A DNA stretch of 64,000 nt, taken from Octopus vulgaris. Lineage: Eukaryota. The position numbers were made by a program, and so were the translations under genes. The notes beneath the pieces were generated by a model. It ran no database searches, was not told where the DNA came from, and saw nothing but the letters and a program-made list of their open reading frames with translations. Positions 1 to 64,000 of the stretch are shown one piece after another (position 1 is the stretch's first letter; each line of letters begins with the position of its first letter). The stretch is from assembly GCA_951406725.2 (NCBI GenBank), contig OX597822.1, positions 62,744,001-62,808,000 on the forward strand, in the 5' to 3' direction.

Positions 1-9
1 ATATATATA

Positions 10-53
<44 letters not shown>

Positions 54-59
54 CATATA

Positions 60-112
<53 letters not shown>

Positions 113-114
<2 letters not shown>

Positions 115-255
115 GGGTTCATAAGTATCCTGTTTGTTACCATAGAATCGAGGCCTAGCACGCAGAGTAAAACTGCTTGACACAGATTGACAAGCATGTG
201 CACTAAGTTTTAACGTTCTAGTTCAGTTCCCCTATTTACAGTAGTAATTCGAATT
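113..255 (+). mobile_element. Left-end fragment of a mariner-like element (same family as 36618-37435); duplicated at ~6531-6700
   Basis: Follows (TA)n. Shares GCACGCAGAGTAAA and CACTAAGTTTTAACGTTCTAG with the ends of the mariner element at 36618-37435. Confidence 0.6.
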
Positions 256-325
256 GGGCTTTTGTGATTGTGTGTGTGTTTGTGTGTCTGTGTGTGTGCA
301 AGAATACACATATAAGAAAATATAC

Positions 326-690
326 AGGTATGCCTGTGTGGTAATGAAGCTTGTTTTCCCACAACATGATTTTGGCTAAGTGTCTCCTACTATATCTTCG
401 GGCGGACTGAACCCTTGTGAGTGGATTTGGTTAATGGAAACTTGAAAGCGCTTCGTATGTATAGATCCCTGTGTGTGTCTTTGTGTCCGTGTTTCTCCTC
501 CACTTGCACTTAACTGGTGCTGGTGTGTTTAAATCTCGGTAACTTAGTGTTTCTACATAAGTAACCAATAAAATAAGTACTGGATTTTAAAAAGTAATTC
601 GTATGTCGATTTGTTCGACTTAAACGCTTCAAGGCGGTGCCCCGGTACGTCCACAGTCAAATGAATGAAATAAAAGATAAAAGATATATA
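326..690 (+). mobile_element. SINE family A, degraded copy; duplicated at ~6765-7120
   Basis: Aligns by eye to the full copy at 61271-61670: GTGTGGTAA head, AAGTGTCT, TAAGTACT, GTCGATTTGTTCGACT, and a GATAAAA tail. Confidence 0.75.
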
Positions 691-730
691 TGAGAAGAGC
701 GGAAAAAAAACATCGATCGATCAATAGATA

Positions 731-1211
731 TGTAGCAATATTGTTTTCTTCATTGCTATCTTCACCGTTTGAGAGAAATATTAAGAATGATCTCGTTTGA
801 GATTACAAACATCTTTGGCTAGTTTAACGTTGTTGTGTCCTCTATTTTGATTGGTTAGCATCTAAGCGCGGTCTGTCTCTACTTATTTCGCGCCAGTGTA
901 TAAACTGACCAATCACGGCTTTCGGATAGGACTTTCCATTTGAACTGTCTTTTGGCTTAAAACCTTTTAAGGTCTTAGTCGGAGACCACACAGAGTATAC
1001 TTAACCATGTTCCAGTTTCGAAAGGCAGACGACAACCAAACACGTGTTGCATGCAGACACTTGCTAGTACTCACAACCTTCTAACCTTAACACCATTGTA
1101 AATAAAATATTACCTATCTCTCAAAGAGTGGAACGGCTCGTCGTCAATTCACTTATATTCTATTGGCACTGCATTCTATAAATTGTATTATTGTTTATCT
1201 TATTCCTTACA
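731..1211 (+). repeat. 5' LTR of a Ty3/Gypsy retrotransposon
   Basis: Starts TGTAG exactly where this copy departs from the empty paralogous site (~7163) and ends TTACA just before a PBS. Contains TATAAA (~898), CCAAT motifs and AATAAA (~1101). Confidence 0.8.
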
Positions 1212-1212
1212 C

Positions 1213-1222
1213 AGGTGACCCC
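1213..1222 (+). promoter_or_regulatory. Primer-binding site, copy 1 (tRNA-Trp type, one mismatch)
   Basis: AGGTGACCCC directly after the LTR. TGGTGACCCC is complementary to the 3' end of tRNA-Trp. Confidence 0.75.
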
Positions 1223-1230
1223 CCCTTCCT

Positions 1231-1845
1231 TTGATATAACGTATATCTACAGTAAACTGTGAAATAAAATCAAAGTGTCTAATTTCTCTAGGAGAATATT
1301 TCTCCGAAGAATTTTTTAATGCATATGTTAATGGTTTATGGTCAGTGAATAAAGTAAATGACCTACCTTCAATTTTTCTGGAGATAATCTTCTCGGCTTA
1401 GAAAAACTCGGTGGTCCTTGTGTGGTGATGTGATGTTCTACCGAATGTGCACACGTGGTATTTAGAGCTAACTGTTTTGTGATTTTTGGATAATTTTTCA
1501 AAATCCTGTGATACCTATTTTTTGAGGACGCTATGAAATATAGCGGACTAATTGTTGCTCTCCTGCATCTCATTCCCTGAATCTTTAAGGAGGTTTGTGT
1601 GTCTATTATTTTTTGTTTGTTCACATCTACCATTAAATGATAGTGCGCCAAAAATCCGCTCCTAATATTGGATATGGTAAATCCGCTACTATGAAGATCC
1701 ATTTGTACTCTCTTCGTAAATTTATATCGAGCGTCAAGCCAAAACCTCCAAATGTTTGGATTTCAGACTGGTTCACCGCTTGAAGTGTCATATACACAGG
1801 TTTGGTTTTCTGTTTTAAGAGCCTTACAGGACATATCAAACACGC
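1231..1845 (-). pseudogene. Inverted duplicate of the Gypsy protease / RT-deletion junction / RNase H segment (2962-3570)
   Basis: Minus ORFs 1633..1857 and 1328..1702 nearly match the plus ORF 2734..3480 (YPILGADF, RRLSPEKLKV). Confidence 0.92.
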
Positions 1846-1866
1846 AGCCATTACCATTACCTACAC

Positions 1867-1876
1867 TGGTGACCCC
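1867..1876 (+). promoter_or_regulatory. Primer-binding site, copy 2 (tRNA-Trp), preceded by a short LTR 3' end (CTACA)
   Basis: Sequence CCTACA-C-TGGTGACCCC upstream of gag. Confidence 0.8.
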
Positions 1877-2021
1877 TCAAATACGCAGCCATTCATATAT
1901 ACTATGCAGCCAATAATAAGCATAAGTACGGAATTATTGACACAGAAGAAGCTGAAGAAGGAACCTTTTTTTTCTTTTTTTTTAAAAAGAAACAAAAACA
2001 AAATATATATTCACAAAAATA

Positions 2022-2810
2022 TTGGAGCAGGAAAAAAAAACACCCGAGACATCGTACTTCGACAGAAGTCACACACAAGCTTCTGTCAATGTACTGAATT
2101 GTCACCCGTGGACTGGAGACACACTAATTTGGTTGGCGCAACTAGAGGCAAGCTTTAAAGCCAACAGAATAACAAATGAGGAGCAGAAGTACAACATCAT
2201 GCTTAGTAATTTGCCTCCACCTCTAAGCAATGAAATCATAGATCTTTTACTGAACCCTATGGAGCCAGTTTTGTATTCTTCGATTAAAGAAGAAATATTG
2301 AAGCGTACGTCAAGTTCGAAGCAAAAAGAATTCGCAAAATTATTTAACAACGAAGAGCTGGGTAGTAGAAAGCCACACAGTTTCTACGAAGGATGAACGA
2401 ACTGCTGGGGATCAGCAAATAGAGGAATCATACCTCAAAGAGGTATTTTTCAATAAACCGCCGTACAAAACCCAAACTTTGCTCTCGGCCGTAAAAAAAC
2501 AGAATTCAATTCAGCAGTTGGCGGATCTCGCAGACGGTATTTTGGAGTTATCGTCTAGAGAAACTATTAGTGCGATTCCATCTATTTCAAGTGAAATACA
2601 AGAGTTTAAAAAATGTTACGAGAAACAATTCGACGTATTAACGAAGAAAATAGAGAGCTTACAACTTGAGAGAAACGGCCGCTCCGATCACCAAAATTAT
2701 ACAAGATAGCGCAGGAGATCAAAGAGCCCTAGCTTGAAAAGAAACACCATATGTTGGTATCACGCTAAATTCGGAGAAATTCTTTCAAATGCATCAAACC
2801 CTGTGCGTTT
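2022..2810 (+). pseudogene. gag: Gypsy gag (CsRn1-like clade), frameshifted
   Basis: WLAQLEASF...ITNEEQKY...LGSRKP capsid-like motifs. CWYHAKFG begins the CHCC-type knuckle typical of CsRn1-like gag. Several stops and frameshifts. Confidence 0.85.
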
Positions 2811-2859
2811 GATTTCCTTGCTAAAAGAAAAAGGGAAATTCGGAAAACTTCTAAACCAT

Positions 2860-4506
2860 AGATTGGAGGCGACGAAGTCTGTGGATAACATTATAAAAAG
2901 TCGCGTGTTTTTCATCTACGACCTGAACTCGAAAGAAAGATTTCTCGTGGATACAGGAGCAGCGTGTTCAATATGGCCTGTAAGGCTCTTAAAACAGAAA
3001 ACCAAACCTGTGTATATGATGCTTCAAGCGGTGAACCAGTCTGAAATCCAAACATTTGGAGAGATTAGCTTGACGCTCGATATAAATTTACGAAGAGAGT
3101 ACAAATGGATCTTCATAGTAGCGGATTTACCATATCCAATATTAGGAGCGGATTTTTTGGCGCACTATCATTTAACGGTAGATGTGAACAAACATAAATT
3201 AATAGACATACAAACCACCTTAAAGATTCAGGGAATGAGATGCAGGAGAGCAACAATTAGTCCGCTATATTTCATAGCGTCCTCAAAAAATAGGTATCAC
3301 AGGATTTTGAAAAATTATCCAAAAATCACAAAACAGTTAGCTCTAAATACCACGTGTGCACATTCGGTAGAACATCACATCACCACACAAGGACCACCGA
3401 GTTTTTCTAAGCCGAGAAGATTATCTCCAGAAAAATTGAAGGTAGGTCATTTACTTTATTCACTGACCATAAACCATTAACATATGCATTAAAAAATTCT
3501 TCGGAGAAATATTCTCCTAGAGAAATTAGATTTTATTTCACAGTTTACTGTAGATATACGTTATATCAAGGGGGTCGAAAATTCAGCAGCGGATGTACTT
3601 TCTAGAATGAATGTAGATGCATTAAACTCATTAAACACTATAAATTTGGAAGAAATGTCTAAGGATCAAGTTACGGATAAAGAATTTTCTTTATATAAAA
3701 ATTCCGATTCAACTGCTTTAAAATTTAAAATGTTGCCGATACATTGGTGTAATTCACATATTTGCTGTGATATTTCTACAGGTTTTTCGAGACCATTTGT
3801 GCCTGAAAAGCATAAGAAAAATGTTTTTTCTAGCCTACATAATTTATCTCATCCAGGTATAGAAGCTTCGTTAAAGTTATTATCAAGTCATTGTTTGGCC
3901 TGGCATGAATAAAGATATTCGTTCATGGGAAAATTCATGTATGCAATGTCAGAAATCTAAAGTGCAGCGGCACATCAAAGCACCATTAGGTACATTTGCA
4001 AATCCTGATGCGAGATTCCAACACATCCACATCGATATAGTGGGACCCTTACCTCCATGCGAGGATAATATGTATTTGTTGACGTGGGTCGATCGCTTTT
4101 CGAGATGTCCCGAGGCTTATCCGATTAAAGACGCATCTGCAGTAACTATAGCAAAAACTTTGTTTACCAATTGGATGTCTAAATTTGGCATTCCGAATAC
4201 ACTGACAACAGATCGTGTTAGACAATTTGAGTCTAGCTTGTTCGCAGAATTCAATAAATTGTTGGGGGATTAATATAATTCGTATAACTTCATATCACCC
4301 ACAGTCTAATAGAATGGTAGAAAGATTCCATAGACAGTTGAAAGCTTCATTAAGAACTTATTCCAATTCTAACGATTGCCTGGAGGCTTTGCCAGTGGTA
4401 TTGTTGGGAATTAGAAGTGCGGTTAAAGAAACTATACAGTATTCTCCGGCTGAACTTTTGTACGGAACAACATTAACTTTACCTACTCAAATGTTCGAAG
4501 AAAACA
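2860..4506 (+). pseudogene. pol: Gypsy pol: aspartic protease, RT deleted, RNase H C-terminus, truncated integrase
   Basis: Protease FLVDTGA and ILGADFL. RNase H FTLFTDHKPL...NSAADVLSR. Integrase HNLSHPG/CMQCQKSK zinc finger, HIDIVGPLP, VDRFSR and YHPQSNRMVERFHRQLK. No YxDD region. Confidence 0.92.
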
Positions 4507-5327
4507 ATACATACATATTTACTTGGTACCATCATATGGAGTGATGTAGTGGGATTACACACCCAGACACACTCACGAACAGGCGTGTTAATGTATATAA
4601 AAACAGCAAACTATAACCAGGGAACGTTCGATATGAAGCCAGATGCTACCACAATCATTGTCGTAGCCAAGACAACTGAAATTTTTAATAATTTCAGGAA
4701 TGATATTAAAAGGAACAAAGAGAAAACGTAAAACTGACAGTAAAATATTCACCATTAAAATTCATATCCTTATTGAATGGTTATCTGTTTAGCCTATTCC
4801 GAATTAACAAATATACGAGATGTAAAATTTAGGTCACTATGACAAAATTAATAATATAACAAAAGCAGCGAAGTTATTTTCATAGCAACAACTGTCCATA
4901 TCGAACGCGATCGCATTGTACAATTATTTTCTGTTATTGCTTCGGATAGACAAATATTTTGTGGATGGGTCTGTGCATTTGATAGACAAAGACTTTGATA
5001 AAGCCATTCGTTGCTTACCTATATAGATAGGCATACCTACAAAAGTGTGATTCCTATGGGAGTTTATTTCTTTGTAACTTTCAGAAAAATTAATTCTTTT
5101 TATTAAATGTTCGTACAAATATTTTAATTCTTTTGTTTCAGTCATTTCACTGCGGCGATTCTGGAGGACTGCCTTGAAGTGTTTTTGTCAAAGAATTCGA
5201 TTCGCGACTTATCTTTTAAACTTAGTACTTATTCTATCGGTCACATTGCCGAATCGATAAGTTATGGGGGCATAGCCAGATCAACACCCTTTGTCAAGCA
5301 ATAATGAGTGGACAAAGATACATACAC

Positions 5328-5405
<78 letters not shown>

Positions 5406-5601
5406 AGGCGCAATGGCCCAGTTGATAGGGCAACGGACTCGCGGTCTTAGGATCGCGGTTTCGATTCCGAGACCGATCGTTGTGAGAGTTTATTGAGCGA
5501 AAACACCTAAAGATCCACGAGACTCTAGCAGGTGGTAGTGTGGATCCTTGCAATACTCTTTCGCTACAACTTTATCGCAGTCCTTCTTCTGTTGGCCTGC
5601 T
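4507..5601 (+). repeat. Right part of tandem-duplication copy 1 (paralog ~7164-8040 plus ~8850-9125)
   Basis: ORFs 4549..4731 vs 7217..7399 and 4924..5145 vs 7586..7807 are near-identical, and the DNA is collinear. Confidence 0.92.
5127..5330 (-). mobile_element. SINE family A, 3' half; duplicated at ~7790-7990
   Basis: TTGTTTCAGTCATT and TAGTACTTATTCTATCGGT motifs, as in 30188-30573. Confidence 0.75.
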
Positions 5602-5745
5602 CGCTGAATATCCCCGAGAACTACGTTAAGGGTGCACGTATTTGTGGAATGCTCAGCCACTTACACGTTAATTTCACGGGCAGGCTGTTCCGTTGATTCG
5701 GATCAACCGGAACCCTCATCGTCGTAACCGACGGAGTGCTTCCCC
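5404..5745 (+). mobile_element. SINE family C (tRNA-derived head); paralog at 8945-9186
   Basis: GGAGGCGCAATGGCCCAGTTGATAG A-box-like and GGTTTCGATTCC B-box-like motifs. Head similar to 17536, 23225(-) and 52370(-). Confidence 0.8.
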
Positions 5746-5959
5746 TATTGCTATTTAGAATAACACCTACGCACATTTTATAAACAAAACATTCAAAAAA
5801 AATGTTTCAGGAATTCTACAATTACTACTACCCTCCAAAGCAGGTCATTTTCTCTTCCTCCCCTTCTTCTTCATCTTCTCCTCCTCTCCTTTTTCTCCTT
5901 CTCCTCTTCCTCCCCCTTCTTCTTCATCTTCTCCTCCCTATCAAGAATTCACAACGATC

Positions 5960-6174
5960 TCAAACCCACAAGAGTAAACGAGAAAGACAGACGCAGGCAG
6001 AAACAAGGAAAATGCCACTTGTATTTGAACACTATGCAAATATTCATTTAAAAATCTTTTCTTTTAATTTTTCCAAAATTTAATTGTTTTCCGTACTTAG
6101 AGTTGAAAGAGTCTCATTGTCTGAAACCGGTAATGAAATGGTTTTTATAAAATTATTTTAGCATTTTCTATCTT

Positions 6175-6180
<6 letters not shown>
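5960..6180 (+). mobile_element. Possible decayed 3' end of a Penelope-like element
   Basis: Translation RQTQAETRKMPLVFEH...KIFSF loosely resembles PLE GIY-YIG C-termini. Degenerate hammerhead-like TTGAAAGA-GTC..GTCT-GAAA-CCGG-TA at 6103-6132. Ends at (TA)n. Confidence 0.35.
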
Positions 6181-6235
<55 letters not shown>

Positions 6236-6530
6236 CGTGTGTTCCTTTCCAACCTTCTACATATACATATTTATATACATATACATATATATACATACAT
6301 ATACATATATATGCATATATATATATATATACATATACATACATATATATATACATATATATATATACATATACGATATACATATATAGACATAGATATA
6401 TAAATATATACACATGTGTGTGTGTATATATATATATATGTATATATACATACATATGCCTATATATATATATTTATAATTATATATATATATACGTACA
6501 TATTCCTATATACGTATATATATATATATA
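6180..6530. repeat. (TA)n/(TACA)n microsatellite
   Basis: Directly visible. Confidence 0.95.
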
Positions 6531-7989
6531 CGGGTTCTAATTCATAAGTATCCTGTTTGTTACCATAGAATCAAGGCCTAGCACGCAGAGTAAAGCTGCT
6601 TGACACAGATTAACCTTGATCTCTTCCGTGCATGCGCACTAAGTTTTAACGTTCTAGTTCAGTTCCCCTATTTACAGTAGTACTTCGAATTAACATGTGC
6701 TGTTGGGCTTTTGTGAGTGTGTGTGTGTGCAAGAATATACATATAAGAAAATATACAGGTATGGCTGTGTGGTAATGAAGCTTGTTTTCCCACAACATGG
6801 TTTTGGCTAAGTGTCTCCTACTATATCCTCGAGCGGACTGAACCCTTGTGAGTGGATTTGGTTAATGGAAACTTGAAAGCGCTTCGTATGTATAGATCCC
6901 TGTGTGTGTGTCTTTGTGTCCGTGTTTCTCCTCCACTTGCACTTAACTGGTGCTGGTGTGTTTAAGTCTCGGTAACTCACTGTTTCTACAAAAGTGACCA
7001 ATAAAATAAGTACTGGATTTTAAAAAAGTAATTCGTATGTCGATTTGTTCGACTTAAACGCTTCAAGGCGGTGCCCCGGTACGCCCACAGTCAAATGAAT
7101 GAAATAAAAGATAAAAGATATATATGAGAAGAGCGAAACAAGAAAGATCGATCGATCAATAGATACATACATACATACATACACATTTACTTGATACCAT
7201 CTTATGGAGTGATGTAGTGGGATTACACACCCAGACACACTCACGAACGGGCGTGTTAATGTATATAAAAACAGCAAACTATAACCAGGGAACGTTCGAT
7301 ATGAAGCCAGATGCTACCACAATCATTGTCGTAGCCAGGGCAACTGAACTTTTTAATAATTTCAGGAACGATATTAAAAGGAACAAAGAGAAAACGTAAA
7401 ACTGACAGTAAAAATTCACCATTAGAATTAATATCCTTATTGAATGATTATTAGCCTATTCTGAATTAACAAATATACGAGATGTAAAATTTAGGTCACT
7501 ATGACAAAATTAATAATATAACAAAAGCAGCGAAGTTATTTTCATAACAACAACTGTCCATATCGAACGCGATCGCATTGTACAATTATTTTCTTTTATT
7601 GCTTCGGATAGACAAATATTTTGTGGGTGGGTCTGTGCATTTGATAGACAAAGACTTTGATAAAGCCATTCGTTGCTTACCTATATAGATAGGCATACCT
7701 ATAAAAGTGTGATTCCTATGGGAGTTTGTTTCTTTGTAACTTTCAGAAAAATTAATTCTTTTTATTAAATGTTCGTACAAATATTTTAATTCTTTTGTTT
7801 CAGTCATTTCACTGCGGCGATTATTGAGTACTGCCTTGAAGTGTTTTTGTCAAAGAATTCGATTCGCGACTTATCTTTTAAACTTAGTACTTATTCTATC
7901 GGTCACGTTGCCGTATCGATAAGTTATGGGGACGTAACCAGATCAACACCATTTGTCAAACAATAATGGGTGGACAAAGATACATACAC

Positions 7990-8056
<67 letters not shown>

Positions 8057-8150
8057 TTAGAGACAAAACCACTATTTTGCAAATCAAACAAAGAAAGACT
8101 TAATCCAATACATAAAAAAATTTAATATAAATTAAATTAAATTAAATTCG

Positions 8151-8196
8151 CCACTACAATTGTTTCGTGTCTCTTCAAAGGACATTCATCAGGTGA
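8151..8196 (-). ncRNA. Minimal type I hammerhead ribozyme (GUA cleavage triplet)
   Basis: Minus strand reads TCAC-CTGATGA-A-TGTC(ctttgaaga)GACA-C-GAAA-CAATTG-TA-GTGG: conserved core, stem II, palindromic stem III and stem I. Confidence 0.8.
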
Positions 8197-8618
8197 ATTT
8201 CAGATCTTCTATTCAATTTTAAGTTATGAAGTGAATTTAAAAGTCTAACTGTTACAGCTTTTACAAAATTACGTTACCATAGAAATAGAACATATTTTTA
8301 ATAAATTCTTTGCGCGTGATGAACGAACGTTATTTTAAAGATTATGAATGGAATAGAATGGAATATGTTAATCAACATAAATAGACTGAATTTACTACAA
8401 AATTCATTAATAAAACAATCATGATAAACGAAACCCATACATACATATATAATGATAAAACCTCCCTTTACCATACACAATAACAAACCTATATAGCAAT
8501 CCCCCTAATCTATACATTCACACACAAATACACACACATATAACACACATATAACACACACCCACAAACATATACATATACCCACTCATAACTTAAAATT
8601 GAATAGAAGATCTGAAAT

Positions 8619-8664
8619 CCACCTGATGAATGTCCTTTGAAGAGACACGAAACAATTGTTGTGG
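8619..8664 (+). ncRNA. Minimal type I hammerhead ribozyme (GUU triplet)
   Basis: CCAC-CTGATGA-A-TGTC(ctttgaaga)GACA-C-GAAA-CAATTG-TT-GTGG. CCAC/GTGG form stem I. Confidence 0.78.
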
Positions 8665-8847
8665 CGAATTTAATTTTATTTAATTTATATTAATTTTTTT
8701 TATGTATTGGATTAAGTCTTTCTTTGTTTGATTTGCAAAATAGTGGTTTTGTCTCTAATTAATATTATATAATATTTTACTATAAAATTGGATTCAATCC
8801 TAAATCTGATTTTTCCCTGTAAATTTCGATTTATTCCCTAATATTAT

Positions 8848-8946
<99 letters not shown>

Positions 8947-9184
8947 AGGCGCAATGGCCCAGTTGATAGGGCAGCGGACTCGCGGTCTTAGGATCGCGGT
9001 TTCGAGTGTTTATTGAGCGAAGACACCTAAAGATCCACGAGACTCTAGCAGGTGGTAGTGTGGATCCTTGCAATGCTCTTTCGCCACAACTTTATCGCAG
9101 TCCTTCTTCTGTTGGCCTGCTCACTTAGCCAGCCCAGCGGGGTGGCGTCATCTGAAGGCTATAACAATGCGAAGCGCATTGTGA

Positions 9185-9234
<50 letters not shown>

Positions 9235-9385
9235 CGATCTTCTTTCAGTTTCCGTCTACCAAATCCACTCAGAAAGCTTCAGTTGACCCGAGGCTATAGA
9301 AGACACTTGGCCAAGGTGCCACCCAGTGAGACTGAACCCGAAATGTTGTGATTGGAAAGCATGCATCTTATCACACAGCCATGCC
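9235..9385 (-). mobile_element. SINE family A, 5' half
   Basis: CTTTCAGTTTCCGTCTACCAAATCCACTC...GACACTTGGCCAAGGTGCC...CACACAGCC. Confidence 0.75.
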
Positions 9386-9698
9386 ATCGGAATTTGTTTT
9401 AATTTTCCTTTTTTTTTTTTTTTTGGAAAAGGGGCAGGTTATACTTTTTCTTTTTTGTTTTTCTTTTTTTAAATTCCAAGTTTTATAGTGCCCTCCAATT
9501 CTTTTACACTAAATTCCGATCTAATCGTAATCTACATCATTTGAAAAGTAATTGTAGGAAATTTCATCAAAATTATTTGATATATTAAAGTTATGAGGAA
9601 ACAAAATCGGCAAGGTACAAATGTGTAAGTATGCCGATCGATAGATAGATATATAGATTATATATATATAGGGATCTAATGGCCTTCTGAGGTTCTAC

Positions 9699-9761
<63 letters not shown>

Positions 9762-10445
9762 CATAGAATTACATACATACATGTGTATGTGAACAAAGAC
9801 GAGCGCGCGCACACACACAGATGGGTGCTCAAGCAAACAAAAAATACTCGATACATTGTAGAGGATAAATATGTATAAATATAAAACGAGCTGATTATAC
9901 GTGTGTGTGTATATGTGTATGTGTGAGTGAGTGTGGTTGTACAGACGTGTTTGATATAAAACTGCTGCTTCAGAAACCTCTGCCTGTATGTCAAAAGGAA
10001 AAATATATGAAACAACAGATAAAATATGGATTGATAGAATATGTACCAGATTACAACGAATACTGGGGTCGATATAATCGATTAAAATGTTTGATCGACC
10101 CAAAATCAACTCAAATCAGTAAAAGAAGAAAAATAGTGAATAAAATTCAAATATAAAATACATTACGTTTATTTATTTATTCTGCGCTATTGGAAACAGA
10201 TTCACGTGTTTATCTGAGGTAACGCCAGGACTCCTTTCCACACAGGGCGTAGCATTCTGTCGCCATTTGTATTATTTATTAAATGGTTCTATTCAAGCCA
10301 GCATAGGAATTTCTATGTCGCTGTTACCTGCCGTTACTCTGTGACCTCGTCACACTCTCTTACCTTGCAAGGCCGTGACATGTTTTTCTCATTAAAAAAA
10401 AAAAATCTAATGAATGAATGAATACGTGATATATGCTATATGTAC

Positions 10446-10597
10446 AGGGGGTGGTTATCAAGTTAAGAAACTCGCTTTCCAACACTGTGGTTTCGGGTTA
10501 AGTTCCTCTACGCAGCAAATTGGACAAGTGTCGTCTACAATAACTTTGAGTTGACCAGTGCCTTGCAGGTGAATCAGGAAACTGTGCGGAATCCCAT

Positions 10598-10667
<70 letters not shown>

Positions 10668-10825
10668 TAAGACACAAGGATATTTTCCTACTTCCCTTAA
10701 CATGAAACCAATGGTACCCTTAATTCACAAATAAAGAAATTAAATCCACGTATGAGGTGTTTGCCACTCATTTCCATCGTTCGACATTTACACAGACACA
10801 CTATTACATAATCATTTCGATTCAG

Positions 10826-10915
<90 letters not shown>

Positions 10916-10919
10916 CTGA

Positions 10920-10962
<43 letters not shown>

Positions 10963-11235
10963 TGAATCGAAATGATATATATATATATATATGCATATAT
11001 ATATATACACACAGACACACACACACGATGATATGTATGCTTCCGTAAGTGTCTTCGTATCTTTATCCGTCTACACCGCTTGTCAATTGGTGTTTTACTT
11101 TTACATCCCTATAAATTAACGCATCTGTACAATAAGTACCAGACTTTAAAAATAAATTACGAGGGTCGATTTGCTTAACTGAACCATTGAAGACGGTGCC
11201 TCAGCATGGTCGCCGTCCAGTGGTTGAAACAAGGG
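10446..11235 (+). mobile_element. Degraded SINE family A pieces separated by expanded TA tracts
   Basis: 5' part GGACAAGTGTC at ~10520. 3' part AATAAGTACCAG...GGTCGATTTG...CAGCATGG at ~11130-11230. Confidence 0.55.
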
Positions 11236-11562
11236 AAGTCACGACAACCATGTTGGAAACCACTACTCGAAGCTGTTGGCCGTTGGACCTGCTACGTATA
11301 ACGGTCAAGTCACTCATTTTCAGATACTAGTCTTAATACATTAGACAATGTAGTCTAAGATTCAAGATAAAGGCGTAGCATACTAGCTTTCCCACTCCCA
11401 CCGGCGCCTCAACAGGCATCCGATAAAAAAAAAATTGTAGATTTTCTTCCTTCTCTCTCCGCGTTCTCAGTTCAAATTCTATCAAGGTTAACTTTTCTTT
11501 TCCTCATTTCGTGATCGATTCTTCTTTTTCCTCCTCCTCCTCTTCCTCCTTTTCTTTTCCTT

Positions 11563-11606
<44 letters not shown>

Positions 11607-12189
11607 TCTCCCTCGCTCCATAATATGGTTCAATGTGTTACTTTTCCCAGAAATGACCACAGTTTTGCTTTGGAGTTGGGCAAAAACTCCAAAGTTTTTT
11701 GTTTTGCTTATCTTGTCTTTTTTCTTTATGGTGAGCTTTGTTCTCTGATCTGAACATGAGCCGTACATGAAACATTAGAATTTGCTAGCGTGGAGGTGGG
11801 ATGAGATGGGAGGGGAGGCCTGTCATAGTATAAGTCTCCCCTGGGATAGCACATAGACAGGAGGTTCCTTGTTTTATATACCAACAACGTACCACTCAAA
11901 GTAATACGTAAGGTGGACAATCCCCTTAGGCGCTAAATACTCATAGGGGAGCTTTTATCTGTGTACAAAAGCGAAATATCCTACATGACATCGCGACTCA
12001 AACCAAACATTGGTAAAAGAGTAAAAGAGTATGTGTATATATATATATAGTTAATCCAAACATGAAAATACAAAACACAACAACGCGAGGACGTGGAACA
12101 AGTATAGTATTATTGGACACTCAGAAAAGAAGGAGGGTTTAATATATATATATTAAACCTTCCTTATATATATATATATATATATATGT

Positions 12190-12901
12190 CTCACTCTCTC
12201 TCACTCCCCCTCCTCATTCTTCATGGTTTCCTCGCAGCCATTCCCCTTCTCTCTCTCTTTCTCTTGCTCCTCCTCCCCCTTCCCGTCGCTCACCCACGAC
12301 GTGACTTCCGCCTTCCCGTCGTTCACCCGCAACGTCACTTCCGCTGCTGTCTCTTTCGCCTGGCTCTTTCTAAGCAATGGACGTCACTCTTTTTCCTCCT
12401 CGTCATCCCTAAAAAATTCTGCGTTTGTAATACTTTTTTTCGTTCGGCGTCAACAGCCCTTCTTATCTTGTTTTTCCTTGTCCTGTCTTCTATTGTTTAC
12501 AATTTGCACTGTCGTTACTGTCCTGTTGTTACTGTCCTGTTGTTACTATTTTTTACCCCTCCGCGAAAAGATCTCAGAATTTTAATTGATTTGCTTTTCG
12601 CAGGAAGGAAAGTTTTCTTGTTGAAGATACGTCTCGCTTTTATCCTTCGAAACGTAGAGTAGATGAAAGCTTTATCGACTGAAGAAGGGGTTTTTTCTTT
12701 GTGTTAATTATCCTGTATTCTATATTATTTTTTTGTTGTTTTTAAATATATGTCCAGTCCCTTTGGTTGTGTTTGTTTTCGTTTCTCATTGTGTTCGACG
12801 TCCTTTTGGTGTCCTGTACTCACATATATGCGTGTATATGTACATGTAGAGGTAGGTAGTACATATATGTTTATATATATGCATATGTTTTATTTTATTT
12901 A

Positions 12902-12905
<4 letters not shown>
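12190..12905 (+). mobile_element. Unclassified element inserted in (TA)n, possibly derived from a Penelope-like terminal repeat
   Basis: Flanked by TA tracts on both sides, with a CpG-richer body. Contains CGAAACGTA and CTGAAGA half-cores at 12648-12685. Confidence 0.35.
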
Positions 12906-12950
<45 letters not shown>

Positions 12951-13008
12951 AGAGAGAGAGGTATACAGTAAGTATCACATTAATCTTATAATACACATAA
13001 TTCATTGA

Positions 13009-13545
13009 AGACGGTGAGCTGGCAGAAACGTTAGCACGCCGGGCGAATTGAGTAGCTGTTACGTTCTGAGTTCAAATTCCGACGAGGTCGACTTTGCTTT
13101 TCATCTTTTCGGGGGTCGATTAAAAAAGTACCAGTTACGCACTGAGGTCGATATAATCGACTTAATCCATTTGTCTGTCCTTGTTTATCCCCTCTGTATT
13201 TATCTCCTTGTGGGTACTAAAAAAATAGGTATTTCGTCTGTCGTTACGTTCTGAGTTCAAATTCCGCCGAGGTCGACTTTGCCCTTCATCCTTTCGGGGT
13301 CGATAAATTAAGTACCAGTTACGCACTGGGGTCGATGTAATCGACTTAATCCGTTTGTCTGTCCTTGTTTGTCCTCTCTGTGTTTAGCCTCTTGTGGGTA
13401 GTAAAGAAATAGGTATTTCGTCTGTCTTTACGTTCTGGGTTCAAATTCCGCCGAGTTCGACTTTGCCTTTCATCCTTTCGGAGTCGATAAATTAAGTATC
13501 AGTTGCATACTGGGTCGATCTAATCGAATGGCCCCCCCTCCTCCA
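13009..13545 (+). mobile_element. SINE family B with three tandem ~185-bp internal units
   Basis: GAGCTGGCAGAAACGTTAGCACGCC head. Repeated GTTCAAATTCC (B-box-like) plus CTTTCATCCTTTCGGGGTCGAT...AAGTACCAG. Confidence 0.85.
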
Positions 13546-15257
13546 AAAATGTAATAATATTTTTATCCTAACTTTTAATACTTTTGATAAAAATAAATAT
13601 TTTATTTGTTTTTTTTTCTTTCATAACTGTATACCTTCTTCTGCACCACGCTGTATGTGTGTGTGTGTTGAAATGAATGTATAAATTTACTTTTTAGGCT
13701 TGCGGCTCTCAGTAACCACATTAAACTCACTGCTTTGTGCGAACCCCTTGGGATTTCTATGCAGAGAACTATAGCATAATATAATAAGCACACAATAACA
13801 ACAGAATAACAGAATAAACATGGGCATAAACGATTCATAACCAATTCATAACCAAGATTTTTTTTTCTCATGCTGTGTGCGTATTTGCGCGCGAGCAACT
13901 GGTTTCCACAGAGATTTCTATTAATTTTCCTCGGACTCCAGCTTTTATTTGTTTCTTTACATTCTTATCTGTTTCAGTCTTTCTCTTGTATTTGTTGTTC
14001 TTCCTTTTCTTTTTTATTTTGTTTTTTCCTTTCCTTTTCATGTTTATTCTTTCAGTGTCATCTGTTCTTTGACTTTTTCTTTCTTCTACTTTTTACTTCC
14101 TTTTCAATATTTTCCAACTTTTCCACTTTATGTCTCTGTCTTTTGATTTTTTCTTTGCTGGTTTTCTATTATTTTTCTTCGTCCTTCATTCTTTCTCACC
14201 TTTTTTCCAGTTTTTGCCCTTTCTTTCCTTTTATTATTAATTTTGTTTTCTTTTCTTATTTATTAAATAAGCGTCAATATTTTAAAACTGGTTTTTTTTT
14301 TGCTGGTACCTGTTGAGTATCTATATTTAGAAATGATTGTAAAAGATAATTCGGGAAGAATGTAAAGTTCTTATTTAAACTTTTGTTAGAATTTCTATAA
14401 GAATCATCTCATTCTTTGTTAACAGGCTAATATAATCCTATGTACCCAAAGGAATCGAATTTGGGTCAATGGTTCAATTCGCCTAATCAAACAAGGAGTA
14501 TGTACATAGATGCTCGATCTGCTAAAAATTGCAGTTAAAACATCCTATATCATATGCTATCATCTTAAATAAAAAATATATTAGAGAGTATAATTCTAAA
14601 TGAACTCCCTGTAAATAGAATGGATGGTCACGCTTCGAACATGTTGAATGACAGGTTTGCATTATCAAAGATAACGGCAAAGAAAGAAGCCATAAGGCAC
14701 TGAACATGAATTGTCACTTTGAGGCTCACATTCTTTCAAACCAAATTTGAAACTTAATGTCAATCAAAACCCATTGTAGGCAGCCAAAGAACTTCTACGA
14801 TGTCACTTAACCTGCCAGAAATAGCACCCAAATATTCTTCAAAGCACATTTAATCATCTTCAATTTGAACAGATACGATGGCTGCAGCAGTCCATGATGC
14901 ACCATGTATGAAAAGTATAAAGAAATATCGAAAACTGTAACGATTTGATCTGTAGTTCTGCTCTACAAAATTTCTAAACTCGGCGATATACTGTTTTCTC
15001 GGTTACCGTCATTTATGATTTATGTTCATAATATCTCCTACGAGAAACACAACTTATGTGTTATTTGTCTGATGAATCAGATTTGACCTGGAGCTAAACA
15101 ACAGCATTTAAAAATGAAAAGCAAATTATTTAGTCGCTTCTTCCCAGAAAGGTAACCACAATTCACTAAGATCCTATTATATTCGTGATTTCCTTTCAAA
15201 CACTGAGCAGCAGCAATTTTTCTTCTGAAGCAGAGGAGTCGTAATTATAGACAGTAA

Positions 15258-15460
15258 GAAGTGGCTAGCATGCAAAATTGTTAGGGCGTCGGACAAAATG
15301 CTTAGCGGCACTTCTTCCAATACGTTCTGAGTTCAAACCTCACCGAAGTCAACTTTGTCTGTCATTCCGGATTGATAAAATAAAGTGCTAGTCAAGTGCT
15401 GGGGTTGACTATACTGCTCACCCTAAATTCGCTGGCCTTGTGTCAAAATTTGAAACAAGT
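15258..15460 (+). mobile_element. SINE family B, degraded
   Basis: ACGTTCTGAGTTCAAAC...CGAAGTCAACTTTG motifs. Confidence 0.6.
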
Positions 15461-15519
15461 TTAGAGAATAGGGATATGAAAGTGGTGCCATTTCAATTAT
15501 CTTTTTTTTTTTATGGCTT

Positions 15520-15800
15520 TGTCAGAAAAAATGTCGGGCAACAACTCTGATCCTTTGATGGGTTCCTGTAACAGGTGCAGAAAACAAAAAAAGAAATCGC
15601 ATCCCTGGGTTGCTGTAGTAAGACATAACGCATCAGTGTTATCTTTTACTACAGCAACGGTGTCGTGGCTGGAAGGCACACTTGTAGCAGAGTGGAATCC
15701 ATTAAAGACATGAAACCAATGGGAAGAGAATATACAAACAGACGACGGATTGAATCTACCGCCTAAAAGCAAGTGAAGTCTATCTGATAGACTGTCGTCT
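15520..15800 (+). mobile_element. Possible decayed RTE-type LINE 3' fragment
   Basis: Translation VVRHNAS...LEGTL...PLKT resembles RTE ORF C-termini (GHVxRH...EG...RP). Weak match. Confidence 0.35.
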
Positions 15801-16290
15801 ATTTAATTTCACTCTGGTTTTGGTTGAAAGCACCTATACAAAACGCGGCACATTGTGACTGGACCTGAAATCTTCAAGCAGGAAACTTAACTACCATGTC
15901 CATATACATCTCGATACTTATTCATTGATTCAGCTGCCAAATTTTGTTTGAATGCAGAAAATTAGAATGTCTGGTAATCACACTTTAGACAAGCTCATCG
16001 GCGGTGTAAGTTGCATCTAATGACTTCCGTGACTTTCACTACAGTGATTCGTCTCTCTATCTCCCATACAACCAGCCTCTTTCTCAGACTAACCAATAAA
16101 ATACAGATATGCATATGAGCACTCACACTTCCCCCTTTCCTTTCTCTTTCACTTTGGCATATATATTCACTTTACATCGCTGCTTCTTTCTATATGTGTT
16201 CTTTCTTTCTCCCAATCTCTTTTCTTTAATCTCTCCCTGCTTCTCAATCCATACATACATACATACATACGCACACAAACACACACACAA

Positions 16291-16367
<77 letters not shown>

Positions 16368-17182
16368 CAGATGCATGCACTAATATACAAGCATACATAT
16401 ATAGAGAGAGACATACAATTTCTGTCTCTCTCTCCTTCTCTCTCCAGTCTGTGTCTCAGATACATGTTCACATAAAAGACGATTAACTTCGATGTCCTAA
16501 GCGTAGAAATTAATGATACTCAGCAGATCTTTGAACTCTAAAAATATTGTTCCTGTTCAATTATGAAGAGGAGTTAATTAAATTACTTGATAATATAGCT
16601 AACCTCAACGAAAGAGACACCTAATCTAATAATATATCAGACGCCACTCGGTTCGTTACTCTGAACACGCAGAATACAAGAAAGGGAGATAACAACTTCA
16701 TTTATGTTAACAATGGAGTTGTTTCTAATGAACTTAACGGGAACAATATATTTGTTTCGACAAGACACAATTAGTCAGATTTTTGTAGACTTAAATAAAT
16801 CTTTCATGCCTGTACCATAGAGAAAGAGGTGATGAGGTAAGCCACAGCAGAGTAGAATCTTCAATTCTATTTCAATTCAAGCTTAAATGAGCGTACCGAA
16901 CGTTTAGGGATTCGTCACCTGCTGTGAATGTTACTATTTTGCATTTTGGTTCCTTACCACTGAGCAATTGTCATTTTACTGTCCTTAATCTGCAAAACTA
17001 AATGATTTCAGCGCAAAGGAAGTGCTTCAGACGTACAGACTGACAATCAATTGTGTCAGTCTTTCATAGTTGACTGCCCCAAATTTCCTGGTGTCCGATA
17101 TTAATACATGATCTTCACTCTCTTCAGACTAGCGATTACAATACGCATGCATGCATGCATACATACGACAGATGCAATTTTA

Positions 17183-17413
17183 AGGCGGCTAGCTGGCAGA
17201 AACGTTAGCACGCTGGGCTAAATGCATAGTAGTATTTCGTCTGTCGTTACGTTCTGGGTTCAAATTCCGCCGAGATTGACTTTGCCTTTCATTCTTTCGG
17301 GGTCGATAAATTAAGTATCAGTTATGCACTGGGGTCGATGTAATTGGCTTAATCCGTTTGTCTATCCCTGTTTGTCCCCTCTATGTGTATCCTTTTTGGG
17401 GCAGTAAAGAAAT
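17183..17413 (+). mobile_element. SINE family B
   Basis: GGCGGCTAGCTGGCAGAAACGTTAGC head and a single unit. Confidence 0.85.
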
Positions 17414-17535
17414 GAGATACACTTTTAATTAATTTCGGGCAAAGATCATCAAAAAGCTACCTAGAATTAATTTTTCTTTGGGGAAAAAGAACTAAAGAGA
17501 AAATATTAATAAGTAACTAATATATTTCAATTAGT

Positions 17536-17820
17536 GGAGGCACATGGCCTAGTGGCTAGAGCAGCGGACTCGCAGTTGAGGGATCGCGGGTTCGAATCTC
17601 AGACCGGACGATGTGTGTGTTTATGAGCGAAACACCTAAGCTCCAAGTAATGTCGAAATTCTGCTGACTCTTTCACCAGAACTTACTCTCACTCTTTCCT
17701 CCTGCATCTTGCAGCTCACCTGCGACGGACCGACGTCCCGTGCAGGTGGGGAACCTATACGCCAAGGAAACCGGGAAACCCGCCCTTATGAGCCAGGCAT
17801 GGCTCGAGAAAGAACAAACA
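17536..17820 (+). mobile_element. SINE family C, second subfamily (full length)
   Basis: GGAGGCACATGGCCTAGTGG...GGGTTCGAATCTC tRNA-like boxes. Matches 22925-23225(-) and 52075-52370(-). Confidence 0.85.
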
Positions 17821-19903
17821 TTTTAATTAATTAAGCACGGTTGTATGAATCGGCATTGACTAGGGTAGATACGTGCGTGTATACTCAAACATTGGAGGAC
17901 CTTTCACTACTGAAATAGACTCAGTAGAAATATCTCCTTGTAGACATGTGCGAAAATACATTGGTATATGAATAATACTGTCGTAACGTGGGACGCATGC
18001 GTACGTTGTCGGCCACGAATACTGACTTTGTACTTCAAAACCCTATCAGAACGCAGCAAGTACGGGAGATACCATTAGGTATGTTTTGGTATTAATGATT
18101 CCACCAGTGAAGTATAGGTTTTACCCAATTACTAAAAAATGGGAGAGGTTGGTGAATAAACATATAAATTCAACATGTATCTCAAACGCAACATGGCTGT
18201 TTAAACGCAACATGGCTGAATAAAATGCACACTCCCAAAACAGAAGTTTAGTATACCCTGGGATCTATATTTTACTTTTTTTCTCCCTCTCCTCTTTCTT
18301 CCCTGAAAGAAATCGCAATGGTTCGACCTAAAGAGGTAGGGGCACCGCCAAGTTTAATTTGCTCCTAACACAACGCTCTATGTTACGACATAGCCAGCCC
18401 TACTCCATCAACCGTTGAGGGTTCAAACTAAGGCAAAACTATATACGAACGTCCTTGGACTGCGTAACAAACGGTTTTTTTTTGTTTTTTTTTTGGAGAG
18501 TTAAATCACTCCACATTCAGCAACGACTACATACTTTCTGAGGAAACATCTAAGTGATCGTAAGCAAAATCTTTCCAAAATTACTCCCTACCACAAAAAA
18601 AAATATCTGCATAAACGATATGATAGTCGTGGCTGGAATGTCTTTGCCGTTCGATCAAGTCTAATCATGAAGAACAAACATCAACAACGGCTGTCACATT
18701 CTTTAAGAATCCACATATTTAAATGAAATAACGAAAGACTATATATTCATTTATATAAATTCATTTCTTCTCTTTCTTTTTCCTGCCTTCTTTGCATAAT
18801 TTTCTTGTTTTTTTTTTCTTCCTTCTGTTTCTTCTTGTTTATACTTTGATTCTTCTGCCTAGATTCATTTTTCAATTTCTAGCGGGTTTTGTATAACGTT
18901 TTTTTTCTCTCTATTATTTTCTTCTTTCTACTTATTCTATTTTCATTTTTGTAATCACCGTTTTAAGTATTCTTTTCTTTTTAAATTCCTCTTTCTTTTC
19001 TCCCCTTCCTTCATTCTACTCATCTTTTCTAGTTTACCTTAACCTATACACCCTTAAGATGTTTTCAGCTCTATCTTCCAACGTCAACCACTTCACCTCT
19101 CACATTCTTTACACGAAAAAGACAAAAGAAATCAGATAAGCGTATCATGTTAGCCAATGAGCTTAAAGAAAAATTGCACTACCGTTTCTGTCTAATTAAA
19201 TTTTTACGCTCTATGTCTTCCGACCTGTTGATAATATTCAGCCCATCCTTTCTAAAATGAAAGAATTTAGTTATCTCATTTCTTCTCAGTCCTTTTGCTC
19301 TAAGTAGTTTTCTGTCATTTGTTTAATCGAGGATATTTTCTTTTCCGTTTTGTAGTTGTTATTGGTTTTCGCTATTTTATTATTTAAGCTGAATTTGCAG
19401 AATCTTCAGAGCCTCAGATGAAGTGCCTTGCGATATTTATTCCAGGAATCGTGTTCTAAGTTCAAATCCCAGAAGTCAAACTTTGCTTTTCATCTTTGGG
19501 GTTTTAAAAAAAAGTGGGGTAAGGTGCTTGTCTTCAACAGTTCAAATTCAAGCGTGCTCTACTTGGCTTGTAGCCCTAATTCGTTGCCTGGGTGCACACA
19601 CATTTACCCCTGTAACCTTGGCTACCTTTAACTATGTCCAATCTGATTGCCAATATTCAAATCAGCTCTCCAATTTGATGATAACTTTCTTCTTTCTTCA
19701 CACTAGTGTCGAAGGCCTTGTATGGTGTCATGAGCATTGCCCTCCCATTTGACTAAAAGAGAAAAAAGGGTTCTAATTATTTCTTTTTTCCTGTATTCCT
19801 CTTTATCAGTTTTCTCTTCTCCCTTCTTTGCTTTTTATTTTTGTCGTAGCGGGTCGCGGGTTACAGATGAATATGTCATTATAGCATAAATACGTATGCC
19901 CAC

Positions 19904-19961
<58 letters not shown>

Positions 19962-20129
19962 TCACACACACATACACGCACACACTGATCTGTAAATATA
20001 CATACTTATATGGGTTTTTCGGTAGATTGAGTCTGTGCAAAAGCCATTCACAGACACAGCTCTTTCTCTTGCCTTCAGACTTCTTATCTTCTCTCTTTAA
20101 CTTTTATACTGATACTACAACGGCCGTTG

Positions 20130-20370
20130 TTCATTAGAACTGTATTGTTCTACATGTCATCTCCACTTCAGAGCTCTCAGTTCACATCTTGCCGCTTCTC
20201 ATTACCCAATTTGTATCCAACCTCAAAATACAGGCTTTGCTCTGGTCACAATACTCACTTCTACCTCCCCAGAGGGTCATCCCTGGAATTCTCTCCTTGC
20301 ACATGGCTTCCCTCCAGTTACTGAATTGCTATAGTTTTGGTGGAATGTTAATGGCATATTTCGCAAGCGT
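20130..20370 (+). mobile_element. Possible CR1-group LINE 3' end remnant
   Basis: TGGAATTCTCTCC (WNSL) motif in a context similar to 47590-47870. Confidence 0.35.
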
Positions 20371-21169
20371 TGAAGTGCCTGCGTAGACTTTGGAGAAAAA
20401 GATTTATGATTATGTTTATGAATATACCTATTTGTTTCTTTGCTATTTTATTAATATATTTTATTTTTCATTTTGGAACTCCATTCATCTCGTGTATTCG
20501 AAAATTATACTTTTTGGTTGGGTAGATGGCGGCTCCAAGACACTTCGATTGTTGTCAACACATCTTTCTGCTCCTCCAGTAGGGTTCTTATGTATTAAAC
20601 TAAATGTAAATACAACAAAATATTTCAGGAAAATGAAATATTTAAAAGACAGACAAAAATTTTAACCTAGGTATAGGGTTAGACGTCCACGAGTTCCAAA
20701 GACCTCTGTTCTCAAAATCAACAAAACAAAATACAAAACCACAAAAAAGGAAACATTTATCCACTAAAACTTCCTAATCACCCAGTTTTCTCGGTTAAAT
20801 AGCAATACTAGATGACCAGACGTATTTCAGTGCCGGATGTTCATTAATAGACGTGTCATTCCGTCTTTCTCTTTCGACTCATTAAAAACATTATACAATA
20901 ATTAAAGTTTAATTATATATTTTTTCATAAATGAGGCTGGTTGAATGAAACAGATTATTCCCAATATATTACAGACATGTTAATAGAAACCATCGCCATT
21001 AAGTCCAATCAATATTTCTTAAAGAGGTAAGAAACGCTTTATTGTTTGAAGTTATTACTCTGACCTAAAGCCGTTAACCAAAACAAATAATACAAATAGC
21101 AAGACCAAATTGATATAATCACGCTTCCAACGTTAGACTACACAAAACAAATCACTCCTACTAAAATAA

Positions 21170-21356
21170 CATCGTGTATGTATGTGCTTGGGTATATATA
21201 TATCTGTGTGCGTGTGTATGTGCTTGTGTGTCTGTTTCTCCAGCTTTGACATTGATTTTCAACCATCGTGTATGTATGTGCTTGGGTTATATATATCTGT
21301 GTGCGTGTGTATGTGCTTGTGTGTCTGTTTCTCCAGCTTTGACATTGATTTTCAAC
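21170..21356 (+). repeat. Tandem duplication, 2 x ~94 bp
   Basis: CATCGTGTATG...TTTTCAAC repeated at 21170-21263 and 21264-21356. Confidence 0.92.
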
Positions 21357-21848
21357 GATAATTTGACCGTTATCATCCTGACATGTTTTTGCAATAAAGT
21401 GTGTGTGTGTGTGAGAGAGTGACAGCTCGTGTATGCGTGCGTGTGGTTGGAAGTGCGTTTGTGTGTGCTTCAACTGATTTAATATAGTAATTCCTCAACT
21501 TGAAAATTACTATCATTTTATTTTATTTCCTCTGAACTGTATACAGCGGATAATTTCTTTTTTCATAGAAATGTTATGATAAACGTTTCATATTCATTTG
21601 AAAGAAATCATACAAAACAGTATTTATTTATTTGTTTGGCCTATATTCATATACAATGTAGGATATTCATTTTATCATAACTGAAAATCATTCATCCTTC
21701 AAGCACACTCCGAAGGATTTTTCTGCATGAGTGTTAGTGTTTTCTCTAGCAAGAAATTTCTTTTATTACTTATCGTTGGCGCCGTTTTCTGATCATATCA
21801 CATTTAAGTTTTCCTAACAATAAACTGTTAACTTTTTATTAAACACTG

Positions 21849-22491
21849 GGATCTTTACCTTTTGACCGACAGATTTAGAAAATGATTTTTTGTAACTAAA
21901 CACTTTCAAACTTCGGACACTGGTAGAATGTGTCATATAAAACATCTTTTACTCTTAGCATTTTTGAGAAAAACTTATATTTACGAAGTTATTTCACGTT
22001 AAAGTAGTCCTATTTCGGTAATTTCAACCAATCAATGACGTGTATTCAGATGAATAAAATTACTGCCGTTGTTTGTCAACAACAACTATCGGCGGTGTAT
22101 TTTTCGTTTGTCACTGTTATTTATGACACCGTTCGTGAATTTGTACTGGTTTTAGCTTTAGGGTTTTAAGATTAGGGTTAGTGTTTTAGGGTTAAGGTTT
22201 TAGGATTAGGGTTATCATAAATAACTGACAAACGAAATATACACCGCCGGAAGTTCTTGTTGACAAATAACAGCAGTAATTGTATTCAGCTGAATACACG
22301 TCATTGATTGGTTGAAATTACCGAAATAGGACAACTTTAACGTGAAATGACTTCGTAAATATAAGATTTTTCTCAAAAATGCTAGGAGTAAAAGATGTTT
22401 TATATGACACACTCTAACAGTGTCCGAAGTTTCAAAGTGTTGAGTTACAAAAAATTATTTTTTAGATCTGTAGGTCAAAAGGTGAAGATCC
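21849..22491. mobile_element. Fold-back non-autonomous DNA transposon: ~277-bp TIRs, telomere-like core, 7-bp TSD
   Basis: Ends GGATCTT...AAGATCC. Arms 21849-22126 and 22215-22491 are reverse complements. AACACTG at 21842-21848 and 22492-22498. TTAGGG-like repeats at 22149-22213. Confidence 0.9.
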
Positions 22492-22924
22492 AACACTGTG
22501 GTGTCTATACAGATACTTGTCTATACAGATACTTTAACTTTTCAGTATATGCCTATTACGGATTTAAAACGGTCACTGGGAAGAAACGCAAGGAAGAGAG
22601 GAGCAAAGATACCATCGATAAAAAGACGTTAGGGTTGAGGAAAAATAGACATGGAAACGTCAAAGAGGTGGTATTCCGTCAATCTCAAAGCAAATGGAAA
22701 ATATGTATGTCGTAAGGTTATTGCAACAATTGAGGCTATGGGAATTGCTATAAAACAAGAAAATAACCGATTTTTTTTTCTTATATGCAGTTCTAAATTG
22801 GAATGGTTTTCACATTGAAATCAATAAATCTTAGTCTCAATTGCTGATTAAAATATGTCTATTTTCCACAACTAATCTTTTTCTGTCAAAGCGAATGAAA
22901 ACATCGTATATACATATTTTTTCT

Positions 22925-23225
22925 TCTTCTTAATCCTTTTTGCCCCTTGTGGAACATAGGGCCGGTTTCCCGGTTTCCTTGGCGTATAGGTTCCCCGCCT
23001 GCACGGGACGCCGGTCCGTCGCAGGTGAGCTGCAAGATGCAAGAGGAAAGAGTGAGAGTAAATTGTGGCGAAAGAGTCAGCAGAAGTTCGCCATTACCTT
23101 CTGCCGGAGCCGCGTGGAGCTTAGGTGTTTCGCCATTAACACACACATCGCCCGGTCTGAGATTCGAACCCGTGATCCCTTGACTGCGAATCCGTTGCTC
23201 TAACCACTAGGTCATGTGCCTCTAC
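22925..23225 (-). mobile_element. SINE family C, second subfamily
   Basis: Reverse complement of the 17536-17820 type. Confidence 0.85.
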
Positions 23226-24128
23226 ACATATTGTTTAGTACTTATGTATTTTTACTTTTATTCTGCGTGTGCTTGTTATCAACGATCTTCATCGTTAACA
23301 GCAACGTCGACAACTGCTGAGGAAATCGAGAACGTCTACACTCGTATATATAATTGTATTGCGTATCAGGAAAGATTACTTAACTTGTGCGTCTTAATTG
23401 CTTAAGTAACAGCGCTACACATGAATGAATTCGTGTAATGTTGTAGCGTTTACGGCTTGTGCTTTAATTATGATTTTAAACACTAGGGTTTATAGAGACA
23501 GGCCCTTTCAAATTCATTGCAAGATTATTTTTGGTTTAAGATATTGAAGTAAAAGTGATAAACTCCAGCATAGAAAAGAAAATTTCTTCGTAGGGAGAAA
23601 GGCGTAGGTTTGTGATATATCAGAAGTAACGGTATTTACTAGATATTTATCACCAAATGTCGTTCCACCTCGGATTGCTGGATCAATCCTGTCATACATA
23701 TCTGTAACATTGATGAGTGAGTACCTTACTTGCTTAGGTTTTCTTGAGAGAGAAATCCACGGTGAGGGAGAAAATGTTAATATGATTTATTACATCTTAG
23801 CCGACGTCTTCCACGCTTAACATCCTAAGATTTTCAAGCTTGCTGTTTAGTAAGTAAATATCAGGCTTTAGGTAAAATAAAGAGTGAAACTTTTCATTTC
23901 GCTTGCATCTTGTGTTAGCTGTTCTACATAAATTGGTCCCTTAAATATGCAGCTGGATCCACAAAAGTATTTGCCAATCAACTCTCGAATGCAATATACA
24001 TCCAGCAACTCAATGACTATCGACTTGTATAACTCCATCCTTGTCCTAGTTGTTCCATATCTAAAAATATATTGATTTCAAATATTGGCACAGGGTCAGC
24101 AGTTCCGGAACATATACATACATATATA

Positions 24129-25253
24129 GAGGGGTTGGACAAAATAATGGAAACAGCTTAAAATTTGAAACATTTATTTCAATATGGGGTACGACCGCCT
24201 TTGGCAGTAATTACAGCTTGAATTCTACGAGGTATGGACTCGCACTAAGTTTGAATTGTTTTCAAAGGAATTTTTGTCCATTCTTTAGCTAAAACAGTCT
24301 CCAGTTCTTGTAGTGATGATGATGGAGGATATCAATTCCTTACTTGTTTTTTTTCTAAAATGCACCATAAATGTTCAATAATATTGGGATCTGGGGGCTG
24401 AGGTATCTAGATAAGATGTTCAACTTCACTAGAATGTTCTTCGTGTCATTCAGTAACATCTTTAGCTGTGTGAATTGGTGCATTATCATCCTGAAAGATT
24501 GCGTTTTCTTCCGGAATTTGATCAAATAAAATGCTTAAATAGACCTGACTATTAATTCTGCCATGAAGGGAAACAAATGGGCCGACGGATTTCCAAGATA
24601 TAGCACCCCCCCCCCCCGATCATCACAGATCCTCCTCCATGTTTAACTGGCCGGTGGTCGGAAATAAGGTGCCAATTATGTAGGTTTTTACTCCATTCTA
24701 AACGCTTGGTAACATTTGTTTTTGAAAGTAGTGGCTTTCTGATTGCACCCCTCCCGTGAAATCCGACTTTGTGCAGCTCCCGACGAACTGTTTTTGTGGA
24801 AACTGTGTTCTCGAGGTGGTCATTAAGCTCTGCAGTAACTTTGGGAGCAGTACTTTCGTGATCCTTTCTAACAATTCGTGTAAGTGTCCGACGGAGTGTT
24901 GTTTCAACGAGGAGGTTTTTCCCCTCTTTCTCAAAGGCAGTCATTACTTTCGAGACAGTACTTCTTGAGACACCAAACATTTCGGCTATTTTCGTTGCGC
25001 TAACGCCTGCCATACGAGCACCAACAATTTGAACTCTTTGAAAGTCCGATAGATCTGTCATTCTAATGAATTTTAATTACCTATTTTCTGATGATATCTG
25101 AAAAGAAACAGCAATTTTAGCAAAACATATCAAGCAACACTAACAACAAATAAAGAAAAACATTAAAATAAAGAAGCTTTTGACGGCTTTAAAGCTACTT
25201 CAAAATTATGATGGTATGATGCTAGGTGTTTCCATTATTTTGTCCAACCACTT
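24129..25253 (-). mobile_element. Tc1-family DNA transposon with a disrupted transposase
   Basis: ~30-bp TIRs (GGGGTTGGACAAAATAATGGAAACA / TGTTTCCATTATTTTGTCCAACC) with TA on both flanks. Minus ORF from 25061 encodes a paired-like HTH and VKHGGGSVM, then FQDDNAPIH and PDPNIIEHLW in other frames. Confidence 0.92.
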
Positions 25254-25297
25254 TATATATATATATATATATAAATAATTGAAAAAATTTTGAGTCA

Positions 25298-25506
25298 AAT
25301 TTTGGCAGAGGGCTAGCAAGTTTGTGGTGGGGTTAAATCAATTACATCGAACCCAATGTTCAATTGATACTTATTTTATCGACCTCGAAAGGATGAAAGG
25401 CAAAGTCGACCACGGCGGAATTCAAAGTCAGACTTCAAGGCGGACGAAATACCGCTAAGAATTTTGTCCGGCGTGCGTGCTAACTATTCTGCCAGCTCAG
25501 CGCCTT
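25298..25506 (-). mobile_element. SINE family B
   Basis: ATCGACCTCGAAAGGATGAAAGGCAAAGTCGACC...TTCTGCCAGCTC. Confidence 0.8.
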
Positions 25507-26599
25507 GATATATATATATATATATATAATGGCACCAGAAATACGCTATTGATATTATTAAAATAATTGTAATTCGATAAAATATCTAGATTTCACTTTC
25601 GGTAAGAACGAATGTTTCTAGACTTTTTTTATCATTACCACTCAACGCCCCTAACCACGATCACCATCACGAAAAGACAATGAAAACAGTCTACTACTCG
25701 CAAACATATTACATTTATCAGTTCAGAAAATCTGAACGGTGTCACTTAGAAAAATATAGATTTTTTCATTCGCATATTTAAGATAATAATTAATGCAAAA
25801 ACTGACACTTCATTGATAATTTATGTATTTAAAACTCTGCTAGGCGACAAGATACTTTCTAGATTTTTTTTTCTTTTTTGCTTGTTTTTAACGTATCACC
25901 AGATACTAGACGTCTAGAATTCTATAAATTTCAATACATTTAGTCTTTTCCATTATTCTCAAATTATATAAATAGTATATAATTCATGTTCTATTTTGAA
26001 ATCTATTGCTATTGTTAGTAATAAGCAGAAAACAAAATGGCAACATCCACAAGTGATAAGGATTTAGCAGCAGAACAAGTTATGCAAGAGATTATTATGG
26101 GCACCAATGATAGCGAGGATGAAACATCAGAGAGAAAAAAATTTGTTTTCTATTTTCGTTCAGCGTATCTGTTCTACGGTTCCCACCATCATTTTATTTT
26201 ATCTACTTCATAAACTGAAAAAAGGCCAGTCTCCATAGCCACTTAAGCTGGTGTGATCAATGCCATTAATACTTCTCGTGAACCTTTGTTAGATAGCTCC
26301 TACAGAAAAGACATGAACAGAGAGGGGTTTCAGAGTTCTACGATGGTTTGGTTAGGTGTTGTGAGTCGGGAATGCCTTGAGTAAAATTGGCATGTGATTT
26401 CGATTCTTGGACAGCTGCGATGGACTGGCGTCCTGTCCAGCTGGGGAACACGCCATAGAAACCAGGAAACCGGGCCCATGAGCCTGGCTATGCTTTAAAA
26501 GGGCGCATTTATTTATTTATTTGTTTTATAACAGTCAAGCACATCACCATTGTTGTATTACGCGGAAGTGTTTGTTCGACTAGGTGTTGCTGGCTTAAT

Positions 26600-26721
26600 T
26601 ACGCACGACTCAAGTTAGAGAAGGGGTGCATATTATATACAAGGTTTTTCAGAGGTACAGCCCCCTAAAAATCCCCTGCGTATTATACTCAAGGGCGGAC
26701 TATACTCGAAGATTTACGGTA
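26600..26721. mobile_element. Probable terminal fragment of a Tc1/mariner-pogo-type MITE
   Basis: Ends GCGGACTATACTCGAAGATTTACGGTA, resembling TACCGTA-type TIRs. No partner TIR found. Confidence 0.4.
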
Positions 26722-26729
26722 GTTGTAAT

Positions 26730-27200
26730 GCAGTCTTAGCAGTGTTAAGGAAGTGCTTTCGGTAGAAAAGATCCCTGGTAACAGAAAATATCATCATTTC
26801 GGACAATTTTCAGGCTTGTGCGCTGGTCATGACTAAACGAGATTGTGACTCGTTGATACTTTCTTGGTGTAGCTTTGAGTTCTTTCACTGTTGGAAACGT
26901 TTGCAGGGTCTCTATCAACAGTCAGTATGAATATGGTGTTTGCTGTTGAGGTTGCGATTGAGTAATGCATGGGTGGAAATATTGGAGCTGAATGAAGGTC
27001 AGTAGTATCTGAGTAACTGTGGGTGTTGTTGGGTGTGGCGTCAAATAACTCAACGAATAAGATAAGGCAGAGGACAAGGACGAAAATCAAAATTGGCGGC
27101 ACGCTGGAGTTGAGAGAACAGCGATGGTGTGGTCAGATAGGAAGCTACAATCCAAGACTTGATTCACTTGGTAAGATTGCATCTGTGATGGACAGTAGTT
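26730..27200 (-). pseudogene. CR1/L2-group LINE reverse transcriptase fragment
   Basis: ORF 26833..27102 contains LILFVELFDATPNNTHSYSDTTDLHS, a decayed LF..F...L....HSYADDT.LHS motif. Confidence 0.5.
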
Positions 27201-27499
27201 CGTAGATTATTCGCTCATACAAAAGTATATTTTATTCACTAACCCTATAGATTCTAGGCAAACAACGTATTATTGAGTATTGTGACGAGAATTACAGAAT
27301 AGACATAGAGGAAAAGTAACTAAAGCTGTATTTTGCTTGGCTTTTCTTGAAATTTCTAACCCCGTTCAAATGCAATTCTGAAAGTAACTTCGAATTCAAG
27401 TGTCGGAACTGATGAAATGAGGACGAAAAGGAAGACGCGCAATCATAGGTATTTATAACTACCAAATGAATGCTTGATATAGCAAGTATCTTGTTTTTG

Positions 27500-29130
27500 A
27501 ACCGATCGATGTAAATGTCTGACAGCTTTCAGAAACATTTTGTCGATCACAACCAATCGGAAGTCCACATTGCTGTTTTAACTGCAGGAAGAAATACTAG
27601 TGAATATGAACTTAGAAAATCATTTAACACCATGGATGTTTCTTACTTAGAGACTAGTTATTTAATGCTTCGTTCTGCAAATTATTTAGCTTATAATCAC
27701 TGTCCATACTTTGATCAGCTTATCATAGTAGAACTTCAAAAGGAAAATAGTGTTAACATGGAAAGTGGACAACGGTCTTGTACCAGTACTGCCCATATAA
27801 TTAATCACATAGCCATTAATATGAAAATGAAAATTTGTTATCATATAAGCTGATAATTGGCAAAATTGCAGTTATTGATGACTCAACAAGCTTGAGCATT
27901 AAGCTAGCCTAATGGTTTATTTGAAACATAGAAGTATTACGGAGGGTAAACCCCATTTATATATAGACCTAATTGAACTGCCTACTCAGAAAACTGCGAC
28001 TACGTCTAAGCATCTGCTGAACTGTCGCATCAACCATTGGTTTGATGACTTTTAATTGAAAAAGAACCTCGTATCATTTGCTGTGATGAGGTCGAAGCAA
28101 TGGTGATGCAACAATTCTTAAGGGGCATTATCGTGATGTGATAATTTGGCATGGTCTTAATTAAAAATTAGGAGTTGCAGAAAGTAATCCTATGTTAAAC
28201 GTTTGTGAAATTAATAATTTTCAATAAATTATGGGCAAATATTCTAGTCTAGAAAACCTTCAAACGAAAGAGAATTGTTTGAATGTCTCTCTTAACTAGA
28301 ATTACAAATTTTCAAACGTGATCTGGATATCAACGGTGGGTACCAAGTTGGTTTCGAACAATTTCAAAAGTGTGTCAAAATTATAAAACCCTGTGTTTTC
28401 ATTGTGACAGAATATAGAAAGGTGAGATTGGATCCGCGAGTGAGAGAAAAAGACATATGGAGAAATGTTGAAGAGACTCTCTTTAGAATAGTTTTTATTG
28501 GATTTAGCTTTAACATATGACACGTTGCATGAACTTGATTTATTGTCAGAATGTTTATGTCTACACAAATGCACTACTACCATTGTTCATGCAAACAAAT
28601 TAATCCACTAGAGAATTAGATTACTGTAAGAATTGAAAGAGAAGCCTGACACAAAACCTCTAGAAGTTCACGATGCATTTCAAAAGAAGTTTGGAACAAA
28701 ATTACTTGAACAAATAACAACTCACTTGTCTCCATTAATCATATAGTTTCTTATTAAGTCTTATAACACAATTTATAGCATTCTATGTTTACAGCAACAT
28801 CCTTGAAAGGTTCTCAAACTTCTTAACCTCAACTATGTAGAAACCAATACAAAATGAAACGTGCGTCCTGATAAATGTAATATCCAGTTGAAATATTGCC
28901 TAATTAAGGAGAAACTGCAATGCCATTGCTCTGTAAGAAGTTTCAGGATTTTCTTCATTTGTAATGAATGTCGTGTATAATTATGTGATGAATCTTCGAT
29001 GCGTATACCCCAAGGCTTGCGTCCAATATTGAGCAGTTTATGATTTATTCCAATAATACTGTTGAGTGTGAGCGAGAATTCAGTTACGTGAATTGGATTA
29101 CAACTTCACATCCAAGAATTGTCATAATTT
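27500..29130 (+). pseudogene. Decayed hAT transposase, KIAA1586-like
   Basis: YLAYNHCPY...VELQKENSVNM...IINHIAINMKMKI, then KIAVIDDST (~27860), IIWH (~28140) and ECER.FS in the dimerization domain (~29060). Many stops. Confidence 0.65.
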
Positions 29131-30187
29131 GTGTATTAACTCTTACGCTCCTTAAATTATGATGACCTTTTCTAGTTCAGTGACAGCGTGGGCCGTGGAG
29201 CACATAAAGATTGTGTTAACACAGATCAGCAGATGGTGACATCAGAAAGTCCATATACAAAATACTTAAAATTATATTCAGACCATTTGGTAGGTTCGTA
29301 GTTCCTTCTAAATTTTAGGTTAAATACACGGTTAACACTTCTTGATTTGCTTGTTTGAGTTTTATATTTTATAATAATTAGTGAATGAAACTTCCTCTGT
29401 GCAACTGTGCAATACAATGTAATATTAAATAATGTATGTTGTTTGATTTCCACACTGAAGCTCTTAAATATAATGATTGGCAATGAACTTGTTAATGTTG
29501 TAACTATTAATGGTAGTTACCTGTGACATATTCAGAGAGATGAGATGTAAGAAATGGCGAGAATTTGCCAGCTCCGACACCTAAAATAAATAACTCTGTA
29601 TACCTGTTTCAGGTTGTGAAAATCAACGGGCAAGTTGTACTCTTTTCTAGCAGAGCATATAAAAATTACTCCCTCGAACAAATACGAGAGACGTAAACCA
29701 AACCCATGTAAAACAACATGTGAAGAATCCATCAGACTGTTTCGATCCAGTATTTTGTATTACATTTTCTGTAAGGAGGGTGGGACAAAAATATCATTCT
29801 ATTTTATTGACTATTACTCTAGACTTTTCTGTGAGTCTGTTGACTTCGAATGTGCATTGTGCTTTGCCGAGTGGGTGAGTTAAAAGTCTTGTGGAGTTGA
29901 GGATATAGAAGGCCAGTGCTGACTATCTTGTCTGAACTTTGTTTGACTTTAAAATGGAAATGACATTGCTACAAAAGATAACCTTGGTCGAAGTTACGGC
30001 AATGCCAGCAACACAAGTGACAAAAACAGTAGAATACAGAAACAAATTAAAGCGCTGAATGAGTTTTCGGATTAAATCTCTTCACAAAATTTGACTGAAA
30101 AATGAGATCCTAAATGCTGTGAGGGAGCGTTAAGTTTCTTTGCATATGTACCCTTACATTTTTCAAGTAAAAGGAAAAACTGTCTAC

Positions 30188-30573
30188 TATTTTACTTGTT
30201 TCAGTCATTTGACTGTGGCCATGCTGGAGCACCGCTTTTAGTCGAGCAAATCGACCCTAGGACTTATTCTTCTTTGTAAGCCTAGTACTTATTCTATCGG
30301 TCTCTTTTGCCGAACCGCTAAGTTACGGTGACGTAAACACACCAGCATCGGTTGTCAAGCGATGTTGGGGGGACAAACACAGACTCACAAAAATATACAT
30401 ACACATATATACATACATATATACGACGGGCTTCTTTCAGTTTCCGTCTACAAAATCCACTCACAAGGCTTTGGTCGATCAAAGACACTTGCCCAAGGTG
30501 CCACGCAGTGGGACTGAACCCGGAACCATGTGGTTGGTAAACAAGCTATTTACCACACAGCCACTCCTACGCC
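30188..30573 (-). mobile_element. SINE family A, near full length
   Basis: Reverse complement of 61271-61670. Confidence 0.9.
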
Positions 30574-31295
30574 TACGTCTAAATATATATATGTATTATT
30601 TTTTCAGTTTAAGGCCCTTATACCATACACCCTGTGTTCTCTTAAACCTTATCTGAAAAACAATAATAATGTTTCACATTTCGATACAGGTCAGTAATTT
30701 CAGGAGAGTGTAAAGTTGATTACATCAACCTCGGTATTCAACTTGCATTTATTTTATTCACCCCAAAAAGATGAAAGTTAAAATCAACTTCGGGGAAATT
30801 TGAACCCAACGCATAAAGGAGTGGAAGAGACGTTGCTAAGTATTTTCTACACGTGTTTCAAATTTTGGCACATGTCCAATAATTTTAGGGAGAGTTGAGT
30901 TAATCGATACGATTCGACCCCCATCACTTCATTTTATCGGTCTGATGGACCTTTTAAACAAGCAGTACAGAGTGGCCTATATAATTATACGAAGGAATTT
31001 AGGCAGGAGCTTAACAATCTTCAAATATTGATAATGATGATGACTTTTGATTTAAAGACAAGGTCAGTGACTCTGACGAGAGGAATTATTCTATAAAAAT
31101 TACTCCAGTACTTGACTAGTACTTTATTTTATTGACACCGGAGGAATGATAAACAAAGTTATCTACAGCAAGATTTGAACTTAGAACTCATAGATCCGAA
31201 GGATGTAATATAAAACATATTATCGGACGCTGTAATATTTCTGTCAAAACTGCTTTTAATAACTTTTTCCAAAACAAGCACAAAGCTAGCAATAT

Positions 31296-31680
31296 TCTTT
31301 TTTACTCTAGGCACAAGGCACGAAATTTTGTGGGAGGCGACCTGTAGATTAGATCGACCCGAGTATGCAACTGGTACTTAATTTATCGACCCCGAAGGGA
31401 TGAAAGGCAAATTCGACCACGGTGGAATTTGAACTCAGAACGTAAAGACAAACGAAATACCTATTTCCTTACTGCCCACAAAGGGCTACACATAGAGGGG
31501 ACAAACAAGGGCAGGCAAACGGATTAAGTCGATTATATCGACCCCAGTGCGTAACTGGTACTTATTTAATCGACCTCGAGTGGATGAAAGGCAAAGTCGA
31601 CCTCGGCGGAATTTGAACTCAGAATGTAGCGGCAGACAAAATACCTATTTCTTTACTACCCACAAGGAGATAAACACATT
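31296..31680 (-). mobile_element. SINE family B with tandem units
   Basis: Two GGATGAAAGGCAAA.TCGACC...GGAATTTGAACTCAGAA units. Confidence 0.85.
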
Positions 31681-32355
31681 TCAGTTCCGTTTAGCATAAA
31701 CCATAGCATATAATCCAGATTTATACAGTGAAGTTAAAATATCATTGTAATTGTTTTATCACTTGTAACTACTCCTAGACCGGAAATTTTTTGCTACATG
31801 TGTATATACACACACACAACTTGATGCTCATATACACACACAAATTCATGCATTTATACATACGCATACATGTGTATATATAATTACATATATGTATAGA
31901 TATAGATGTGCGTGTGTATTGTATATATTTTACGTACACTTACGTACATATATACATATGTGTGTAGGAGGAGGACAAACATTAATTACATTAGATCTCG
32001 ATCACGAAAAGAGAGAGCGGGGTGAAGAGAGACAGAGATGAGGAGCTTAAAGAAAGGGAAGAAATATTTATAGTATTATGTCATTAACTACAACGAGACA
32101 AGGAAGTTAAACTACATTCGCGTTTGACCTACAAAACTTAGCAGCCAAATCATTATCTGACGAAATGAGTAGGGTGATCTCGTAAGTCCTACATATATGT
32201 CTGAATAATACATGAGGTGCTCTTGGTTGAAACGTTGAGACGTTTTCTTTTAGAAGCCCAGGCTATCGTATGTGACCTGTGGTTAAATAACAACTGACTC
32301 AAGATTATTCTGTACTCACAAACAATTCTAGCAGCAGAAAAAATAATAGAGCCAT

Positions 32356-32712
32356 TACTCTTTACTCTCTCTTTTATTGTTTCAGTCATGTGACTGTGGC
32401 CATGCTGGAGCACCACCTTTAGTCGAGCAAATTGACCCCAGGACTTATCTTTTGTTAACCTAGTACTTATTCTATCGGTCACTTTTGCCGAACCCCTAAG
32501 TTACGGGGACGTAAACACACCAGCATCGGTTGTCAAGCGATGTTGGGGGTACAAACACAGACACACAAACATATACACAGACATACATATATACGACGAG
32601 CTTCTTTCAGTTTCCGTCTACTAAATCCACTCACAAGGCTTTGGTCGGGCCGAGGCTATAGTAGAAGACACTTGCCCAAGGTACCACGCAGTGGAACTGA
32701 ACCCTGAACCAT
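32356..32712 (-). mobile_element. SINE family A, slightly 5'-truncated
   Basis: Near-identical to 30188-30573. Confidence 0.9.
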
Positions 32713-32984
32713 CAAATTGGCTTCGGTTGTCGAAAATGATTGTAGAAGACTTTTCAAAGAATATGCTAAGGGAGTTAAGAAATGAGGATAAAGAATAAAA
32801 AGATTAAACTGATGTTGTTTAATTTTGCCTTTGTTGTTTTGTATACGAATATAGTATAGTATGTAGCTTGATACACGTAACGTAATAAATATATGCATAT
32901 CTCCGATAATGTAAGGTGCAAAAAACTTATAATCTTCGACAAACTTTCTTACCACACGGCCACGCTTGTTTATATTCTGTTTTT

Positions 32985-33371
32985 CTAGCAGTATCGCCCG
33001 GCGTTGCTCGGGTTTGTTTCGACCCTTTAGAATTGGAATTTTTGAAAAGTAAAAATTTTCTATTATGTAGCTTGTTATTCTCTTTAAGTGAACATTTTTC
33101 TGGTTGAAATACACCGAAAAGTGGCGACACAGCAGTAAAAAAAATTGTAAAAGATAGGGATTTTCAAAGAAAAAAAACACCTTTTTGATGTAAATAATTT
33201 TTGGTCTTAACATGGTCTTAACATGGTCCGATTCTACGGAAGGAAGAGCAAGCCTTCTTCTATCATACTCTCAATTTTGGCCAACTTGCACCGCAGGGTC
33301 TCGGATGAGATAGTGTAAGTTGAAGGCTACCAAACCAGCCATACACAGACAACTTCAGCTTTATATATAGA
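32985..33371 (-). mobile_element. Non-autonomous Helitron
   Basis: Minus strand starts TCTATATATAAA and ends with the hairpin CCCGAGCAACGCCGGG followed ~8 nt later by CTAG. Confidence 0.75.
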
Positions 33372-34037
33372 AAGGTAATATTGCGTCGAGTAATCACTGA
33401 TGTCTATGTCTGTTCATGAAAAGAAATCGCTCTATCTTAAAGTGACGACATTTAAGTTGGCGACGATTTAAGTCAACGGCAATAAATCAAGATAAACAAC
33501 GTAATCGAGATTAAAGATAAAGAAATTGAGGAAGATGATGGCGAGTTTGAGATCGGCTTCGATAAGATATTGGTTGGAACATGACGAATCTAAGGAGGAA
33601 ACCCTTTGTGTCGTTAAACATTATAATACAATGAAAACAGCTAGCCGGAAGACAAGTACAAATAGAAGTCACAGCGAGTATGTAACACATTTAAAATGGA
33701 GAGAAATTGGAATGCATTATAATGTTTATATTTCAATAAACCGAAAGTTTCCGTTGAAACATCAAATTTCATGCACCCTGCAAACCTTTTTCCGTGTGTA
33801 TATGTTTGTGTGTGTGTGAGAGTATGCATGTATTTATAATATACACACACACGCGTGGATTGCACGTTTCTCTTAACTATAATCTGAATCCACATGAATA
33901 GTGTATCGAGAATTCAGCCCACAGAAGACTAAACTATATATTATATGATTTAGTCTACTCAGCGCTGAATTCTCTCTCGATACACGCTTCATGTTGCTTC
34001 AGATTACAGTACCGAAAAACGTGTGGTCGACGCGCGC

Positions 34038-35520
<1,483 letters not shown>

Positions 35521-35827
35521 TGCTTATTTACATACAGCTCTAAGCTTATTGGAATGTAATGTTTTAAAGATCAGTCAAATTTTTCTCTGTTATAGATGTG
35601 TCATATACTTCCTGAGTCATTCTATTGTACATGACTTCGCATTGACTATTATTTTTGTGTAATTATTTATTTTTGTAATTGTATGTCACATTTTCCCCAT
35701 AAATTCTTCAATATCAAAATAAATTTGCCATCGTCACCCCGCAGTTCCGTTTTCTTCAGACTCGACTACGTTGTTGTATATTTTGACTTTATGTAATTCA
35801 ACTTTACATTTTGTCATCATCATTATC

Positions 35828-35828
35828 A

Positions 35829-35927
<99 letters not shown>

Positions 35928-35930
35928 GTA

Positions 35931-35975
<45 letters not shown>
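35828..35975. repeat. (CT)n-(TA)n compound microsatellite
   Basis: Directly visible. Confidence 0.95.
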
Positions 35976-35981
<6 letters not shown>

Positions 35982-36225
35982 ATGATATACACACACAAGG
36001 GTATGTATGATTGTATATAGAAGAATGTATTACTCAAAGTATTTCAAACTTTGTCTGATTTTCACGTTTTATTTACAATCTTATAATATAATGAAATGAT
36101 AGAATATTAAATGTCCATTCTGATTGAACTATTACTTTCATGCATTAAACTATGCAATCTTCAGGTTCATGTAGTAGTGGGGACACTTATATTTTACAAT
36201 TTCTATATAATATATATATATATAT

Positions 36226-36572
36226 AAATTATAATAGTAGGGAATATAATTCAATTTTGCAATTGTAAATCAAATTTCCCAATATATAATATATGGATAT
36301 AATTTAGAGAGAAACCTCTATTAATCAATTCAATATTGAAAGACGTTAGTCACACCATATAGAAAAAGTCAGATATACTATATAAAACATTATTCTAAAA
36401 ATCAATAAAGTACATAAACTATAACTAGTAAATAGTCTATTTACTATTTATTGTTCATGTACTCTATTGATTTTATTTTTAGAATAATGTTTTATATAGT
36501 ACGTTTAACTTTTTCTATATGGTGTGACTAAAGTCTTTCACTACTGAATTGATTAATAAAGGTTTTTCTGTA

Positions 36573-36580
<8 letters not shown>
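36226..36580 (-). mobile_element. TA-inserted palindromic element related to 8046-8850
   Basis: Arms ~36298-36435 and 36437-36580 fold back around TAGTAAATAG-T-CTATTTACTA. The left tail (TAGGGAAT..AAATCAAATTT..TTAGAGAGAAACC.CTATT) resembles the reverse complement of 8740-8850. Confidence 0.7.
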
Positions 36581-36617
<37 letters not shown>

Positions 36618-36618
<1 letters not shown>

Positions 36619-37435
36619 GAGTTCTGATCAATAAATATCCGGACTGTTGCTATAGTAACGAAGCTAAAACACAGAGTGTAAAGCCGCCTTGTACAGTAAG
36701 TTTTAACGTTCTAGCTCACTTCCTCTGTTTACAGCAGAGCATGGAATAACGTGTAACTTGTGATCGTCGCATTGGCCATGACAGAGACAATTGACCTGGA
36801 GATGCCTGTTCAAAAGCCTATGCAAAATGTATGGAGAGGAGTGTATGAGTTATACACAAGCATACGAGTGGTTCAGATGTTTCCAAGATGGCCGAAAAAA
36901 TGTCGATAGTGACGAACTTCTGGAGACCCGCAACCAGCAGAACTGAGAAAAACATTGCAGATGTGCGTGCAGCACTGAGGGGAAGTCGTCGACTCAACAT
37001 CTGTGAGTTATCAGAAGATGTGTAGATTAGTTACGGTTCAGTTCAGTTCATTATACCTGAAGATTTGGGCATGCGACGCATGTCTGCCAAGTTTGTGTCA
37101 AAACTGCTTTCAACTGACCAAAAAGACACTCGGGTCTCAGTTTCACAAGATCTCCTTGGTTGTGTTGAGGATGAGGAAAACTTTTTGAAAACTTTGCGTA
37201 GGCCTCTGAGCAGGTAACGCCAAGCTTTTGGCCAAATTTGATGCAGATTCTCTGCTCAACTTTCTCTGTCGTGGTCAATGCTCTGACCACACGTTACATT
37301 ACTTCCAAGCACAACCGTAAACAGCGGAAGTGAGTCAGAGCGTTAAAACTTAGTGCGCATGCACAGCAGAGGTCAGGGTCAATATGTGCCAAGCGGCTTT
37401 ACTCTGCGTGCTTTAACTTCGTCACTATGGCAACA
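36618..37435. mobile_element. Mariner-derived element made of two converging 5' halves
   Basis: Plus strand ~36780-37190 encodes YEWFRCFQDGR...DLGMRRMSAKFVSKLL (mariner N-terminus). Minus strand 37290-37190 encodes EKVEQRICIKF...KLG...EAYAK. Both ends carry the same 5' leader. Confidence 0.8.
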
Positions 37436-37454
37436 TAAGTGGGCTTACGAGGGA

Positions 37455-37610
37455 GGGGTGAGAATTTACAAAGAAACAAAAGACGAAAACGGGTGGTAAA
37501 CAACAAACAGATGGGAAGTGAGAAAAATCTTTTATGTTTCGAGCCTATGCTCTTCGATAGAAAGGAACACAGAAATAAACAGGGAGAGAAAATAAACGGA
37601 ATGATAGAAT
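37455..37610 (-). mobile_element. Short element with a degenerate hammerhead-like motif (PLE terminal-repeat-like)
   Basis: Minus strand CTATCGA-A-GAGC(atag)GCTC-GAAA-CA-TA-AAAGA at 37528-37564. Confidence 0.4.
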
Positions 37611-37769
37611 ACGTGTGTGTGTGTTTACACAAATATATGTGTATATGCATATTTATATAGAGAGAAGTGTGAATGTATGCTTCGCTAATTCTGTAAAATG
37701 TTTGAAATGCATTGTTCTCGTTGATATATAAAGTGCTATCTACATCTATTTGGTACAAATTCAATCGGG

Positions 37770-38025
37770 CCCTATTGCCGAACTGCTAAGTTATGGAAGC
37801 TTAACAAACAGCTCTACAATCGGTAGTGGTACAAACAGAAACACAAGTGCACAAACATACGCACACTCACACATAGACAGACAGGCAGACAGCAAGGCTT
37901 TCCACACAGTTTCCGTCAACCAAATTCGCTCGGGACTAAGGTAGATAACACTTGACCAACGTACTGCGCAATTGTATTAAGCACGAGATGACGTGGTTAC
38001 AAAACCAGCTTTATTAACCACACAT
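37770..38025 (-). mobile_element. SINE family A, degraded
   Basis: TTGCCGAACTGCTAAGTTA...CAGTTTCCGTC...ACACTTGACCAA...ACCACAC. Confidence 0.65.
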
Positions 38026-38402
38026 CTATGTTTGCGAGAATATATACATGTATATTCTTATATATGTATACATATATTTATATGCATATATGTACGTAAA
38101 TAGCTTCATAGAGATAATATTATTCTACATACAAGCATGCGTTTCAATGTGACTGTATCTATATGTGTATTTCTGTGCGTACAACTCCTTTATAAAGTAT
38201 TCATTCTTCAAGTATATTAATTTACGTACGTGACAAATTTTTAATAACTTAATGGAAAAATCGATATCTAATGTATGAAATTTCCGCTGATATGTATATC
38301 AATGTTTGTGTTTATAACGGAATAACCTGTGAGCGTGCTTACTTATGGAATTATGCAATTTTTTAAATGTATATATTTGTATTCTCGTATGTATATAGAC
38401 AT

Positions 38403-38456
<54 letters not shown>

Positions 38457-38587
38457 ATCTGTGTTCAGGTATGTGTAATGGAACACATACATAATTCATA
38501 CTTATATACATCCGTACATTCACATACATGTATGTATACCCACTGAAATATCGCAAGGGGAGAAATTCGAATAATTATTAAGCAGAA

Positions 38588-38609
38588 ATTATTATTATTA
38601 TTATTATTA

Positions 38610-38677
<68 letters not shown>
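38588..38677. repeat. (ATT)n microsatellite
   Basis: Directly visible. Confidence 0.97.
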
Positions 38678-38679
<2 letters not shown>

Positions 38680-38774
38680 ACGATTTCTTCTTAAATAAAG
38701 AAATTGTCAATGTCATTATGATAATTATTATTATCGTTACTGCTGTTATTGTTATTAAGAGGGGAGCATAACAG

Positions 38775-39140
38775 TATGTGCATCTCTGATCACGAGCAGA
38801 AGCAGTAGGGGAGCATCACAGCCATGTGTTGAGAGGTATTCTTTGGAGTTTGAATAATTCACCTCTGGAAACATGGGTGTTTCGTTCATCATCCTTAAAG
38901 ATGCCTTATTCAGGGACCTTTTGAGTGGAATGGAATACTCGACCCGAAGAATATCCTAACTGGATCCCACCTGCAAGGTCATGTACTGTTTATCTTAACA
39001 CGAGATCATATCCCACACTTATTGTCGTGATGCATGTGCCTGGTGTACCCTTATCAGATGGATTGTCATGATGGGTATACTGGGTTTCGTATATTTGTTC
39101 CCAAGTGTCATTTTGATGGCATACACTGCTCTCTCACTCA
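38775..39140 (+). mobile_element. Family D retroposon, 5'-truncated copy with an AAT-like tail
   Basis: Matches the reverse complement of 43742-44108. Ends CTGCTCTCTCACTCA followed by (TAC/TAA)n. Confidence 0.85.
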
Positions 39141-41099
39141 GTACTACTAATAATAATTATTTCAAAATTTGGCACAAGGCCAGCAAGTTCAAGGGACGGG
39201 GAAGCGATTACATCACTCCTAGTACTCAATAACAATAATAATATTGATAACAATAATAATATGAAATTAAGGTGCACTAGCAGAATCATTAGGTAGTATT
39301 TGTTCCGGCCTTTTACATTCCTCTACAAGACCATAGAATAATTACAGAACTTTGTCCTACAGAGGATGTTGAGGGGAATAAATTAAAGCTCAGCATCCAA
39401 TGTAGATGAGCCAGCTGTTCAGACGTCGAAGGAAAACCTATCTGAAAGATTTCTGTAGAGAAAGTTAAACAGAACAAAAGTAATATCAAATTATGAATGA
39501 TGTCGGTCCTACAGCAACACCAGACACACATGATGAGTCGGTAAAATTAATTACCCTAACTTCCTTCATTATCAGAAATTAGTCACGAGACCTAAAATCC
39601 CCCTCTCCTAGTCATAACAGGCAAAATCAAGGAGAATCAAGCATAGTAACAACAGCTAAAACTAACGGCCACGAATACCACCATCAAAGCAGCAGTACCG
39701 CACTTATTTATGAGGATTTGAACCAGGTAGAAATTCTCAGACATAAACAGAATTATATAGAGAAAATTGAAACGAAAAAGGACTCATCAGCAAAATCAGA
39801 AATATTTTTAAAAATTGCGAAGTGGTCTAGAACTGGGAAGAACAAAGTCTCTGCGACATGACTTATAAACGAGAAGCAATATTACAAACGATAAACTAAC
39901 CTCCGACGAATATTCGCAGTAAAAATAAAGTTCTAAGAGTATACACGAAGAATGTTGAAACCAAGTACGGGAAGAGATAGAAATGGGATTACATATAAAA
40001 ACAGCAAAAGGACAGGTTAATAGTTCAAACTTCAGATCGACTGTACAAGAATTATGTTTTCAACCCAGTAGACGTAGCGCCTCTGTAGACTTGCTGTAGA
40101 CTTTCAACCCAGTAGACTTGCTCGATGCTGTTCGAGAACAACTCACAGGACAGTTTTGAATTTCTAAACTGCTAATAATAGACGAAGTTAGCACTGTATG
40201 AATATAATCAGAAGTACCCTGAACAACACAAGCGGATATTTATACACAAACATTTCGTCTTAACTATTGTGTTTTATTATATCTAGTTTCATGCGTTGTT
40301 TTAAGAACATGCAGGTTTGCCTTATGTAGCTGTCTCTAACTCCTGAGCATGCAACAGCATAGATTTATTTCCAGATGCACCGGTGAAGCTATTTTTGATT
40401 GTGCATAGTTGCCTTGTTTAAAACAGATCTCTGATCCTTCTGAGAGATTTAAACATATATCACAGTGGGATCTTCCGCACATTTTTACTGTTGTGTTGTT
40501 GTCATTGCGTGAAGTTTGGGCTTTCTTACAATTTCTTTTATTAACTTCGGCTGTCTTTTGCTTTTTCAGCGTCGGTATGGTTTGAAATATGATGTTGTAA
40601 ACTTCTTTGTTTTTAGCTTGAAATGTAAAGTATAATTTTCCATTCCGATATATTTCTTTGTTTTGTTTGTCTTAATCCCTGGATATTGATTTTCATGGCT
40701 CGTTTTATTCCAGGATCGATTAAAGGATGTCCTTAAGTCAACGCATAAATCACAAATTAAAATACTGGAATATAGTTAAACAGAATACACTGAACATATT
40801 GACACATGTGCCGGTTTGAAGCAAGCTAATTTCACGTTCTACTCCTTATGCTAATTTGCTGATTGCTCAAAGCAACGACTTAAATCATATTAAAAACAAT
40901 TGAAATCAGTAGCATATTTTGATAATAAGGTCGATATTTTCCTTCTTTTAAAATTCTCAATGTATCTTTTCAATACAGACTTATAGGTACACGCACACTA
41001 CACACACACAAAACCTTAACGTGTTTTGAAATACTTATGAGTTGGTGTTTATTGTTCCATGTATCTACGAATGGGTGCTTACAGTGTGTAAGTGAATTG

Positions 41100-41860
41100 G
41101 TGGTTGCAGCAGTATATATATTTGTGTGTGTGTGTGTGTGTGTGTGTGACATTTAGGGGCGAATGAATGTGTATAGCTGCATATTCATATGAGTAGTTTA
41201 CATATACATATATCTGTGTGTGAGTATCTGAATGGGTATTATCAACTGTATATAAATATGTATAATATATGTGTGTGTATTTATGTGTATATAAATGGAT
41301 GTTTAATGCTGTGTGTGTGTGTGGATGGGCATCTATTGGTGTGTATGTATGTGTGCATCTAAATTTATACGTTTGAATATGTGTGAATATTTCTTTATAG
41401 GCGTGTACTGTACCTATGTATTTGCATGTTGTTAATAGCTGTATATGAGTGTGAATGGATGTATATAGGACTGTGTGTTTGTATATATTGTGTGCGTAGC
41501 TGAATGGATGTTGATAACTATATGTGTGTGAATGTCTACATGTGTGTATGTAATTTACTTATGAATTTATGGGTGCGAATATTTTTTATGGGTGTGTGTT
41601 TATGTATATGAATGAGTGTTAACTCCTGTGTATATATACAAATTAATGTTCATGACTATGCCTATGTTCTTGGCTGTATGTGTGTTTATATAACGAATGT
41701 TTATAGATGTATGTATATCTAAAAACGTATCTGCATGAGTAGCTATAGCAGAATTGGTATTTAAAGCTGTATGTATGTGTGAATGGATGTTTAAAGATGC
41801 ATGTATAGTTGTTTATAGCACTTCATATGTGCGTGTCTCTAGTTACGTACATATATGAGT
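41100..41860. repeat. Degenerate TG/TATG-rich simple repeat
   Basis: Low-complexity GTGT/ATGT composition. Confidence 0.8.
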
Positions 41861-42129
41861 GTCTAGCAATGCAGAGGCATTATAGTGTAGTATGATTCAA
41901 AGTTATGATGCGTCAAAACGTAAACCAATATAACTGGCTTAGTTAAAGGAGGCAAAGTAAAATGCGCAATGAATAATAGAATGGATTATGGAGCTCAAAG
42001 TGAGATTCAATTGAACTGTAAGTAGAAATTTTAAAAATAATTCGCGTATTAATATTGTTTCTTCTGTTGTCTTCATAATTGCTATTTTACATGCTAATTT
42101 CAATTTTCGCGAATGTAAACATGTAATCA

Positions 42130-42370
42130 AGATTGACCACATTCCGAAAATTCTTCTGTAAGGCCAAAACGTGGAGGGATATCGCGTCAAAGGAGGACTA
42201 GTGGAAAGCGTCCCTTCCACAGAAAGCGGAAGAGTATGCGCTCCAATTTAGTCAAGCGTAAACTGGAGCAAGGCATGACACCAGGCGATGATATATAACG
42301 GAGGTGGTGTATGAATTTGCCATCTTTGCCCGACCTGTCAGAGATAATTTTCCCTCGACCCATTTCTGGG
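42130..42370 (-). pseudogene. L1/Tx1-clade LINE fragment (post-RT region)
   Basis: MPCSSLRLTKLERILFRFLWKG.FPLV matches the F.FLW.G motif of L1/Tx1 ORF2. Confidence 0.6.
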
Positions 42371-42539
42371 GAAAACATGAGCAAAAATTAACAAAGAAAA
42401 GTCAATGAGCTTACAGTTCGGGACATGGAGAGGCAGATCCATGCCGTCTAGTAACGTTATGGGATGACGGACAAAAGGACCGGTTAAATTACTCGAGGGT
42501 TTAGTCCATAGGTATAAGGATAAGTTGAAGCCATCACTA

Positions 42540-42800
42540 AAATCTTTACAGTTTAACCGGACATCTTAGACAAGTCACTGCCTAGATCAATCTGCATGGC
42601 GTAAAATGTGTCACGATGCAGCCAAACAATTTGAGTTGAAGAAAAAGAACAATAGAAGAATTATATCCTGCAATCAACAGACATACTTGCCCAATCTCAG
42701 ACAAAATCAAAATCATCAATGTCTCCATTGCATCTTCATAGCAAAATCCATACTGGGACTGAAATCGCATTCACGTATCCATCGCAAATAGATGCGGCAT
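42540..42800 (+). pseudogene. RTE-clade LINE 3' end with a terminal C2H2-like finger
   Basis: CHDAAKQFE...CLHCIFIAKSILGLKSHSRIH resembles RTE/BovB-type ORF C-termini. Confidence 0.6.
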
Positions 42801-42879
42801 CTTTGTTTGTTTTCTCTCTATTACTCTCTTCAAATTCGCTCCTTCAAACAATCATACATCGCAACCCATGGAGCGACCA

Positions 42880-42910
42880 TTATTGTTATTATTATTATTA
42901 TTATTATTAT

Positions 42911-42955
<45 letters not shown>

Positions 42956-43070
42956 CAGCAGCAGCAGCAGCAGCAGGAGAACTAGCGTCGTCGTCGTCAT
43001 CATCATCATTAACATCATCTTCATCATAATCATAATCATAATCATAATCATCATTACTATTATCATAAAT
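42880..43070. repeat. Compound trinucleotide microsatellite (ATT)(AGT)(AGC)(GTC)(ATC)
   Basis: Directly visible. Confidence 0.95.
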
Positions 43071-43094
43071 ATTATTCAAGGTGGTAAACAGTAC

Positions 43095-43705
43095 TAACGA
43101 AGGGCATTACTAGTTCGGGATAAATTCTAAAAGTGACGTCAGTCAGGCTTACCCAAGATGCGCGTTAAGTGACGAAACTGTTCTGCACTCTCTGGTCCAG
43201 TGCCCAAGTGTTCCTGATGTTCCTGATGTCGAACATCTGCTGTCACGTGTAGCACGGAGCTAGCTATCAGCTGACTCTATTGGGAAGATCGTACTGCTAC
43301 CTTCCTTTAGTTGGGAAGGACAGACAGTGCTTATTGCCTGGTAGCCTCAGGAAAGAGGTTGTGTGCGGGACCAAATTGAAAGGGCTGAAGACGGATACTT
43401 TCCTTTTTGGCCAAAGCCTCAAATTTTTCAAGTTACACTTGGAAGGAAAAGTGAGGGTAGAAAAGGAAAAGTGCATCTGTAAATTGGAGGAAAATGATGT
43501 GAAGGCACTTGCACTAGTGGTAAGGGCAACAGAGGGTCTGTGGGGTTTTCACGTGCAGCCCTAGGAACTTACCCTCTTTTAAGGACTTATTCATCGTTAT
43601 AATATATATTATCACCGTTTTTCTACTTCTTTCTCGCTTCTTTATGTAACCCCACATTATGTTGTCCATACCGTCCGCAACGTTTTGGTTGTCAATAAAG
43701 AAAGG
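43095..43705 (+). pseudogene. L1/Tx1-clade LINE 3' end; related fragment at ~53100-53500
   Basis: AL.VRDK...PRC..SDETVLHSLVQCP zinc knuckle, and AATAAA at ~43694. DNA similar to 53225-53330. Confidence 0.6.
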
Positions 43706-43741
43706 ATTATTATTATTAATATTATTATTATTATTATTATT

Positions 43742-44294
43742 GAGTGAGAGAGCAGTTCATGCCGTCAAAGTGACACTGGGGTAAAATATACGAAGCCCAA
43801 TATACCCATCATGACTACCCGTCTGATAAAGGTACACCAGGCACATGCATCACAACCATATGTGCGCGACATGGTGATCTCATATCAAGATAAACAGCAC
43901 ATGACCTTGCAGGTCGGGCCCAGTTAGAATTTTTTCAGCTCGATTTGCCCATCCCACTCAAAAAGTCCCTGAATAAGGATTGTTTAAGGATGTTGATCAA
44001 AACACCCACGTTTCCAAAGGTGAATTATTCAAACCCCAAAGAATCCCTCTCAACACATAGCTATGATGCTCCCCCACTACTTCTGCTCGTGATCAGAGAT
44101 GCACATATCGTCAGCCACTAAGGGACTTGCTCAACTGGTTATGGTCAAACAACTGACAAGCAAATCTGTGGTATTGAGCAGAATATTTGCTGTAGCCCAT
44201 CTTTTATACCAAGACAAAGCAATGTACATGATAACACTTCCAATCAGTTAAGATCAGAAGCCATGAGAGCCGCTGCCTGGTACTGCATCAGGGC

Positions 44295-44298
<4 letters not shown>
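43742..44298 (-). mobile_element. Family D retroposon, apparently full-length (~557 bp), inside (AAT)n
   Basis: Flanked on both sides by (ATT)n. A second, 5'-truncated copy at 38775-39140 fixes the orientation. No ORF. Confidence 0.85.
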
Positions 44299-44362
<64 letters not shown>

Positions 44363-45151
44363 GTTCAGCAACTTCATACCAGTTTCCAAAATACAATCTT
44401 TATATTTCTGAAAAGTGTATTAGATTTTTTTCTAGTAGTGTAGGCTCATGTTGCTACGCTTTGTTAAGGGATTTATTGTGAAGTTTATGGTGTTATTTTG
44501 ATATATCGTTTCTATAATGTACAGAATATGTACAATGTGAATTGTTCATGCATTATAGTGTAGGATAGATGATGATTGTACCATGTATGTACTGTGTGCG
44601 CTGCTTGTTCTAATGTGTAGTATTCTAGTATTTATTTAGAATATGTGTTGTATCAATTATTGATGGTTGTGGCGTGTATCGTAGTAACAGCTGCTGAGTA
44701 CATGATTTGCTATACTGATGTATGGTGATCGTATAAAATATTTCTCTATGGTGAATTATTTTATTGAAAAATGATTGTATTGAGTATGTTTTGTGAAAAA
44801 TGCGTATTATGTGAGTTAATTTATGCTATTAAATTAAAAGCATCTTACGTAATATTCGTATAACAATAAGTTCTGCTTTGGTTGTTATATTTTCGTTTAT
44901 GTTAATTTTTATTATATCTATCCTCAAATTATTGGTTCTGTCTTCACTTTCATACAACCTCTCACGTATTGCAGTATTTGACAGTTTTTCCAACTCTTCA
45001 TGACAACATTTTGGTTAAAGAGATCCGAGTACAGTCGATGTAACTATACCTGGATAGTTTACTTTGATCTTCTTTGTCAGTCTAGGCAGGCATGCGACAT
45101 AAGACACTAACGGAACTGTTGTTATGTTGTGCATTTGTCATCTGATATATA

Positions 45152-45367
45152 AGAGGGGTTACTGAAGACTTCCTGGCTTTCATGGTGTCATAAAAAGCCT
45201 GGTTATAGGGTCAACCTTTCGAGTTCTTTTACAGGGCTTAGAAAAACTGAAGGGCCGCTGCAATAAGTGTGTGAATCTGAGAGGGGGATATGTTGAATAA
45301 AATTATAATTAACTAACCCTCCTGTATTTTCTTTTACCCAAGGCTAGGAACTTTTCAGCACCCCTCA
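45152..45367 (+). mobile_element. Mariner internal-deletion derivative (MITE)
   Basis: Degenerate TIRs (GAGGGGTTACTGAAGACTTCCTGGC / GCTAGGAACTTTTCAGCACCCCTC) with TA flanks. Retains the transposase C-terminus LQGLEKLKGRCNKCVNLRG. Confidence 0.75.
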
Positions 45368-45583
45368 TATATATATATATATATACATTATCACTGTGGA
45401 AACCATGTAGGCAGACGGTAAGAAGCTTTTGTTCGTCTCGAGGCTGATAGAGGTTCCTTGTATTTCCTAATGAGAAGACGGCATAATGCAACCTTCATTC
45501 CTTCGGAATTAAGAATATGCAGTCTTCGAAACATATGTCGAAAGTAAAGGAATTTTGATAAAATCTTCGTTCGACTCCATTCT

Positions 45584-45646
<63 letters not shown>

Positions 45647-45656
45647 GATATATATA

Positions 45657-45884
45657 CACGGTTGGCCCAAAGTCACCCAACAGTAATTCAACATTCCATG
45701 AAAACCTAATATTCATTTTTTATTTATTCATTCCAATTATGAACGTTTAATAATTTAATACTGTGAGTTAAAAATCACTGTTTTTTTTCAACATTATTAA
45801 GGAAGCCTGATATAAAATAATTTTTGGTTATCTTGGAATTAAGTGGGCTTTGATTTACTGTCTGGTGACTTTTGGCCAACCCTG
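45657..45884. mobile_element. Tc1/mariner-type MITE
   Basis: TIRs CACGGTTGGCCCAAAGTCACCCAACAGTAA / TTACTGTCTGGTGACTTTTGGCCAACCCTG, with TA on both sides. Confidence 0.85.
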
Positions 45885-47154
45885 TACATATACATATATA
45901 CCACTTCTATCTGTTTTATGTAGAAACGTGCGTATTTTGCCCTGTAGACATAGTTGCTCACTCGAATGTGCCTGCGATTACACCGGAAGCTGGAAAGCAC
46001 ATGACAACAGGAAATGATGTCACTAATTTCCAGGTGTCTCTTCGTACTAATTGAAGTGTCTGCGCTTGATGCTAGTATCTTTTCTCCAGTTTGTTTTTAG
46101 TGTTTTCTTTTTTTTATTTTTAGCCCAATACCTTTCAGTTATTTTTTAAATTTTTTGCTTTGAATTACTATCACTTGATCATATCTTGAAAAGTATTGGC
46201 TATTAGGTGACTTTTCTCTTCATAATGTTCTTGGATAAATTTCAGAATAACCTTTGGAATTTCTCGTTTGCTTTATTTTTAAACTCTTTGCGTTGTTTTA
46301 CCAACATCTAATTTTTTTTTTTTTTTTCCAATTTAGTTACTTTCCGAGTTCTGCTTTATTGTTTCCTTGTATAAAAAGAAGAAACTTCTTAACATTATCA
46401 GTTGTTTTCGGAAAAACAATTTACTTAACTTCTAGTCCATCATGAGAAGCCCAAAATATATAACAGTTATAGCTATCCTATTTGTACCTACTATCAATTA
46501 TCTTTTATTCCCAACATTAAGGTCCGTTTTGATAATTATCTAAGTTTTCTGTAGTACTCTTTCCTGATTTTCTCCTTCCTTTCGTTATGCTGTATCTTAA
46601 TCAATTCGTCCACCCTTAAAAATTTCTTTCGATGGCTTCACTTCAGTGTCTGTATCTAATTTAGCGTTCTCAATTTTAATTTCATTTTTCTTATAGTAGC
46701 TTTAGCCATTTGACTAATCTCATACTGATTATTATATCGTAAGCGCCCCTGCTCCTAGTCAGTCGTATGACTACTGCATTACCACGACTGCCCGTCACAC
46801 TTTACTATGGTACTTAAAGGTACCCTGACTATCCCGCAGCATCTCAACTCCGCAACACCATCGCCTATGCGTGAATGCATCACTCTGCCCTCATGTCCTC
46901 CGGCCCGACAAACTTGTTAAAAGGACCTTTATCAACTTTGCAGAATTCAAGTTTTCTCCATTTCTTAACATGGTTTTACAAACAGTTATCACGTGAATAA
47001 ATCCTTCGCATTCGCTGTCAATTGTACAGGTAACTCCAAAGTTTCTCCCAAACTATCCGTAGCCACTTCAAATCAGTAAAACCATAGGCTTTGATAATGT
47101 CCATTCCTTCAAATAATGCGTCCTCGAATTAGACCTCATAATCACCAAACTTTT

Positions 47155-47215
47155 CAATCTCTGTCTTTCTCTCTCTCCCTCTTTCTCCTTCTCTCTCTCT
47201 CCCTCTTTCTCTCTT

Positions 47216-47270
<55 letters not shown>
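47155..47270. repeat. (CT)n microsatellite
   Basis: Directly visible. Confidence 0.95.
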
Positions 47271-47273
<3 letters not shown>

Positions 47274-47589
47274 ACTCTTGTGATATATCCCTACCTTTGG
47301 GAACACAATACAACCTGTTCCATTTTCTAGAAGAGCACCCCCTCTGACTCTGTTGACTAATGTCTTAACGCACTCTATTGCAATATTCCAGAATGGATGG
47401 GGGATATCTATTATCAAGCATATTTTCCAACATCTCTCCTCTCTCTCTCTCTCTCTCTCTCCATCCATCCTTAATGACAACCAATACTATTTTTTTAAAA
47501 AACCAGATCTACTGCACACAGAGATAGAATGCACCTAGAAAAAGCCAATGCTACAGAGTTGCATACAGTAACTCACAAATACACTTTGA

Positions 47590-47870
47590 TCTCCAGTCAA
47601 CAGTAGTGCTGTCTCTTCTCTTTGTCATTACAATGACCTCTGTCCTTCGAAGTTGGCCCTTCTCGTGTCCCATCCACCCAGGCACCCACGTGTCACTTGT
47701 TTATCTTCCTCTCATCACTTGTATTATGCTCTAACCCCCAAACCCCGTACCAAACGTTGAGACTAATGCTTTCTTCACGGAACATCGGCCCTTTGGAATT
47801 CCTTTCTTGTACATAACTTTAGCTGCTGTCGTCTTATCACAGTTTTATCAGAACGTTAACTATATCCATG
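47590..47870 (+). pseudogene. CR1-group LINE 3' end remnant
   Basis: PKPRTKR...AFF...LWNS-type terminal motifs across frameshifts. Confidence 0.45.
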
Positions 47871-50349
47871 TCATGAATTTCGTAGGGCCTGCGATAACCA
47901 TGTCCCCAGCTTCTTCTCCAAGACCGAATTTATAAAAATAATCGTACTGTGTGAGTTGTCATAACATTAAGAGTTTATTACGCAGAATATCTGAATATGT
48001 GAGCTGGTTATTGAACTGAAAGTATCTTGTATGGGATATATGCTGTTTCTACTAGGGATAGTTCTAATTGATTTTTGTATAAAATAGTAATCTGTCATGG
48101 TGTTTATGTTTTTGCTCCCATTATTTTTCTCATATTCAGTACTCCAATTATTGCTACCATTTCTACTCTCATCCCGCATCTTTTTTTCTGTATTGAAGTC
48201 GTATTTTTACAGCTTTCCGACTCTACATTGCTGTCTTTCATTATAATATCTAAATGATTGACTTATATCTCTGCCAGTCTGAAAATATATATCTGAGATT
48301 ATCACAGGTATCACGTAATGGATTTTGATGTATACTTATACTACTTATTCTCAATTTTTATGCAGTCAATATGCAGATCGATCAATATGAAGTAACTTTC
48401 AAGCGAAAGTGGCATCATATTGGCCAATCAATATAGCCTATCTACTTCATCATTTGCATATACTTTTGTTTTGTTTTTGTTTTTTTCGTAAATTGGGCAG
48501 CTGCATATGAACGTGTTCAGTTGCTTCTTTATGTCATTTATATAGTCCACTGTTGGCGTTATTTTAACTTTTGCCATTAGGTATTGATTTGCACGGCTAA
48601 AATGAGGCTTGTATTTTTATCTTACGTCCAGATATTTTGGCTTTTACGTTGACTGGTTCCTCTTTGTTCAGTATTGGAAATTACCGACAATGAGGGAGTC
48701 GTTTATCTTCGTCGCTCGTTTATTTATTTTGAAGCTCCATTCTAATCTTTATCTCTGCATTTCTCTTTGTCTGATTTTTGTCCTTACCTGAGAATATCTT
48801 CACACTAAAATAATCTCCCACTTTGTACTTCATATTTTCTTATATATAAAATTCTTGTTGTTGTTTATTTGTCCATGTTGACTTACCACACTAATCAATG
48901 TATCTCAATAGTTATTTTATAAGAACTTTATCCTCCTATATGACTGTAGTTGATATAACACATCAATATCAGTTATCGAATTATGGGTTTGGAATGAAGT
49001 GTGTAGTTTATTGGTTTTCTCTGCAGACTCTTGAGTTTACTCAATCTCCATTCATATTTAAATCGTATTTTATGCCTTAGAGACAAACATTATTTCTGGC
49101 ATTGTGTTCAGTTGTAATATGAAGAGAGATTTCTCAGTAGAATTCTTTGCAAATGTCCTTATTTGAATCTTGTATTTTATTAGTTCCATCTAAGTTTCAG
49201 CATTGACAAACGTAAGTACATATGTGGGTAATTCTTCGATAAGTCTGATTTCAGAACTTGAGTCTAATTTAATAGTCTTTGAGTTTTAACTTATTTACAA
49301 CTTAGAATAGTTTTGCTATATTTGTCTAATTCCAAATTTATTCTCATACCGTTTTTGAATTCTTGTAGAGGTTTTAATAAGTTCTTTAGTTAGCTGTTGC
49401 TTCTTATATATTGTTTTAAGTAATATGATTTGTAGTTTACTATAAGCATTTGTTGTTTGCTTTAACAGATTTGCCATTTGTGTCAGCTCTAGACAGAAGA
49501 AAAACGGGGACAAATCTATCTGAGCATTGTCATTTCTACAGATAGAAAGGCTGGTTTTTCTTTTCTTATATCTTTCTACTGGTGTTATTGATGTCTTCTA
49601 ATTTCGACGTGGTGTTGTTGACATTCTGTCTTAATAACGGGGCAACTTTGTTTCTGCACATTGCTGTCAAAGTCTTTTCTCTAATCAATCTCTTTCATGC
49701 TTTTGTATTCTCTTACTGTCGTCAATAGATGTTCTATTTACTAGAAACTGTATTTTAAATAAATTCTTTTTCCGACACATATTCTGTTCCTCGGGAAAGA
49801 TATTATTTACATATATGAATACGCTATATTGATAAGTATTGTTGTCAAATGGGAAGTCATTGTATATTATTGGTTAGTTGTTCATCGGTAGCAATTTAGA
49901 GACATTGCGTTTTGCTTGTTTGGGTTTTTTGCTTTTGTTTCTGGTTTTTTTTTGTTGTTTTTTTTTTGTTTTTTAGTGGGGTGTGTTTGTTTTTGCTTCG
50001 GAAATTTAGATTGCTTTCTTTTTACCTCTTGTAAATTTGGAGGCTTCATCAAGTCTACAAGAATCTAGGAGTCTAGTTACTGTTGTTTAATTTTCTCTGT
50101 AGTTATCCTTGTTAAATTCCTTGAATTCCTTTTCTAATGCATTTTGCATCCTCGTCATGCTGGACATGTTCAGTCTATATTTTCGCCCAATGTATTTGCA
50201 TTTTTTCTACATTTCGTCCTATTTTCTGATGTTATACAATTTGTTGTTGTTGTGTGTGAAACCTATCGTTTAATGTCCGTCTTATGTGCTTCTGATTGAA
50301 GACATACTCTCGTTTTTAAATCATCTTATATAATTTGATGTTTATGTGA

Positions 50350-52060
50350 GTAAGTCCTGGAGTTTTATGTATGTTTTAGTCACAATTTTTTTCTTATTTC
50401 CAAAGCCCCTATTAAGCAGATTGCTTCTCTTTCCAATCCCCACACTCTCGCTATATCTATTTTCAGCTAATTATATTTATACAATTTCTCTATTCCTTTT
50501 AAAGATATAATGTCTGTTGGAATTGATACATCGATATGGTTGACATTTAATTTCTTGATAGTCTTTGCAATAACTATTCACTTTTTTTTAATCTGCCTGT
50601 CTGTATAAATTGGTATATATCACGGTATGGTTACTGTCATTTTCTGAGACTTTCTGTATTTTTATATCGACATTTTATTTGTTTTTTCATAACTTTGGGA
50701 TAATTTCCAGTATGTGAAAGTCCCCTATTCTGCTATAATTGTATTTACATACAGCTTCGGCTAAACGTGGACAGCCAGAGATGATAAGGCTGATTGTTCT
50801 TCACAGCCTTCACTTAAGTACTTGCTTCTGGAAAACATTTAATCATATGCCATTCTCAAAAATATTTCTCCCTCAGCTTTCCTGCAAATCTCGGCTGATC
50901 TTTTCTTTCTCCCTTCAGCTATGTCCAGTTTTGTCAGATATTTCCTATATTGTAGTTTTGCGTGCCGATATATTTGCATAAACTTTTTAAATCCCATTTT
51001 GGTCTTAGCTTATGAACAGCTAAGACTTATAGTCCTGGCTTATGAAAAGCTTCTACTGTTTCTCTCCATCATTCTCCCAACTAACTGTTACCTCATGTAT
51101 TTATGCATATTAATTTTTGTCTATTTTTGCTAAATATTTTGTAATTTTATTCTGAATATTTTACAATTTTCTCATATCAAACTACACTTAACTCTTTATT
51201 CGTGGTAAATATAATATTTCTGTGTCAGATTTCGACTGTGGATCCTGAAAGCAGTCATTATTTTTCTTATTTTCTTGTCAAGTCTTGCCAAGTCACTTAG
51301 TTTACAGTTAACAGTATTATAATTATAACGTAGTTCTAGAAAAGCTAAAACATTTGACACATTTGGTTGAACATGAACGTTATTTCTTTTTCTTTTTTAT
51401 ATTTTGTTTGGTATTTAGCACTATTTCAGATATTCATCTATGTCTGTAATATTGTCCCAGTTTTTTTTTTCTTTCATCTTTGTCCTTTGTATTTTGTAAT
51501 TGTAAGCTTGGTTTTGATCTAATTCTTTTATTTATTTTTCTTTATCTAACAGGATATTAATGGCGCTTATCCATTTTTTTATCTTCAAGGTTGTTTTGGC
51601 GCATTATTTTTCAATCTTAATCTCATTTTAGTTACTCAAGTAAATCTTTTCTACTCTAGGCACAAGGCCCGAAATTTGGAAGGATGGGGCCAGTCGATTA
51701 GATCGACCCTCAGTATGCAACTGGTACTTAATTTGCCAAAGCTGAAAGGATAGGCAAAGTCGACATTGACTCAGAACGTAAAGACAGAGAAAATACATTA
51801 CTCAAGTAAATCTGAGTATTATCTATAGCAGCATTTCTAGTTGTCGAGCATCTTCAGAGTACAACTTGTGATTATCCGTATGCAAAAGTTATGTTGAATT
51901 TCCCCATATAGAATTTTCAATCGAACCCAATCTGATTTAACAACTTATTTAATTGTATTAAATCCGGTTAGAAAAGAGTTGTGAAGAATACTGCTTTTCT
52001 ACAAGAGATGATGTGGTATTCGTAATTGTTTGTATCAGTAGAATTATGTATTCATGATAT
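50350..52060 (-). pseudogene. Decayed R4/Dong-type LINE (zinc finger / restriction-like endonuclease region), interrupted by a SINE
   Basis: Minus strand encodes IISGCPRLA, VTIP*..PIYTD and IDVSIPTD, the same motif order as the 57960-59945 element. Heavily mutated. Confidence 0.55.
51648..51797 (-). mobile_element. SINE family B, 5'-truncated, with a 16-bp TSD
   Basis: TTACTCAAGTAAATCT at 51632-51647 and 51798-51813. Confidence 0.85.
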
Positions 52061-52074
52061 GTACCTACCTATAA

Positions 52075-52370
52075 TTGTTCCTTCTCGAGCCATGCCTGGT
52101 TCGTAACGGCCGGTTTCCCGGTTTCCTTGGCGTGTAGATTCCCACCTGGACGGGACGCCGGTCCGTCGCAAGTGAGCTGCAAGATGCAGGAGGAAAGAGT
52201 AAGAGAAAGTTGTGGCGAAAGAGTCAGAAGTTCGCCATTACCCTCTGCCGGAGCCGCGTGGAGCTTAGGTGTTTCGCTCATAAACACACACATTGTCAGG
52301 TCTGGGATTCGAACCCGCGATCTCTCGACCGCGAGTCCGCTGCTCTAACCACTAGGCCATATGCCTCCAC
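52075..52370 (-). mobile_element. SINE family C, second subfamily, with a TSD
   Basis: Reverse complement of 17536-17820. ACCT(A/G)CCTATAATT on both flanks. Confidence 0.88.
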
Positions 52371-54282
52371 CTGCCTATAATTCGTTCTCTATAGCTCATG
52401 TCTAATGATTACAGAATCCAAGTGTTAATAACATTATCAAAAGCTTTCTCATTGTCAGTCCCTGTTATGCTCAGACACTCTTTTCTATTTCTACAGTCTT
52501 CGGTTGGTGATTTTACAATCATACAAGCTTTGTCTCTGTCCCTCTGGATGTTAGCCTTTTTGTATTATAGTTTATCTCAAAAAGTATATTTGTAATGATA
52601 GTCCTGGGTCTATGTAAAGTTAAGCGATATATTTGTAGTGTTTAGGGTTTGTCGTTTCTTTAGTTTTAGATGAGTTAAGATGGTTTTCCACTCAGTGAGC
52701 TACTTAAGTTTCCTCTCTGGCACGTTCAGTACATTACTAAACATCTTATTACTAGCAACTTATGTGTCCCTGTGAAATATTTTAACCAGAAGTTTGGAAT
52801 TGTATTCTTACCTAGTGTCTATAGTTTGGGTTACTTCATAAATTGATATTATTCAAGTCCTATATATACATTTGTGATGTCTAATCTTGTACGTGATGAT
52901 TCCTTTTTGCCCCAATACACTTTTGCAGAATTATTCTATATCTTCTATTCGTATTGGATTAAATTCTATTTGTTTTCAACTTGTATTTGATTGAAGTATT
53001 TTGGCTTAAAAATGAACTATTCCTTTCGTTCAACACACTATTTCGCCTCTTCATGCGGACCAGTCCTTGCGGTTTCAAGCTTTCAAATGTTCTCTTCTTT
53101 TCTACTCAGTGCACAAGTATTGCTGACTTGTGGGTTTGTGTGAGATCGCCCCCACCGCCTTCCTATGGCCGAGAATGGGCAGGTAATTTTCTACTGTTTT
53201 GGGGTCTATGGTAAAAGAGGTTTTGTGGCAGACGAGATTGAAAGGATTGAAGACAGTCAGTCCTTATTAGGCCAAGCTTCCATCAACTTTTGCAAGTTCC
53301 AATCTGAAAGGGAAGCGCGAGTGGAGAGAAAAGCGCCACCTACAGGAAATATATAAAAAAAAGTGGGTGAATGTAGCGAGAATGGCTCGGAGGAATGTTC
53401 TATAATCATGCACCTGTAAGCCAAACTATACTTAGAAGAGAAGGACTTGCTTCAATACTCCTCGTGCACAGATTAACTCGAGATTAGAGGAGTTCCTTGG
53501 TCGCCCCTGGATGTTCTTCCCTCTGTTAGGGTATTTTATGGTTATAATTTTCTTGTTAATCGCTATTCTTTTTATTATTTTCACCAGTTTATATAAATCA
53601 TCAGTCCTTTGTCTTTGTAGTGTTCTAAATGTATATAGATATAAACGAACTTATGTCTATTTGTATGTATTTTTTAGAATCCAGTGCTCAGTAGAACAAC
53701 AACAGTATTTCACGTTAGCAGTATGGATTCATGTCTAGTTATATGCACTTTCCACTGATATTAAAATATGAATGCAGTACAGAGTACATTAAGATTTGTT
53801 AAAATACCGCTAATGTAGTTATACTGTAGCAGAATAACGTTTATAGTTAGATTGTATCTTCGATTTCCTTCCATCCTTAATAATGTTTGAAATGTTTATT
53901 CTATACAATATTCTTTCAACATACTTTCAATGTCTTTAATAAAACAGACCCAACGGAAAGGTGAACACAAGTGATTCAGTATTTTCTCATGGACTTATTG
54001 AATATGGTTATTTCTACAGAGCATTCACTTCTTGAAGTAAAGATAAAAATAGATGACAACTCTCAAAGGAGAAAAGTTTACAAGTGCATAACAAAGAATA
54101 TAATTCTTGACAATATTGTATACGGAGACCTCTCTATCTGTGTGAACTTTATACCATTTCAAACACTTCAGAAGAAAATACAATTTCAAAGGAAATAATG
54201 TTATTTCCTGGTTCTCTATAAAATTCCAACAATCAAAGAGCTACTAGTGTTAACTGTGGAATTTCCTCGAGTACTGCTAGAA

Positions 54283-54284
<2 letters not shown>

Positions 54285-54340
<56 letters not shown>

Positions 54341-54375
54341 GCATCATTACCATTATTATTATTATTATTATTAGC
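54285..54375. repeat. (ATT)n microsatellite
   Basis: Directly visible. Confidence 0.95.
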
Positions 54376-56639
54376 ATTATCTCAGTTAAACATTTTTAGT
54401 TAAAAACATCAAGAGATTTTTTTTATTAAAAATTATTTGCTTGCGTCTTGGGGAAGCATTTTTGGTTAACGAAATGTTGAAGACCAACACAAAAGTGTGA
54501 GGTTAACAAAACGGTTGGACGGAAAGATTCCATTGAAATATTCGTGGTTTGCTTGAAAATGTTTAAGATTAATGTGAATATCCAAGGTTTACAAATATTT
54601 CTACTGTTAAAAATCTTCCCAAGTTTAATAAACACAGCATGGAAAATTTCTGATAATATTCACATTTCCCATTAGTATTATTTTATTGAAAGACAAATAT
54701 CTCTTTTGACAGCTAAACTGTCGATGTCTTCACAGAAATTGCGGCGAACCATACAAGTTGTGCTAATTATACATAGTGTGTTTAATGGGATATTCTTTTC
54801 AATATATTTCTAATAGTAAAGGTCTGCTCTTATATCGCGAATGCTGTTGCTTGTGTTGTCCCAATCAAACCGGATTTGTTTATTCATATACGGGCTATCT
54901 AATTCGTGCAAATATTCGCAATGTAAAGGTATATGTTTGTAGTTATTCGCTGCAAGCTATGTTCCATCAGAATATTTGATTTTACTGTAGTTGTAGATCC
55001 AAACCGTTGATGTTTCAAGTTCAAATCGATATTTGGTGAATAATTTGACGTCACCGTTGTCATTGATTTACTGCCTTGTAAATCTATTCTAAACTGATCA
55101 GTTACAATGCTCCCCTACCTCTTGAAAGTTTTCTTCCAGAGCTCAATGTACAGGCAGATAATATCAATCACCTCATTGAATCATTTACAAACATACTGAC
55201 TTGAAAGTGACAAGGGTTTTTGTTAATCCAAATAGGCCTTACTTGCATGTAAAATATCTCGATCACTTCGTCTTATAAAATGTAAAGAATTCGGGAGAGA
55301 TCTGCGCTTTTTTTATTAGAGTATTGCAATTTTTATATCAAGCTGTAGAAATCTGTCGTTCATTTTCTGATATAGACTCAAAACATCTTGTAACTTTCAA
55401 AGTTTCTCCGTTAAGAGTAGTTGTGGAGTATCTAAGTTTGGGAAGGATCCTATAAAAATCTTATTGATAGTCCGGACATCAAATTTAATTGGATTAATCA
55501 ACCTGACTGTTAATATCTTTAAATATTTTAAGTGTTTCAGCTTTAGGGCTGTGGTCATGCTGGGGCAACTTTAAAACCTAACTTACAATCTTCGACAGTG
55601 ATAACATTAGGGCGATGTGATTTTATGTGTGAGTATATCAATCTCGTATAATTTTATTTCTTAATGCATAAATTTATTAGTGTGTGTTTTGAAGTCCTGC
55701 TCTTGGTTGGAAATCAGGATTAGTAATAGATAATACTTTTGGTTTCTTACTGAAAACTTAAGAGTTAAATTGAATTTAGCTTCTTGTATGGTTTAGCAAA
55801 AGCTAGTCTATACCAGCAAAGCTGATTTGCTAGATCTATAACGTCATTTATTTCAGGTAGATAATTGAGGAATGTAAAGTATACTAGCCATCTCAATTTG
55901 GCTAACCACTAAGGGTGGTTGTTACTGTAGCTTTTTAGCCCCATGAGATCATCGTCTCCAGTTGGCTTTAGGCACACTTTCTGCGCTCTTATGATATTTG
56001 CAAAGGGATGTCATCCCCTCTCGTAAACCTAAGTGATACACACGGACTGCAATTTCGAGATTTTTGTCTCTTGTCAACGCACGGTAATCGCCGGTTTTCG
56101 TTGAGGAGAGACCTGTTTGCGAATATCTATTTAATGTTTTTCCCAGTAACCACTGTCACTGATTTCGAAAAACGGTCTGAAAGCAATAATAAATCTCTGA
56201 ACGAGATGTAAACAGTAACCGCTCGACAACGTAAAGTATACTAGCCATCTCAATATGGCTAACCACTAAATGAATAAATAAGAAATTTTTGAAACATGAA
56301 AAATTGTAAACTAAGTTTCAAATAACAGAAGACTGAAAAGAAAATATTTAGAGGCAAACTTTTTTAAAAAATAAAGAAATCAGAATGGTACTAATTCAAT
56401 TACAAAAATTATAAAAATGTTAATTGTTTTTAATAATGTTACAAGCTGTGAAATTTGAAGTAGAATTTATTAAAGTGGACACAATTAGCAGGTGTGTGCG
56501 TAATTTTAACAATTACCGAGGGATAAATGACCTTGGTGGTACTTGAAATCGAGTGCAAGCAGCTGGAATAAAATGAATACCGTCAAGTACTTTTTCGGCG
56601 TTCTAATGTTTTTACTATTTCGCAGCTCTTTTAACTACA

Positions 56640-56860
56640 TGCGCACAGAATGTTGTTTACCTAAATGGACGCCAGTGATTGGTTAAAATTGCCGAAATGC
56701 AAGAAAGTAAAGACGAAATATGTTACAACCTATAGAATTTTCTCAATAAAGCCAAGAGAAAATGATGTTTTATAAACACATTCTACCAGTATAAGAAGTT
56801 TAAAACTTTTTAGTTATCTAGAAATTATGTTACAAAGTGCCGTTCAAAAGGAAAAGATCC
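56640..56860. mobile_element. Single arm of a fold-back element related to 21849-22491
   Basis: GATTGGTTAAAATT..GAAAT, GATGTTTTATA..CACATTCTACCAGT and terminal AAAGATCC are shared with the right arm 22300-22491. Confidence 0.7.
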
Positions 56861-57959
56861 GTAGGTTGTCGTATATTTGTTCATTTTACCTACTTGGCGC
56901 TCCATCGTTTTACGCCTGAAAAGAGGTAAAATTTATTCGATTTTCAAGAATAATAAACAAAAGTTGGAGAGGTAATAAAGATGCAAACAAAGCGTAAAAC
57001 ATTACGATAAATATAATTTCCGTGAGAACTTACATGACATTGGAAACCATTAAAATAAAGGGTGGAGGCGAAAAAAGCACGTACTAATTTATGTGACAAC
57101 CTGATAAATTACTGACTCGTTAAGCAATGTGTTTCGGGTCCATAATGTACTTTCAAGTAAGTCATAAGTTGCCAACCGCCGCTGGTTGTGTGATAATTGA
57201 AGTGAATTAAACAGACAAGACAATTGTAAACAGGTCTCGTCCCTTCTATCTCTTCGACCAAGACCATATAAACAACAGCTGTTTACGTTTGTCCTCTGGC
57301 TTTATATAATTCAGTTTAACCTATGCACAAGCGGTGTCTCGGCTTAGAATTTGTATTTACTCTAATGGACAGTATACACATTACATATTTACATATGTGT
57401 GCGTGTATGTATGTACAAATGTATGCATATAAGTATTACATTATATTTACTTTTCTTGTATACTGTCCCTGTAATGTTTAGTTAATCAGCTTGTTCTGTA
57501 ATGTATCTAATTACTGTTATCGACATTGGTAAATAGGATAGGATAGTCTCCTCATAATGTGTTCGAAACAGCAGAGAAATTTTGTTGCGAGGAACCGAAG
57601 AGAAATATTTGTGTTGTTCTCTAATGTTTATTCGCTTATTCACGTTAGTTTTCGTCTTAATTCATTTTGTCCCTGGTTTCACTTCGTTGAGCATTTATTG
57701 TTATAGTGCTCTTCTAAAATTGTTACAAGTTCAGATCTAGCTTTGAGTTTTCTCTTTCGTACGTTACATAGTGCATGCCTTTTTTCCCCATATAAGATGT
57801 ACATCTATATATATAGACATACATACATACATACATACATACATACACACATACACACATTCACACACATACATACAAACACACATACATACACACACAC
57901 ATACACACACATACATACATATATACATCGTGGTTAAACACAACTGTAACAAAAGTAAA

Positions 57960-59945
57960 ACACAAAATTGATGCAGAAACATTCGCTAAAGCAATAAGCA
58001 AACTACAGAATAAGAAGGCACCTGGAAGGGACCTAATAGTTGGATATTATTACAAGAAGCTGACATTTTATAGAAACCAATTGATATATATGTTCAAAAG
58101 GACTATGGACGGTTAGACTGATATACCAAATTGGCTTGCTACAGCAAGGACAAATCTTGTTGCCAAAAATGAAATCACCGAGAGACAGGAAACTACAGGA
58201 AACTGTACACAAGTGCCTACATCTGGCAAAGGTACCTACTACCTTAATTGCTGCTATAGAGAAACTCACAAAGATATAGACAACTATTTCTACCCTTACA
58301 ACTGAGAACAGAATAATTTTTTCTAATAGTATAGGCATTGCAAAGGGACTATCTCCCTGTACGTCTTTACATTTTGGCAGTGAATCCATTATATTTCCTA
58401 CTGCAAAAGACAAATGGTTATATACGAGGATCTTCAACTGCCAGAAATATCAATGTAACTCATTTTTTTGTAGATGACCTGAAGATTTATGATAAAAGTG
58501 TTAACAATGCCAAAAAACAACTAGAATTAATTACATTTTCAGCTGATATAGGCATGGAATTTGGCCAAAAGGAATGTTCATATCTGTTTATAGAACGAGG
58601 AAAGTCAGTTCCCAAACCCAAATTCTGTGCATCAACCTTCTCTCTATCTCACCCATTCCACACAAAGAATGTTACAAGTACCTAGGCATAGACGAAAACG
58701 TATCATTTGAAGGCACTGTGAATAAAAATAGAGTGAGCCGAGAATATTACACCAGACTTAGGAAAATATGGCAGTCGGAACTCTCCTCTTACAACAGAAC
58801 AGTATCCCACAATACATTTGCAGTACCAGTGCTGATCCCAACACTTGTGATACTTAATTGGTCTGTAGAGGAAATCCACTCCATATATATCAAAACCCGC
58901 AAAATCCTGACAACTGGGAACTTCCACAGAAATACCGATTTCTACCTTAGAAGAAATGAAGGTGGTAGAAGCCTGATATCAGTGCAGACTGCCTTCGAGT
59001 GCCGTATGACATCAATCACGCAGCACCAGCTAAGCAGCATCAGCAAAAATAAATATATTAATGCAGTCCTGAAAAGTGAAGTGAGCAACGTTGTACACGT
59101 TGGCAGTGAACTCAAGAAACACTCACTTCCAGATGATCTCCTATACAGCCCCAAAACAGCTGGGCTCGCTTACCTCAGAGAAGACCTGAATGGAAAGTAC
59201 TCAGCAAAAAACAAAGACCATGCATGGGTATGTTGCCCAGAAGCTTGAAGAAGACAGTAGAATTGACACGAAGCGCAGCCTCTTGAGCACAAGACATTAC
59301 ATCTCACTTTGCAGGCTATGCGTTTGCAATCCAGAAGCAGGAAATTACCACGAAATACCTGGTGAACAAGAGAGACAGTGACGCTTGTAATACCAAGGTG
59401 CAACCGCATGTGTAGGCTATGCCAGGTTTCTGTGGAAGACATTACGCATGTGACCAGCAGCTGTCCTAAAATGTCGTCACGGTACTACCTCCCTATGAGG
59501 CAAGATGTTGTTGCTAAAACAATTTAGAATGCTATCCGCAAAAAAGACTGTCCTGAAATAAACTTAGAAAATCCCTCTGTTATGGAATACATTCATAAAT
59601 ACCAATTCAAGGAATACTAGTGGAATATTCCCATAAAAACTTCGGTCAAATTTAAGCATACCAGGACGGATATCGTTGTTTGAGACGGAAGTGCAAAGGA
59701 ATGTACCATTATAGAGGTTAGCTGCCCTGCAGATATAAATATCTCTTTGAAAATCAAAGGAAAAGAGGGTATCTACGAGTAACTCCTTTGAAACCTTCAG
59801 CTTCTATATCCAGACTATGAATTCATATTCATACCAATAATAATTGGAGCACTAGGTTTTGTTAGTAAATGCTTAAAGGAGAATCTTACAGTGGGATTTT
59901 CAGAAAGATAAACTGACCGGCTGATTCGTACATTAAAATTCCAAA
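57960..59945 (+). pseudogene. R4/Dong-clade non-LTR retrotransposon remnant (RT, CCHC finger, restriction-like endonuclease)
   Basis: KAPGRD, ILAVNPL, HFFVDDLKIY, YKYLG, RNEGGRSL, QEITTKYL, CRLCQVSVEDITHVTSSCPKMSSRYYLPMR, and TDIVV..TIIEVSCPAD. Has frameshifts and an internal deletion. Confidence 0.88.
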
Positions 59946-60018
59946 AGAGACTGATAGAATAAGTACTAGGCTTACAAAGAATAAGTCCTGGGGTCGATTT
60001 GCTCGACTAAAGACGGTG

Positions 60019-60072
<54 letters not shown>

Positions 60073-60414
60073 GACGGGCTTCCTTCAGTTTTTTTTTAAC
60101 TACACGGTCATACTTATATCTTTCAAGCTTGTACTTTTTACCATAAGGAATAATTTAGATAACGATATTCCTAATCACTAAGAATGTATTTTCATTTAAA
60201 TTTCTGGTCTTGCTACATCAAATACAGTAGTGACCATTGTGTTACCAGGTTTTGGTGCAGAATGCGTCTCAGGGTAATTTTTTTCATTTTTTTTATAAGT
60301 GTAGTATACTTTGCTGGATTCAAGCGATTTCACCTGGTCTTTTCACCAAGCGGAGATATAAACGGTAGAAAGCTGGGCTAAGAGTTTTATCATTTTTTAG
60401 TGACACCACTTAGA

Positions 60415-60620
60415 TTCTTTTCTGCTCTAGGCACAAGGTCCGAAATTTTGGAGGAGGGTGCCAGTCGATTAGATCGACTCCAGTATGTATCTGGTACTTA
60501 TTTAATCGATCCCGGAGGGATGAAAGGCAAAGTCGACCTCGGCGGAATTTGAACGTAACGGCAGACGAAATACCGCTAAGCATTTCGCCCGGCGTGCTAA
60601 CGTTTCTGCCAGCTCGCCGC
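60415..60620 (-). mobile_element. SINE family B, single unit
   Basis: Minus strand GCGGCGAGCTGGCAGAAACGTTAGC...GTGCCTAGAGCAGAAAAAGAA. Confidence 0.88.
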
Positions 60621-60860
60621 ATTATAACAATACTTAGATTTCCGAATTCAAGTCCTACCTAGACTGACTTTTGCTTTCAGAATTTCAGGAGACATTTAAA
60701 TTAATACGTAGTTTTATCATTTTGTCACTCATTCATTCTCCCTATTACTAATCTGCGTATTTTTTATTGGAATGAAAGCAAGTGAGACATTTTGCTGTTA
60801 TTGCAAGCAGAACGGATAACCATATACAGGCTCCCTTATTTCTTGCTTGGTACATATATG

Positions 60861-61094
60861 GGATCTTTACCAGATTCAAAAAATAATTTTTTGCAACTAA
60901 ACACTTTCAAACTTCGGACACTGGTAGAATGTGTCATATAAAACATCTTTTATTCATAGCATTTTTGAGAAAAACTTATATTTACGAAGTTATTTCACGT
61001 TAAAGTTGTCCTATTTCGGTAATTTCAACCAATCAATGACGTGTATTCAGCTGAATAAAATTACCGCTGTTGTTTGTCAACAAGAACTTCCGGC
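60861..61094 (+). mobile_element. One arm of the 21849-22491 fold-back family, joined to a family B SINE fragment (61094-61233)
   Basis: Starts GGATCTTTACC and is near-identical to 21880-22095. Confidence 0.88.
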
Positions 61095-61270
61095 TTTGCC
61101 TTTCATCATTTCGGGGTCGATAAATTAAGTACCAGTTACGCATTGAGGTCGATGTAATCGACTTAATCTCTTTGTCTGTTCTTGTTTGTCCCCTCTATGT
61201 TTAGCCCCTTGTGGGCAATAGAGAAATAAGAAATAAATGTTAATATACATGTTAATATAATGTTAATATT

Positions 61271-61432
61271 AGCGCAGGAGTGGCTGTGTGGTAAGTAGCT
61301 TGCTTACCAACCACATGCTTCTGGGTTTAGTCCCATTGCATGGCACCTTGGGCAAGTGTATTCTACTTTAGCCTCGGGCCGGCCAAAGCCTTGTCAGTAG
61401 ACGGAAACTGAAAGAAGCTGGTCGTATATATG

Positions 61433-61467
<35 letters not shown>

Positions 61468-61670
61468 TGTGTATCTGTGTTTGTCCGCCCAACATCGCTT
61501 GACAACCGATGCTGGTGCGTTTAGGCCCCCGTAACTTAGCGGTTGGGCAAAAGGGACCGATAGAATAAGTACTAGGCTTACAACGAATAAATGCTGGGGT
61601 CGATTTGATTCGACTAAAGGCGGTGCTCTAGCATGGCCGCAGACAAATGACTGAAACAAGTAAAAGAATA
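61271..61670 (+). mobile_element. SINE family A, full length
   Basis: GCGCAGGAGTGGCTGTGTGGTAAG head, CACCTTGGGCAAGTG, an internal TA/TG microsatellite and a GACTGAAACAAGTAAAAGA tail. Confidence 0.9.
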
Positions 61671-63809
61671 CAAATAAATAATAAACTTTAAAAAAGAACA
61701 TGAAGTCTTTAAATAACGACGAAGCACGAAAATCAATAACGTTCTTTGTATATCTTTACAATAACTATTATATTATTCACAGCTTACATTCAATATCTAC
61801 CTGTAGTCTTAAGTTTCTAATCAAGTGTATGATTAAATGGGAGATACCAATAAAATTGCCTCTCTTTATGTTATAGTAGATCTTTATTTATTTTCTTTCT
61901 TGTGTGTTTAAATAATTGGTTTTGTATATAGATTGAACACCTCAATTTCAAATAAGCCATGCAAAATAAGTTTATGCTGACTATTTTGTTTTAGTCAAAG
62001 AAATTAGGAATCCAAACAAGTCAGATGAAATTGTTGAAATCGAGAATTTATGTGTAGTCGATCATTCAGATCTAGATATGCTTAAATTTACCTTGCTTTT
62101 CTTTGTCCAAACAATGTTTTGCTGAACAATTTTGATAAAACACAAAACTGTTTTATGTGTTGGTATTCTCAGCTGGAAGAATACTAATGTGGTCTTAGAT
62201 AAATTGTGTTCCAAAAAATGACGTGATTGCCACATCTAAAATATCTTTGATTCTAAGACCTCTCGATAAAGAAAAATTTGCATTTAAACCACAACCACTA
62301 TCTCTAAACGAAAACTAAAACCTCTATCGCATCACTTTATCTGTTAGAAATATCAGCTACATCTGTCTCAAATCAGTCCCTACCATTTTGAAGAAGCATG
62401 TATTAGGCAATGTAAATACAGACTATATGAAAGGACAGTCACATGTTGAAGCCCTTCGTTTATATCCCAGTTTCAAAGGAGATGACTTGAGATTAGCAAT
62501 AACAAAACTACTACTAAACAGTTTTGTAAAAATTCCTAAATATGGTTTTATTCTGTGGGAATATCGCTATTTGGTCCATGAAAAATACAAGGATGAGACA
62601 TTAAATTATCTGCAACGACCTTAGAACTTCTCATATTGGCAGTTGAATGACTTATGCGTGCATCGATAAAGATGGTTTCTCTTTTAGTTATTATGATGCA
62701 GGCTTGGACTGGAAACGTTAAGAAGTTATTGTGTTCATTATGGCTGTCTGTGTTTCGTTTATTTCAAAGAAGAATAGATTTCAATAATCAGTTTCCGTTC
62801 TAGTTTTTAACGTTATTTTTAATTTATTACAACAATAGAGATATTAAAACTTCATTCTTTAATATAATACTTTTGCTTTTCGACACACTTAGTCAGTCTT
62901 CACACAATTTTCACTATGAAAAGCAAATGTTTTTGACGGCATAAAGAAGCCTGCGCGAAAATGGACCAATTGTGTTGAGAAGCAATATCTCTATTGTTAG
63001 ACTTTCATTGTTGTAATAAATTAGAAAAGTTATTAATGAAGAAACCCCTTCCCTTTTTGGAGTAGACGGAAAACGGAGCAGCCAGGTTAATATTGTAACA
63101 ACTTAATTTGTGTTTCAAGAGCAAGTCTGCATCGAAGAAGCTCAAAGTAGACCACGTCTAGAGATGCAGCTCATAGAAAACAGATTATTGAATGTTATTA
63201 TTTTTCGCTGGGGTAACCGGAAGCAGAACGACAATGGTTAGTAATAATAACGGCAATATAACTAACGTATCTAGTCCAAGTGACTTGAAGGACAATAAGA
63301 AAAGTTAGTATGTTTTGTGTATAATCAACGACGTTTTCTTCACCAGTACACAGGTAGCCACGGTTGAAGGTTTAATCCTAAAACGTCAATATTCTTTGCT
63401 CCGTACGACAGAGGTACTCCATTGTATAAGGTTGATTAATTTTGGAGTATACTGACGATCAAGTGATTAAGTGATCAGAATAAAATATACGATGCCGTTG
63501 TAGTTGTTATTGAGAATTAGATCATCTTTGTTCTACGTTTCAGTCGAGACTATATCTCGTCTTTTAATGGCATGTAGTGACTAAAATTTGTTCATCCTTT
63601 AACATACTAGGGTATCATTTCAAAGATATTTGACTGAGACCTCCATTGAGGCTTCTCCATATTTTTATAATATGTAGTTTAGCTCTCATATGAGCCCTGA
63701 TTTAAACTGATCTATTCCCCAAAAGCGCTCCGGTCCTGACCATCCTCTTTATTTAAGAAGAAATGATTAATTCTGGGCTACATTTTCTAGTATATTAAGA
63801 CAATCCCAG

Positions 63810-64000
63810 TCGGGACCTCCTTCGGTCACGACACTGACCATGGGATTGCACCTAGAAAGTTACCCCCCTAGTCACAAGTCTGGACAAAGTGGTTTATAGA
63901 AGACCAGTAGTCGCCCATGCATACCGGCCTCCCCTCTCCACGCCACCAGTGTTATCCAAGGGAAAGGCAGCAGCCGATACAGCTTGGCACCCGTGACGTC
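63810..64000 (-). mobile_element. Probable 3' part of another SINE-like repeat, running off the window
   Basis: Abrupt GC-rich segment with no ORF that resembles retroposon tails as I recall them. Not verifiable within the window. Confidence 0.35.

What the first reader, a model, noticed from the sequence alone, without database searches (positions are those of the whole stretch)
8046..8850. TA-targeted fold-back element carrying two opposed minimal hammerhead ribozymes
Seen: ~184-bp inverted arms, each containing a full hammerhead core (CTGATGA, TGTC/GACA stem II, GAAA, palindromic CAATTG stem III, CAC/GTG stem I). The minus copy has a GUA triplet and the plus copy GUU. The element sits in a (TA)n tract and is missing from the paralogous tract at ~5335-5360, so it inserted as a unit. 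Known: Penelope-like elements carry minimal type I hammerheads in their terminal repeats, often show an inverted partial terminal repeat, and palindromic stem III allows dimeric cleavage. Inference: this is a non-coding, ribozyme-bearing PLE derivative or retrozyme-like family. A transcript from either strand holds one ribozyme plus its own antisense, so cleavage and hairpin formation would compete.
Basis: partly seen in the sequence, partly recalled or inferred. Interest (0 to 1): 0.75.

Follow-up and report, generated by a model that had tools for sequence, protein, structure and literature searches.

The report
Spliced Penelope ends inserted head-to-head
This hairpin with two ribozyme motifs is two copies of the end of a Penelope-type jumping gene joined head to head in a TA repeat, and both copies have precisely lost an intron, so it is likely a dead by-product copied from the element's spliced message, which would show which RNA strand these elements copy.

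Summary
In detail: 184-bp inverted arms (180/184 identical), each with a minimal type I hammerhead, sit in a (TA)n tract that is empty in the paralogue. The interpretation needs changing. Arms and spacer are the terminal repeat (pLTR) and upstream promoter region of a coding Penelope-like element of the Hydra clade (RT plus C-terminal GIY-YIG; full ORFs elsewhere in the genome). Opposed hammerheads from inverted 5'-truncated copies are already described. The plus-strand GUU is a private mutation. What is not ordinary: both arms carry the exact exon junction of a 1,062-nt GT-AG intron that the parent keeps. Such spliced copies are common (52, 308 and 50 exact junction matches in three subfamilies), nearly all stop at an initiator 27 nt before the junction, and 29 of 30 head-to-head pairs carry exactly one 'tail'. 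So the template is likely sense, uncleaved, often spliced RNA, primed at two sites; spliced copies lose the promoter region and would be dead ends. This argues against the antisense-template idea for PLE intron retention. Not a retrozyme or MITE; cleavage and expression are untested.

The parts
7994..8049 (.). (TA)n target tract, left; the element's left end is ambiguous inside it, no TSD can be read
   Evidence: empty paralogue
8046..8205 (-). Left arm, pLTR exon 2, ending at the short (tail-less) 3' end
   Evidence: 160/162 identical to unspliced parent L067:8436-8597
8151..8196 (-). Minimal type I hammerhead, GUA, predicted cut after 8155; private C>U in stem I at 8196
8206..8232 (-). Left arm exon 1 (27 nt); exon junction 8206|8205 where the parent has a 1,062-nt GT-AG intron; 8232 is the A of the initiator-like TCACT, inferred transcription start
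8233..8588 (-). 'Spacer': parent sequence upstream of the inferred start site (3' UTR / likely promoter region), present because this arm was copied from a read-through transcript
   Evidence: 94-98% to parent copies
8586..8588 (.). 3-nt microhomology at the head-to-head junction of the two arms
8586..8609 (+). Right arm exon 1 (24 nt); exon junction 8609|8610
8610..8775 (+). Right arm, pLTR exon 2
8619..8664 (+). Minimal type I hammerhead, GUU (private A>U at 8660; family has GUA)
   Evidence: 173 of 175 arms GUA, 1 GUU
8776..8850 (+). PLE 'tail' (~75 nt), present on one arm only; in full-length copies it runs on into the ORF start
8846..8864 (.). (TA)n target tract, right, followed by host (TG)n
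5333..5360 (.). Empty paralogous (TA)n site

Best explanation
The element is two 5'-truncated copies of the terminal repeat of a coding Hydra-clade Penelope-like retrotransposon joined head to head in a (TA)n tract, both lacking the parent's intron exactly, and was likely made when the element's RT-endonuclease cut both strands of the TA target and copied one spliced, uncleaved sense RNA from two start sites. Shown: parentage, exact splice junctions, one tail per insertion, TA target, 5' ends of spliced copies stopping at an initiator-like site. Inferred: the cut on both strands, two priming events (one at the tail end, one about 75 nt upstream), joining of the two cDNA ends by 3-nt microhomology, and that this copy's long left arm came from a read-through transcript. 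The two hammerheads are passengers of the pLTR; in the parent the motif is under selection and would cleave only weakly, as a dimer or with protein help. Spliced copies lack the promoter region or the intron overlapping it and would be dead ends, so only unspliced read-through RNA would seed new active elements, which would explain why propagating PLEs keep their intron.
For: Parent: copies matching the spacer run upstream into a GIY-YIG ORF and RT in the same sense as the hammerhead (L070, L079, L080); L088 links the window's own ribozyme variant to the endonuclease ORF; full 820-860-aa ORFs flanked by related pLTRs; the AlphaFold model's best PDB matches are telomerase RTs, E 6e-10; Hydra motifs present. 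Splicing: donor AG|GTATGT and acceptor TTTTTAG| in all 20 wide parent loci L061-L080 (one donor variant GA), window arms have the exact junction. Exact junction matches: 52 spliced vs 31 unspliced in this subfamily (patterns 29 and 27 nt), 308 and 50 spliced in two other subfamilies, one using its own donor; the same haplotypes hold both forms. A second donor about 200 nt after the stop codon is joined to the same acceptor in 3 of 19 parsed top endonuclease hits. In 65 insertions picked by the ribozyme pattern alone: 49 spliced, 20 unspliced, 6 unclear arms; exon 1 in spliced arms is 8-28 nt, one 35, with 8 at exactly 27; 29 of 30 simple pairs carry exactly one tail; pairs agree in splice state, 9 spliced/spliced, 3 unspliced/unspliced, 0 mixed (all loci 21, 11, and 1 mixed that is two subfamilies 6.3 kb apart); the tail-less arm is the longer one in about half of pairs (16 vs 16, counted by eye); 93 of 100 3' ends abut (TA)4+, background 5.9%. 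In vitro, a PLE protein cuts and extends both strands, starts RT at two internal sites bounding the tail, and uses uncleaved RNA (PMC11167929).
Against: No RNA evidence of expression, start site or cleavage. The start site is inferred from DNA ends only. Genomic data cannot separate double priming from fold-back of the first cDNA followed by trimming. No intact full-length ORF copy with the window's exact ribozyme variant was found (0 of 30 loci with a pLTR-ORF-start junction; nearest copies are truncated); intact ORFs belong to sister subfamilies about 80-90% identical in the pLTR. Pfam gives no RT or GIY-YIG hit for the ORF and no tree was built. The window's left arm, running 356 nt past the start site, is atypical (0 of 49 sampled spliced arms). 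The sample of 65 covers 70 of 133 pattern matches and left out loci fetched earlier; windows of about 1.5 kb can miss distant partner arms. Hammerhead monomers do not fold into the ribozyme shape as their minimum.
Confidence: 0.8

Rival explanations
1. Same origin from spliced sense RNA, but the second arm is made by the first cDNA folding back on itself at a microhomology and being copied, then trimmed by the endonuclease at the TA-like short end.
For: Arms agree in splice state; junctions show short microhomologies; the short end itself looks like a TA target; the tail was earlier read as a product of endonuclease resolution (PMC8557442 passages).
Against: In about half of pairs, and in the window, the tail-less arm is longer at its 5' end than the tailed arm, so neither arm contains the other; this needs trimming on either strand. 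Single insertions end at either site about equally (16 tail, 15 short), as two RT start sites predict (PMC11167929).
Confidence: 0.25
2. A non-autonomous, ribozyme-bearing family (retrozyme- or SINE-like) that arose once from a spliced copy and now spreads on its own RNA.
For: Hundreds of short copies of similar length; animal retrozymes derive from PLE pLTRs (bioRxiv 10.64898/2026.07.22.740005).
Against: Spliced forms recur in at least three subfamilies, each matching its own unspliced parent and one with a different donor; arm lengths and junctions differ at every locus; no tandem monomers bounded by ribozymes; the window's spacer was found contiguous with the pLTR in none of the 30 spacer hits but itself.
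Confidence: 0.06
3. A DNA fold-back transposon or MITE with TA target duplication that happens to carry ribozymes.
For: Long terminal inverted repeats, TA flanks, empty paralogous site.
Against: Exact intron removal shows an RNA step; ends are asymmetric (tail on one side); homology is to an RT element, not a transposase.
Confidence: 0.02
4. A functional host RNA switch in which self-cleavage competes with the long hairpin.
For: Both cores are intact; any read-through transcript would form a 184-bp duplex, -310 kcal/mol, z -32.
Against: The copy is young (arms 98% identical), absent from the paralogue, each ribozyme has a private mutation, and the duplex would bury both motifs; the ribozyme fold alone is worth only -0.4 to -2 kcal/mol.
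Confidence: 0.03

Closest known systems
Hydra clade of C-terminal EN+ Penelope-like elements (Craig et al. 2021, PMC8557442; passages, supplement part 2 and searched rows seen)
   Same: DKT, CxCX5C linker, CxxC and CxH around E/N, no CCHH, (TA)n target, hammerhead in the pLTR; listed Hydra ribozymes often also lack G10.1-C11.1; Penelope-13_HM is listed with a 5'-truncated inverted copy and a ribozyme on each strand.
   Different: Not the listed Hydra-1_Obim (different ribozyme and protein). Unit is about 6-7 kb with a 2.6-4-kb intron-containing 3' UTR and an asparagine-rich insert, against 'generally <3 kb'; tail about 75 nt against 30-40; RWK reads KWK; spliced genomic copies are not mentioned in what I saw.
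Minimal hammerheads of metazoan PLEs (Cervera and De la Pena 2014, PMC4209133; parts 1-2 of 4 read)
   Same: Minimal type I motif with palindromic stem III; the paper reports dual motifs 100-700 bp apart on opposite strands, attributed to truncated PLEs, and an intron ending just 5' of helix I in D. virilis.
   Different: The G10.1-C11.1 pair that paper calls highly conserved is absent; here the opposed pair is traced to spliced RNA.
Penelope of Drosophila virilis and Adineta vaga Pen families (PMC2377424 passages; PMC3846280 passages and whole Discussion)
   Same: Start site, initiator TCACT and 5'-UTR intron inside the pLTR; head-to-head inverted pLTR with optional tail.
   Different: These are described as keeping introns on retrotransposition, with an antisense template proposed; here most short copies are precisely spliced, which needs a sense template.
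PAc of Anolis in vitro (PMC11167929; parts 1-2 of 4 read)
   Same: Two RT start sites bounding the tail, both strands cut and extended, uncleaved RNA as substrate fit the genomic pattern here.
   Different: Poseidon clade; inverted products and splicing were not addressed in the parts read.
Non-LTR retrozymes (bioRxiv 10.64898/2026.07.22.740005; part 1 of 5 read)
   Same: Non-coding, type I hammerhead, PLE pLTR origin.
   Different: Retrozymes are tandem direct repeats with at least two consecutive ribozymes; this is an inverted, locus-specific structure.

Membership tests
EN+ Penelope-like elements | Single ORF with telomerase-like RT and GIY-YIG endonuclease in the parent | tested here: met
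   841-aa ORF with RT motifs and YIG; model matches telomerase RTs best; Pfam silent
EN+ Penelope-like elements | pLTRs in partial tandems, inverted 5'-truncated copy, tail at one end | tested here: met
   tail is about 75 nt
EN+ Penelope-like elements | Hammerhead motif in the pLTR | tested here: met
EN+ Penelope-like elements | Intron retained through retrotransposition | tested here: not met
   Not met for this copy and most short copies (49 of 75 arms reaching the junction spliced); met for 22 of 23 ribozyme-bearing pLTRs in front of an ORF start, 1 spliced from the second donor. A described tendency, not a criterion of the class.
Hydra clade | DKT, CxCX5C linker, CxxC and CxH, no CCHH, C-terminal EN | tested here: met
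Hydra clade | N-terminal RWK motif | tested here: inconclusive
   KWK in P0002; RWK or RWR in most homologues
Hydra clade | (TA)n insertion preference | tested here: met
   93 of 100 ends vs 5.9% background
Hydra clade | Placement in an RT tree with reference Hydra proteins | not tested
   Only by-eye comparison with supplement alignments
Minimal type I hammerhead | Conserved core, stems I and II, palindromic stem III, NUH | tested here: met
   Core 99% vs N7 78%, loop II 77%, flanks 86% and 93% over 175 arms; CAAUUG/CGAUCG covariation; many arms were chosen by an exact ribozyme pattern, which inflates all values
Minimal type I hammerhead | G10.1-C11.1 pair | tested here: not met
   A.C here; A/U, U/A, A/G, A/A in sister subfamilies; also absent in many listed Hydra ribozymes
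Minimal type I hammerhead | Self-cleavage | not testable with these tools
   needs in vitro assay
Non-LTR retrozyme | Tandem direct monomers, each with a ribozyme | tested here: not met
   inverted, variable structures
MITE / fold-back DNA transposon | Fixed symmetric TIRs, no RNA step | tested here: not met
   asymmetric ends, exact splice junctions

The most novel reading that the evidence does not exclude
Penelope-like elements do not avoid spliced RNA: they copy sense, spliced, uncleaved transcripts in bulk from two internal start sites on both strands of one cut, littering the genome with promoter-less hairpins whose ends map the start site. Intron retention in active PLEs is then survivorship, and the antisense-template model is wrong, at least for the Hydra clade.
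Probability: 0.6. Interest if true: 0.7.

Novelty: new variant of a known kind. Interest (0 to 1): 0.5.

Why it matters
How PLEs make head-to-head inverted ends and why they keep introns are stated open questions (PMC8557442: significance of intron retention unknown; PMC3846280: antisense versus unspliced sense template undecided). Hundreds of precisely spliced genomic copies, with splice state matched between arms and one tail per insertion, give a direct genomic read-out of template strand, start site and priming sites, and a family with intact ORFs on which to test it. The two opposed ribozymes themselves are already described and are not the news.

Tried and rejected
Rfam scan: no hammerhead model hit at E<=10. 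Pfam on the ORF and seven homologues: nothing useful; PDB sequence search empty. First unspliced-junction pattern had one T too many and gave 0; corrected. Sequencing runs: no RNA holder listed. No intact master of the window's exact subfamily found. No copy was seen to begin at the ribozyme cut site in the listings, but this was not counted formally. One apparent spliced/unspliced pair (L069) was dropped because its arms are different subfamilies 6.3 kb apart; five duplicate loci were dropped from the 70 before counting. My first idea that ORF-bearing copies are never spliced was wrong. Literature searches for spliced or intron-less PLE copies and for cephalopod PLE ribozymes (passages of PMC13282606) found no such report; subscription papers, Repbase entries, Arkhipova 2003 and Luense 2017 (recalled, not read) and unseen supplements may hold one. 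PMC6765202 was seen as passages only. Host looks like an octopus (recalled SINE, genome size; not tested).

Full report
Observation. The arms 8046-8229 and 8586-8769 are reverse complements with 4 differences in 184 nt. The duplicated block at 4507-5605 has only the bare (TA)n(TG)n tract. A 35-nt ribozyme pattern has 133 exact matches genome-wide and the reversed control none. Rfam does not detect the motif.

Parent. A search with the arm gave 63 matches among 40 scored of 1,023 candidates, many as abutting inverted pairs of varying length. A search with the spacer gave longer copies in which it lies about 1.1 kb upstream of the ribozyme-bearing repeat. Following these upstream reached a GIY-YIG-type ORF and an RT in the same sense as the ribozyme; the endonuclease has at least 152 matches, several in open frames of 820-860 aa flanked by direct and inverted repeats of the same family. 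L088 joins the window's own ribozyme variant to the endonuclease ORF. Pfam is silent, but the alignment with 12 homologues shows RT motifs and the predicted structure (mean pLDDT 77) matches telomerase RTs best. DKT, CxCX5C, CxxC, CxH and no CCHH are the stated marks of the Hydra clade (PMC8557442). It is not the published Hydra-1_Obim.

Ribozyme. Over 175 arms the 11 core positions are 99% conserved, against 78% for N7, 77% for loop II and 86% and 93% for the flanks; stem II is nearly fixed and the stem III palindrome changes from CAAUUG to CGAUCG in one subfamily. Many arms were chosen by an exact pattern, so the contrast between subfamilies carries the weight. GUA is the family state (173 of 175); the plus arm's GUU occurs once. 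Position 10.1-11.1 is never G-C, as in many listed Hydra ribozymes. Monomers do not favour the ribozyme fold and the whole element folds as one duplex of -310 kcal/mol. Dual motifs on opposite strands 100-700 bp apart were already reported and ascribed to truncated PLEs (PMC4209133), and Penelope-13_HM is tabulated with one on each strand.

Splicing. The 1.1 kb missing from the window's left arm is bounded by a GT donor and a T-rich AG acceptor in the parent copies, and both arms carry the exact exon junction. Exact matches number 52 spliced and 31 unspliced in this subfamily, 308 spliced in the subfamily with intact ORFs, which uses its own donor, and 50 in a third. Shared haplotypes hold both forms, so spliced copies arise repeatedly and are not one lineage. 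A second donor about 200 nt after the stop codon is joined to the same acceptor in 3 of the 19 parsed top endonuclease hits, removing the whole promoter region. Of 23 ribozyme-bearing repeats in front of an ORF start, 22 keep the intron end and 1 shows this second splice; 5 more loci were truncated and 2 not parsed.

Geometry. In 65 insertions picked by the ribozyme pattern (70 of 133 matches, 5 duplicates dropped, earlier-fetched loci not included) 49 arms are spliced, 20 unspliced, 6 unclear. Spliced arms keep 8-28 nt of exon 1, one 35, with 8 at exactly 27, the A of TCACT; the same initiator-like word is described in a rotifer pLTR and Drosophila Penelope starts 46 nt before its intron. 29 of 30 simple pairs carry exactly one tail, and singles split 16 with and 15 without. 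Arms agree in splice state (9 and 3 pairs, none mixed; by my arithmetic about 0.002 if templates were independent, with the caveat of short windows). Either arm can be the longer. 93 of 100 ends abut (TA)n. The window copy is unusual in that its tail-less arm runs 356 nt past the inferred start, so it likely came from a read-through transcript; its arms meet at a 3-nt microhomology.

Mechanism. Most likely the RT-endonuclease binds a sense transcript near the repeat, cuts both strands of a TA tract, primes at two sites about 75 nt apart, and the two cDNAs, each stopping at or before the RNA's 5' end, are joined head to head. This matches the in vitro behaviour of the lizard element (PMC11167929), including use of uncleaved RNA, since the inserted ribozymes are whole. 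Fold-back of the first cDNA with trimming is the main rival and cannot be excluded. Both need a sense template, against the antisense proposal in PMC3846280. Spliced products lack the upstream promoter region or the intron and would not propagate, in line with the selective argument in PMC2377424.

Novelty. The element is a product of a known kind of retrotransposon and the opposed ribozymes are known. My searches found no report of spliced PLE copies in genomes; closed-access papers and Repbase notes were not searchable. An earlier agent report on another genome reached the same reading; I saw it after forming mine, could not check it, and count it only as a hint that the pattern is general. 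Expression, start site and cleavage are untested.

Noticed in passing
window 1228-4273: Broken LTR-retroelement remnant: DUF7041, integrase zinc-binding and core domains; 1228-1848 is an inverted 96% copy of 2959-3572.
   Followed up: partly
window 24552-25076 (-): Tc1/mariner-type transposase fragment (HTH_Tnp_Tc3_2).
   Followed up: partly
window 58547-59248 (+): 233-aa frame that looks like the C-terminal part of a non-LTR RT (recalled resemblance; no Pfam hit).
   Followed up: no
window 3-730 / 6404-7165 and 4507-5605 / 7175-9125: Local duplications at 89-96% identity; the second gives the empty site.
   Followed up: partly
window 33900-35570: About 1.6 kb of degenerate (TA/CA)n microsatellite.
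   Followed up: no
L111:2422-4947 (P0002 residues 491-603): Asparagine-rich insert between RT thumb and linker that keeps the frame, like those described in rotifer Penelopes.
   Followed up: no
L072, L106, L111 3' UTRs: The promoter-exon 1-intron block is tandemly duplicated inside the 3' UTR of some subfamilies.
   Followed up: no
L111 exon 1 donor: One subfamily has lost the upstream GT donor used by its sister and keeps only the next one, so donor use has shifted between subfamilies.
   Followed up: no
L080:107-1030, L075:5234: Fragments of other, unrelated Penelope-like RT/EN frames beside family copies (identity by eye only).
   Followed up: no
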